From NCBI RefSeq assembly GCF_001447785.1, contig NW_015164188.1, positions 588,472 through 652,471 of the forward strand: a stretch of 64,000 nt of DNA, written 5' to 3'. Below the pieces are notes generated by a model. It was not told the DNA's origin, ran no database searches, and saw only the letters and a program-made list of their open reading frames with translations. Shown here in pieces: positions 1-64,000 of the stretch (position 1 is its first letter; every line of letters begins with the position of its first letter). This DNA comes from Gekko japonicus (lineage: Eukaryota). The position numbers and the translations under genes were made by a program.

Positions 1-814
1 GAATAGAAATGCCTCAGGTAGTAACTTTTGTATTTTTGTGGCTGTTTTTTCCCACTCTTTCACTTTCCTCCTGTGTCCGTGAATTTTTATCTGCCACCTG
101 AACAGGGGTGGACAGTGGGCTGCTACCCTGGAGGAGGGATTGGGGGCCAGGAACAAAGTGAGCCAAGTGGCCCTCCACGTGGCACTGGCGGGGCCATTTG
201 GCTTGGACACGAGCTATGGAGGCAATGACAACCAGCTTGCTCCAGGGCTGCTGGAGCATCCAGACCTGGATCTGGAGGGAAATACTGAACAGGCTAGGAA
301 GAAGCCTGAGACCCTCCTCAGAAAGGGGCTGAAGGAACTGAAACACGATGGACAGAGCAGACACTCACATAACAGGAATGGGTGTGTGTAGATTCCCAGC
401 CCAAAGGAACATGTTTTTGTATGGAAGGCTTAATTTTAGAGCCTTTCTTTCTTATGTCTATGTGATCATCCACAGGATCAGGTTCAAAGAGGAAGTGAGA
501 GAGGGAGAGAGCTGGGTCAGATTGCAGTCCCTGGCAGGGTTAAGCAAATCCCCTGTCTTAAATGCCACTCACCTCCTGGCATGCATACATATGACAATAC
601 TTTCAGCCTGTTACAGTAAAATCTAGATGGAGTCTTGGGACGCCTTTAAAGTCTGATGTCTGTACATGCCTGTCTCAGACAATTATGAAGGCTTGTTAAG
701 TTATAATTTCTAGAGTTTTATAAACTAGTGGATGGTGTGGAGAAAATGAAGGGATTTTATTGTGCCTTTGGGTCACCTGTAGTGAACTTTGGGTCACCCG
801 TAACGAACTTGATT

Positions 815-1120
815 AGCAATAGGTTCAAGACAGCCAAAAGTAAGCACTGCATTAGATATTACATGATCAGTTCATGAAATTAGCTACTACAATGTGACAG
901 CCACTGATTTAGAAGACTTTAACAGGATTAGACAGATACATGGAGGTGGAGAGGTCTATTGGTGGTTATTAGCTCTGATGGCTAAACAGAACCTCCATGT
1001 TCAGAGGCATTAGACCTCTGAATGCCATTTACTGGAGGCATCTCTGTGTGGTGGCTTTTGTCTTCATGCCTTGCTGGTCAGCTTCCCTAAAGCATCTTGC
1101 TGTCCACTGTGGGAAATAAG
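815..1120 (+). mobile_element. Degenerate CR1 LINE 3' region (mirror copy at ~1647..1952 on minus)
   Basis: Contains GGATTAGACAGATACATGGAGG...GAACCTCCATGTTCAGAGGCA...CCACTGTGGGAAA, typical of squamate CR1 3' ends; similar to the CR1 tail at 44545..44712. Confidence 0.7.
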
Positions 1121-1646
1121 GGCCGAGTTCAGACTGGCAGTTTGCCCCGATATAGGCATGTTTCAGAAACATTCCACAACCAAATTAAAGGGGCCGTTCA
1201 CACAGGCACATCTGTCAGGCATTCACCACCCAAACTCAACCTGTCTTGTAACCCTTTGGTCCCGAGTTTAAAAGATACCTGGTGAAAGTGGTAGCAAACC
1301 GTGGAAAGCGCAATTATCCCGTGTCCATTCCACACCAACAAAGTGTGAATGCCAAAAGCCACGTTTTTCTTATGCGCTTATGCGCATAAGCGCATAAGAA
1401 AAACGTGGCTTTTGGCATTCACACTTTGTTGGTGTGGAATGGACACGGGATAATTGCGCTTTCCACGGTTTGCTACCACTTTCACCAGGTATCTTTTAAA
1501 CTCGGGACCAAAGGGTTACAAGACAGGTTGAGTTTGGGTGGTGAATGCCTGACAGATGTGCCTGTGTGAACGGCCCCTTTAATTTGGTTGTGGAATGTTT
1601 CTGAAACATGCCTATATCGGGGCAAACTGCCAGTCTGAACTCGGCC
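1121..1646. mobile_element. PIF/Harbinger-type MITE left half folded back on itself (core of the palindrome)
   Basis: TIR GGCCGAGTTCAGACTGGCAGT. The first ~180 bp are collinear with the intact family member at 43789..44433. Confidence 0.8.
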
Positions 1647-3328
1647 CTTATTTCCCACAGTGGACAGCAAGATGCTTTAGGGAAGCTGACCAGCAAGGCA
1701 TGAAGACAAAAGCCACCACACAGAGATGCCTCCAGTAAATGGCATTCAGAGGTCTAATGCCTCTGAACATGGAGGTTCTGTTTAGCCATCAGAGCTAATA
1801 ACCACCAATAGACCTCTCCACCTCCATGTATCTGTCTAATCCTGTTAAAGTCTTCTAAATCAGTGGCTGTCACATTGTAGTAGCTAATTTCATGAACTGA
1901 TCATGTAATATCTAATGCAGTGCTTACTTTTGGCTGTCTTGAACCTATTGCTAATCAAGTTCGTTACGGGTGACCCAAAGTTCACTACAGGTGACCCAAA
2001 GTTCTAGTTGTAAGGCACAATAAAATCCCTTCATTTTCTCCACACCATCCACTAGTTTATAAAACTCTAGAAATTATAACTTAACAAGCCTTCATAATTG
2101 TCTGAGACAGGCATGTACAGACATCAGACTTTAAAGGCGTCCCAAGACTCCATCTAGATTTTGCTGTAACAGGCTGAAAGTATTGTCATATGTATGCATG
2201 CCAGGAGGTGAGTGGCATTTAAGACAGGGGATTTGCTTAACCCTGCCAGGGACTGCAATCTGACCCAGCTCTCTCCCTCTCTCACTTCCTCTTTGAACCT
2301 GATCCTGTGGATGATCACATAGACATTAGAAAGAAAGGCTCTAAAATTAAGCCTGCCATACATAAACATGTTCCTTTGGGCTGGGAATCTACACACACCC
2401 ATTCCTGTTATGTGAGTGTCTGCTCTGTCCATCGTGTTTCAGTTCCTTCAGCCCCTTTCTGAGGAGGGTCTCAGGCTTCTTCCTAGCCTGTTCAGTATTT
2501 CCCTCCAGATCCAGGTCTGGATGCTCCAGCAGCCCTGGAGCAAGCTGGTTGTCATTGCCTCCATAGCTCGTGTCCAAGCCAAATGGCCCCGCCAGTGCCA
2601 CGTGGAGGGCCACTTGGCTCACTTTGTTCCTGGACCCCAATGCCTCCTCCAGGGTAGCAGCCTACTGTCCACCCCTGTTCAGGTGGCAGAGAAAAATACA
2701 CGGACACAGGAGGAAAGTGAAACAGTGGGACAAAACAGCCACGAAAATACAAAAGTTACTACCTGAGGCATTTCTATTCAGACTTGAGTACAGTGACCAC
2801 TCACAGCGGTGATGACCAGCAATAACAGTCCTCCTAGCTAGTTAGCAGCAGTTGCCACTGCTGTGAATGGTCACGTGAAGTTCATGAAACAGATCTTGCT
2901 TTCTTTTGGCAGCACTTGAATTGCTTAAAAAAAACTCCTCTGAAGGGCCAGGGAACACTGGGGCAAGAATGGGACACAGCACTGCAGGGGAATCAGAAGA
3001 AATGAATCAGGAGCTGTTCCTCAACTGGAGCAAGAGCCTGCATGAGAATGGGGAAGGGAGATTTCTGTTCATTCCTCCTTGCCGCAGCCACCTATGTGGC
3101 ATCCTACTCTATTCCCAGAGGTCTCCCAGGCCTTGAGAGCAGCTTTTCAGGGTGCACAGAAGGCTGCAAGAGAAAAGAAAGATATCTGTTCCATGAGTTT
3201 TTTTCTGTTCCCAATTCATTGGCCCCAACTCTGTGACTTCTGCATTTTATGACCCTTTGCTCCCAACTGTTTACACACTGGAAATTTCTATAACCACATA
3301 TATCTGCCAATTGAAAATAACCATTCAT

Positions 3329-3400
3329 GCATCTGATGAAGTGGGCTCTAGTCCATGAAAGCTAATGCCATAATAAATCTGTAACATTTTAAGATGCCAA
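3329..3400 (+). ncRNA. Penelope-like element pLTR remnant with minimal type I hammerhead ribozyme motif
   Basis: GCAT-CTGATGA-A-GTGGGC-TCTA-GTCCAT-GAAA-GC-TA-ATGC, followed by AATAAA...TTTAAGATGCCA, the PLE terminus pattern. Confidence 0.7.
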
Positions 3401-4815
3401 AACTTTTTTTGCCTAGTGAGTTAGTTTATTGTCTGAGCTGAGATCAAGAGGGATTTAATTGGAATTCAAAGGCTTTCATTTGGATGAATCACACCATGGT
3501 CCTTTAATTGCATTCTTGATTTATGTAATCCGCAGTTTAAATCTGTTAGTCAAGAAGTACTCTTATTAATGATTAGCAATAAATATTGTTTATTTTATAC
3601 CATATGTAATATATTTGTAATAAATATCTGTTTTGGTGATGAACATCTGGGACCTTTTGCAAGGTCAAGGGTGATCTATGAGTGTTTCAAATACATTTTG
3701 ATATTGCTGTTTGAGCACTGGCCATTTATTTTTTTGAGCAGGATTTTTCTGTGCCTACCCGTGCCACACTTCAGGCCTTAGTCTTTGACCTTCATTGCAT
3801 TGACAGACAAGACAAACATTTTTGTTCAATTCTCAGAAACTCTCCAGTGAATTACAGTAATCTGCCTTGTAGCACCCTGGGGGGAAGAGTAACTTTTATT
3901 ACTGACCTCTACAGGATAATATCCTTCATACAGAGGCAATGGCAAAATAAAAGGAAAGAATTATGCACCTTAAACTGGTAGGAAACTTCTATATAGTGTG
4001 GAGACCAGATGATGTGCAAAGAACAAGCAGGGATTTTGAATTAGCTCGGAAAAATATGGTCTGTCGAAAGAAAGGGCTAATGGCTAAATCTGTAGTAAAA
4101 GGTCATAAAGTCCTAACCAAGAAAGGATTTGTCCCCAGTATCTATAATTCAGAGGAATATGTGTAAATCTTGGTCCTTAAGATAACACAGACTTGATAGT
4201 TTAAATGAAATAAATATTGCTTTATTAAAGCAAGGCATAGATAAGAAATCAATAAAATGCCTAACCATACTAAATGTATGCTGTATGCTAATTTGCTGCT
4301 CATTCTTTACCTCTGGCTGTGGTTACATGAGCCGTTTGGGCTGCTATCGTTGCAGTACCTTTGCGGGTTTAAAGAGCACAATCAGGCAGCAACATCTGCC
4401 TTCCGTGCCCCAGTCATAGCCACCCTTTTCTGCCCCATTTTGGAAGCAGAGTAATCAGGCACTGGGGAAATACTGATGTTTATAGAGATCAGTGCTTTCA
4501 CCTCATCTTTCCAGAACTCCCCTGGTACGAGCTCAACTCGGTTGGGAAGTCTGATCGCTCTGTTCCGTTTTCACTCCTTTTCGTTTTTTAGTCAGTTAGC
4601 AATGTGCGCATAATTTCCCACCACCAGTACGTTTTTGGCTTGGAGGTGCAGCTCAGACGCTTTAACTGTGTAAAGGAAATAAACCAGTTTAAATACCCTA
4701 TGTAAACAGCTGGAAAGTTTGATTCTTCAGTGGAAAAGTTGTTTTTTCTTGGAAGATTGCTGGCTTTGATGCAAACTAGCACTTGACTGAGTTATTTGAA
4801 CAGAGTGCCTAGCTG

Positions 4816-6908
4816 GATTCAATGGATTATTTTTTGCCTTTTGCCCTGCCTTTGTGGACTGCTTTTGCTTTCTTTTTGGATATCTCTTTAATGGATCTGG
4901 TTACTGGAATAACAAATAACATCTCACCTTGGTAGAGTCCTTTTGAATGCTCAAGGGATTGGGACTTTCCCGTTGAAGAGAAATAACTTTTGTGAATCTG
5001 TATGCTATATTTTGTGTTCCTATAAACTGGGAAAAAATTGGAACCCCAAGAAGAAGATAAAGAACTTGGAAACATAATTTCCTCTGTGTGGTTTTACAAT
5101 TTATATTTTCTGGATATACAATTTATATTTTTGGAGCATAAAAGCTTCTTGGAATTACAGGTAACATTTATTGGAGAGTTATGATTGGTACATTGTGGAA
5201 ATCTTTAAAAGCTATTGGAAATATAATTCCCTCCTTGTGGATTTACAACCTATACCTTGTGTCTATACCTGGAACTCTATAGAACATTTAGTGAAAGCCT
5301 AAAATTTGTGCAGTGTGGAACTGTAGAACATTGATATTTGAACTGAGAACACTTGACATTTTGCATAAAGCTGTTGGTAAGGTGAGAGAGTGTTAAAAAA
5401 GATACGGGGGAAGCTTTCAGTTGGCCTGTGTTTACATTATATTGTGCTTATTGTGGGAACTAAACGACTGGAATTGCCTGAAGTATGGAGTGATATTGTT
5501 TAGACTGCCTAAGTATTATTAATAATAATAAAATAAGGAAAAGCTGTGGACGTGTTTGAAAATCAGTATTGCGGTTAAATTGTTTTGGAACATTGGGAAC
5601 ATTGGAAGTCCCTTGAAGTATTATTGAAACAATTTGTGTGTGTGCTGGCACTGACAAAGGGAAAAGGGGGAGGGAGGTCTTGGGAACTGTTAGTTTAAAT
5701 GAAAAATGTCTTCTGGTTCAGCTAGACCCTCGCCAAATGTAACAAAATAAGTAACCCAAAACCCAGCTAATCAAGAACTGCAGGCCATGATCAAAGATGC
5801 TGTAAATAAAGCAATAGGAAATACAATTCCACAGGCCATAAGCAATGCACTACCAAGATTCAATGGATTATTTTTTGCCTTTTGCCCTGCCTTTGTGGAC
5901 TGCTTTTGCTTTCTTTTTGGATATCTCTTTAATGGATCTGGTTACTGGAATAACAAATAACATCTCACCTTGGTAGAGTCCTTTTGAATGCTCAAGGGAT
6001 TGGGACTTTCCCGTTGAAGAGAAATAACTTTTGTGAATCTGTATGCTATATTTTGTGTTCCTATAAACTGGGAAAAAATTGGAACCCCAAGAAGAAGATA
6101 AAGAACTTGGAAACATAATTTCCTCTGTGTGGTTTTACAATTTATATTTTCTGGATATACAATTTATATTTTTGGAGCATAAAAGCTTCTTGGAATTACA
6201 GGTAACATTTATTGGAGACTTATGATTGGTACATTGTGGAAATCTTTAAAAGCTATTGGAAATATAATTCCCTCCTTGTGGATTTACAACCTATACCTTG
6301 TGTCTATACCTGGAACTCTATAGAACATTTAGTGAAAGCCTAAAATTTGTGCAGTGTGGAACTATAGAACACTGATATTTGAATTGAGAACACTTGACAT
6401 TTTGCATAAAGCTGTTGGTAAGGCGAGAGAGCGTTAAAAATAAAGAGGGGGGAAGCTTTCAGTTGGCCTGTGTTCACATTGCAGTGTGCTTATTGTGGGA
6501 ACTAAATGACTGGGATTGCCCTCTCTGAAGTATAGAGTGATATTGTTTGGACTGCCTAAGTATTAATAATAATAAAATAAGGAAAAGCTGTGGACATGTT
6601 TGAAAATCAGTATTGCGGTTAAATTGTTTGGGAACATTGGAAGACTCTTGAAGTATTATTGAAACAATTTGTGTATGTGTTGGCACTGACAAAGGGAAAA
6701 GAGGAGAGGAGGAGGGTCTTGGGAACTAACTGTGAGTTTAAATTAAAAATGTCTTCTGGTTCAGCTAGACCCTCACCAAATGTAACAAAATCATTAACCC
6801 AAAACCCAGGTAAGATGCCAAATCAAGAACTGCAGGCCATGATCAAAGATGCTGTAAATAAAGCAATAGGAAATACAATTCCACAGACCATAAAGAATGC
6901 ACTACCAA
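4816..6908 (+). repeat. Tandem duplication (period 1041 bp) of L1 5'UTR plus ORF1 start
   Basis: Copy A 4816..5856 and copy B 5857..6908 both begin GATTCAATGGATTATTTTTTGCC and end GCACTACCAA. Identical 82-aa antisense ORFs at 4827 and 5868. Confidence 0.95.
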
Positions 6909-7708
6909 TTGTGATTGAACCCCTTCAAGCAAGATTTGATGCTTTGGTGTTACAAGTGACATCTCAAACCCAGGAATACAAACAACAGATCCTGGAAAAT
7001 ACTCAACAAATTACCACATTAAAACAGACTACTATCCAGCTGCAGGATAAGTCTGAAGAGACAGACCAAAGATTTCAAATTATGGAAGCCAAACAAGATC
7101 TTCTAGAAGATTCTTTATTTAGGCTAGAATTGGACAAAGCTTCTTATATGTTGAGGTTCCAGAACATCCCAGAAGATAAAGATGAAGATGTAAAAGAAAA
7201 AATAATTAAAATATTGGCAACATACTTGAAAGAAGAGAGTACTCAGGATATCTCGGATGAGATAGACATGGCCTATAGAATGAATTCAGCATATGCAAAA
7301 AGAAATAAAGTGCCCAGAGAGATTCATATGAGATTCCACACAAAGGTCATGAGAGACACCATCTTAAAAACTACAAGCAAAAAGACACTTTATGTGCAAG
7401 AGACAGAAATCCCAATTTTGAAGGAGATTCCATGGAGAGTAAGAGAAAAGAGAAGAAGCTACTCCCAATTTACAAGACTATTTAGAGAAAATGGAATAAG
7501 ATATAGATGGCTGCTCCCTGAAGACATTTTCTTCATCTTTGAAGGTAAAAGATACAGAATAAAATTGATATTTAAAATGGAAGATTTCCTTAAAAAAAAC
7601 ATGAAGAAGATCTTGGAGCCAAAGAAGAAGAAGAGGGAGAAGAGGAGCAAGATGAAGAGGAGGGAAGGTGTGAAGGAGAAGGAGAAGATCAACAGGATAA
7701 AGGTATAA
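6749..7708 (+). CDS. L1 ORF1p-like RNA-binding protein (coiled coil + RRM + CTD); C-terminus probably frameshifted
   Basis: ATG at 6749 within the 349-aa ORF. A heptad-rich segment precedes LRFQNIPED...IDMAYR...PREIHMRF...ILK...GIRYRWLLP, the L1 ORF1 pattern. Lies directly upstream of ORF2. Confidence 0.85.
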   Translation: MSSGSARPSPNVTKSLTQNPGKMPNQELQAMIKDAVNKAIGNTIPQTIKNALPIVIEPLQARFDALVLQVTSQTQEYKQQILENTQQITTLKQTTIQLQDKSEETDQRFQIMEAKQDLLEDSLFRLELDKASYMLRFQNIPEDKDEDVKEKIIKILATYLKEESTQDISDEIDMAYRMNSAYAKRNKVPREIHMRFHTKVMRDTILKTTSKKTLYVQETEIPILKEIPWRVREKRRSYSQFTRLFRENGIRYRWLLPEDIFFIFEGKRYRIKLIFKMEDFLKKNMKKILEPKKKKREKRSKMKRREGVKEKEKINRIKV

Positions 7709-7822
7709 CAGGGCCCAAAACAGGGAGGATGAAGAAAAAAGGTAAGGAAATACCATGTGTCATAGTAACAAGACTGCAAGAAAAGAATAGAACTGGAATC
7801 AAGAACAAAAAAGAGGTAAAAG

Positions 7823-10800
7823 ATGGATAGGAAGAAGATAAAAATAATTTCAATCAATGTTAATGGATTGAATCCTCCACAAAAAAGAAAACAAATATTC
7901 CAACAAATTAAGAAGATGCAAGTGGATGTAGTCTGCTTACAAGAAACTCATATTAAATATTCAGATAAAAAGTATTTAGAAGCAAAAAATTGGAAAATTT
8001 TGGATCAGCGAACAGACAAAAGAAAAAGAGAGGAGTTGCTACTTATGTAAAAGAACATTTACATCCAGAATTGGTGTATGAATCAGAAGATGGAAGACTG
8101 GTGATAGTTAAAATACAAAGACAAGCTAAAACTATGATTGTGTATGATATGGCATGGATATCAACTAATATGGTAAATGATATCATAGAAGTAGAAATTT
8201 TCCCTTTGATATACGCAAATCAACATCCCCTACTTTTGACTCTACAGGATACACCAAGAAAAATAGATGGACAATGAATTTATGGCTATTAAAAGATGCA
8301 GAATTTATTACCAGATCTAAAGAAGAATTTCAAGAATTTTTTAAAGCAAATACCCAAGCAGAGATTTCTAAAGACATAATTTGGGATGCCTATAAAGCAT
8401 ATGTGAGAAGGGTGAAAAGAAAAAAGGAAACAGAAATTTACCCAGATTGAAGAACAAATCAAACAAGAAGAGCAAAAGATGCATTCTGAACCCTCAATAA
8501 ATAGAACATACAAGATTAAAGATTAAAAATTTACAACACCAACTCAACTGCATGTTAACACAAGAAATTGCAAAGAAAATAACGTTTGCAAAACAAAATT
8601 ATTTTGAAAATGTTAATAAACCTACTAGGCATACAAATTGCGGAAACAAGCAGATAAGAAACACATAAAATACTAAAAAAATGAAAATGGTGAAGATAAA
8701 AATATCTATAAAGAAATAAAGACTATAGTAGAAGGGTTTTATAGTACTCTGTACCAAGAAGGAAGCTCCAGCCAAGATCAGATTAGAGACTTTCTACAGA
8801 AATTTAACAAAAAAGAATTTACAGAAGATCAAAGGAAAACATTAAATGACCCAATTTCCTTTTCAGAAATAATTCAGGCTATTAAAAAAAAGAAGAACTC
8901 CAGGCCCAGATGGTTTACCTGCAGAATTTTACCAGATATTTGAGGATCAAATTGTACTACCTCTGAAAAATACCATTCAAAATATATTTGAACAAAAGAA
9001 GCTACCAGAGTCCTGGAATCAAGCACTAATTACTTTAATACACAAGGCTGATACAGATGAAAGTGAAATTAAAAATTACCAACCAATTTCACTTCTGAAT
9101 GTAGATTATAAAATTTATGCATCTATCTTGGCAAGCAGACTGAAAAGGGTTTTATCTAAAATAATCCACCAGGATCAATCAGGTTTTTTGCCAAAGAGAC
9201 AAATGAGAAATAATGTGAGAACCATTCTGAATGTGTTAGAATATTTTGAAACACATCCTGAAAAGCAAATGGCATTATTATTTCTATATGCGGAACTGGT
9301 CTTTTATGTTGGAACAATAGGTGGCCTGGAACTGTGGAGAATACTTTTATGCCATGGTGAGAGCAATATACACATCACAAACAGCAAGAATTATAGTAAA
9401 TGGTGATCTCACACAAAATATTAAAATTGAAAAAGGAACAAGACAAGGATGCCCATTATCCTCGCTTTTAATTATTTTTACACTGGAAACATTAAACAAC
9501 ATGATTAGAGAAGATGGCAAAATCAGGGGAGTATAAACTACAAGGTGAGGAGTATAAACTACAAGCATTTGCTGATGACTTAGTATTTATATTAGAAGAA
9601 CTCCAAAATTCAATAGTTCAACTTCTACAAGTAATAAAAGAATATGGACAGTATGCTGGCTTGAAAATAAAACTTAAAAAAAAAACTATTGCTAAAAATT
9701 GTACCAAAGGACAAGAGCAAGATATACAAAATACTTCAGGAATGGAAGTACAGAAAAAAATTAAATACTTAGGAATAATAATAGCTAATAAATGCAGCTC
9801 GTTGTACAAAGACAACTATACGAAGGATCTAGAAAACTGCAAACATTTGCAACTATCATTTATGGGAAGAATAGCAACAGTCAAGATGAACATTTTACCC
9901 AGATTGATCTTCCTATTTCAGACAATTCCAATTATAAAAGAGCAAAAATACTTCAAAGAGCTAGAAAAACTGATAAGACAATTCATCTGGGAAGGTAAAG
10001 AACCAAGAATTAAGTTTAAAATATTACAAGATTCCAAGGAAAGAGGAGGATTTACACTATCTGATTGGCAACTGTATTATAAAGTGGCAGTTCTTACATG
10101 GGTAAAGGATTGGATTACATTGGAAGATATGAGACTGTTAAAGCTGGAAGGACATGATTTAATGCTGGGCTGGCATGCTTTTGTTTGGAACCAAAAAAGT
10201 GGTAACCACAAGTATTTCTAGTAACATGTTCTGAGAGCAGCATTAATTAAGGAATGGGAGCAAGTTCAGAAATTGTATTATAATAAGATACCAAAATGGG
10301 TCTCCCCATTAGAAGCCTTTACAAATCCAATGACATTTACAAAGCAAAAGTTGTGGAGATATCAAGACTTTTTAGATAGCCAACACAAATTAATTCAGCA
10401 AGAAAAGCTAAAAGAAAAAGGTATCAACCTGAACTGGTGGGAAAGAGCACAAATAGATTATAGATATGTGAAAGATAAAATGATGGGATTTTGTGATTGT
10501 TCTGGTCCTGGGGTACCGGGACTTAACCCACACACCCCAGGAACCCCAATGACCACCAACTCACCCAGTAGACCCACAGACTGAGAAGACCTCGCAACGC
10601 CAGACCCTGTCAGCACAGCTGAGGCACAACAGTCCGGACCAGTCTGACCGTGAAACGAAGAGTCTCAAGGAGCAGCAGGAGAGGCCAATGGGACCAGGGA
10701 GAGGCTGACAGTGAACACACAAACACATGAGACCCCGCATGCCTGGACAGTGTTGGAGCTTATCATGGGGGGCGGGGCTGGGAGGAATGAGAGGAGAGAG

Positions 10801-11837
10801 AGGCGGGAATGGGAGACAGTGCTGGGAGAGGGAGCTGGGTATAAAGGAGAGGGAAGTGAAGGGGCCAGGGAGGAAGGACATGCTTGGAATTACCTGATGC
10901 AGGCAGAAAGAGAAGGAGTCCAGGGAGGACACTGAGAAGCTGGGGAACCGATGCACAGAGGTAGAGGGACTTACGGAGTGTCATCAAACTCCGTCTCCTA
11001 CCCATCTGAGGCCCCAACGCTCCCCCTCTTCTTTAACAGGTCTCAACTTCCAGAGCTGTCGGACCTCCCCCACCTTGAGTTGTCACGGCCATGGGAGGGT
11101 CCACGCCCGGAGCCCAGGGTGGGCTTGACAGTGATGTACCTGTAGAAATAGATAAAATTTTGTGGTGTGTTGAAGGGAAATATATAAAATTATTTTATAA
11201 GTTGTTATTAGAGACAAAAATGCAGGATGAGGTAGTAAAAGAAGCAATGATTAAATGGGCACAAAACATAGGTCATAACATACAACTAGAACAATGGGAA
11301 AAGGTATGGAAAGTTAACATAAAGCTCTCTAAAGCTGTGTCTTATAAAGAAAATATATACAAAATGTTTTATAGATGGCATATGACACCTGAAAACTTAG
11401 CTAAATGGTACCCAAGTATGTCAAATGTATGTCGGAAATGTAAATGAAAAACTGGCTCTTTTTACCATATGTGGTGGACATGTAATGTTGTTTAAAAAAT
11501 ATTGGATATGGAGACATGAGATAGTACAAAAAATACTTGATGCAAATGTACCATTCATACCAGAATTGTTTTATTAAATATTGTCCCACAACATTTTAAT
11601 ATACAAGATGTATATGAGATTATACAAATTGTAACTACAGCTAGAATTTTATATGCAAAATATTGGAAAAAAGAAGAGACACCGACAAAGGAACAACTAA
11701 TTTTCTGGCTGTTAGATGCAGCAGAAATGGACAAATTAACTTTACAATTACATGAAAAACAAGAAGGGAACTTTGAAAGAAAATGGGCGAGATTTTATAA
11801 TTGGATGCAAAATTATCCTGGAGAACTCAAATCATGA
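7823..11837 (+). pseudogene. L1 ORF2 (APE endonuclease, reverse transcriptase, C-terminal Cys-rich domain), disrupted
   Basis: Motifs IISINVNGLN, VCLQETH, YQPISLLNVDYKI, IHQDQSGF, GTRQGCPLS, AFADD, IKYLGI, CRKC...HMWWTC. Many frameshifts and stops; the GDFN part of the endonuclease is deleted near 8140; LTR insertion at 10498. Confidence 0.93.
10498..11130. mobile_element. Solo LTR (633 bp) inserted in L1 ORF2
   Basis: TGT...ACA termini and 5-bp TSD GTGAT (10493..10497, 11131..11135). Removing it rejoins ORF2 as MMGFCD-VPVEIDKIL. TATAAA-like motif near 10840. GC-rich island within AT-rich L1. Confidence 0.88.
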
Positions 11838-12507
11838 ATCTCAACAAAAACCTTATAGACACGGCGTAGAAGACTTAGAGTCTATAATTACATTGTAACT
11901 AAAGCTGATGTATGAGTATAGTATCCATTTTGTTAGATGTTTTCTATTCTGTTTCTTATGTCTTTTCGTTTTTCTGTAGTATCTTTCTACGAAACTAATA
12001 AAAACTGTTTATATAAAAAAGCAATGTGTGCATAATTGCATCTTCATGCACACCAGGAAGCTTTCAGCTGACCTCTAAGGTGAGAAGGGGGGAGGGGAGG
12101 GCAGATTGAGACACCTTCTTTGTCTTTCCTAATGCCGGTTCTTCTGCCTACAGCTTTGCAGCACACAGGGTCAGGAACGGGTTAATTGAAAAGATGAGTT
12201 TTTTCAGAGGGGGAGGCAGGTTCCTCCATCTGTCAAAACACGTTTCAAATAAGCGGTTATGCACATATGCAGAAGACAAATTTTTAAAAAGAAGCCACCC
12301 GACCACCCATTCCATGGTTGCTGTGCAGCAATAATCTTAATGGTTGACCATGGAGTGACCACGCAGTGAGGCCAGTTCAGGGTGGAATGTATGATTAAAA
12401 CTCTTTGTTACCAACTGCAACTGAGTACATAGAGCCAGGGCCAGACCCTGCCAACCCTGCAGTCTGACCACAGCCTATATATATGGACTGGTAACGTCAA
12501 TTTCAAT

Positions 12508-12592
12508 GTATCTGAAGAAGTGTGCATGCACACAAAAGCTTATACCTTGAATAAAACTTTGCTGGTCTTAAAGGTGTCACTGGACTCAAATT
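12508..12592 (+). mobile_element. Penelope-like pLTR remnant with mutated hammerhead motif
   Basis: GTAT-CTGAAGA-A-GTGTG-CATG-CACAC-aAAA-GCTT-ATAC, then AATAAAACTTTGCTGGTCTTAAAGGTGTCACTGGACTC. Confidence 0.7.
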
Positions 12593-13134
12593 TTGTTAGA
12601 TAGATGATAGATAGATTATATTTTTGCAGCATTCTGCCCTGGCTGGGAGGGCTGGGTATAAATTTGAATAAATAAATATTAATCACCTCCAGTCTATATA
12701 AGTAAAAGACAAGATGTCTATGTTTTAGCTACCTTCCCAAGAATTATATGGTTTGAATGCTCCAGTCCCATAGCCAAGGAATTCTTATTGCAAAGCAGAC
12801 ATGAAAAAGTACAGGATTTCTCCCCAGAGAACCAGTGAGAAGGTGACCAGAGTGTTATTTTCCATCTTTTGCTTCAAGCCTACCCACCTACCATGAGAGA
12901 AACAGTGCCAGTAAAAATTTACACTATTCTTACCACTGTTGCAGAGGGAGTTCATGAAGAGAGATAAAAAGCTAAACTACCATTCTCCTACTCTTAACTT
13001 TTATATTATCTCTCTCACCTGTTATTAAATATGTTAATTAATCCCATTTTAGGATTTTTTCCTAATCTCACCTAATCGCATTCCCACCCCAAACCCTAAT
13101 TATTCAGGTTTTCACCCATATTTTCTCTTATCCT

Positions 13135-13810
13135 GTAAAATGGAACTCTTCCACCAGGCTTTTGGGAGTCGCCACCACCAATGAAGAACATCAGTTGGTT
13201 AAAAAGGATTCTGGATCCTGAAAACTGCCATCAACAGCCTTAAAGAACAGGAAACCCTGCAGGGACATCCAACTAACACCGAGAGCCAACTGCGAGCGGA
13301 GAATGTTCTACACTGCCTGATACCGCTATATGACTATTAAGGACCACTAGCACTTTATTAGGATTTTATGAAAGAAGAACTAATCTTTAGACTTTTGGAT
13401 GCAGCTGAAATGGATGAGTTAACCTTACAATTAAATGAAAAATTAGAAAGTGACTTTGAAAGAAAATGGGTGAAATTTTGCAAATGGCTACACGGTCATT
13501 TAGCAGGACATAAAGTATAAGATACAGACGGCTTTAAAGAACTTGATTCATTAGATATATGTGAACCAAAATGTAACCTAAGTACAGACTCCGGCTTTTG
13601 TTTTTTCTACTCTGCTCTTATTCTTATCATTTCTTTCTCAATCTTTATCTATGAAACTAATAAAATTTCATATATATATGGATTTTATATTTGTTTTAAC
13701 CACAGCTATGTTTTAATGTAATTATCTGTTTTTATGTGAGCCGCCCTGAGCCAACTTTGGCTGGGAAGGCAGGGTAACAATCTGAAAAATAAATAAATAA
13801 ATAAATAAAT
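13135..13810 (+). mobile_element. L2 LINE 3' end, interrupted by an L1 fragment
   Basis: TGTGAGCCGCCCTGAGCC...GGGAAGGCAGGGTAACAA followed by an (AAAT)n tail. Confidence 0.65.
13370..13679 (+). mobile_element. 5'-truncated L1 3' fragment, same family as 4616..12019
   Basis: Collinear with 11690..12005 (GATGCAGCTGAAATGGA...GACTTTGAAAGAAAATGGG...GAAACTAATAAAA). TSD GGATTTTAT at 13361..13369 and 13680..13688. Confidence 0.88.
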
Positions 13811-14471
13811 CCTGACACACAAATTTTCTCATACTCTTTTCTGATTCAGGGCCTAATTACACGGTATACTTCACCCAAGTACATCTGATACAGTTAACAG
13901 ATATGGTCTGAAAATTCTGTACTTAGAAATATGATTATCGAGCACTGGAATAAATTTTTGTTAGTCTTTAAGGTGCCACAGTCCTGTTTATTCTTGCTGC
14001 AACAGGCAAACATGACTACCTCTCAGGCTATATACCTTCTTTATCTTTTTTTCCCTTCTTTGGACTGGCAGAATTCCTCAGTGCACTACTCTGATAGCAT
14101 CTGAAGCATCTCTGAGCTGGTCAAGGTCGCATTGAATTAGTCACAGGGAGTCAGGTGGCTTTCAATGAACTGCTTCCCCTTTTTTATCATAGCTGAATCT
14201 ATATGAAGCAAAAACTCATGCCTTTTTAGAAGATAACTTGGTAATATTTGTCAGGATTTAGTAGGACCAAATTAAAACATGGAAGCTCCATTGTTACCTA
14301 TTTGTGTAATCTACATATGCTAGTGGATATCACCACATCTAGTAGCAATTAATTCAATTGGTTAATCAAGTGTTGCATGAAAAAATGCAGTTAAGTCCCC
14401 ACTGATATGGTTGTTATCCACACATGCTCTTGCAGTTTCCACTTTAGTGTATATACTGACAGAGCTAAGCC

Positions 14472-15303
14472 TAGAGATGTAACATTTCTGGAAATTTTGA
14501 AGCCATGGAAAAAACATTTTTTTCTCGTATTTTTTTGGGGTGTGTGCATGGAAATTTCAGGAAAAGTTGAAATATATGCAATACTTACTGTCCTATCAAA
14601 CCTAAACTGATTTTACTTCTTTAACAACATAAAATTAATCATAAATCATAACTTATTCAGCACATAAAATTCCAACATTTGATATATTTTTGGAATTTAA
14701 ATGTTATAGCCTTAGTTTTAGGCAAGCATATATATACCCAATACTTGAGAGAAAACTGCAAGCTGATGCCTCCTACACTGTCTTAGGACATGTACCTTAA
14801 ATTTTGCTATCAGGTTAGACACAGCTAAGTTCTCGGTGAAACTTTCAGTTTTCCTCTGAGACACTGATGCAGTTTCTGCCCCACCTTCTTCTGATCTTTT
14901 TTCTCCCTTCAGCAAGGGAGGGCAGAAAGGTATTTTTTATCCAATCTGTGGGTAAATGTGTCACAGTGATTTGAGGGTAAGGTGAAAAGGTCAATCCTAT
15001 CATATCAAAAGATCAACAGAAGGCATGCAACTGTTGAGAAGCAATGAGAGCCTTGCATGCTCCCCTCATGAAGATTCAGTATCCTTCTAGTTGCAGAAAC
15101 TCATCTTACATTTAAGAGCTGTATATGTCTGCAGCATGCCTACCTTGTCTTTGAAAGCATTTCACTCATTTCATAAGAGTTTTTTCAGTACTCCTCAAAA
15201 TTTCATTTTTTGTTGGAAAACTGAAGAAAGGGCATCAGAAAAAAATGTGAAAAGTCCCCCCCCAAAAAAAAGATTCCCTTTTTTCTGGGCCTTTACATCT
15301 CTA
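14472..15303. mobile_element. Non-autonomous hAT-type DNA transposon (832 bp)
   Basis: TIR TAGAGATGTAA...TTACATCTCTA; 8-bp TSD GCTAAGCC/GCGAAGCC. Confidence 0.85.
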
Positions 15304-15646
15304 GCGAAGCCAGAAGGGAAGACTGATTCACCAATGTGTTTTTTTCAGTGCCAAAAAGGAACCCCTTTCAGAGATTATTTTGAGCAGTCACAGCAAGAGT
15401 GTTCAGCTGTTACCATGTTTATATGCTGTAGAGATTCCTTATTGACTAGAACATCCATATGGCACATTTTGGAAATACTACCCTCACTCCAAATGGGCTT
15501 ATTTTTTTCTTAATCAGGACAGCATGTAGCCAGATTTGATTAGCTATGTAGTAAGGTGATGTCCTCACCTGATCCCTGATTGGCTGGGCTTGATCAAGGA
15601 GAAAAGAAAGGGTGAGAAAAATGGTGCTAAAGCAGCTACAGATAAG

Positions 15647-15927
15647 AAGAAGAAGAAGAAGAAGAAATTGGATTTATACCCCGCCCTTCAGTACCCAAAG
15701 GTGTCTCAGAGCAGCTTACAAACTCCTTTCCCTCCCCCTCCCCACAACAGACACCCTGTGAGGTAGGTGGGGCTGAGAGAGCTCTGACAGAAACTGCTCT
15801 TTTTCAAGAACAGCTCTTATCAGAACGATGGCTTGCCGAAGGTCATTCAGCCATGCGCAAATGAAGGAGTGGGGAATCAAACCCGGTTCTCCCAGATTAG
15901 AGTCCGCGCACTTAACCACTACACCAA
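15647..15927 (-). mobile_element. Squam3-like tRNA-derived CORE SINE
   Basis: On minus: TTTGGTGTAGTGGTTAAG (A box), GGTTTGATTCCC (B box), CTCAGCCCCACCTACCTCACAGGGTG core and (TTC)n tail. TSD ACAGATAAG. Confidence 0.85.
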
Positions 15928-16549
15928 ACAGATAAGCAGCTCAATGGCAGTAAACTGGTACAATTAAAGGCTTTGGGGGTAGTCTTGAATACCTGAAATC
16001 ATTACATTAGGGCTGAAAAGCGAACCAGTAGAACATTCAGATCATCCTTACAAACTGAAGCACCTGATGCAGTTCCAGAGAAGAAAAAGCCCATGTACTG
16101 CCTGTGTTCTTGTCTCAGTTTCATATCATCTAGGATTCCACATGTTTGAAGCACAGGTACTTTGTGGCCTTTGAGTCATCAGTGAACAAGATTCGAGCAA
16201 CCTCCATGTGGAAATGCACACTGATAGTATTATTAATGACTACCTCAATACCATGCCTATCTAAGTTGTGTCAATATCAAAGTTTGAATTTGATGCCAAA
16301 CACTCATTTTAAAACTAAAAAATCCTTTGGTGACAAAAGCCTGAAAAAAACAGTTATGCAGTAAGCTATTTGTCAAAATTTCCTTGCACCATAGATTTAA
16401 AAGCAAAAAACTCTCCAGATATACAGAAGCTCACTGGATTTGAGCTAAAAGCTTTATTTATTTAAAACATTTATTGGCCACCTTTCTTGCTTTCAGGACT
16501 CAAGGCAACTTACAAACACAGATAAAACACACAAGATAAAATACATGAA

Positions 16550-17067
16550 GGCTGCGGTCACACGGAGCATTAGCCATGCTAGAGCGATGGAAGACAGGCG
16601 GAGTTTCCGGACACGATCTCACCGGCACATCTGGGAAGCGTAGCACTTCCGTGGCTCAACTGAGGCTTCCCGCCGAAAACACGCAGCAAAAAACTAGTAC
16701 CTCGGAGGTACTAGTTTCCGGTAACTGCGAGGCAAGGGCAGGCGTCTGATCGCGTTTCCGGAGGCATCCGGCGCCCGCCCATGTCCTCTTGCGAAAAAGG
16801 GTTTTTTCCCCCACATCTCCATGGATGCGCACAAGCACCCAACAGAGCATGCGCAGTCGTGGTGTACACGAAAAAAAACATCCAGTTTGCCGCACCGCGT
16901 GCTTCTTTTTTGCGCGCGGAATTGTCTTGCGATCAGCACCTCTCCCTTCCCACGGTACCTCCACGGTACCTCAACAGGAGGTCTGTTCTCTTTACCACGC
17001 GTTAGTTTGCCCCGGGGCAAACTGCCACGCTTCCCCCCCGCAGTTTCCTGCCCCTGTGACCGGGGCC
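16550..17067. mobile_element. CpG-rich PIF/Harbinger-type MITE
   Basis: TIR GGCTGCGGTCACA...TGTGACCGGGGCC; 3-bp flanks GAA/TAA. Related to 23541..24089. Confidence 0.75.
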
Positions 17068-17651
17068 TAAAAACATAAAAGTAAAATTTAAAATCACTAC
17101 TCAGGACTGCTAGTAAACTTAACGAAATGGAGTCTTAAATAAAACATTCTTCAAGTGTCTCCTAAAGATTGGAAGTGAGGGACCCCGGCGCATTTCCTTG
17201 GGGAGGCTGGTCCATAATTGTGGGGTTGCCACTGAAAAGACCCTCTCTTGTGTACCCACCAAATGAGCTTCTCTGATTGATGCAACAGTCAGAAGGGTCT
17301 CTCCTGTGATCTTAATTCCCAGGGAGGAACATATGGGACAAGATAGTCCTTCAGATAACCTGGTCCCAAGCCATATAGAACTTTTAAGGTCAAAACCAAC
17401 ACCTTGAATTGGGCTCAGGAACAGATCAGTAGCCAGTGTAATTGGTGTAATATCAGGGTCACATGATCCTGTTTGCTGGCCCTGTTTCACACTAGCTGCA
17501 GTTTCTGAACACTCTTCAGGGTAGTCCCCAGTAGGGTGCATTATAATATTACTAAGGCATGGATCTCTGTAGCTAGATCTGGCTGACCCAGGAATGGACG
17601 CAGTTAATGCACCAGCCAAAGCTGGGCAGGAGCACTCTGAATCACCACAGC

Positions 17652-17859
17652 CAGCATTCCTTCTCAGCTGAGTTAGTGTGAGCCAGCTCACAGTTTTTTA
17701 GCCTCCGGCTCACACATTTTTGTCTTAGCTCAGGAAGGATGGCTCCAGAGCAAACTAATTTATGCAGCAGCCAAATTGCTCACTCACAATTTTAATGCCA
17801 GTAGCTCACAAAGTAGAATTTTGGCTCACAGGACTCCACACAGCTTAGAGGGAGCACTG
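17652..17859 (+). mobile_element. ~206-bp hAT-type MITE family A, copy 1
   Basis: TIR of the CAATGTTCCCTCTAAGCTG type; 8-bp TSD ACCACAGC. Confidence 0.9.
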
Positions 17860-20178
17860 ACCACAGCCACCTAGTTTTCTAAGATAATTGCTGTGTTGAG
17901 TAGCACTCCCAAGGTATGAACCTGGCTTTTCAAGGGGAATATAACCACATCCAAATTACTTGTAGCTGTACACTAAATTCTTATTTATTTCAATTTATTG
18001 AGAACAATTGTATGCTGCCATTCCACACAAATAGGCGGCGAACACCAAGCATTTTAATATCTTAAAACATATTTCAAAATCCTTATTTTTCCAGGCCTTT
18101 AACCATATGATACATGTCCTATCCTGGGAGACAGAAGTTTATCAAGCCCATCCCCATACTTTCTACATAGCCAGAAACAATCACACCTTACAGGTTTGAA
18201 CAGCCTGTCTACAACTGTGTCCTTTCAGAGGGGGATTGTAATGCCATGGAAGAGATAAGCAATTGCATTTCCCTACATTCCTCCTCACCACTACGTAATG
18301 TACAGAGTTAGAACTAAAACAAAAGTGGAAAACATTTAGAGCTACTAGAGCTTCCAAAAATAATTTATTCACATAAGCGGTGATGATTGATTAACATGTT
18401 TTTGAAAATGCAGGTTTACTTGCATCAGATGGTATAACACAAGCATCCTGGGAAATCTGTGGCACAAAACATGTGGCACAGCAGAGAAGCTGCCTGCCTC
18501 TCCCACATTGGGAAATCCTGTCCAGAAATGTTCCTGTCAAGCAACAGCTAGAAGGAAAGCCTTCTAAATCAAATTAAAAGCGTGAATTGAAAAAGCAAAT
18601 AAGAAAGGGGGGGGATATTCTATGGTTAAAACTACCACTTGAGTGATAAAAATCTGTCTTCAGATTGATGGGCAATTACATGTTCCTACAATAGGAGGAG
18701 TTCCAGCACTCGTGAAGGCTTTTTCCTTTGCGAAATGTGGTTGCTGCTGTGATGCTCAGGGACATAGGGAAGTAGTTCTATCCACTTTGGTTATCTTTTC
18801 TACATTAAGTAATCAGATCTCATCAAAATGCAAATTAGCAACAAGGCAGAAATCTTCCCAGGGAGTAACACACAACTTCCCTGCGTTCTTGTCTTTCTCT
18901 CCCCAAGTACCAAACATCTTTGAAAACTCTTTGACAAACTGATGTGATACATAGATATGTCTTCCCTAGTGGTGCCATGGAAAGAGATTAAAATCCACAA
19001 GTAGCTGTTCAATTTTCCTCCCCTGGATTATTAAAACTGAACTCTATTCTTTGGTCCCCACTGGTTATCTTTAAAAGTACTCTAGAAACCCTTTGGGGAG
19101 CTAGTGTATTAAATGTGTCATAGATAGTTCAATTTAGTCTTGTTCTCAGAAAAAATGCATTTGCCAATCATCATTTAATGTACAGTTTCCATACTATAAA
19201 AGTGATCTATGCTCAGCAACTTGGCAAGTATCACAAGGATAAGGAGTTACTGTGTAACTATATGCTAACAATTTTATTTCATGACATCTACTGAAAGATC
19301 AAAGTTTTTTCTTCTATACTGTTAACCTAACACAGAACAACAATAATTTGCTATTGAATTACAGGGTTACAAAGAGCCACTTTGACCAGTCAACCAAATG
19401 CTTTCCTACACATGATTAAAAGAACCCCAAAAACACTGTGGCTGAAACATTGTCATATTTCTTTCTCCTGCAGGGTATCCCTATCTGTGTGGGAACAACT
19501 GGAGTGTATACACTTTTAATTGTGCATTCTTCAGCTGGGCCTAGGGGATTTAACCCTTCATCTGACTGGCAGCAGCTCTCCAGGGTAGGGAACTCAGCAG
19601 GAGACCGCCTGCCAGCAGCCCTCCTTTCCCTGTAGCCATTCATTGAGCCGGTGGGGGAGGGAAGGAGGGGCAATTGGTGTCACACCCAAACTATGCTGTC
19701 CAGCAGGCTGTGCTGGAAGCAATGTCATTGCATTCACATAATGCCAACGGAGCAAGTCCCCCATCCCCTATGATCTCCTTCTGGTTGTTAGCCCCAGGCT
19801 AGCAGCCTTACTTTTATGGTCTCAGGTGGAGGTCTTTCACATCACATAGTACATGATCCTTTCAAGTAAAGATTCCAAGGACTGAACCTGAAACCTTCCA
19901 CATGCAAAGCAGATGATCTAGCACAGGGGTCCCCAACTTTTTTGAGCATGTTGTCGTCTTTAAAATTCTGACACAGCATAGTGGACACAGGCACAAAATG
20001 GCTGCCACACAAAATAGCTACTGAAAGAGGTGGAACCAGCCACAAAATGGCTGCTGCAGCTAACCTTCAGTCACACAGTGATTCAGGTGACTAGCTGTGT
20101 TGGTCTGAAGCAGCAGAACAAAGTTCGAATCCAGTGGCACCTTTAAGACCAACAAGGTATTATTCTAGGTAGCTTATA

Positions 20179-20493
20179 AAAAGGTAAAGGTTCCCTTGCT
20201 CGAAAGCCAATCGAATCCGACTCTAGGGTTGCGGTGCTCATCTCCGTTTCAAAGCCGAAGAGCCAGCGCTGTCTGAAGACGTTTCTGTGGTCATGTGGCC
20301 GGCTGTTACCTTCCCACCGAAGTGGTACCTATTTATCTACTTGCAATTTCTTGCTTTCGAACTGCTAGGTTGGCAGGAGCTGGAACTAGAGATGGGAGCT
20401 CACTCCATCATGCGGCACACTCGGGTCTCGAACTGCTGAACTACCGACCTTCCACAGCCTGCAGTTCAGCGTCTTAACCACTTGAGCCACCGC
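20179..20493 (-). mobile_element. Sauria SINE
   Basis: On minus: tRNA-like head, CCAACCTAGCAGTTCGAAAGCA...GTAGATAAATAGGTACCACTTCGGTGGGAAGGTAAC core and (ACCTTT) tail. TSD AGCTTATA. Confidence 0.9.
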
Positions 20494-20571
20494 AGCTTAT
20501 ACCTTGGTATTAAAAGTGCCACTGGACTTGAACTTAAAAAGTCAGCACAGCCAATCAAATCTCCAATGGCC

Positions 20572-20780
20572 TCCTTGACTTGGACAACCCAGGTAAGCCT
20601 GATTTCATCAGATCTCAGAACCTAAGCAGGATCGACTGTGGTTAGTACTTGGATGGGAGACTTCCTTGGAATACCAAATCGGGAGGACAGAGGCAGGCTT
20701 TATTCAGCCACCTCTCTGAATATCCTCCAGGCCCACATTAGGGGTCAGCCATCAGAGGTCAATGTGACTCTCAGGTGCAG
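20572..20780 (+). mobile_element. 5S rRNA-derived SINE, degenerate copy
   Basis: GATCTCAGAACCTAAGCAGG...GGTTAGTACTTGGATGGGAGAC (5S internal control region) followed by a non-5S body. Confidence 0.75.
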
Positions 20781-22678
20781 ACACACATGTGCACATACAT
20801 GCACACACAGAGAGAAAATACCAAAAAACATCTCCACTGGCCAATCAGAAGTGTTGCTGGGCAATGACCCACCTGGCCCCACCCACTTTCTAAAAACACT
20901 TGGTGGGCACAAGAAAAGGGGCAGACAGGCACCATGTTGGGGAACCCTGCTTTAGCACTAAGTCATGGTTCTTTTCCTTTCTGGTCAAGTACTGCAAGAC
21001 CGCTTCTTTTGGTTCTCCACCTTTAAGACTGTATGGACCCTCTTTACATACAAACATATGGGAACTGACTTTGCACGTTTTCCCCTAAAACATTATCAAT
21101 GAAAAGACTTCATAGTCCACCATTTTTACAGGGGAAAGAATTGCTTGAATCAGCTTCCATATGGAACACCCACCTCACACATCAGTTGTATCTGAAGTGG
21201 TAGGAACGTACTCTCGTTCCTCCACTTTGCCCACCCGGTATGAACCCAGTTATACATCTAAATGGCCAAGTCAGGCAGCCAAGCACAAAACTGCCAAAAG
21301 CGTATTTATGACTGTTAAATGACAGTTTCAATTTCTTACTTAATTCTCCAATGCTGTTAAAAAAGCTAAACTTCCAAATTAATCCACAGTTTTATCTTTA
21401 TAAAAGGCTTAAGGCAAACAGTAGTTTTGATGTTATTTCCAACAGTATCAATAAAAGGGGGCAATGATAAGCCAGAAAACTGAGATAGGAATCATGTGTG
21501 AGCAATAAAGAGGGAGAGAACGGAGGTTCATGATCCGTGTCTTATTGTGGCTGTTTTAATTGGATTGTTGCATGGGTTTCTCTATGGAAGTGTGATAGGG
21601 ATTCCATAAATAAATAACTAGGTCAGTGTGTTAACTGAGAAAATGGTAGCATTTAAAACAAATGCAAGTATTCAAATACTTGCAGTGACATGAGGATGCA
21701 GTTAGAAAGGCACATGAGAAAAAGCATTGGACAATGTAAAGGGGACAGCAGCATAAAAACAGAAGAATTTACAGCCCTGCCTTTTAGCAAGAGAGTGTAT
21801 CATCAGCATTCACCAGTGGTGTTCATTTGTTATTACAAAGATTAGCCAGGGGCATTTTCCTACTCACTGTTTCTGCTTACTACTTTTCTCTGTTGTAGAA
21901 CAGGAAATTATTCTGCATTCATGAATATATGAATGAGATATAACCTTGCCTGTTGCTCTCTTTCACACACACCCCTCCCGATCTTAGCTTCCCTGGTTCC
22001 ACTCATAAAATGATACAATCTGGCATTTTCAAGCTATGCATTAGATTAGGGTACTTTGCAAATTGCTTGACCAGTGGGTTCAATTAAACACAGCTTGCCC
22101 ACTGTCTTCTTTCAGACTTCCATAGGGATGCTAATGAAATTCTCTCATATGAATTCCTCCCTAAATGTTACATTTCCGAATTGACCTTCCCTCATTTCCA
22201 ACATGGTGTTGGTTCATTTGTGAACTGCTTTTCTTCTGCTTTCAATTTCTGGATATTGTTAACATCACTGTCCATGTGCAGAGTGCCACCATGTTCAGCA
22301 TGTGCCTTCCCCCCCCCAAGTTACCAATGCCAGGCCATCTCATATGCACACTGATTAGCAGTGCAATACTAAACAGAGTTACATCCTTTCAAATCCATTC
22401 ATGTCCATGGGCTTAAAAGGAACCCTGCTTAGGATGGCACTGGAAACCACAGCACAAATGGCACATTAATATGAACATGCTATCACATCAAGAGTCTTTT
22501 TATGCTGTGATTTAATCAATGTACTGGGGAAATCTGCTCATCCTTACTTATTAATAACAACTAATATGGACATGACAACTCAACACCTGCACGGATACTG
22601 AAGACAGAAGGTACACTAGTGTTGTGAGTGTGTGACTGTATCCAAATAAAGTATAAGTTCTCCCAAAACTCAACACAC

Positions 22679-22922
22679 TAAGGTTGCCATAACCCCCTGG
22701 CCACCAGCAAGGGATGGGAGGTAGGGTTGTCAGATCCAGATTGGGAAACTCCTCAAGATTTGGTGAAGGAACTTGGGAAGGACAAGGACCACAGTGGGGT
22801 ACAATGTCATAGAGTCCACCCTCCAAAGCATCCATGTTCTCCACGGGAACTGATCTCTGTAGTCTGGAGATGAGCTGCAATTCTGGGGATCCCTAGGTCT
22901 CACCTGGAGGCTGGCATTCCTA
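22679..22922. mobile_element. hAT-type MITE family B (TAGGGTTGCCA TIR)
   Basis: TAAGGTTGCCA...TGGCATTCCTA, TSD CAACACAC/TAACACAC. Relatives near 26912, 36093, 37482, 39990, 45691, 47020, 48665 and 49171. Confidence 0.75.
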
Positions 22923-23540
22923 TAACACACTCACAGAAAAACTACTAGTAACTTTTGTCAAACATAATGAGCAGGTTTCTTCAGACACTCCCTATAGATT
23001 TATGTTTCTGAGATATAATTCCAATGGCTATTGATAGGAGGTTTCTGCAGTCTGTGGTGAATCTTTCCATAAACTAGGAGATGCCAATTTCCACTAGGCT
23101 CCACCGTGTATGATTGAACAGTATAGTTTACAACCATATGTGATATTCCATAAGTGATACGCACAATTTGCCTGATACATTTCCCCTCAATTCAGCAGAC
23201 ACTTTGGATGAATACAGGTGGCATTATCATTCAACATGAGTTAATTGCTTAACACTAAGCCTTCCTTATCAACACTAAGCCTTGATTCTCTCATTAAGTT
23301 TTGACATAGTAAAGTCACATACTGAACTTATCTTCCAAATGTAGTCAGATCTTAAATATTATCAGAGCCCATGGCTCTGACTCCTCCTTATCAGAAGGAA
23401 GGTCAAAGACACAGAGAATAGATATGCCTGGGACAGGAACCACTTTGAGAGGCAGCCATTCCTCTGGAAACTCTCTGGCTTATGCTCAAGCCACATTCCA
23501 AACTCCCTACTTGCCAGCAGTTCTGCATCCATCCAACCCA

Positions 23541-24089
23541 GGTCCCGTTCACATGGAGAAGTTGCCATGCTAAACACACGGATGATAGGCGGATTTTCGG
23601 TGTGCGATCACACCACAACATCTGGGAAGCGTAGTACACCTGTGGCTAACCCGTGGCTTCTCGTCGAAGATGCAGAGTAAAGAACTACCACATACAATGT
23701 ACTAGTTTCCGGAAAACGTGGGGCAAGGGTGGGCATCTGATCACGTTTCCGCTTGAATCCCATGGCATCCAGAGCCCGTCCATGTCCCGTTGCACACCGG
23801 ATGTTGGGGTTTTTTTACGTCTCCACAGGATGCGCACAATCATGCGCATGTGCAAACCAGTGTGAAAAAAAATCCCGTTTGCCATGGAAGCGGTGCCTAG
23901 TGATAGCCAGTGTGGTTGTGTCACACCGCTTCTTTGCTGCGCTGCAGGATAGCCGTGTGATCGGCACCTAATGGCCTAAGCACGGGACCTCGACGGGACA
24001 TGTGATCGGGCTGCCACGCATTACTTTGCTCTAGGGTAAACAGCCACGCTCCCCCCCCCCCGCATTTTCCGGCCCGTGTGACCGGGACC
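23541..24089. mobile_element. CpG-rich PIF/Harbinger-type MITE
   Basis: TIR GGTCCCGTTCACA...TGTGACCGGGACC; TSD CCA. Shares CATCTGGGAAGCGTAG and GTACTAGTTTCCGG blocks with 16550..17067. Confidence 0.78.
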
Positions 24090-24459
24090 CCAATGAGGTA
24101 TTAGTGCAGGGGTGCCAAACATAAGGCCCAGGGCCGGAACCGGCCCATCCAGGGCTCTTATCCACCCCACAAGAAACTGGTGCAAGGGAGGGAACAGGAG
24201 GCTGTTTGGGGAGCCACTCCCATTGTGGCTTCAGCGCAGCAGAACAACCTTGTCTGCAGCAGTCAAGCAGAACCCCTTCACTCCGTGGCAGCCTCACTGG
24301 CAAGTTGGGAGCTGCCGCAGCCGCATTCATGCTGGCTTGGGGTTCCAAGGCAAGGCTGCACACCTCTCCAGTTGTCCTGGGGATGCTGTTCCAGATGACC
24401 ATGGGGATCAGTGTTTGCATGTGGGGAGTACAGATGAGCCTCTGCTGGATCACCACAGC

Positions 24460-24660
24460 CAGCATTCCTTCTAAGCTGAGTTAGTGTGAGCTAGCTCACC
24501 GTTTTTTGGCCTCCGGCTCACACATTTTTGACTTAGGAAGGATGGCTCCAGAGCAAACTAATTTATGCAGTAGCCAAATTGCTCACTCACAACTTTAACG
24601 CCAGTAGCTCATAAAGTAGAATTTTTGCTCACAAGACTACACAGCTTAGAGGGAACATTG
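24460..24660 (+). mobile_element. hAT-type MITE family A, copy 2 (no TSD visible)
   Basis: Collinear with 17652..17859. Confidence 0.88.
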
Positions 24661-27600
24661 GATATGGAAAGAAATAAGAAGACAAACAAACAGAGCAAAA
24701 TCATCCCACGATGGCTGTATCATATTAAAAAGGAATATGGGAAACGGTGTTTTGGGGAAAGATATCAACTGAACGAACAAATGATAATTAGTGGGCGGAA
24801 TCTGGCCATCCACTGCTGCTTAATGGATTATAAGCATTCCCATTCAGAGCAAGAAGAGACTGTTCTTTCTGTTTGCTAAGACATCAGTATACAACCACCC
24901 CCCATCTGCTTAGTGATCTAACAGCAGATCTCTCAGTGCCATATTACCATATTATTATGGGCCCTGTGTTGCATCGCAAGTCTCAATTTGTTCTAATCAT
25001 TCACTGTTAGAGTACATTTCAATGAATTAGTTAATGCCTTGTCTAGACAAAAATTCAATTACTTAAGTGGCTAGGTTTGGCACAGATTTGGCTTCGTGCC
25101 TGCAAACACCTGTGGACTCATAGGAGGTGTTCAGTATTTTGTTCTGACCTGATTTGAAGGCTTGAAACAAAGGACACCTAGTAGCCCACTCACTACCAGG
25201 GCAGGAGCTAGCAAATTCACCTGACCAGACATCCAAACAGTTAAAATGTAGAAGGCTTTAACAAAAGTAGCAGGTCAGTGTGGCATGAGCAAAGTGTCCA
25301 GAAACTGCTGAGGCTCGTCAAAATTAATCCTGGTGGTTTATTAATATAGCAGCAAGACCCATCTGGTGGCTTCACCCTAATTGCCTAGAACCTGGTACCA
25401 AACCTGGTTATGCATATAATGATCCCCACATAAAGAGCCACACAGATGGAGTTTAACATCATTTCAGTTTGAAGCAAGCACATGCACGTCACTTCTGAGG
25501 TTTATGTTCAAGGGCTTTTCCCCCCAGGTTTACACAAACACCCTCCACCCAACAGTCATATGCTGATTTCCACATCCCTTTGCAGTATGTTGTGAAGCCA
25601 GGCCCCATATGGAGCTGGATCCAGAATAAGAAAAGCCAAAGCAAGATGCAACCAGAAGAAAAGGTATAAAGATTACTTTAGTTGCAGCAGTAACAAGCCA
25701 AACACAATCAAGTTGTACATTTGCTCTTCATCATAAAGACTGGGATTTTTATCAGGACAAAAACCCTAAACAAACTGTATTGTTTCCAGTGTTTTGTTTA
25801 TTGTAAATTATAATTTTAATTTCCAGGCATTGCATTATGATGGACCTTTTTAAGATTATGTGATATGTAAATGCTTTTCTAAAGTTAGGAATCAATATAT
25901 CTGGGACTTTTATAATAAAATTTTAAGTAGCTCTAAGACATTTTGGAAATCTCTCTAATGATTGTCTATATGAAGAGCTTTTCTACTAATTACTTCTTGT
26001 TTTATGTTGGCATCGTCTTCTTTCTTCACTTCATGAGATCACGTTGACACCTCACTAAACAGTATTTATTCAGTTTCCTGTTAATTCAAGGGGATCCTGT
26101 CCCTGGATGCAAATGCAGCATATTTTCTTTTCCTTCCCCCCTTTTTGCATTGATGATTAAGCTCTAGAAGAATTACAAGAAAAGTCTAAAATTAACACAT
26201 CAGTTGAAATCTTACCATTTTTAATTGAGTAAATTAACTTTCTACCATTCATTCTGCATAGAACTGGATAAAGAATACCCAGTATATGATGGGATAAAGA
26301 GTAGTACAGCTAAAGAGTTTCAAAACTGTAACATTTCTGCATTTCACTGGATATGTTCCAATTGTTCCTATTTGTCAGAGACAATCTCTGTTTTCTGATT
26401 CCTCTCCCTGTGTCAGTCCTTATCCCAAATCTAAATCGGCTGTAATTTAAGAAGGAGGAGATTTGTGATTTATTCACTAAATCTAACAGAAAAGGGGATG
26501 TCTCAAGCCCATCACAAAAGCAGCAAAACCCGGCATCTGAAAGACAACAACAACAACAAAAACTCTGCCAGTATGAGCAAACTGTGACTTCTTAAATTAC
26601 CTCCCCCTCCCCAATATCCTGATGCAAACTGAGAATGCTCAGAGAGGCACAGAATATTGAGTGTGGCTGAGAATCAGTGTAGCGAGGGGACACACACACA
26701 CACACACACACAGAAATCAGCCTGCTCAAATCCCTAAGCGATTACAGCATCCCAGAGGAAACTGGGATCAAGGGATTTTGCATGTCCCCAACTCGTTCCA
26801 TCCAAAAGTCAGCATAGGCCCACTTACGAACAGGCCTGGGATTCCTATACAGTTTCCTTGGTATGTGTGAAATCTGACTTCTCAAAAAGACCCTTCCCAG
26901 TGCCCCAATGGTAGGGTTGCCAACACCAGCCTGGGAAATCTTTGGAAATTTGTCAGTGGTATCTGCGGAGGGATTTCATCTAGAGTCTTTGATATGCCAT
27001 AGAGTTCGCCCTCTGAAGCTGCCATTTTCCCCAGAGGAACTGATCTCTGTCATTTGGAGATCAGTTGTAATTCTGGGACAACTCCAGGCCCCATCTGGAA
27101 GTTGGCAACCCTAGCACAGAGCTTCAGCACTGACGTTATAATTACAAGAAGAGAGCTGATTAAAGGATGAAAAAGCTGATGAAGATGCGGATACAGACAT
27201 ACTTACCTGATACCGTGTAATACGGTAGCAGGAGATTTGGGTCCAGGAGAAAATTTCCCAGTCATTTACCCCCTGCCCCAATTCTTTATCCCCCAACTTG
27301 TCTTAATATATGGATGTGTATGCAGGAACACTGAATCACCATGTTATGTATACAGTATCATTTTATATACTAGGGAGGCTAGTATGGATAACAGGGAGAC
27401 CTAATATTCCTACACTCTGTTATTTGTAATTTTAACCAAAAGAAGAACCAGCTTCTCCAGACTGGAGACACATAGTTTGTACAGAAGAACCTTTAACCAC
27501 ATGGGGGGGCAGGTCTTAAGCAGGATTCCTTGGTGTGCCAATGCAAATTTCAACATGTCCTTATTTTCCTCTGTAAAATAATGGAGAGTATGCCTGACAC

Positions 27601-28494
27601 ATGACTCAGTCTTAAAACTAAAAAGTCTATTGAATATTTTTGGTTTTGAAGCACTGCTGTATCAGCCTTCTCCATCCAAAAGCAATAACAGTTAGTTATG
27701 ATGCCAGAGAAATCGAACACTGGAAAACCATCTATGTTAACAGACTGATTAATAAGGCTCATAGTGGGTGTAGCCTAGCTTTATCATTATCAACACCAAT
27801 TTCAGCAAGTCATAAATAAAAAATCCAGTTTTCCAGGCAGAATCCTTTGAGATGGCAGCATACATCTTGGGACATCAAACATGTAAAGTACAAGCTGCTA
27901 AACTATAGCGGTTACAGTTTTTGTGCACAAGCATTCAGTACTCAAATTCTAGAGTGAAAGAAAGAGATTATTTAATTAAATCCATAAGCCATCTCCCTGA
28001 TTCCCCCCCCCCCTTTTCAGTCCTCACATTTGTTGGAGGTGCCACCATCACGATGCTCTGTCTCTACATGATAACGTACAAATTATTATTTTAATTCCAG
28101 GATCAGTGTAAGGTAGGTTTAGTGGTCGTATACATAACACTCAGGAAAATCCTTGGGACTCTTATGACCTATTCAGTGGGGTGCAAGTTATGATGTCACT
28201 AGCTGGCACTGGATTCTACTATCCATTCAGCAGCTGTCCCAGTGGCTTATTTACTTCTCTTTATGCCCTCCAGTAAGGGCAACACGTCCTTTCCCTGCTT
28301 AAGTGGTACTCAGTGAAAGGAATCCTCCACAGGTCCTACCACACAAACATCAGCTGACAAAGACTAATGATCTTCCACTCCTGTTTAATTGCACCAATTT
28401 CCCGTCCTGAAATAGTGCAAGAAAATGCTTTTGTGCTTGCTGGGGAAACCCATGTGTATCCCAGGGAATATGCTGGTGTCCTTGAATAGTGCCC

Positions 28495-28735
28495 CCTTAG
28501 TCATCTTATTTCTAACGTGAAAAGTCCTGGACTCTTTGGCCTTTCCTCATAGAAAAAGTGTTCCGCTCCATTAATCAACTTGGTTCCTGTGCTTTTTCCG
28601 CCTTTGCAATATCCTTCTGAGATATGCTGACAAAATTGTCCATAGTATTCCAAATGAGGCTACAACATAGTTTATATAAGGGCAGTACAATATTGGCCAT
28701 TCTATTTTCAATTCCTTTCCTAATAATCCCCAGCA
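28495..28735 (-). mobile_element. CR1 ORF2 fragment
   Basis: CCTTTCCTCATAGAAAAAGTG...TTCAATTCCTTTCCTAATAATCCCCAGCATGG, typical antisense CR1 RT sequence. Confidence 0.7.
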
Positions 28736-30844
28736 TGGATGATCAGGGCTGTGGGGGGGGATGGATTCCAGAAGCTCGTGCACTATGTATAAATGTTTGG
28801 AGAGAGAGCCAGTGCCTGCACTTCACCAGTGGAGTGCAAAGGCATCTTATCCATTTATTGGCTGACTTCCAGGAAGCTGGGTTGAGAAACTTTGGACCTC
28901 AGCAGATGGAAATGGAAATGGAAATGAGACACGGGAAAAAAAGTCCTTGTCATGCATTGGTCGTTTTATGTGTTGTTTCGTTATGTTCCTCAGCCTAAGA
29001 TAAGATTCGAGAGAAGGGTGGAGTGGAATAACTTCATAATTTTAATTCAACAGAGGAAGGAAGGAAGCAAGCACACACGCGCAACCTTGAGCCAGCCCCG
29101 AGTTCATATAGGCTCTGTTCAATAAATTTTGGGTTGTTTCAACCTCAGTTTACTGCACAAACCCTAGTCAATCTAACAGATAAATATAGCAGACCAGTTT
29201 ATTTGTAAGCTGCAGTCCTTGTCACTTCCTTTCCCACCTCCAGGCAGAACCCCCAGAAATGAACTAGTTAAATCCAACCCTGGTGTCTCATGCCTTGTGT
29301 GGGGGGAGGTGCCCTGGACAATCCCCAGATGCTACACTGTACAGCCCAGATACTGACTACACCTCACTATGTATGCAACCCACTTACTATCCATCAGTTC
29401 CAACAGATTGGCAGGGCAAGAGACAGGAAGAGATTTTCTCTTATGGGACTCTGCCTCTCATTAGCACAGTAAGAACAGAGGGGAAGAGAGTGTTTGCTGC
29501 AGGTTATGCATTGCTGTGTCTTCTGAGAGCAGGCGAGCAGGAATCCTCAGAGGAGGGAACAACTTTATGAATATCTGTACAGAAATCAACTGCTCACTGT
29601 TCACCTGAATGCATTTTGTACAAATATTCGTAAAAGAGACAATGGTGAAGTATTCCTCCCCTGTTTCACAAATAGCATCCCACCTTTGTGTGTAGGGGAG
29701 AGGAATTAAGTTCATGACATGCCCCTGCTTCATCTCCCTATTTCATCCATCTGTATTGAACCGTATTTATTTTGACAGCCAGACACAACCTTGTCAATGC
29801 CATGACTGTAAACACCCAGAGGTTGAGATCTCTCATACAAATTTTGTCATCTTTCAAAAGAGGTCATAGATTTCCATTAGAAGGGGAAAGCAACCCTGAA
29901 TGGCCACAGCATTCCCTAAGATGGTGCACTCAAGGAAATGAATATATTGCAGCAACGCACTACTGCTTAGGGAATTATATTCATTCAGGGCTTTCAATGA
30001 AAAAAAAGACAGGAAAAGCACTTTACATTCAGCTCAACAACATTTGAATATTGTAGGAGCTTCTGTATGTCTGAGGGATCTGGGAACAACAGTCTGTGTT
30101 TCTGATCCCCTAAGTTCTTTCAAGCAATCAAAACTAAAATTATGCCGTTACTATACAGCATGACAGTGTCTATTCTGATGCAAAGCAAGTTGTCCCTGAC
30201 AATTTATGCCTTTTTATAGCATGGCTTGGTTAACTAAGCAACATCAAATAGAATTGCTGTAATGAATCTTGCACTGCCTCTACTCCCTGGGATTCAATTA
30301 CTTCTAACTCTTTCACAGTGCAACCCTAAGCAGAGTCACACCCTTGTAAACCTATTGACTTCAATGGATTTAGAAGGGTGGTACTCTGTTGAGGATTGGA
30401 CCTTAAGTGCAGCCACTCAGGGCTGTTTCAGGGTATTTTGTCACCACCATCCAAGGTATAGTTCCCCCCCCCAATTAAGTTACTGGAGAACACAGGAGTT
30501 AAGGTTGACAACTAGAGGGGGGGGAAGTCCTGTTTCTTTAATGGAGGGTTGACGTGTCAAAATGGGCAGTTTAAGCATAGAGGCAACAACAGCACCTGCT
30601 AATTGCTTGCCAACCAAACTGGTATTAAAGGAAAACAGTTAGCAACACTGACATGGGTTCATGAAAGATGTAAATTAAGTTAATGTTATCCCCATATTAC
30701 AGATGTGAGTGTGAGAGGTAGTGGCTTGTCCAAGCAAGAGCAACCTGATGTTTCACATGGTCTGAGGTGAGCATGATGTCAGACCAAGGCAAACCTCAAC
30801 ATATCCTGAGGTAGGGCAACTGTTGAGGCCCAGGAATTCTGGCA

Positions 30845-32600
30845 GGGTTCTGCTGGGCATTCTGCACTTTTTAACTGTTTGTGCTGGACTTGCAAAATCC
30901 CCCCCTTGCTTGAATTTGTTGTGACTCTGCTTTGAGATCAGTCCTCTTAAGCTTGCAGTGCCAATAGCACTGGGTTCTGCTGGGCATTCTGCACATTATA
31001 ACTGGTTCTGCTGGGCTTGCAAAAAAAAAACACCCTTTGCTTGGATTTCTTGTGACTCTGCTTTGAGATCAATCCTTTTAAGCTTGCAATGTCTGCCCTT
31101 ATAAAAGTTTGGAATTCAATAAAAGATAAAAACTATACTAAAATACCAATGTGGATCTCACCGATAGAGGCATTTGCAAAACCCACATTAATAATAGGAA
31201 AAACCAAAGAAATGTATGGAAATTTACTAAATAAAGAAACCGAACTGAAAACAGATGAGATGTTATTAAAACAAAATATAGATCTTTCCTTGTGGGAAAA
31301 ATATGTACTGAGATGAAGATATAAGGAAGATTTTTAAAACCAGGTTTTTATACTAGTCCCAATGAAATTGACAAAATCTGGCTTTCATCAAGTGATAAAT
31401 TAATTCAAAAGCTGTATAAAAAATTGTTAGAGGATTTTTTACAAAATGAGACCATAAAAACACCAATGATAGCCTGGATGAAGGAGATTGGCCACAATAG
31501 AAACAGATCACTGGCTAAAAACCTGGAAAGCTTTAAGATATATGAGAGCGACCCCTTATAAGGAGAATATATAAAAACTATTTTATATATGGCATTGGAC
31601 ACCTGAAAAAATTGCCAAATGCTTCCCGAGATCATCTAATAGCTGCTAGAGATGCAAAAGGAATATGGTTCATATCTCCATATATGGTGGAGATGTGATA
31701 AAATTCAAAAATTTTGGGGAAAAATCTATAAGTTATTTTTAGATATAGTAAAAATCAATATCCCTTTAACACCAGAAACATATTTACTGAACATGCTACC
31801 GGATAAAATAAAAGACAATACACATATAATTATTTACATATTAACAGCGGCTAGAATACTTATAGCAAAACGTTGGAAATCAAGTCATACCTTCTATAAA
31901 AGAGCTTAAATATAAGATACTAGAAGTAGCAGAAATGGATAAATTAAGTATAATATTACAAAATAACCCAGAGGAGCTATTTTGGAAAAGATGGAAAATA
32001 ATTTATGACTGGCTGAAGATGGAAAAGATGGACTAGACTCGATAATATATTAGCTACTGATAATTTATGTTAAAGAAGAAAGATAAATTTTACCTTATGA
32101 AATGTATAATACTCTAAATGAATATAATTTTGATGGAAAATGAAAATAAATTTATTTTTAAAAAAGCTTGCAATGCCACTGACACTGGGTTCTGCTGGGC
32201 ATTCTGCACATTGCACTGGTTCTGCTGGGCTTGCAACCTTGCTGGGCTTGCAGCCTTGCTTGGAGTGTGATTCTGTGCTAGACATTAGTACTGTTGAGAC
32301 AGCATTATCACAATGGCACTGAATTCTGCTGGGCGCTCTTTGCATTGGTACAACTGGGTACTCTGTACATTGACTGGTTCAGTTAGGCTTGCAAAAATGT
32401 CCCCCACCACGTTCAGTTTCTACTGCAGAGATTGTCTGGCTTGACTTTAGTCCTGTTGAGTTTGCAGTGCCACAGTGACACTGGTTCTGCTGTGCACATT
32501 GCACCAATTCTGCTGGGCTTGCAGAAATGCCCCCCCCTCCATTTCTACTGCAGAGATTCTTTGGGATTCTGTTCTGCTGGGCTTCTTATTGCCCTAGCTG
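30845..32600. repeat. Degenerate ~126-bp tandem repeat array, split by an L1 insertion
   Basis: GGGTTCTGCTGGGCATTCTGCAC recurs at 30845, 30971 and 32187, with further TTCTGCTGGG variants to ~32600. Confidence 0.8.
31092..32163 (+). mobile_element. 5'-truncated L1-clade 3' fragment (diverged subfamily)
   Basis: IPMWISPIEAF, WHWTPEK, YLHIWWRC and ILTAARILIAKRWK parallel the large L1 ORF2 C-terminus. TSD AAGCTTGCAATG at 31080..31091 and 32164..32175. Confidence 0.88.
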
Positions 32601-33323
32601 TTTTGCTGGGTTTTTCCCTCCATTGGAAACAATAGAGGTTTTGCTGGGGTTTTTCCCTCCATTGGAAACAATAGAGGATGGAACATCTTCTTTGGGGGGC
32701 CATAACTCAGACCCCGTAAATCGAATCCTCACGAACCTTGGAGGATAGATAGAGGAGAATTGGCCAACGATCCCCTGTGAGTTTGGTGTCTCTAGCACAG
32801 CAGGGGGCATTTGACCAAATCACAGACTTCACAAACTGAACCAGTTCATTTAGCCCCTAAAGGTTTGTGTCAGTTCATGGATCACAAAACGGGCAACCCA
32901 CAAACCATGAACCATCATGAACCGCATTTTCCCAGTTCATGCCCATCCCTACACATGAAGCTGGGAAACCATATGTGACCATTTTTATATGCATGCACTA
33001 TGTAAGAATTCTCACGTACAGCTCCTCCTTGCCCTGAAAGCAAGCAGTCTTTCCCCACTTGTTTCTGCAGCAAGTATTGCTAGGCAGAGACTGTTTATTT
33101 CAAAGACAGGCATCTAAAACAATATGACATCAACAGTTTACAAGTGAAGCATTTACAAAGCTAGGAACTAAAGAACAACTGAGAACAGCAAAACCAGAGC
33201 CACTTTCTGCATTCAGGAGCATACAAGTACAATTGGGTAAACACATTCACTGTGTGAGAACTGAGTTAGCCTGCTTATTTAAGAAAAAATGAAATGGAGC
33301 AAAAATTTCCAGGGATCGGTGCA

Positions 33324-33767
33324 TAGGGCAGTGAATTTGGGTTTACCAGGCAGAGCCTGCAGGGAGAACTCTCCCCACAAAATAAGCTCCTGGGCGGGAT
33401 CTGTTGGGCAATCTGGTCTAAAGCGGGCTGCCCAGCAGAGCCCCAGCAAAGCCTGTGTGGAGAACTCTCCCCACAGGATTGGGTGCCTGGAGAGCTTTTT
33501 TGGGCAGTCAGTTTAAAGGGACTGCCCAAAAGAGCCCCAGGTGGGCCACCTCTCTGCTGTTTTTAGCGGTTTTGCCACTGCCCCCCCCCCCAGTGTTTTT
33601 TGATTCAGGTCTATTGGACCCGAAAAATTCAGGATTTCTGAAAAATCCTGCATCTGAATACTTCACAAGTATTGGGATCTGGGTTTTTTCCAGGAATATC
33701 AATTGGGGGGGGGGGTTTCCAGTAGAACAGAACTGAAAAATAGCAAGAAAAAAATTGCACACCCCTA
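33324..33767. mobile_element. hAT-type non-autonomous element
   Basis: TAGGG...CCCTA termini; 8-bp TSD TCGGTGCA/TCAGTGCA. Confidence 0.72.
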
Positions 33768-34756
33768 TCAGTGCAGACAGCAGTTCTTGCAGTAGTAGCA
33801 CATGACATCACTAGTTCCATTTTAGCAATGAACTGAACTGCATAGCTTACATAGCCTGGTATAAGCAAAGTTTCTCACATTCATGGATGCAAAGTCATCA
33901 ATTTTATCGGCAGAACTTGTTTACTTTGCAAGTGCATTCTTTCAGAGAGCATAATGAAATAGTTCAGCCTATCCTCCCCGAAAGTTAACTGCAGGTAGTT
34001 CTTAACTTGATGCTTATTTATATACCTCCTTTAACCTAAACCTCCACAGGTACTAAAAATGTGTTCCCCAGAAGCCCCAGAGACTGTTAAAGCAACTTCC
34101 ATTCCCAAGCAAATACATATCTGAGGGGGGTTTCATTCTGTATCCTAATTTTTACACCCTAGCATTTCCCAGATATACCTTTGATCTCTACAGTTTGTAA
34201 ATCTACCTTGCATACTGCCAGTACTTTTTTTTTATCTGCTTCACCAAGTCTACTCTTCCACCATGTCTACTCCTCCTTTTTTCAATCATGGTCCACCATT
34301 TTCAGAAATTGTTTCTGTACAACCCATTTCCCCATCTTTTCTAACTGCTCAGTATGTGAAACGTCAGGTATCCCAGCTACAACAATTCCAATAGCAACCA
34401 TTTCTCACCTACAAATATTGATTCTGAATGTGCCATGATATTTAGTATATTTATATTATCTCCTCATCCATTCCCCACATAACAGTTTCAAGGTGCCGAT
34501 TCAGATTGTGGTTGTATTTACCAATAAACTTTACAGTAGAAAAGAAAAGACCGCTTTCATTGTGTTCTAGAGTAGAATGTGATCCCTGGAACAGCATATT
34601 TTACCCTGCCAGAAACTAACACTATACAGCACTTTTTCCTTCTCTTTTTCAGGAATATTATCCTTTTCCACTAAGAGCATTTGCAAGACCTTTCGACTAT
34701 AAGTAACGTGGAAGATTATCAGGATTGGCCTCATGGCCCTTCTATGCTTTGTTATA

Positions 34757-34970
34757 TTTATTTATTTAATTTGTACCCCACATTTCTCCCCAGTGGGGAC
34801 TCAAAGTAGCTTACATCATCTCCTCTCCTTTATTTTATCCTCACAGCAACCCTGTGAGGTAAGTTAGCCTGAGAGAGTGTGACTGGCCCAATTCACCCGG
34901 CGAGCTTCCATGACACGAGTGGGGATTTGAACCTGGGCCCAGTACTCTTAACCGTTACACCACAATGGCT
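34757..34970 (-). mobile_element. Squam3/MIR-like CORE SINE
   Basis: ATCCTCACAGCAACCCTGTGAGGTAAG core; GGGATTTGAACC...CTCTTAACCGTTACACCAC head. Confidence 0.75.
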
Positions 34971-36788
34971 CGCAATAATAACCTTCTGTTAACATTCACA
35001 GCCCCACTGCAGAATTCAGAATGCTATGGTGCTTGATTTTTGTTCTCTTCAGATAGCACGAAACAAAAATGCCTTCAGGCTCCAATTGAGTCACTCAGGT
35101 TTCACACTTTCTTAACTGGACAGTATTGAAGAAAACAGATGCAGACAGTGAACCTTTGGAGAGATCATGTGGAAAGCTTGTTTGACATGTGTATGATTTG
35201 AGCACAACATCAAGGTGAGCTGGCAAGGGTCTCAACTCATGTGTAAAACAAGAAGTTTGATCACGGCAGGTTTGAATGTCAATCACATTTTTGCAAGTTT
35301 GCAGCAGCCCTGATATCACAGGCTATCAGATGGAGAAATACTGTACAACACAATCCATTTAGTCCATGGATATCAGAAGGAGGGGAGGAAGCAGATGAGG
35401 ATTCTTCTCTGAAATTTTTTTTGGGTCTGACTACAATATCTAAGGAGGGGAAATGAATTGACTCGTTTCATTTATTACTTTCTTCAGGAGCAGCAATCTA
35501 TTATTAATAGGCGTATGGTTTTGTTTGATAAATTAGTTGGAATTGGTTTCAAACTCAATAGATGTCAACCTCTTCTTAGAATTCGATTTTAAAACAACAC
35601 AGAACCTGTTTTAATGAAGTATGTGATCCTTTTAATATTGCCATGAATGATGCTGGTCTAATGAATAAAGAACCAATACTGTTGTCTCCTTCCAGATTGG
35701 TACTTACTGGAAAAGTTCTCTGTTTAAAATTCATAGATGTAAAGCCTTCACTTATTACAGGAGACTGCAATTTTTTTTAAAAAAAAATACAATATTAAAT
35801 GTAGCATAAATGAAATTAATATAGTGTTACTTTCCTTTATCTTGGCTTCAGGAAATAAGACTGTGGCTTCATCACAGATCAATGCAAAGGCACTTGCTAA
35901 ATCATTGATAAAATAAGATTATTTGATAAGAAAGTTTTGTGTGATAAATTGGTTGGAACTGGCTTCAGCCTTAATTGGTGTCATATGATATTGGTGAGGC
36001 TATAGTCAGATCCCCTGGAGTGTGATATAGCTCTAAAAAGCCACCATGGTGGTGGTGGGGGAGCAGGGGAGCTTTACCTCTTCTCTCCAAGCTAGAGTTG
36101 CCAACTTCCAGGTGGCACCTGGAAATCTCCTGCTATTACAGTTGATCTCCACATGAGCAAGATCATTGCCCCTAGGAGAAAATGGCTGCTTTGGACAGGG
36201 GACTCAGTGGCATCATGTCCTGCTGAGATCCCTCAGCTCCCCATATATCCTGCACTCCCCAGGCTCCACCCCCAAAGTCTCCAGGTATTTCCCAACCCAG
36301 AGCTGGCAACACTACTCCAAGCTATTTCTCTCATTGGAAATACAGCTCACCAGGCAACTTTTAGGAAGCAAAAAGAGACAGGCCCAGTACCATTCTTTTG
36401 CTTTTCTTCCGGGAGCTTTAAATAATCAATCAAGACATTTCTGATCATGGAACTGGCATAAGGAGATGAGTTTGGGGGGAAGGAAGACATACTTCCCTAG
36501 TGTTGCAGCCGTGATCAGTATCACACACACACATCTCATGGTTACATTTTGCAGCTGAACAGTGAAATCCTAAAGATACTTCAGTTGTCTTAGAAAGGTA
36601 TAACTCTGCTTGAGGTCACACTGTAAATTACTTATTTGGGGAACTGACAATAGATTGCTAGTATTACAGTGACCCATGAAGCTGCCTTATATTGAATCAG
36701 ATCATCAGTCCATCAAAGTCAAGTCCTGTCTACTGAGACTCGCAGTGGCTGTCCAGTGTCCCTGGCAGTGGTCTTTCACATCATCCTA

Positions 36789-37071
36789 GGCTGATTTTGC
36801 ACTAGAGCTGCCTCGATGTTGCGCCGCCGTTTGCCCTGATACTATTGGTCAATTTCACACCCGAAGCCGCAGGGCTGCATTTGACCCGCGGCTTTGCCTG
36901 ATTTCCTCCGCAGTTTCGTGATCCTCAAGAAACAAGATCACGAAACTGCGGGGGAAATCGGGCGAAGCCGCGAGTCAAAATGCAGCCCCGCAGCTTCGGG
37001 TGCAATACTGACCAATAGTATCGGGGCAAACAGTGGCGCAACATCGAGGCAGCTCTAGTGCAAAATCAGCC
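36789..37071. mobile_element. Fold-back (hairpin) PIF/Harbinger-type MITE, 283 bp
   Basis: GGCTGATTTTGCACTAGAGCTGCCTCGATGTTGCGCC has its perfect reverse complement at the other end, and complementarity continues to a ~12-nt loop. TSD CTA. Confidence 0.92.
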
Positions 37072-37386
37072 CTAGTTTTAGCTCTGTGGTTCAGTCCAGT
37101 TGGGGGTCTAATATACATAGGATTAACAAAAATGAGCTAGATCTGGAATTATATCGGTGGTAAGTCCTGGGGCAGTTTTGGACTGTCTTTGCCTGCAAAG
37201 TTTGACTCAGTTTCTCCCATTAAGGTTATCCCTCAGAATGTGGCTGGCTGGTCTAATAATGGTGACGAATATTACTTGTGCCCAGTTCTTGCCACGAAGT
37301 TTGGGTTACTTCATTTGATTTTCTTGCTTCTCCTGCTTACGCAACAATATGCATTACCAGCTATTGTGTGTGTGAGTGTAAGGTGT

Positions 37387-37770
37387 ATGGTGACCGTGAC
37401 CCCATAACGTTGTCTAGGCAAGTGATTAAGCAGATGTGGTTTGCCATTGTGTTCCTCTGCAAAGTCTACCTTGGTGGTCTCTAGGGTTGCCAGTTCCAGT
37501 TTGGGAAATACCTGGAGACTTTGGTGTTGAAGCCCAAGGAGAGTGGGATTTGGAGAGGGCAGGGACTTCAATGGGGTATGATGCCATAGAGTCTACCTTC
37601 CAAAGCACCATTTTCTCCAGGTGAACTGACCTCTATCACCTGGAGACCAGTGGTAATCCCAAGAGATCTCCAGCTATCACCTGGCAGTTGACAACCCTGA
37701 CTGATCTCCCATCCAAGTACCAACTCTGCTTAACTTCTGATATCTGATGAGATCGGGCTATACTATACCA
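37387..37770 (-). mobile_element. 5S-derived SINE interrupted by a family B MITE (~37482..37699)
   Basis: TCTCCCATCCAAGTAC...CTGCTTAACTTCTGATATCTGATGAGATCGGGCTA is the antisense 5S internal control region. Confidence 0.72.
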
Positions 37771-38162
37771 TTATATGGCCTCACCAGCTGGCACTGCGGT
37801 ATCTCTAGGTACTATGAATAATCACTTAAGAAAACCCTAGCCTTGGAATTACAGTTCCCAGTGTTATCTTGGGAGAAGGGACTTCTATTTAACCAGTTTA
37901 AATCTGTAGCATAGATATATCCATAAATTTAGAGCATAATTATATGTTACACTATCCTCAAGTCCTCCCTGAGGACTTTAACATGCCTAACCAGTTCCAC
38001 GCTGGGAACTCAGGCTCCAGGCAATGCAGGGGAATCAGGAATGCAGCACACATAGAAAGGGGACCTAAACATTTTCCCTCACAACATTTATCCAACCATA
38101 GACTGCCCCTGAGGTGCTATTTCCCTATTGGGGAAACCTACATATAGTTATCAGTACATGTA

Positions 38163-38385
38163 AGTTGCCCTGACCTGGATAGCCCAAGCTAGCCTGATCT
38201 TGTCAGATCTCAAAAACTAAGCAGGGTCAGCCCTGGCTAGTATTTGGATGGGAAACGTCCAAGGAATACCAGGGTCACAACATGGAGGCAGGCAATGGCA
38301 AACCACCTCTGAACATCTCTTCCCTTGAAAACCCTACAGGGTTGCCATAAGTCAGCTGTGACTTAACAGCACTTTCCACTTCCAC
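38163..38385 (+). mobile_element. 5S rRNA-derived SINE with RTE-type tail
   Basis: CTGATCTTGTCAGATCTC...CTAAGCAGGGTCAGCCCTGGCTAGTATTTGGATGGGA, then GGCAATGGCAAACCACCTCTG...GGGTTGCCATAAGTCAG. Flanked by ACATGTA. Confidence 0.8.
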
Positions 38386-38600
38386 ACATGTATGTTTTCC
38401 AAGTGGGATGAATAGCATCTCTTAGGACCATTTCTTAAGGCTATTGGTGGCCCTATGAGGGCAGAAAGGTGGAGTAAAAATCTTGTTAATAATAATTATT
38501 ATATTATTAAGTAATGTATCTTCATGCATCATAGACTCAATGTGAATTGGGCCTCAGTGCACATCAGGAATAGAGTTTCCAGCACAGAACTTGCAAGGTT

Positions 38601-39284
38601 TTTGTTGTTGTTCAGTAGCACAGTCGACTCCGACTCTTCGCAACCCCATGGACCAGATCACGCCAGGCCTTCCTGTCTTCCGCCATCCTCTGAAGTTTGC
38701 TCAATTTCATGCTCGTTGCATCTATGACACTGTCTAACCATCTCATCCTTTGCCGTCCCCATCTTCTTTGACCTTCAATCTTTCCCAGCATCAGGGTCTT
38801 CTGCGAAATGCTGGCCTGGATGAATCACAAGTGGGAATTAAGATTCCTGGGGAAAAGATCAACAAGATATGCAGACGATACCACTCTAATGGCAGAAAGT
38901 GAAGAGGACCTTAACAGCCTCTTGCTCAGGATAAAAGAGGAGAGCGCAAAAGTGGGCTTGAAGCTCAACATCAAAAAAACTAAGATCATGGCATCCGGCC
39001 CCATCACTCCTTGGCAAATAGAAGGGGAAGTCGTGGAAGTAGTGACAGACTTCACGTTCCTGGGATCCCAGATCACCGCAGACTGTGACAGCAGCCATGA
39101 AATTAAAAGACGCCTGCTCCTTGGGAGGAAAGCGATGGCGAACCTAAACAGCATGATAAAAAGTAGAGACATCACCCTGCCAACAAAAGTCCGCATGGTC
39201 AAAGCAATGGTATTCCCAGTAGTCATGTATGGCTGCGAGAGTTGGACGATAAGGAAGGCCGAGCGCCGAAGAATAGATGCTTTT
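38601..39284 (-). mobile_element. Bov-B (RTE) LINE insertion with 5' inversion
   Basis: 38601..38802 is the antisense 3' end with a (CAA)n tail. 38803..39284 is a plus-strand RT segment encoding RYADDTTLMAESEE...KTKIM...YGCESWTI. Confidence 0.9.
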
Positions 39285-40747
39285 CATTTGATCAAAACCC
39301 CTCAAAGTGGATCTGAGGAAGATATGAAGATAATGTAATGTAAAGTTGGGCCCTCATGAGCTTTGGACAGCACAGAACAAGCCAGAAGTGCATAGTCAAA
39401 GGCTGCCACAAGGGGCAATTCCACAGTGCTGTAAGAAACACAGCCAAATAAAAGATGTTGCTAAAGACAAGCTGGTGAAGGCTTGTTTGTCAAAGACCTA
39501 GGATAGAACACAGTGTTAGAAGTACCACAGAGCCAAAGCTGAAAAGAACAGAAAACAAAGGAGCAGGGTAGCCTCCAGCAGCAGCCAAATATCCATGGAC
39601 TGTGAGAACAGGAACATATCTGAAAACTTTTCAGTGAAGAAAGTTCACTGAACTGATATAGGCCCCACAGGACAAATGGTCTACAGAACTCAATTCCAGG
39701 TCAGTGCTGGTCAGAAAGGCAAGAATTATTTGCAGGGCCTGAGATGCCAGTGGCAATAAAGAAGCCTACAATCTTGTTTGCCAGATCTGAAGCATACTGT
39801 ACACACCAAAGGAAAAAAAGTCTGAGTATAGTCAAATGGGATAGTAGAAAAATATATCCAGATCTTCAAAAGCATGATGGAAAAGGCAGAATAGACCATT
39901 CAAGACATCTACCTAAGACAGTTGAGCTACAGAAGCATAACAATAGTGGGAGAAGCATTTGTTAATGAGCAGGTGTGTTTGTGAAAGACCTGGGTTACAA
40001 TGGCTGTGGCAACCCACCGGGAGGATTGGGGAGAAGAGGAACAGGCTCACCAGTGTCTTCCCAGTGCACAAAGTTACTGCCAACTTACAATGCCATTGCT
40101 GACCAAAAAACCGCCCAAAGTGATGCCATGATGTCGGGGGCAGTGCTCTAGGATGCATCAAATCCTGTGTTAAACTATAGCATTTGGAGCAAAGCTTAGA
40201 TGTCATGATATCAGAGGATGTGACGTTGTACACTGGTGCACCTGTTCCCATCCCCCCCTACTCCCCGTATTTTTCCCCACTGATTTTTGTAGCAGGGGGG
40301 AACACGGTAGATTGCTGGGAGGCCTCCCACTATAGGAGGAGACCTGGGTCCCTACATGAGGTGCAAGAGAAACCTTTGGGTTAAGGAAGAAAGGGGTGTA
40401 CTCATGAATGCCATTGTGGCCTCACAGATCTGGTTACTGGATTCACTGGCTTTTAAGAAATCACCTATGCACCTCAATAGAAAATAACTGGCAGATTTGC
40501 TAGGCAGAAGAGAAAACCAAGTTCCCTTTTATCCGCAGAAAAAAGATAGATGTTAAGGAAAAAAATAACAAGAGGTTAAAGACCCAGGCTCTGAGTTATC
40601 CACTGTACACAATTCAAAAATACGTTTTTGGCAGGACACTAAAGCAAGGGTCCTGAAGGTCTGCAAACTGGCACTTACTAAAAATAATATCAGCAAAGAG
40701 ATCCTTTTGAAAGTGTTGATTATGAAAAACCTGGAGAACACTTAAAG

Positions 40748-41577
40748 GGGAGCGGTGGCACAGTGGGTATATCCCACTGTCTTAACATCCAAAGTGTGTC
40801 AGTTCGAGCCCCGCGCTGGTGTGAGCAGCCAGCCTGTTGTCCCCAGCTCATTGTCCACCCAGCGATTCGAAAGCCTCGGTGAGTAGATAACATGGGAACC
40901 ACTCCTTAGAGAGGGTGGACACCAACTCCCCTCTGGGAAGGTGTTAGCTGTCGGTTGGGGACGTCCTGGTCCAGGATCCGGAAGGCGGAAGAATCTACTC
41001 GGCTGCGAAAAAATCCCTGCAGTGGGATGCTCTGGCCAGGTGGTGGCAGTGTGGCGATACGACATACGGGTCCTGAACAATGTTCCCTCTAAGCTGTGGC
41101 GTCTTGTGAGCAAAAACTCTACTTTGTGAGCTACCGGCATTAAAGCTGTGAGCGAGCAATTTGGCTGCTGCATAAATTAATTTGCTCTGGAGCCATCCTT
41201 CCTGAGCTGAGACAAAAATGTGTGAGCCGGAGGCTAAAAAACTGCGAGCTAGCTCACAATAACTCAGCTTAGAGGGAACACTGGTCCTGAAGCCCCAACA
41301 TCATCAAGCCGGTCGACGTAGCCGTTCGGGACAAGATTGAGCGAAGCCAGAAATGTTTCCACCGTGCAGTTACGGCGTGTGCAATTAAAATGAATTATAT
41401 GTTGTCTTCCCTATCCCCTATGAAACACATTGTTAGTCCCCTGTCTAAAGAGTAATTGTAAATCACTTTGAGCCCACTTGTGGGGAAAGCGATTAATAAA
41501 TCGAAAGCATTATTGTTATTATTGTTATTATTGTTATTATTGTTATTATTACTATTATTATTATTATTATTATTAAT
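40748..41577 (+). mobile_element. Sauria-like tRNA-headed SINE with L2-type 3' tail and (TTA/TTG)n end; contains a MITE
   Basis: Head GCGGTGGCACAGTGG...GTTCGAGCCC...TTCGAAAGC...GAGTAGATAA...ACCACT aligns with the Sauria SINE at 20179..20493. Tail TGTAAATCACTTTGAG...GGGGAAAGCGATTAATAAAT. Confidence 0.6.
41078..41283 (-). mobile_element. hAT-type MITE family A, copy 3
   Basis: CAATGTTCCCTCTAAGCTG...CAGCTTAGAGGGAACACTG; TSD GTCCTGAA. Confidence 0.92.
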
Positions 41578-42174
41578 GACCACCTTGATTGTTCATTTAA
41601 AATTTTTTAGCCCATACTTCTGCCAGATGACAATCAGGATGGCTTATAAAATTCAAAACATTATTATTTAAAAGCACAGAAATAATAAAAGCAGTATTTA
41701 AAAAAGCAAATAAAAACTGAAGTGATAGCACCATTGCCAAGATAGTCAAGCAGCAATAAAATGTTAACCAGAAAATCAGTGAAAGACAAGCCAGTCAGAA
41801 CATCGAAGCTGCAACAAAGAAGCAGAGACAAAACCAACAATCAACAGTAAAAATGTCCACGTAGCATAATTATCTTTCACCAATAAACCCTCACAAGAAG
41901 TACAGTCAGCAGTCTTTGGAAGGCCCAAAGAGAAGCATCTAGATGGGCTTTATTGGACTAGTTATTCCAAACTCTGGGATCCACCACAGAAAAAGCCCTT
42001 TCCCGCTTGCTCACTAAGTGCTGGCTCATGGAGTAGATAATCTCTTACTGCAGGCAGGGTTATAAGAGCAAAGCTGGTCCCTCAGTTGTCCTAGTCCAAA
42101 TCCTTTTTATGGTTTTACATAGGTATATTATCAAGTGTACAGTGTAATGTGTAAAAAAAATGTGTAAAAACATA

Positions 42175-42640
42175 GGTTGTGTTCAGACTGGCAGTTTGGC
42201 CTGATATAGGCACATTTTACAAACGGAGTAAACAGGCAGGATCACACAGCCACATCTGTCAGGCGTTCCCCGGGCATACTCACCCCATCAGGGGTTGACT
42301 TGGAGCCGGGTTAAAAAGCCACCACCTCCGAAGTGGTGTTTTTGTTTCCCCGCGCATTCATTGCACATGGCCAGATGTCTGAACACGGGGGAGCGTGCAC
42401 AGAATGGATTTGGCAGTGTGAACCTGCAGATCCGTTCTGCCGCTATGTATGCGGTTTTTTAAAAGACTTACCTATGTGCGCATGCGTGTGCATCCGCACT
42501 ATGTACACACATGGTGTTTGGATATTTTTTTTTTGCAGTTTGCTCCGTGGCTGAGGCACCACAATAATATGGAGGCTTTACCATGGGATGTCTCCGTGGG
42601 TAACCCACAGCAGGGTGTGCTATGTGGCTGATATATCCCA
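42175..42640 (+). mobile_element. Partial Harbinger-type MITE, same family as 1121 and 43789
   Basis: Left end GGTTGTGTTCAGACTGGCAGTTTGGCCTGATATAGGCAC; right TIR not evident. Confidence 0.65.
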
Positions 42641-42674
42641 CTACACTTTAACCTGGTTCAATTAGAGGCAGGAC

Positions 42675-42987
42675 CAGGGCTCTAGTCGGGGGGGAGCTCT
42701 CAGGTACGGAGCTCCGGAAGAGAACCTCTAGGGGGCGGGGCGGTCACGTGGTGAAGCCCCGCCCCCTTCTTTACCCCGCCCTCTGCTTCGATCCTCATTC
42801 CGTTTGGGAATGAGGATGAAGCAGGAGGGTAAGTAGCCGGGCCTTCTGACACACTTCCGGTGATGTCAGGGGGTGTGGCCTTCTGTCACTTCCGGTGATG
42901 TCAGGGGGCGTGGCATATGCAAATAAGTTATGCTAATGAGTTATGCTAATGAGCTCCGGCAGCTCTTTTTCTACAACAAGACCCCTG
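42675..42987. mobile_element. hAT-type MITE family C (CAGGG TIR), rich in TF motifs
   Basis: CAGGG...CCCTG termini; 8-bp TSD GGCAGGAC. Confidence 0.85.
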
Positions 42988-43142
42988 GGCAGGACCATAT
43001 CGTGCCAAGCCGCCAGTGGGATCACAACCATAGAGTAGCTGTGATGGACAGATTAGGTTCAGTCTCCCTAAAAGCAATCAATGGGAGCTGACAGACTGTT
43101 GGTGAGAGGGACAGTTGAAAACAGCAGGGGAGATGAGAGTAA

Positions 43143-43282
43143 GGCTGAGGTCACACACACTAAATATCCTCTTTCAATCCATTTTCAAACTGGATTTTTA
43201 CTGTGTGAACTGGCAAAATCCAGTTGGAAAATGCATTAAAAGTGGATTGAAAGTGGATTATTTAGCATGTGTGACCACAGCC
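43143..43282. mobile_element. 140-bp palindromic Harbinger-type MITE (another copy starts at ~63946 and runs off the window)
   Basis: GGCTGAGGTCACACACACTAAATA...TATTTAGCATGTGTGACCACAGCC; flanks TAA/TGA. Confidence 0.8.
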
Positions 43283-43788
43283 TGAGTCTGGCTGAGTGAA
43301 GCTGTGGAAGAAACACAGTTTAACACTGACTGAAAAGGTCAACTTGCAATGAAGAATCCCAATTGCCTAAACAGGGAAATAGTTCAAAGTTCAACTGAAA
43401 AGCAACATTGTAACATCTAGCTGATTTTCCTCAATGTTATGTTCAAGCCATAAATAAAAGCTAATTTATTGTTTATTTAACACTGTGGGCTGGATATTTA
43501 AGTTCTGAGGAAAGAAACACGAACACAAAAGTTAAGATCTCGGGATAGATTATGATGATGACAGACAGACAGACAGACGTGAATAACTAGTGGCAGCATG
43601 TGGATGAAGCAATATTTGAGACTCCAACCCCAATAGCTCTGTGAAATGTCTGACTGAGGGGTGATTATTAAAGGGGACTGGACTACCCTGTCTGGAGATG
43701 TCTCTGTGAGTGAGAGCGAAGGCCTGGTATACGAAAAGGTCGTGGTTCTCTATATAATTTAAAAGATGCAAGACGGGTGGTGAACTAT

Positions 43789-44433
43789 GGCCGAGTTCAA
43801 ACTGGCAGTTTGGCCCGATATAGGCACGTTTCACAAACGGATTAAAGGGGCCAGTTCACACAGGCACAGCTGTCAGGCGTTCCCCAGCCATACTCAACCC
43901 GTCCTATGATGCTTCCTTCCCGAGTTTAAAAAGTACCAGGTGAAAGTGGTAGCAAACCCTGGAGAGTGCGTTGATCCTGCTTCCTGGATGTGTGCACGCT
44001 AAACGCTAAAAGCCAGGAACAACCCGCATTGATAATGTGAACCGGCTGATCCCGTAGGGATGTGCATAAGGTGCAGTTGATTGCCTTGGAGAGGCAGCAG
44101 TGATATGACCGGATGTGCGCTGCTCTACCGCCCGATGCAGGGCGGGTGTGGGTGCAACATGATCCTGCCCCAATTCCTGATGCGCCTATGCACCCATGTG
44201 CCCATGCACTTATGTGCCTATGCGCATAGGCGCATGTCGCCGGAGTGAAAAACAGCCGCTTACAGCCACGCCTCCGCCAGGGGTGGGCCCAGTGAAAATG
44301 CTCCCTTGCACCTCCTCCCTGGTATGCTCCCGCATCAGTCGGTGCAGTGTGACCGGGAATACCCGGAACAAGTTGTCCCGGGTCTTTTTGCCACGACCCC
44401 CTCGTACTTCATACTGCCAGTCTGAACTCAGCC
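43789..44433. mobile_element. Intact PIF/Harbinger-type MITE (645 bp)
   Basis: TIR GGCCGAGTTCAAACTGGCAGT...ACTGCCAGTCTGAACTCAGCC; TSD TAT; internal palindrome GCCTATGCGCATAGGC at 44216..44231. Confidence 0.85.
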
Positions 44434-44544
44434 TATGACTGCCCGACCTATCAGTAATCCTGACCCTGTGAGACAGAGGTTGTGAAGGATGGTAGGGACT
44501 CTGTGTGTGTGAAAAGGTGTCACAGTAGCATACAGGTTCCTACA

Positions 44545-44712
44545 TCTACAGAAGCAGCAAACCCCTGAATTCCAGTGCAGGTAGACAGCAGCAGGAGAGG
44601 GCTTCTATGCTTTGTTTGGCCCTCCAGGTCAACCACTTGGCCACTGTGTGAACCAGTATGCTGGCCTAGATGGACCAGTGGCCTGATCCAGCAGGCTCTT
44701 GCTATGTTCTTA
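44545..44712 (+). mobile_element. CR1 3' tail (another on minus at ~57808..57950)
   Basis: GCTGGCCTAGATGGACCAGTGGCCTGATCCAGCAGGCTCTTGCTATGTTCTTA. Confidence 0.75.
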
Positions 44713-46257
44713 ACTTATTTTTCTACACCCATATAGGGAAAATATCACATATGAAAATGCATCTTAAATTATCAAGTCAGCATTTCATATATCTGTGCTT
44801 TCAAGAATGATTGCTTCAGACCATTATACCCTTTACATTTACATTAGATTATTTCTGTAGATTCTTGTTTTCCAGTACTTTGACACTCTTAGTGAAGTCA
44901 TTTCATAGTTGTTCAAGTGTGGTGCTTTTTTAATCAGTCTAATTTTATGGGAGAAAGGAAAGTTCCTCATTAAGGACTAATCAGATTTGATTCCCCATCC
45001 TCCCTCTTTAGGGAAGCCAAGCAGAGTTATCTTAATATGCCACCTTTACTTTTAATATGTTCATAAAAATTTAATCAGATAGGAGAGACTCCAGAGTCAC
45101 AACCATGATTAAAGTATTTACACTGACTATATCCCAAACAGTGATCCTACTAATTTAATAAAGTCTATTTAGTTATAGCCAATCCCAAATTCAATCCAGC
45201 ATTTAATAGTGATGCGCTTATTGCCTTCTAAACTACCCAGGATTCAGAAGTCAATCTGAGTCAAGGCTTAGCAACAAGAAGATAAATGCAATAGAAAGGC
45301 TTCGCTCCAGAAAATAACAAACACTGTGGCACAATATGGCATTCACACAGGTATCTCCTACAAAGGAGAATCCTCACAGAACACCAGTAGTGAACAAAGC
45401 GGCGCACATGCAGTGCAGAGGTGGAAGCGTCTTTGAAGTTCTCACTCAGGCCACACCATCTGCTGAAGACCGAAGTGACTTATTAACTCGGTTACTTGGT
45501 TTTTGTGCTATCAGACCTTTGGCCCAGGGAGAATCCTCTAACGTTTCCCCCCTAGGCATACACATGGCTACAGTGGCTGCTCCCAATATGCAGAGAAAGG
45601 TATAAAATAGAATTCTGTACCACTCCTGAATCTTAATTCCCTGTGTCCCACATGCCTTCGTGATAATTTTCCTCACTCCTCCCTTTTGGCTAAGGTTGCC
45701 ATCCTCCAGGTGGGAGCCGGAAAGCCCCCAAATTACAGCTGATCTCAAAACTACACAGTTTGTGTATTATTTATTTATTTGAAACATTTATTCTACTTCA
45801 CCTGGAGAAAATGCTACTTTGGAAGGTGGACTGTATGGCATACCTTACTAAGGCCCCTCTCCTCCCTAAAGCCCACCCTCCCAGGCTCCACCCTCAAATC
45901 TCCAGGTATTTCTAAATCCAGAATTAGCAACCCTTCTTTGGCCATCCATGCACTTTTATACTCCAGTCCAGCCTTAATCAGTGTCTCGATTGAAACCTAG
46001 GATATTTGATACAGTAATAAGGGAACCTACCTCTGAGCATGTGCAAACAGCCTTTTCTTCCCCATGAAGTAACTGCTTCTAGAATGTCCCCACACATTTT
46101 AAAAGAAAAGGGAGGGTTTCAGGCAGATGGCATATCTACGTTCTGAACAACAGGGATACAACTACATACCCATTGGTGGCTGCATAAAAGTCCCCAACCT
46201 TTTCGAGCCTGTGGGCATCTTCGGACTTCTGACACAATCACAAAATGGCTGCCATAC

Positions 46258-46622
46258 TGTCAGCTATGCTGCCATGGTTGGTGGGGGAAGGGAGTTGGAA
46301 GAGTGATCATCTTATTGTCCTGGAATGTTAACTTGCATTTTCTCACTGCGCCTTATCTGGCAGCCTGACCTTGATGCTTCGTGCTTTCGCCTCCCTGGGA
46401 ACTTGTAGTCATTACTTTGAGTGCACAAGGCTTGCACCTCTGATTGGCTTGCTCCCATCAGAGGGTCTCGCTTCAAACGCAGTATATCTTCCCCCTTCCC
46501 GCCCGTGGGGTTAGCCTTTACACAGAAACTGTATGCAAAGACAACCTGCTTCTACTGAACTCAATAAACTTGGTCCTTCTGGAAGGAACGTTGTTGAGCC
46601 TGTTTGTTGTGAGGCTCTGACA
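46258..46622 (+). mobile_element. Solo LTR (365 bp)
   Basis: TGTCAG...CTGACA termini, 5-bp TSD CATAC, ATTGG (~46444), TATA-like GTATAT (~46482) and AATAAA (46563). Confidence 0.88.
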
Positions 46623-46721
46623 CATACTAGGTAGAGCCAACCACTAAATGTCAGAGTGAGGTTATGCAGAACTCTAATAATAATTCCTTAACATTTCAGC
46701 CAGAAGCTTTGTTGAACAGAG

Positions 46722-46975
46722 TTGGATTTATACCCTGCCCTTCACTTAGAGTATCAAAGTGCCTTACCATCTCCTTCCCTTCCTCTCCCCACAACAGACA
46801 CCTTGTGAGGGAGGTGGGGCTGAGAGAGCGCTGAAAGAACTGCTCTTGAGAGAACAGCTTCAAGAGAGCTGTGAGTGACCCAAGGTCACCCAGCTGGCTG
46901 CATGTGAAGGAGTGGGGAATCAAACCCGGTTCTCCAGATTAGAGTCCGCTGCTCTTAACCGCTACACCAAACTGC
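46722..46975 (-). mobile_element. Squam3-like SINE
   Basis: Collinear with 15647..15927. Confidence 0.85.
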
Positions 46976-47029
46976 CTTTCCAGATTTAGGTTTCTCCAGA
47001 TTTAACTGTCTTCTGGCAGTAGGTTTACC

Positions 47030-47427
47030 CAGGGCTTTTTTTTGTAGAAAAAGTCCAGCAGGAACGCATTAGCATAATAGGCCACACCCAGCAGCATAAA
47101 CTCATTAGCATATTAGGCCACACCCCTGACTGCACCACTCATTAGCATATTAGGCCGCATTCCCATGTTACCAGAAGTGTGGTCATCCAGCCACACCCAC
47201 CTTTTGCTTCTTATTCTGTTTACCTTGTTTGTTGTCAAAACCCAGGGCCTTTTTTTGTTGCAGGAACTCCTTTGCATGTTAGGCCACACACCCCTAATGT
47301 AGCCAATTCTAATGAGTTCCTGCTGTTGGGTGTGGCCTATTATGCTAATGAGTTCCTGCTGGGTGTGGCCAACTTGGGAGCCAGCCGGAACTCCGTTCCT
47401 GTGCGTTCCTGCCCAAAAATAGCCCTG
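47030..47427. mobile_element. hAT-type MITE family C, composite, nested in the TIR of a family B MITE
   Basis: CAGGGCT...AGCCCTG; TSD GGTTTACC; a second internal CAGGGCCTTTTTTTG end at ~47243; repeated CTCATTAGCATA and CCACACCC. Confidence 0.8.
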
Positions 47428-49170
47428 GGTTTACCAATGTTCAGATGGGGCCTGGAGATCTCCCAGAACTAGAACTAATCTACAGACTACAGAGATCAGT
47501 TCCCCTGGATAAAATAGGTGCTTTGGAGGGTTGGCTCTATAGCATTATACTCTGCTGGGGTCCCTCCCCAAGCCTTCCCTCCCCAGCCTCCATCCCCAAA
47601 GCTCCCAGAGTTAGCAACCCTATCAGGCAACCAGACAGAAGCCAGAAAGATGCCTCACTGCTGTGCTGTCTCCTTGAGTGAAGTGGGACAGGAAAAGGAA
47701 TAAAGGTTTGCCCCTAGTGCTCTTCATGTAAGCTTCCTGAGCAAGCTGGCAACCCCCACCCAAACTGGAATGGTGGCAGCAGTAGAGGTGACAAAATGGA
47801 AGTCGGTAAAAGCCCTGGGAGGCTGATCCTGCTCTGCCTGTGATGTTTCCTATTGGCTCTTTCCACTTACTCCTCCAGTCACATCTGAGGAAGGAGAGGG
47901 CAATGGCATAAGCTGGGACGTGCTCTTCTCTAGAACAGCTGTAACACCTGTGCGCGCGCGCACATAGTCTAACCCCCCCCCCCAAAAAAGAGGCAGCATG
48001 GAGATATTACTACAGACCTTGCAGTGCTGGGCCTGGCACAATTGTCTCTTTTGTCCATTGGACAAAGCATCCCCCCACACACACACATATCTACCTGTTT
48101 GTTCGTATTGTTCATATTGCTTCACCTTGAACAGCTCAACTGATGTAGGAGGTAGAGGAACCTGGCGGGAATGATGTTCGTGATCTGAAACCTGCAGTGG
48201 GCTGTATTTAGCCATGACTCCTTGGCATAGATTTAATACATGTTTTGTGGAGCTCCTTTTCAAAAGCTACAGTGCTTGCTGTGCAGGCACCTTTGTCATT
48301 GAATATGGATTCTGCAGACAGTAAAGACTAGGCTTCTCTGAATAATCTCAAGAACAGGCCCAGCAGAGCAATTGCAAGTCTATACTGCAAATATTTGTAA
48401 ATATGTGTTTATGTACACATAAGCAAGCATGCACACTGTGGAGGAGTGATATCTTGTTCAAAAGACTTGAAAACATTGCCATAAATTAAAAAATAAATGG
48501 TGCTGTTAAATGTTTTGATTTCCTTGTCTACGGAAAAGTGTTCATGAGCCATTTCCAAACATGCTGACCTATAAAGTCACACCTGGACTTTCCAGATGCT
48601 GAGTTTTGATTTTCAATCTTTATTCACTGATTAAAAAATGGAGACCCATTATTCCATAAAACTAGTAGGGTTGCCAGTCACCAGGCAGGGCTTGGAAAGC
48701 TCCTAGAATTACGACTGTTCTCTAGATGACAGAGATCGGTTCCCCTGGGAAAAAATGGCCAATTTGGAGGCTGGACTCTATGATATTATACCCCACTGAG
48801 GTCTTTCCCCTCCCCAAAGCCCACCCTCCCCAGGATCTACCTCCCAAATTCCAAGAATTTCCCACCCCACAACTGGCAACCCTAGAATAAAGAGTTGCCA
48901 ACCCACTAGGGGGGGAAAGTAGCCACAGCCTTTTCCGTGGGTTATTTTTCATTATGGATAATTGCCAGAGAAGCAAGGCAGGCTCCCTCCCCATGAACTC
49001 TAGGTGAATCGAGAGATATTACACTTGCCTCTTCCCAACCTAATCCAGAAACTACTGAGCTCTATGCAATCCAGACTACTAAAAACCACTGGGTTCTTCT
49101 GCCACTGGCTTCATTCCTCAACCTGCTGTTTTGTTCAAGTCCCCGGATGTTTCACTCTCAGGTCTTGCCT

Positions 49171-49426
49171 TAGGGTTGCCAGCCCCCCAGTCTGGGTGGG
49201 GTTTCCCCCACTTTTGCAGGCTCCTTCTCGCTGCTGGCCAGCTGGCCAGTGGGGGAAAACCTCACCCGCAAATGCCCCGGACTTGACATGATGACATCAC
49301 CACCCAGAAGTGACGTCATCATGCCGCCGACATCACACAGCGACGCTCTAGTTTTGGGGCAAAACTCTATGGTAAATTTGGGCTTCCCCCCCCCCACTGG
49401 GAAAAAGGAAGGCCCTGGCAACCCTA
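49171..49426. mobile_element. hAT-type MITE family B
   Basis: TAGGGTTGCCAG...CTGGCAACCCTA; perfect TSD TCTTGCCT. Confidence 0.9.
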
Positions 49427-49576
49427 TCTTGCCTAGATAACAAAACTGATCATTTATTTCAATAAGTAACAATCCCTGGTTAGTCCAACAACCAAAGAGT
49501 AATATGCTGACACGGCAAGTAAGAAGAGGATTAAGAAAGACTGGGTGAAGATGTTGCAACACATTTCAAGCTCATT

Positions 49577-50190
49577 GAAGTAGTGACAGACTTCACGTTC
49601 TTGGGATCCCAGATCACCGCAGACTGTGACAGCAGCCATGAAATTAAAAGACGCCTTCTCCTTGGGAGGAAAGCGATGGCGAACCTAAACAGCATGATAA
49701 AAAGTAGAGACATCACCCTGCCAACAAAAGTCCGCATGGTCAAAGCAATGGTATTCCCAGTAGTCATGTATGGCTGCGAGAGTTGGACTATAAGGAAGGC
49801 CAAGCGCCGAAGAATAGATTCTTTTGAACTATGGTGCTGGAGAAGACTCTTGAGAGTCCCTTGGACTGCAAGAAGATCAAATCAGTCAATCCTAAAAGAA
49901 ATCAACCCTGACTGCTCCCTGGAAGGCCAGATAATGAAACTGAAGCTCAAATACTTGGGCCACCAAATGAGAAGGGAGCACTCACTGGAGAAGACCCTGA
50001 TGCTGGGAAAGATTGAAGGTCAAAGAAGACGGGGACGGCAAAGGATGAGATGGTTAGACAGTGTCATAGATGCAACGAACATGAAATTGAGCACACTTCA
50101 GAGGACGGCGGAAGACCGGAAGGCCTGGCGGGAGCTGATCCATGGGGGCGCGAAGAGTCGGACTCGACTGTGTGACTGAACAACAACAAC
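49577..50190 (+). mobile_element. Bov-B (RTE) LINE 3' fragment with open RT C-terminal frame
   Basis: 198-aa ORF containing HEIKRRLLLGRKAM...FELWCWRRLLRVPWTARRSNQSILKEI...RRRGRQRMRWLD; (CAA)n tail. Confidence 0.95.
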
Positions 50191-50555
50191 TCTTCTTCAG
50201 AAGTAATAGATCAAAATAGCTGCAATAAAACAATTTATTCCATGTGCCAAAAGAGTGCATGATTCTCCAAAGGCTTGTACTCTTGGGCTCACTAGTTTCA
50301 GTTTTAGCAAGCAAACCTGAGTTAATTGCTTAGAATGAAATAGAAAAACACACCAGAGTCAATTTAAGGTCTTCTGTCACCCCAAGCAAGATACAGTTTT
50401 GCTCCCTCCCCCCACCCACCATTTCTTCCAAAACAGCACAACATTGGTTCACAAAAAAAATAAGCTAGAGTTTCCTGGGGTATGATCGTATTTCATTTTT
50501 AATTTCTTTGAATTCAATGTATAATATTTATTACTTCATTGCAAGGGAATAATGT

Positions 50556-50765
50556 AGTGGAAAGTGCAGTTAAGTCACAGACAACTTATGGCGACCCTGT
50601 AGGGTTTTCCAAGAAAGAGGGGTGGTTTGCTATTGCCTGCCTCTGCATACCTACCCTGGACTTCCTTGCTGGTCTCCCATCCAGATACTAACCAGGACGG
50701 ACCCTGCTTAGTTTACAAGATCTGATGAGATCAGGCTAGCCTAGGCCATCAATGTCAGGACAAGT
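50556..50765 (-). mobile_element. 5S-derived SINE
   Basis: Antisense of the 38163 family (GGTCTCCCATCCAGATACTAACCAGG...CTGCTTAG...GATCTGATGAGATCAGGCTAG). Confidence 0.78.
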
Positions 50766-53700
50766 GAACACTGGACACAGTTTAATGGATATTTAAAATT
50801 GTTCTTCTTCCTTATGAACAAAAGGAGTTTTGTGGCACCTCAAAGACTAAGAGATTTATTGTAGTATAAATAATTGCTGAATCAGAATTTAACAATAGAT
50901 GAAATCATATTAAGCAGGGCTTAAACTGGCATAGTTCCAGCTTCTGTGAAGAGTCTTTGTGCTAATCGTGTACTTTTCAGTACTTTTCACAGAAAAGTCT
51001 CAAAGTATACCTCTTGCGTTTCATGTCCTTTCACCCAACTGCTCTCAATATTGTCCCTCTATATCCATTTGTCTAGCTGTATCTGCTGACTTAGGATTTA
51101 CCTCATGCAGCTGATGAAATAACTCCGGCCATTAAAGCTTGTGTGACAATAAATCTGTCCTTAAGATGGCACAAGATTCCTTTTTTCATTTTGCGAGGAA
51201 CAGATTAACATGACTTCTAGAACTAATTACTTAATTTGTGCCAAGACCTCTCCAGGACTTAGCCCAGGAGTTTTTCAACTCCAGTCCCAAGAACTGGAAG
51301 AAAATGTGTTTGAGCACACGCTGAATGCCCTTCCCTCACCACTGAATAGCTGTAGTCTCCTGCCTCCCCACACACATAATAGCTGAAGGTCAGGTTGCCT
51401 GTAGGCCAGCACTTTTACATCCAAAACATGATCCCACGATCTCAAAAAACAAGGATCGAGAAGACATGGGGGAAATCAGAGGGAGCTGCGGGCCACACAG
51501 TGAATAATGTGACATTGACCAGTGCAAGCAGGGGAAACAGAAGAGCAAGGCACAGCTGCTTGTGGGGAATTGGTCATTGGGTGTGAGATGTAGTTTTTCC
51601 AGAAGCAAAGAGGAAACCTGCTCTTGCTAGGTACAGAATCTTCTGGATTCACAGAAGCAGGTCTGACTGCCTTTGGCTTCCTCCTCATCTTCTGGATTCA
51701 CAGAAGCAGGTCTGACACGCCATGCTGGGTCTATGCATACAAAAGAATGGGGATGGGAATGAGGTGATGGAATAGACTCTAGCACTATAGATTGCTAGTG
51801 TGAATCACATTTGTATGTGTGTGTGTCCCCCGTCTAAAGAAGCCTCCCTGTAAGTAGAAAACCAACACAGCAGGTAGAGGACTCAACTAGATCCATTTTC
51901 CTTGATGTGCTATTTTTTGTGCTTTCAAAAAAGTCTTTACATAGAGGACCCCTTCAGAAATGTATCTCCTATATGCAGTCTGACAGTCATACGATTCCAC
52001 TGCATATATAAATCTAGCTTCTGTAACCTTTGCAATGGAATTCTTACCAGTTTTCAGAGTGGCATGCTGATGCTCTACACAGCAGGGTTACCCAACAGGG
52101 TACATATATCTGTCCATGAGGTTAGATGGAATGGTTCCCTTCTACACATTGTAAAGAAGCAGGGCAATCAATCCACATGTCGTGTTGTCATTCTTTCCTC
52201 CTGGATGAAGTTATTTTCAGAGTAATAACACTTCCAGTTGACAAAATCTGACGTGTGTCCAGATCCGAAGTATAAATCTCTGCCTCCACATCAAAGGCTG
52301 CAGTGTTGTGTTTTTTAGTTTTGCTGGAACTGGCACATTTCTGGATGAGCAAGCATCAAACCATTTGGAACCTTGCACTGGAGAAGCATCATTCTCAGGC
52401 ACCAGCCATTGAAGCCATCTGAGTGGGCTGGATTCGTCTTTAGAAATGCCTGCCCAGTTTCAGTAAACGGTTTGGAGATAAAAGAGCTATCAAAATGCAA
52501 ATTTAAATTTACTGACGCAAAATGTATTAGTGAGGGCTTTAAGTGATGTTTCCAGTTTGCTATCCAAACATTTTAAGTATAACACCTGCAGCTGTGCATT
52601 TCCTTTGAAAAGTGACAGTAACTAAAAGGAGAAATTGTCAGATACCTTGCCCTTGCCTTGTCCTTCTCAGACATTTTAAATCCAAGACATCAGGAGTCAG
52701 AACTGATTAAGAGATTACATCGAAGCTCAGTTAGAATCCTTTGCATCACAGCTTGAAGCACTAGTAACTCCACACCAAGACTTGAGTATATTGCAAGGAC
52801 TCCAAAGTTGGAATGATTGGGGGGAGGGGACAGTTCTGCATCCCCAGGGTCGTATTCAAGCTAATGCTGATAAGACAAATTCTCGTCATTTCCATTTACC
52901 CAGTTTCTTCCTGAAATCCAATAATCTGTTTCTTTTCCTCTTTTTATGAATTTGGAGTCTGTTTTGATCAAAAGTGAAATTCAAAGAGAGGAGGGACAGG
53001 AAGGGAGGTTCTACAACTTTTCAAAAGTTTACTGTGCATGTGCTCAGAGGCAGGCAATGTCGATTCAAACCTTCATCTCTTCCTGCTAGAGCACCAACCT
53101 CTGATGCGTAACATCAAAACCCAAAGAGACTGTAATAACAAAAGGGCACACAGAGGCGTAACAGAAAGCTACAAAGAGAAATTGGGGGGGGGGGTCCATC
53201 TGTTGATAAACACCCAAAAAAGGCAGAGAATCGATGGCTCTATCTAAAAAAGTGAATTCAGAAAAAATCTGAAATCCCATGCCCTGTAATAACACTAATT
53301 GAAGCTAAGATGCTGTTGCTTAAATTGGGAAGGTTTAACTGCAATGGATGCCGCAATAAAATTAAATATGGAATATGTTGCATTATTAATCTGTAATGTT
53401 ACTTCTATGATCCTAACAAGAACTCTGTTACAAAAAAAAGTTATTTGACAATCAAAACCCAAGAACACAAAGCGCAAAAATGCAAGGCCAAATTGCACAT
53501 GAATTGGGAGATTCATTAGTATATCTCTTGACACGTTTGTTTTTATTTTAAAGCAACCACAGCAGGCTTCTGTTTTGATCCGAGGAGAGGGTTTGCTCTT
53601 TCCCCCATACTTTTTTGTCAACCTAAATCCCACCCAAACTATTATTAGGATATCATATGATTTTCCGCTGTCGGGTGTATACAGCATCTTCTACGGAATT

Positions 53701-54030
53701 GTTTCAGAGGAGTAGGCAGCTTAGTACATTTCAGACAAAATAAAAAAGGATCTTGAGGCACCTTAAAGACAATCACATTTTTATTTTAGTTTAAATTTTC
53801 ATGGATTAGAACCCACTTTGTCAAATCTGTGTAGTGGGTCCTCACACAACAGACCTATAAACATGTTAGTTTATGTATGTATGTATGTATTTATATATTA
53901 AAACATTTATTTCCCACCTCTCCTCTTGGTTCAAGATGGCTTACAATATTTATACGAACAAAAAAGGAGGGGAAGGGGAAGGGGAAAGGAAAGGGGGGGG
54001 GAGAAGGAAAACTCAACCCAAAAAGCTGCT

Positions 54031-54363
54031 ATGAATCCACAAGGGTTAAGCTGACACTAAATATAATACAGGTACAAAATGTATTCAGGTGTACACATTT
54101 TTTAAAAACTTAGACCCATTAAAAATATTCACATTCAGACAAGAAAAATTTCTCAACACTCATACATAGATGGGTTGTCAACACTCATACATAGATGGGT
54201 TCTCAACGCTCATACATAGATGGGTTATGTATGAGTGTTGAGAAGTTTTTCATGTCTGAATGTGAATATTTTTAATGGGTCTAAGTTTTTTAAAAATGTG
54301 TACACCTGAATAAATTTTGTACCTGTATTATATTTAGTGTCAGCTTAACCCTTGTGGATTCAT
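54031..54363. repeat. 333-bp AT-rich palindrome with three 25-bp tandem units at the apex
   Basis: Arms 54031..54168 and 54226..54363 (ATGAATCCACAAGGGTTAAG...CTTAACCCTTGTGGATTCAT). Unit TCTCAACACTCATACATAGATGGGT x3 at 54151..54225. Confidence 0.95.
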
Positions 54364-55904
54364 TACAAAATTTATATACAACACATAAAGGAAAAAGCAT
54401 CAGGGCGAAACATTCATGAAATGCAGGAAGTACAGGGTGATATGTAAAAATCAAATGTGATCAAGAAAAGTAAAGACAAAATTCCCAATAGCAGTAATTA
54501 GCAATCTTGCTAGTTTTGTTGAGGCATTTGTAATGGTGAAGGAATTCCAAGTCCTTTTAAAGTCTTCAGAAGATAGTATCAACCTTCATGATGGATTCTA
54601 ATTTAAATTCAAATCGAGGAATTAAAACTGAAAAAAGGGGAGGCAGGGGAAGTGTTAAACCCACCTCCTTTCCCAGAGTCCCTGCTCTGATCAGAATTAA
54701 GTCCCCTTGAATACTCTAAAATAAATGAAAACGGCAAGAGATTTAATTACAGATCTTCTGCACAGAATATCATTTTGGCTCATAATCTCCCAGGCATCTC
54801 ATTAGTATTGCTGATGTGTTTTACACTGTAAAACTTTTTAAGATTATCATCAATTAGATGTTTCCCTCAACTCAGTTGCTTTAAATAACTCTTGTACTTT
54901 TACTTATGCAGGTCTGTTTAGAAAGTTATCACAAATAAAATCTCTGGTCATCTAGGTGATGGAAAGTGCCATCAAGTTGTAGCTAAATTATTGTGAACCG
55001 GTAGTTTTTTCAAGGCAAGAGATGAACAGAGGTGGTCTTCCTTTGCCTGCCTCAGGGTGTGTTCAGACGGGCAGCTAATCCCGCCATTGGCCTGGCTCAA
55101 ATTTGATCCCGATCATTTTTATCCAGTGTTGCATGACCAGACAGCTCCCCCCATGAATTGACTTACCATGCGCTGACTCCGCTGTGGATTGTCTAGACAG
55201 CATCCCCCTGAAGGAGCTGCGCGGTCAGGGTTTTTTTTAAAAAAAAAAAAATCCATTGTGCATGTGCATATGCACTTCACTGTGTGCTTGGTTTTCCGCA
55301 CACCCGCAGAATCGCATGGTTAAAGCACCGCCTGAGGGACACGTAGCCGAAATCCCTACACCTCCCTATCTCTCCCCATGGAGCAACCAATAAATCAGTC
55401 CAAGCATATCCAACTTCTGTTCTGATGTAGACAGCCAGGGCTGGATGAAATGAGTCCCGACCATCCCCCCTGCCCTTTTAATTTGTGGAACTACAGGCTT
55501 TTAGAACTTATCCATCTCCTTGTTTCTGTGGTCAGTGCTCTTCCCAAGTGGTCTCAGGAACATGTGCTCAAGGTGGAGTAATATGGAAAGCAAGCCAAGA
55601 GACTCCCAAACTAAAAGAACTTCTTCCTCATGATCAGGAGTTTTATAATCTTCTCCTCAGCTTTCCTCACTCAAATCCTCTTTCTTTTCCTGTCCCTTGA
55701 GCCCTTGAAGTTCTGTATCTAGGGTGGGTTCTCGTTATTGTCCTCCTGGCTATGGCCATTTACATATGTATAGGACTAGATGCTTGGGAGGTGAGTAACA
55801 CTTACTATATTTCCTCCCACCAGCCAGCAAATTTACTTTATAAACTCTGACCCTGCCTAACTTCTAGGATGTAAGGAGTTTCACCACAGGTAGCATCTCA
55901 AGCT

Positions 55905-56120
55905 AGCCTTGCTCTGGATGGTCCAAACTAGCCCAACCTCATCAGATCTCAGGAGTTAAGCAGTGTTGGCCCTAGTTAGTATTTGGATGGGAGACCACCA
56001 AGGAATAACAGTGTTGCTGCACAGAGGCAGGCAATGGTCAAACACCTCTGAATATTTCTTGCCTTGAAAACCCTATGGGGTCACCATAAGTTGGCTGCAA
56101 CTTGACAGCATTTTCCACCA
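55905..56120 (+). mobile_element. 5S-derived SINE
   Basis: Collinear with 38163..38385. Confidence 0.78.
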
Positions 56121-56384
56121 GCCTCTCAAGATTCATCTAATCAAGTTATTGTTGCTACTTGCAGGGAGACTGGCCCTTTAACCTATCAGAAAAGTTCCCA
56201 GGAAACCTCATCCCTAGACAGAAACTGGCAGCTAGAAGCAAGCTGATCCAAGTGACTCCTGCAGTGGTGGCAGTGGTGGTGAGAACTGCAAAGGGCACTG
56301 AGCTCAACTTGCTCCAGGCTTTTTAAATCTCCCAGTCTGTCTCTGTTGCAGTGGTTTACCAGGAGTCTCCAGAAGGCTAGGGAT

Positions 56385-56590
56385 CAATGTTCCCTTTAAG
56401 CTGGGTTAGTGTGAGCTAGCTCACAGTTTTTTAGCCTCTGGCTCACACAGTTTTGTCTTAGCTCGGGAAGGATGGCTCCAGAGCAAAGTAATTTATGCAG
56501 TAGCCAAATCACTTGCTCATAACTTTAATGCCAGTAGCTCACAAAGTAGAATTTTTGCTCACAATACTCCACAGCTTAGAGGGAGCATTG
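56385..56590 (+). mobile_element. hAT-type MITE family A, copy 4
   Basis: CAATGTTCCCTTTAAGCTG...CAGCTTAGAGGGAGCATTG; TSD CTAGGGAT. Confidence 0.92.
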
Positions 56591-57979
56591 CTAGGGATCT
56601 GCAGTATTCTACTTGTTTAATATTCAGCAGCAGCTATGAAACTTATACTATCAGTAGCAGAGTGACCCTGATAGCTTAAGTATTCCTGTTATTTCCTGGT
56701 CTCTTTTTATTTCCTTTGAAGCCTAGATTTAGAACTTTGCTTTGAACTCCTAACTTCTCTTTTATGCTCAAGTAGATCTATCACATTTTGATCCCTGATA
56801 ATTATGCACCCAAAACAAAGAAGGTAAGGTTGTTTCTTAGACAAAGGTCAGTAGACTGTAATGAAGCTTCTTAAATGTTTCCTATGTGAGCAGTTGCATC
56901 AAAATGATGCTTCACTGGAATCTGTTATTGGTATCTTCCATTTATATTTGTAAGTGTATGGCACTACTGAGTATGAACATGTTCCAATTCACCTGCCATT
57001 AATCACTCTGTCAAGATTGACATTTAAGATGGTTATGGAGAAGTAAGAAGGAGTTTTTCAAGCCTTTCAAGTACAGGCTTGGAGAGGGAGTAGATTCTAC
57101 TAATTCAAGCCAAGGATAATGGGAACAGAACCCAGAGTGCTGTAGTTCAGATGGATGAATGAATCTCGAATGCAGGAGGGTGGTCTTGTCTAAGGGACAT
57201 CGGTAAAAACAATGCAGTCAGTAAAAACAATGTGAGCCTACCTTTTCTATTGTTCCCTGCCATGTGAGCAAGGGATCACAAAAAGTCATTCTGTCTCCAA
57301 GACTCTACCCAAACCAACTGAGAGGAACATTAGGGATAACAGGCTATAGATTATGTTCAGATCCAGACCACCTTTAATGGTTTTGTTAAGTTTTACTTAT
57401 GGTTACACTGGGCTTGTGTGTCATTACTGTAGAGTGCTGTTTATCCCAGAGGAAAAGCATTAAGTTCAGGCTACAGATGGCAGCAATTAGGGATGCAAAA
57501 TTCAGCTCTATGGGAGTTTTGTAACTACCATGCACTCCACAGACTTTCAAATAAATTATCAGGCTTGCCAGATGCATGACAGCAGACATACTAAGACCTT
57601 TTCATACGATAACCTCCCATATGGATCTCATATAATCAATACAAAAGTTATGTAGTGGGGAAAAGAATTATGTTTAAACTGACCCAGGAGTAAACATTAA
57701 AGCTCTTCTGCCCTAAATTGCTATGTCTGCAGAGAAAGTAGACCTTTGTAACCAGTTTATTGATTATTTACTAGTTCTTGCTCTTTTCCCTTGTTCATTC
57801 CTTCAGTTTAAGAACATAAGAGAAGCCAATGTTGGATCAGGCCAATGGCCCATCTAGTCCAACACTCTGTATCACACAGTGGCCAGAAATACCAGGTGCC
57901 ATCAGGAGCTCCAGCAGTGGGGCCAGGACATTAGAAGCCCTCCCACTTTAATTGATATCGTAACTGATATGCATCAAAG

Positions 57980-58155
57980 TTTGCATTGCAGAAGGTTCCA
58001 GGTTCAGTTCCCAGCACCTCCAATTAAAAGGATCAGGTAATATGCATCCAGAAAGGTCTCTGCTAGAGACTCTAGAGCATTGCTGCCAATCAGAGTAGAC
58101 AATACTGACTGTAATAGACCAATGGTCTCAGTATAAAGCAGCTTCATGTGTTTAC
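57980..58155 (+). mobile_element. tRNA-derived SINE with CR1-like tail (Squam2-like)
   Basis: GCAGAAGGTTCCAGGTTCAGTTCCCAGCACCTCCA head; GTAGACAATACTGA...GTATAAAGCAGCTTCATGTG tail. Antisense relatives near 19830 and 36675. Confidence 0.6.
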
Positions 58156-58299
58156 ATGCTTTCACGGAGCTCACAAAACATCGGAATACAAACATTGTTA
58201 ATCTTTAAGGTACCACAAGACTCCAGTTGATCTTTCAGCATTTACCTTGCACATCCTGTTACAAGCCTACTAAGAAGTTTGTAAAATAATTGACCTTAC

Positions 58300-58384
58300 C
58301 TGTATATTCTGATAAAATGGTTGCATAGACATAACAGGGCAACGAGGCGATAAATTAACCCAATAAACAAGATGTAGATTGAGT
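58300..58384 (-). other. Candidate 85-nt exon of an unidentified minus-strand transcript
   Basis: On minus: branch point and acceptor ATTACTAACCATTTTCTGCAG| and donor CAG|GTAAGG, in non-repetitive DNA. Confidence 0.5.
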
Positions 58385-59178
58385 CTGCAGAAAATGGTTA
58401 GTAATCACTATTTATAAACAGAAATAAATAGGCCTGTCTGAATTGGCAGGAACGGTAGCATATTTACCCTTCTATGTCCATCAACTAATAGAGTTGCCGA
58501 GCCTTTCTGATTTATCACCTTTGTGACTGACTTTGCCTGGCTGAACGATGATTCATCCTAGTATCTCTCCTTCCAAGACGGTGAACCTGCCAGATTTGTA
58601 TTTAGTTCAACAAAAATACATCTGGGATTGCAAAACGGCCCTTACTGCTAAACACAGACTTCTTGACATTCATACAGACCATAATCCTTAGGAGCTCAGC
58701 CAGCCTGCATTTGTTAGCATCTCTCCTTCCATGTGATTTGATGAAAGTAGAGTTAGTTTTTATTAACTCGGGTAGGGAATTGCAGATTAAAGTCCGTAAA
58801 ATATATACTACTCTTTCTCAACCTGTGTTATCTTTAAATATATGGTATGAAACTTCTGAGCCCCGTAGGTTATGTTATCACAGTGGGAAAATTAGGTAGT
58901 GTTTGGGTAGAAGTTCTCTTAATACTGGGAAGGAATCCACACTTTCTGATTTCACATAGCTTAGCAATCAGGAACTTCCTAGGCTATTGGTGCAGTGGTT
59001 TAATACTAAAGCAGTGGTGTGGGAAGCAATAGACAAAGAAAAGGTAAAAAAGAGGGTACAATTTTTCTTCTGAGTGGAATACACCATCAGCACTGTCCAC
59101 CCCTCCTATAGTGTGGATTAGTGGCATACACAGCTCTTGTGTGGTTTGTAGGAAACAGCTTCCCAAAACCAGCACTGT

Positions 59179-62000
59179 TTTATTTATTTACAGAATTTAT
59201 ATCCCACCTCTCTGCCCTTACAAGGGCTGCCAAAGCAGCTAACAATTTAAAACATATGTGATAAAATACATTACAAAACCACTAAAACAACCCCCTCTAA
59301 ATTTTTAAAGAGTAAAAAAACAGAGTTAAAATATGTATAAAACAGTTAAAATATTTACAAAATATAAAACGTTGGTTAGGAAGGAGAGATCATTGAGGGA
59401 ATCTCCCTTATATATAAAAGCCGAATGGTGGTGGCACTTCTCTAGAACATTCCACACGCTCCGGAATTGGTTGGCGCCCTGGTGTGTCACTCAGAATCTG
59501 TCCCTATCCACTGGCTGCATTGCTACAGAGGATATTTGCATATGCAGCCTCATTGGCCTTTGCCTCAGAACACAGAGGTCGTTTGCATATGCGACTTGAT
59601 TGGCTTTTGCCCACACAGAGTGCATTGCAATAATTAATCTGAGTGTAACCAGGGTGTGCACCACAGTGGTCAAGTCTTTTCTGCTCAGTAAAGGCTGCAG
59701 CTGGGTAACCAGATGAAGCTAGTAAAAGGCACTCTTGTCCACAGAAACCACCTGCTTATCCATCAGTAGGCCTGGGTTCAAGGGTACCCCCAGACTATGG
59801 ACCTATTCCTTCAAGTTGACCTGCAACCCAATCAGAATGGGTGACACCTTAAATCCCAGGTCAGAATTTCTGCTCACCAGTAGCATTTCCATATTGTTGG
59901 GATTAAACATCCATTTATTAGCCCACGTCCACTCCAAAACTGTTCAGGGTTTCTACAGCCTCCCTGGGATCAGCTGGAAGTGTGAGAGATAAGCATCATC
60001 TGGATATGGTGAGAACCCAGCCCAAATTTCTGGAAGGCCTCACCTAGTGGCTGCATAGGGGACAAAATGAAACCTTGTGCGACCCAATAGGCCAAAGGCC
60101 AACAGGCTGAACAGCAGTCTCCCACCACCACCTTCTGAAATCTATCTTCCATGTAGTACCAGAACCACCACAGAATGGTATCTCCCAATTGCAGTCCAGC
60201 TAGGCAGTCCAGAAGGATACTATTATCAATGGTATCAAAAGCCACTGAGAGGACCAGGAGAATCAATAAATTCACACTCCCTCTCTCCATTTCCTGGCAC
60301 AAGTCATCCACCAGGGAGGAGAATCCATAAATTCACACTCCCCCTCTCCATTTCCTGGCACAAGACATCCACCAGGGTGACCAATTCTGTTTCAGTTCTA
60401 TAACCAGGCTTGAAACCAGATTGGATGGGATCTAAACAATTTGTCTCATCCGGGAAGGCCTGGATTTGTCCAGCCACCACCCATTCAATCACCTTGCTCA
60501 AGAATGGAGCATTTGAGACTGGTTGATAATTACTGAGATCTCCTGGGTCAAGGGTGGGCTTCCTTAGAAGTGGATGCAGCATAGCATGTTACAGGCTCGG
60601 GTGAACACCTGCTCTCTTAAGGAAGCATTAACTACTTCTCAAACTGAGTCTGCCAGCTCCTCTCCTGGAAGATTTAAGTAACCAGGAAGGGCAAGGGTCA
60701 TACAAGCAGGTGGCAGTCTTCAAACTTCCAAGGATCCTGTCCACATTCTCAGACTGAATAAATTGAAAAGTATCCCACACAATTAGATGAGTCAGCATCC
60801 TGGCACCATCCAACCCAGTCACTGCTAACATAGAATCCAAAGTCGGAATGGATGTGTGAGAGATTTTATCTGCAAAGTGCTGGGCAAAATGGTCACAGCA
60901 AACCACCAAGCAGTTCACCTCCTTCTGCAGGCCAGATCCCAACAGGCCTCCAAGCACTAGACACAGCTCCACTGGCTTAAATGGAGTTTGGAAAAGTGTT
61001 GTTTTGTTGCTGCCATCACCACCACAGAGTGTGCCTTAAAATAAACTTTCACTCGTGTCCTATCAGTTTGGCTTGAGTCTTCCTCCACTCATGCTCTAAG
61101 CTGTATCCCTTTTTCATCACTCACAGTCCCCTCAGTAAACTAAAGGGCTACATGGCCTCTAACACCTGAGAGAGGATGCCTGGGACCATTCATGTCAACT
61201 ACCCGGGTCATTTCCTCATTCCAGAGGTCAACCAGGGCATTGACATTAGCAGCAACCATATCAACAGGAAAATCCCCTAGAGCCATCAGAAAGCCATCTG
61301 GGTCCATCTGGCTTCAGGGGCAGATCATCTTAATAGATCCCCCATCCCTGCAGAGTCTTGATAGATCCTCCTCCTGCCCAGAACAAAATGCCAGATCAAG
61401 AGGGTAATCTGCACAATGTGTAGGACCAATTATTACCTGAGACAGGCCCTTAGTGGTCAAGGAGGCCATGAAATCCTGTACTGCTTTGGCATGAACGTTG
61501 AAGTCTCCCATGACAATCAGCCTAGGGATCCTCAATGTCACCCCCGAGACCAACTCTGTCAGCTCAGGTAGTGAGACTGTTAAGCAGTGGGGTGGGCAGT
61601 ACTCTAACAGAATCCCAGTCCTGTCTCTCAATCCCAGCATTAGGTGCACAGCCTCAAAACTAGTAGCATTCTGGACGGGGCACCATGCTAGAGGGACACA
61701 ATCCTTATAGACTACAACAGCATCACCTCCTCACTTGCGAGGCCTATGCTAATATATCACCGAGTACCCTGGAGGGCACAACTGAGAGAGGTTAACCCCT
61801 CTCCTAGCCAAGTCTCAGTGATATATGCCAGGTCAGCCCTGTCATCCAGAATTAAATCCTAGATGGCTGCTGTTTTTCCTGTGACTGATCTGGCATTTAA
61901 CAGCAGGATGTTATAGCCTGGGGGGTTGTTGATATGGTTACCAGCATCACTTTGGCTGGAAGAAGAACTAGAAGGAGCAATAGCACACAGTCGTCTGCTG
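59179..62000 (-). mobile_element. Decayed L2 (CR1-group) LINE, endonuclease through 3' tail
   Basis: On minus: ILLLNARSV, LIVMGDFNVH, GPTH...LDL, DPCPSWLLK, LRKPTLDP...NYQPVSN.PFLSKVIE, QSGFKPGY.TET, AFDTID, QGFILSP. L2 tail at ~59180..59245. 58-bp tandem duplication at ~60252..60372. Confidence 0.9.
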
Positions 62001-62604
62001 TCCCTTCGCCTTACCTGGCTTGCTCTTATCCCATCACCATATCGTCCCTACCCATATAATCATGGCACCATCTCTGACTCCATCCTGTTTCCCCAAGCAC
62101 ACCTGTTCCACCAGCCGGAAAAGAAAGAAAAGACACACACACACTTAATAAATAGACCCACTTCTCACCTGGGTCTTGGAAACATAGAACATAAAGCAAA
62201 CAAAAATCCAGAACCACCTCTTGCCTTCGCCAGGATCTAAATAACACACACACAAAACTCTGCTCTGTTTGGTTGAACAACAATCAAACAAAAAGTGGCA
62301 CACCCTCACCCTCCTTCCTCTCCGGACAAGAGGCAAGAGACATAAGTCTTCTCTTTGGATAGCTCTCCCTGCCTTGGTACATCCAGCTGGGGGCCAAGCC
62401 GTGCTGGTTTGACACTTCTTCCTGTTACACCTAGTTACGACTATCTAACTCTGCACATAAGTGCTATAAGAAACAAAATTCTCTGAAGTCTGAAATGTCA
62501 TGACCGTTCTGCCCTTTCATCTGTACAGTTGCAGACTGATACTTTTATGTTTTTTTCTGGAACATCAGTTTTTATTTATATATATTATGTGCCGAGGAGG
62601 GAAA

Positions 62605-62783
62605 GTGGCATGATATAGCCCAATCTCATCAGATCTCAGAAGCTAAGCAGGGTTGGTACTTGGAATGGAGACCATCAAGAAAGGCTCTGCAGAGGAAAGC
62701 AATGGCAAACTGCTTCTGCTCCTCACTTGCCTTGAAAGCCCCTTGCTGGGATTGCCATAAATCGGCTGCAACTTGATGGCATT
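62605..62783 (+). mobile_element. 5S-derived SINE
   Basis: ATCTCATCAGATCTCAGAAGCTAAGCAGGG...GTACTTGGAATGGAGACC, then GGATTGCCATAAATCGGCTGCAACTTGATGGCA. Confidence 0.78.
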
Positions 62784-63802
62784 TGTGTCCCTATTCTGTG
62801 CCTGTTGGAAGCCCATGAAAAAGAATGACATCCTAAACTCAAGACCCTCTCAGGACATTAAAATGAGATTAGATGAAACTTTCTGCTCCTCATTAATCTG
62901 AACAGAACATACTACAGATACACAGAGCAGCGGTTCACATGATAAACTCTCAACTGGGAACATGCAACTCGTGCTCTCTGCCAGGATGTATGCTGTGACT
63001 ACCATCCTTTATTGCTGTGAGCAGACTAAATATAATTGGAAGTTAATTTACCATGGAAACCTTAATGATATTTGAAATCACAGATGAATGCATTTGAGAG
63101 ATAACAATGAAAATTATCATGGCAGGAAAATATCTATAATAATAGCAGTAATAAGTCTCAGCACTTCTGAGCACTGTCTATTAACATCTGATTTTTTTTT
63201 ATTTTTGCTACTTACTTTGGAAGCAAATGTGTTATTTTCCAGTTGCGAGCTTTGAGCAGCTCATTCCGAGTCTAAGACTTGATCTCTCCTCTCAGAAGGA
63301 AATGCCATTCCAAGAAGCCAAATGCATAGTTTTTAATGCCCTTTAGCTAAATATCATTCTTCACATGTCTGCAGCCTCTGCTTTAGAAGTCCCAGGAAAG
63401 AAGCTCATTTGGGTAGCACTCTTTTTAACCAAAATGTATGAGATTTGAATTAAGTTGGAATGTTTAAAATTGTGCATAGAGAAAAATTACCTGGAAGTTT
63501 CAAAGGGCCCGATGTCATTCTCTCAATTGATAGCTGTCCCTACCCTCAAATAAACACTTGATCTAATTTCTATATGATCTGCTGTTACCCACCTTGAGTC
63601 CTACTTTTGATTAGAAGAAAGGCAGGATATTAATGTTTAAAATAGAATAAATAAAATATGACCAAATTTTGGAAATCCACATTTAATTTACAGGCTGATG
63701 TTTATTGTTTTACTTTTTAAATTTTGTTGGTAATTTTATGCTTATATTTTATAGTATAATGTGTACATTTAAAAATATTAAAGGAATTGAGGGTGATGTG
63801 CC

Positions 63803-63945
63803 TGTGTGGTGCAGTGGTTAAGAGCAGCGGACTCTAATCTGGAGAACCAGGTTTGATTCCCCACTCCTCCACATGAAGCCTGCTGGGTGACCTTGGGCCA
63901 GTCACAGTTCTCTCAGAACTCTCTCAGCCCCACCCATTTCACAAG
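63803..63945 (+). mobile_element. Squam3-like SINE, interrupted by a Harbinger-type MITE at the window edge
   Basis: TGGTGCAGTGGTTAAGAGC...GGTTTGATTCCCCACTCC...CTCAGCCCCACC. Confidence 0.8.
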
Positions 63946-64000
63946 GGCTGCGGTCACGCACACTAAATAATACACTTTCAATACACTTTCAATACACTTT

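What the first reader, a model, noticed from the sequence alone, without database searches (positions are those of the whole stretch)
1..2779. Multi-kb spacer-less palindrome whose apex is a MITE's own internal hairpin
Seen: 1..1383 is mirrored by 1384..2779 with no spacer. The centre (1121..1646) is the left half of a Harbinger-type MITE doubled back on itself. The intact relative at 43789..44433 is asymmetric but carries an internal hairpin, ATGTGCCTATGCGCATAGGCGCAT (44212..44235), built from the same 8-bp unit as the apex here (TTATGCGCTTATGCGCATAAGCGCATAA). The MITE's right half and the rest of the host CR1 tail are missing. Established: short inverted repeats next to a break seed large palindromes by fold-back priming, and perfect palindromes are unstable. 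Inference: this MITE family may carry a built-in seed for fold-back inverted duplications of flanking DNA.
Basis: partly seen in the sequence, partly recalled or inferred. Interest (0 to 1): 0.8.

Follow-up and report, generated by a model that had tools for sequence, protein, structure and literature searches.

The report
Likely fold-back assembly artefact at MITE
The 2.8-kb mirror-image repeat is really written in this assembly, but its left half looks like an error-laden extra copy that other animals of the species lack, so it is most likely a sequencing or assembly fold-back artefact started at a short natural palindrome inside a transposon.

Summary
Bases 1-1383 mirror 1384-2779 with no spacer, and the centre lies in the left half of a Harbinger-like MITE. 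The mirror is not perfect: the inner 618 bp are identical, and the outer arms differ by 12 substitutions and a 13-bp indel.

The biological reading is not supported.
- **Error signature:** at 9 of the 12 mismatches the left-arm base copies a neighbouring base and lengthens a homopolymer. The right arm does so at 1 of 12. Eight mismatches lie in the first 146 bases. So the left arm looks like a degraded copy of the right arm, not a diverged paralogue.
- **Deep run X1:** one unbranched contig runs from the right arm into the flank at flank depth, and nothing is laid on 1-800.
- **Three shallow raw-read runs:** none places a read on 1-400, against about 11 on the mirror stretch. Pooled depth over both arms fits one copy, not two.

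Arms that differ, yet a duplicate missing from four other data sets, fits neither an old nor a young real palindrome.

Most likely (about 0.8) this is a fold-back chimeric read or assembly artefact seeded at a natural palindrome of about 26 bp. The source animal's reads were not available, so a private real event remains possible (about 0.1). The scan has noted other spacer-less palindromes in this genome; none has been followed up.

The parts
1..1383 (.). Left arm: the probably spurious, lower-quality inverted copy of 1384-2779. It is cut by the window edge.
   Evidence: mirror of the right arm; 9 of 12 mismatches are homopolymer-lengthening in this arm only; no contig of X1 on 1-800; no raw reads on 1-400 in X12, X13 or X15.
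1384..2779 (.). Right arm: the genuine single-copy sequence, continuous with the flank from 2780 onward.
   Evidence: X1 contig record 2 (1588 nt, depth 81.1) covers 1762-3348 unbranched. Flank contigs have depth 62-98. X1 agrees with this arm at 11 of the 12 arm mismatches and at the 13-bp indel.
1371..1396 (.). Inferred natural 26-bp perfect palindrome of this MITE copy or subfamily. The fold-back axis is at 1383/1384.
   Evidence: sequence and motif. table 7: an X1 contig fits up to 1396 and then continues with 13 unrelated letters. It may come from a sister copy of the MITE.
1121..1383 (+). Left half of a Harbinger-like MITE (terminal inverted repeat GGCCGAGTTCAGACTGGCAGT, preceded by TAA).
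   Evidence: about 80% identity to 43789-44000; read pile-ups and loose ends at 1121 show a high-copy family.
1384..1646 (-). Mirror copy of the same MITE left half.
   Evidence: 100% complementary; loose ends at 1646, 1609, 1507 and 1464 mirror those at 1121, 1158, 1260 and 1303.
2002..2014 (.). 13 bp present in the right arm only, absent from the left arm between 765 and 766, bounded by CTT on both sides.
   Evidence: X1 has the right-arm state (record 2 has one gap, the T put in behind 3197).
43789..44433 (+). Intact 645-bp relative of the MITE, with 21-nt terminal inverted repeats and TAT on both sides.
44212..44235 (.). 24-nt near-palindrome (one mismatch) inside the relative, within a run of degenerate 8-bp units.
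42181..42268 (-). Short fragment of the same MITE family.
   Evidence: two blastn hits at 93-94% identity.

Best explanation
The left arm (1-1383) is not part of the animal's genome. The true locus is the right arm. It reads from the flank (2780 onward) leftwards through unique DNA into a MITE, as far as a natural palindrome of about 26 bp (1371-1396). In the genome the MITE's other half should follow there.

Inferred mechanism: one or a few DNA molecules broken at or near that palindrome snapped back on themselves and were filled in during library preparation. Alternatively, reads or graph paths were turned back there. Either way this gave sequence that reads the locus forwards and then backwards. 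The assembler used the overhang to extend a contig end. The overhang rested on little data, so it kept consensus errors that grow more frequent towards the end of the piece.

Shown: the mirror structure, the direction-specific error signature, and the lack of the second copy in other individuals. Inferred: the artefact mechanism, and that window base 1 is a contig end.
For: - **Error signature.** At 9 of 12 arm mismatches the left-arm base repeats a neighbouring base, making runs of 2-6. The right-arm base does so at 1 of 12 (Fisher p = 0.003). A homopolymer smear on one arm only points to consensus error, not divergence.
- **Substitution spectrum.** The arm mismatches are 3 transitions and 9 transversions. 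Real variation at this locus (X1 against the window) is 9 and 3 (p = 0.04).
- **Position of mismatches.** 8 of 12 lie in bases 37-146 (P = 5e-6) and none in the inner 618 bp.
- **Deep run X1.** One unbranched contig crosses 2779/2780 at depth 81, the same as the flank contigs (62-98). Nothing is laid on 1-800. X1 has the right-arm state at 11 of 12 sites and at the indel.
- **Raw reads.** There are 0 read-equivalents on 1-400 against about 11 on 2401-2800. Pooled depth over both arms is 19.6 read-equivalents per kb, against 24 expected for one copy and 48 for two (P = 4e-6 for two).
- **Logic.** Arms that differ imply age, and age implies presence in other animals, which is not seen.
- **Published artefacts.** Fold-back artefact reads arising in library preparation are documented for ONT and PacBio (PMC12870357). 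Chimeras formed at natural palindromic sequences during end repair are also documented (PMC10908179).
- **Comparison with real events.** All 21 sequenced human fold-back inverted duplications had a spacer of 766 bp to 70 kb (PMC3907307). Here there is none.
Against: - The reads of the assembled animal were not among the runs on offer. The best holder shares only 0.66 of the sampled words and differs at 0.76%. A private or heterozygous real event is therefore not excluded.
- I could not establish that window base 1 is a contig end, nor which sequencing technology made this assembly.
- The mismatches are nearly all substitutions, whereas raw long-read errors are mostly indels.
- One left-arm allele (T at 617) is a real population allele, carried by X1 at 2163. 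Natural haplotypes here can also differ in dense clusters (7 sites in 2139-2231).
- The raw-read coverage is shallow, about 0.7x per run.
- If the palindrome runs on beyond the window edge, the flank used as the depth baseline would itself be duplicated.
Confidence: 0.8

Rival explanations
1. A real but young and private (perhaps heterozygous or somatic) fold-back inverted duplication in the sequenced animal. A break next to the MITE's 26-bp palindrome let the 3' end fold back and prime synthesis. The mismatches in the left arm would be ordinary contig-end errors plus heterozygous sites.
For: The axis lies exactly on a natural palindrome, as fold-back priming predicts. One left-arm allele is a genuine population allele. 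Absence from other individuals does not exclude a private event.
Against: A real palindrome would be covered equally on both arms, so a one-sided error signature 400-600 bases from the end (sites 417-453) is unexpected. There is no spacer, unlike all 21 sequenced human cases (PMC3907307). Long perfect palindromes are unstable in vertebrate cells (established knowledge; review PMC7999016, found by search but not read). None of the four other data sets shows it.
Confidence: 0.12
2. An old inverted duplication fixed in the species, whose arms are kept alike near the centre by gene conversion. That would explain the gradient of differences.
For: Identity is perfect in the inner 618 bp and falls outwards.
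Against: Left-arm-specific sequence is absent from X1 at about 80x word depth and from three raw runs. The region is single copy there. The differences are one-directional homopolymer smears and rich in transversions.
Confidence: 0.03
3. A mis-join of the two haplotypes of the sequenced animal. The alternative haplotype's copy of the arm was attached head-to-head at the palindrome, so the arm differences are heterozygous sites.
For: T at 617 is a real allele. The differences are mostly substitutions plus one microhomology-flanked indel, as between haplotypes.
Against: The transition-to-transversion ratio of 3:9 and the homopolymer-copying bias on one arm only are not what allelic variation looks like. 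A 26-bp overlap is too short for an assembler to join on. The inner 618 bp show no differences.
Confidence: 0.05

Closest known systems
Fold-back (duplicated inversion) artefact reads in long-read sequencing (Heinz, Meyerson and Li 2026, PMC12870357)
   Same: [quoted passage not shown] These reads arise in library preparation and are rare, so any overhang they add has low coverage.
   Different: Here the structure is seen in an assembly, not in a read. I could not inspect the source reads or confirm that long reads were used.
Library-preparation chimeras at natural palindromic or inverted-repeat sequences (PDSM model, PMC10908179)
   Same: The strand switch sits on a palindrome that is naturally present in the genome. 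The mechanism is intramolecular pairing of a single-stranded end followed by end repair.
   Different: It was described for short-read libraries and for read-length chimeras, not for a 1.4-kb mirrored arm.
Constitutional fold-back inverted duplications in humans (Hermetz et al. 2014, PMC3907307)
   Same: Inverted duplication with short inverted homology at the junction.
   Different: All 21 sequenced junctions there have a normal-copy spacer of 766 bp to 70 kb, and the duplications are large and next to terminal deletions. Here there is no spacer, and the second copy is absent from independent data.
Large palindromes seeded by short inverted repeats next to a break, in gene amplification (Tanaka and colleagues; recalled from memory, not read here)
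   Same: A short inverted repeat beside a break primes snap-back synthesis that copies flanking DNA.
   Different: Shown in cultured cells under selection. Nothing here shows amplification or selection.
PIF/Harbinger-type (Tourist-like) MITEs
   Same: Terminal inverted repeats of 21 nt, a 3-bp flanking duplication, size about 0.65 kb, and high copy number.
   Different: The relative's flanking triplet is TAT rather than the usual TAA or TTA. No transposase partner was sought.

Membership tests
Fold-back read / assembly artefact | Two arms mirror each other with no spacer | tested here: met
   0 nt between the arms; the inner 618 nt are 100% complementary.
Fold-back read / assembly artefact | The extra arm is of lower quality and carries consensus-type errors relative to the genuine arm | tested here: met
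   9 of 12 left-arm bases against 1 of 12 right-arm bases copy a neighbour (p = 0.003); 3 transitions to 9 transversions; 8 of 12 mismatches within 146 nt of the edge.
Fold-back read / assembly artefact | The extra arm is unsupported by independent sequence data and the region is single copy | tested here: met
   on four runs from three studies. All are other individuals, not the source animal.
Fold-back read / assembly artefact | It lies at the end of a contig | not testable with these tools
   The position of the window in its contig is not given. It is only inferred from errors piling up at bases 37-146.
Fold-back read / assembly artefact | In the source reads only symmetric chimeric reads cross the axis | not testable with these tools
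   No run of the source animal was offered.
Genuine fold-back inverted duplication | Both arms present in genomic DNA (doubled depth, arm-specific alleles seen) | tested here: not met
   pooled depth fits one copy (P = 4e-6 for two). No reads or contigs carry left-arm-specific sequence. Tested on other individuals only.
Genuine fold-back inverted duplication | Normal-copy spacer (the fold-back loop) between the arms | tested here: not met
   no spacer. PMC3907307 reports spacers in 21 of 21 cases.
Genuine fold-back inverted duplication | Short inverted homology at the junction | tested here: met
   the axis lies on a natural palindrome with a TATGCGCATA core, inferred to be 26 bp.
PIF/Harbinger-type MITE | Terminal inverted repeats | tested here: met
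   the 21-nt ends of 43789-44433 match with 2 mismatches; the left end is shared with 1121 onward.
PIF/Harbinger-type MITE | 3-bp target-site duplication, typically TAA or TTA | tested here: inconclusive
   TAT on both sides of the relative. TAA before 1121. table 7: the consensus of the family's flanks ends in TTA or ATA, but agreement is only about 0.4.
PIF/Harbinger-type MITE | Sequence relationship to an autonomous Harbinger transposon | not tested
   No repeat library was on hand.

The most novel reading that the evidence does not exclude
The sequenced gecko really carries, on one chromosome or in part of its cells, a spacer-less fold-back inverted duplication of at least 1.4 kb per arm. 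It would have been primed at the 26-bp palindrome of a MITE, so that members of this high-copy family act as hotspots for palindrome formation in a vertebrate germline.
Probability: 0.1. Interest if true: 0.55.

Novelty: not a real feature. Interest (0 to 1): 0.12.

Why it matters
As biology it probably does not matter. As quality control it does. The first 1383 bases of this window, and possibly more to the left, most likely should be trimmed from the assembly, and the MITE's other half and the rest of the locus belong there instead.

The case also gives a practical test for such structures without the source reads. Ask whether the differences between the arms are one-directional homopolymer smears. 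Then ask whether independent runs carry the extra arm's own alleles.

If the minority reading were true, it would be a rare germline example of a transposon-borne palindrome seeding a large inverted duplication.

Tried and rejected
- **The look-up of encoding contigs:** I tried to fetch Logan contigs holding small ORFs that span the apex (1349-1450) or the MITE/flank border (1595-1735).
- **The listing of cluster members:** the same ORFs plus a control ORF were all absent from the protein collection, control included, so the result says nothing.
- **Earlier notes of this scan:** they list other spacer-less palindromes in this genome (s1-818823, s1-833016), but none was followed up, so there is no pattern to lean on.
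- **Assembly technology:** I read the two published Gekko japonicus assemblies: Illumina SOAPdenovo with SSPACE (PMC4673495) and PacBio CLR with MECAT2, GCpp and Pilon (PMC10776941). I could not tell which, if either, the window comes from. Short tandem arrays only and 64 kb without N point in opposite directions.
- **Natural fold-back element (rejected):** the mirror runs 1120 bases beyond the MITE ends into unique DNA that is single copy in X1.
- **Old palindrome with gene conversion (rejected):** see the rival explanations.
- **Not tested:** the claim that the MITE sits in a CR1 tail. No repeat library was on hand, and there is no second copy in the window.
- **Apex-crossing reads:** these could not be seen directly. 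The tool reports only departures from the laid sequence, and the MITE attracts hundreds of reads from other copies.

Full report
**1. The observation**

The window does contain the palindrome. The centre lies between C1383 and G1384 and there is no spacer. Bases 766-1383 and 1384-2001 are perfectly complementary over 618 nt. Bases 1-765 and 2015-2779 are 98% complementary.

The arms differ by 12 substitutions, at left-arm positions 37, 49, 57, 82, 89, 117, 138, 146, 417, 425, 453 and 617. They also differ by 13 bp (2002-2014) that only the right arm has, bounded by CTT on both sides.

The right arm's end at 2779 is merely the mirror of window base 1, so the arm length is a lower bound.

No other inverted repeat in the 64 kb comes close. 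The natural hairpin-like elements have arms of 44-138 nt, spacers of 12-1167 nt and 77-97% identity.

**2. The transposon part**

Bases 1121-1383 match the left end of a 645-bp element at 43789-44433 at about 80% over the first ~215 bases. After that the two copies diverge.

The relative has 21-nt terminal inverted repeats and TAT on both sides. At the apex locus, TAA precedes the element.

Read pile-ups and sharp loose ends at 1121/1646, 1158/1609, 1260/1507 and 1303/1464 show a family of many copies.

The motif TATGCGCATA occurs without mismatch only twice in the window: at the apex (1379-1388) and in the relative (44219-44228). With one mismatch allowed there are 6 hits against 0.67 expected.

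The relative's 24-nt near-palindrome is real but folds no better than shuffles (z = -1.8).

The homology between the apex and 44212-44235 rests on the motif only.

**3. Is the left arm a diverged copy or a degraded copy?**

- At 9 of the 12 mismatches the left-arm base repeats an adjacent base and so lengthens a homopolymer (run length 1 becomes 2-6). The right-arm base does this at only 1 of 12 (Fisher p = 0.003).
- The mismatches are 3 transitions and 9 transversions. The 12 differences between run X1 and the window on the same stretch are 9 and 3 (p = 0.04).
- Eight of the 12 lie within bases 37-146 (P = 5e-6) and none in the inner 618 bp.
- The single clean exception, C/T at 617, is the one site where X1 carries the left-arm allele (A at 2163). 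It is a real polymorphism.

A one-sided homopolymer smear that thickens towards the edge is what a thinly covered consensus looks like. It is not what two copies evolving apart look like.

**4. Independent reads (one call allowed)**

*Run X1.* X1 consists of Logan contigs totalling about 2.46 Gb, with word depth around 80. The best listed holder shares only 0.66 of the sampled words and differs from the window at 0.76%, so it is another individual.

- One contig of 1588 nt covers 1762-3348. It crosses the arm/flank border without a branch at depth 81.1. Flank contigs have depth 62-98.
- A second contig, laid on 980-1147, is equally the mirror 1620-1787. It is probably the same path carried on into the MITE.
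- Nothing of X1 is laid on 1-800.
- X1 has the right-arm state at 11 of 12 sites and at the indel.

*Three raw-read runs.* X12, X13 and X15 come from two further studies, each sampled at roughly 0.7x.

- No read is placed on 1-400, against about 11 read-equivalents on 2401-2800.
- In the identical inner part, ties fall on both arms (801-1000 and 1801-2000). Their sum equals single-copy depth.
- Pooled, both arms together give 19.6 read-equivalents per kb. One copy predicts 24 and two copies predict 48 (P = 4e-6 for two copies).

*Caveats.*

- These are not the source animal's reads.
- Coverage is shallow.
- If the palindrome continued beyond the window edge, the flank baseline would itself be doubled. 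Even then, depth is nearer the single-copy value expected from the letters read and a 2.5-Gb genome.
- The genome size rests on earlier notes that name the species Gekko japonicus and on PMC10776941.

**5. The natural state of the apex**

An X1 contig fits up to 1396, 13 bases past the centre, and then continues with 13 letters unlike the mirror (table 7). This suggests that the natural element has a 26-bp perfect palindrome (1371-1396) followed by different sequence.

About four of five reads and most contigs at 1404 carry T rather than C. The apex-near sequence therefore exists in several copies, and this contig cannot be tied to this locus.

**6. Explanation**

- An old real palindrome is contradicted: differing arms need time, and an old duplication would be seen in the other animals.
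- A young real palindrome predicts identical, equally covered arms. It is not contradicted outright, because contig ends carry errors anyway and a private event would be missing elsewhere.
- The best fit is a fold-back artefact. Library preparation is known to produce fold-back molecules in ONT and PacBio data (PMC12870357). It is also known to produce chimeras located exactly at natural palindromic sequences, through self-pairing and end repair (PMC10908179).
- A palindrome-prone site can yield several such molecules with overhangs of different length. That would explain a consensus that is clean near the axis and poorer outwards.
- Real constitutional fold-back duplications had a spacer of 766 bp to 70 kb in all 21 sequenced cases (PMC3907307). 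Here there is none.

I put the artefact at about 0.8, a private real event at about 0.1, and the rest on a haplotype mis-join or an old palindrome.

**7. What remains unexplained**

- The residual differences are almost all substitutions, whereas raw long-read errors are mainly indels. A dropped base plus an over-called neighbouring run would look like such a substitution, but I did not show this.
- The 13-bp indel may be an allele or an error.
- I could not learn the assembly's technology or the window's place in its contig.

**8. Verdict**

The biological interpretation is not supported, except that the axis does sit on the MITE's own palindrome. The feature is most likely not real.

The scan has noted other spacer-less palindromes in this genome on other pieces (s1-818823, s1-833016). 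They have not been checked and deserve the same test.

Noticed in passing
window 2139-2231: Run X1 differs from the window at 7 sites within 93 bases (6 transitions, 1 transversion). Real haplotypes at this locus can differ in dense clusters.
   Followed up: partly
window 4809-5108 and 5850-6149: A direct repeat of at least 300 nt at 99% identity, spaced 1041 nt start to start. It looks like about 1.3 copies of a 1-kb unit or the terminal repeats of a small element. X1 also shows a 36-base skip at 5261-5298.
   Followed up: no
window 54031-54363: Inverted repeat with 138-nt arms at 97% and a 57-nt spacer that overlaps a 25-bp tandem array (54150-54226). This looks like a natural fold-back or MITE-type element.
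   Followed up: no
window 36789-37071 and 36247-37549: Nested inverted repeats: 94-nt arms at 90%, 44-nt arms at 91% with a 12-nt spacer, and outer 68-nt arms at 79%. Probably a composite transposon.
   Followed up: no
window 47055-47362: 57-nt inverted arms at 91%, built from a 36-37-bp tandem unit (47056-47156).
   Followed up: no
window 6001-12000: Strong strand asymmetry (AT skew 0.18-0.26) and low G+C (0.31-0.40), as for a long A-rich retroelement read on one strand.
   Followed up: no
window 1121 and 1646 (reads of the whole family): The consensus of the flanks of the family's many copies ends in CACTTA just outside the terminal repeat, with about 0.4 agreement. Either TTA is the usual target duplication, or part of the family sits inside a larger repeat.
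   Followed up: no
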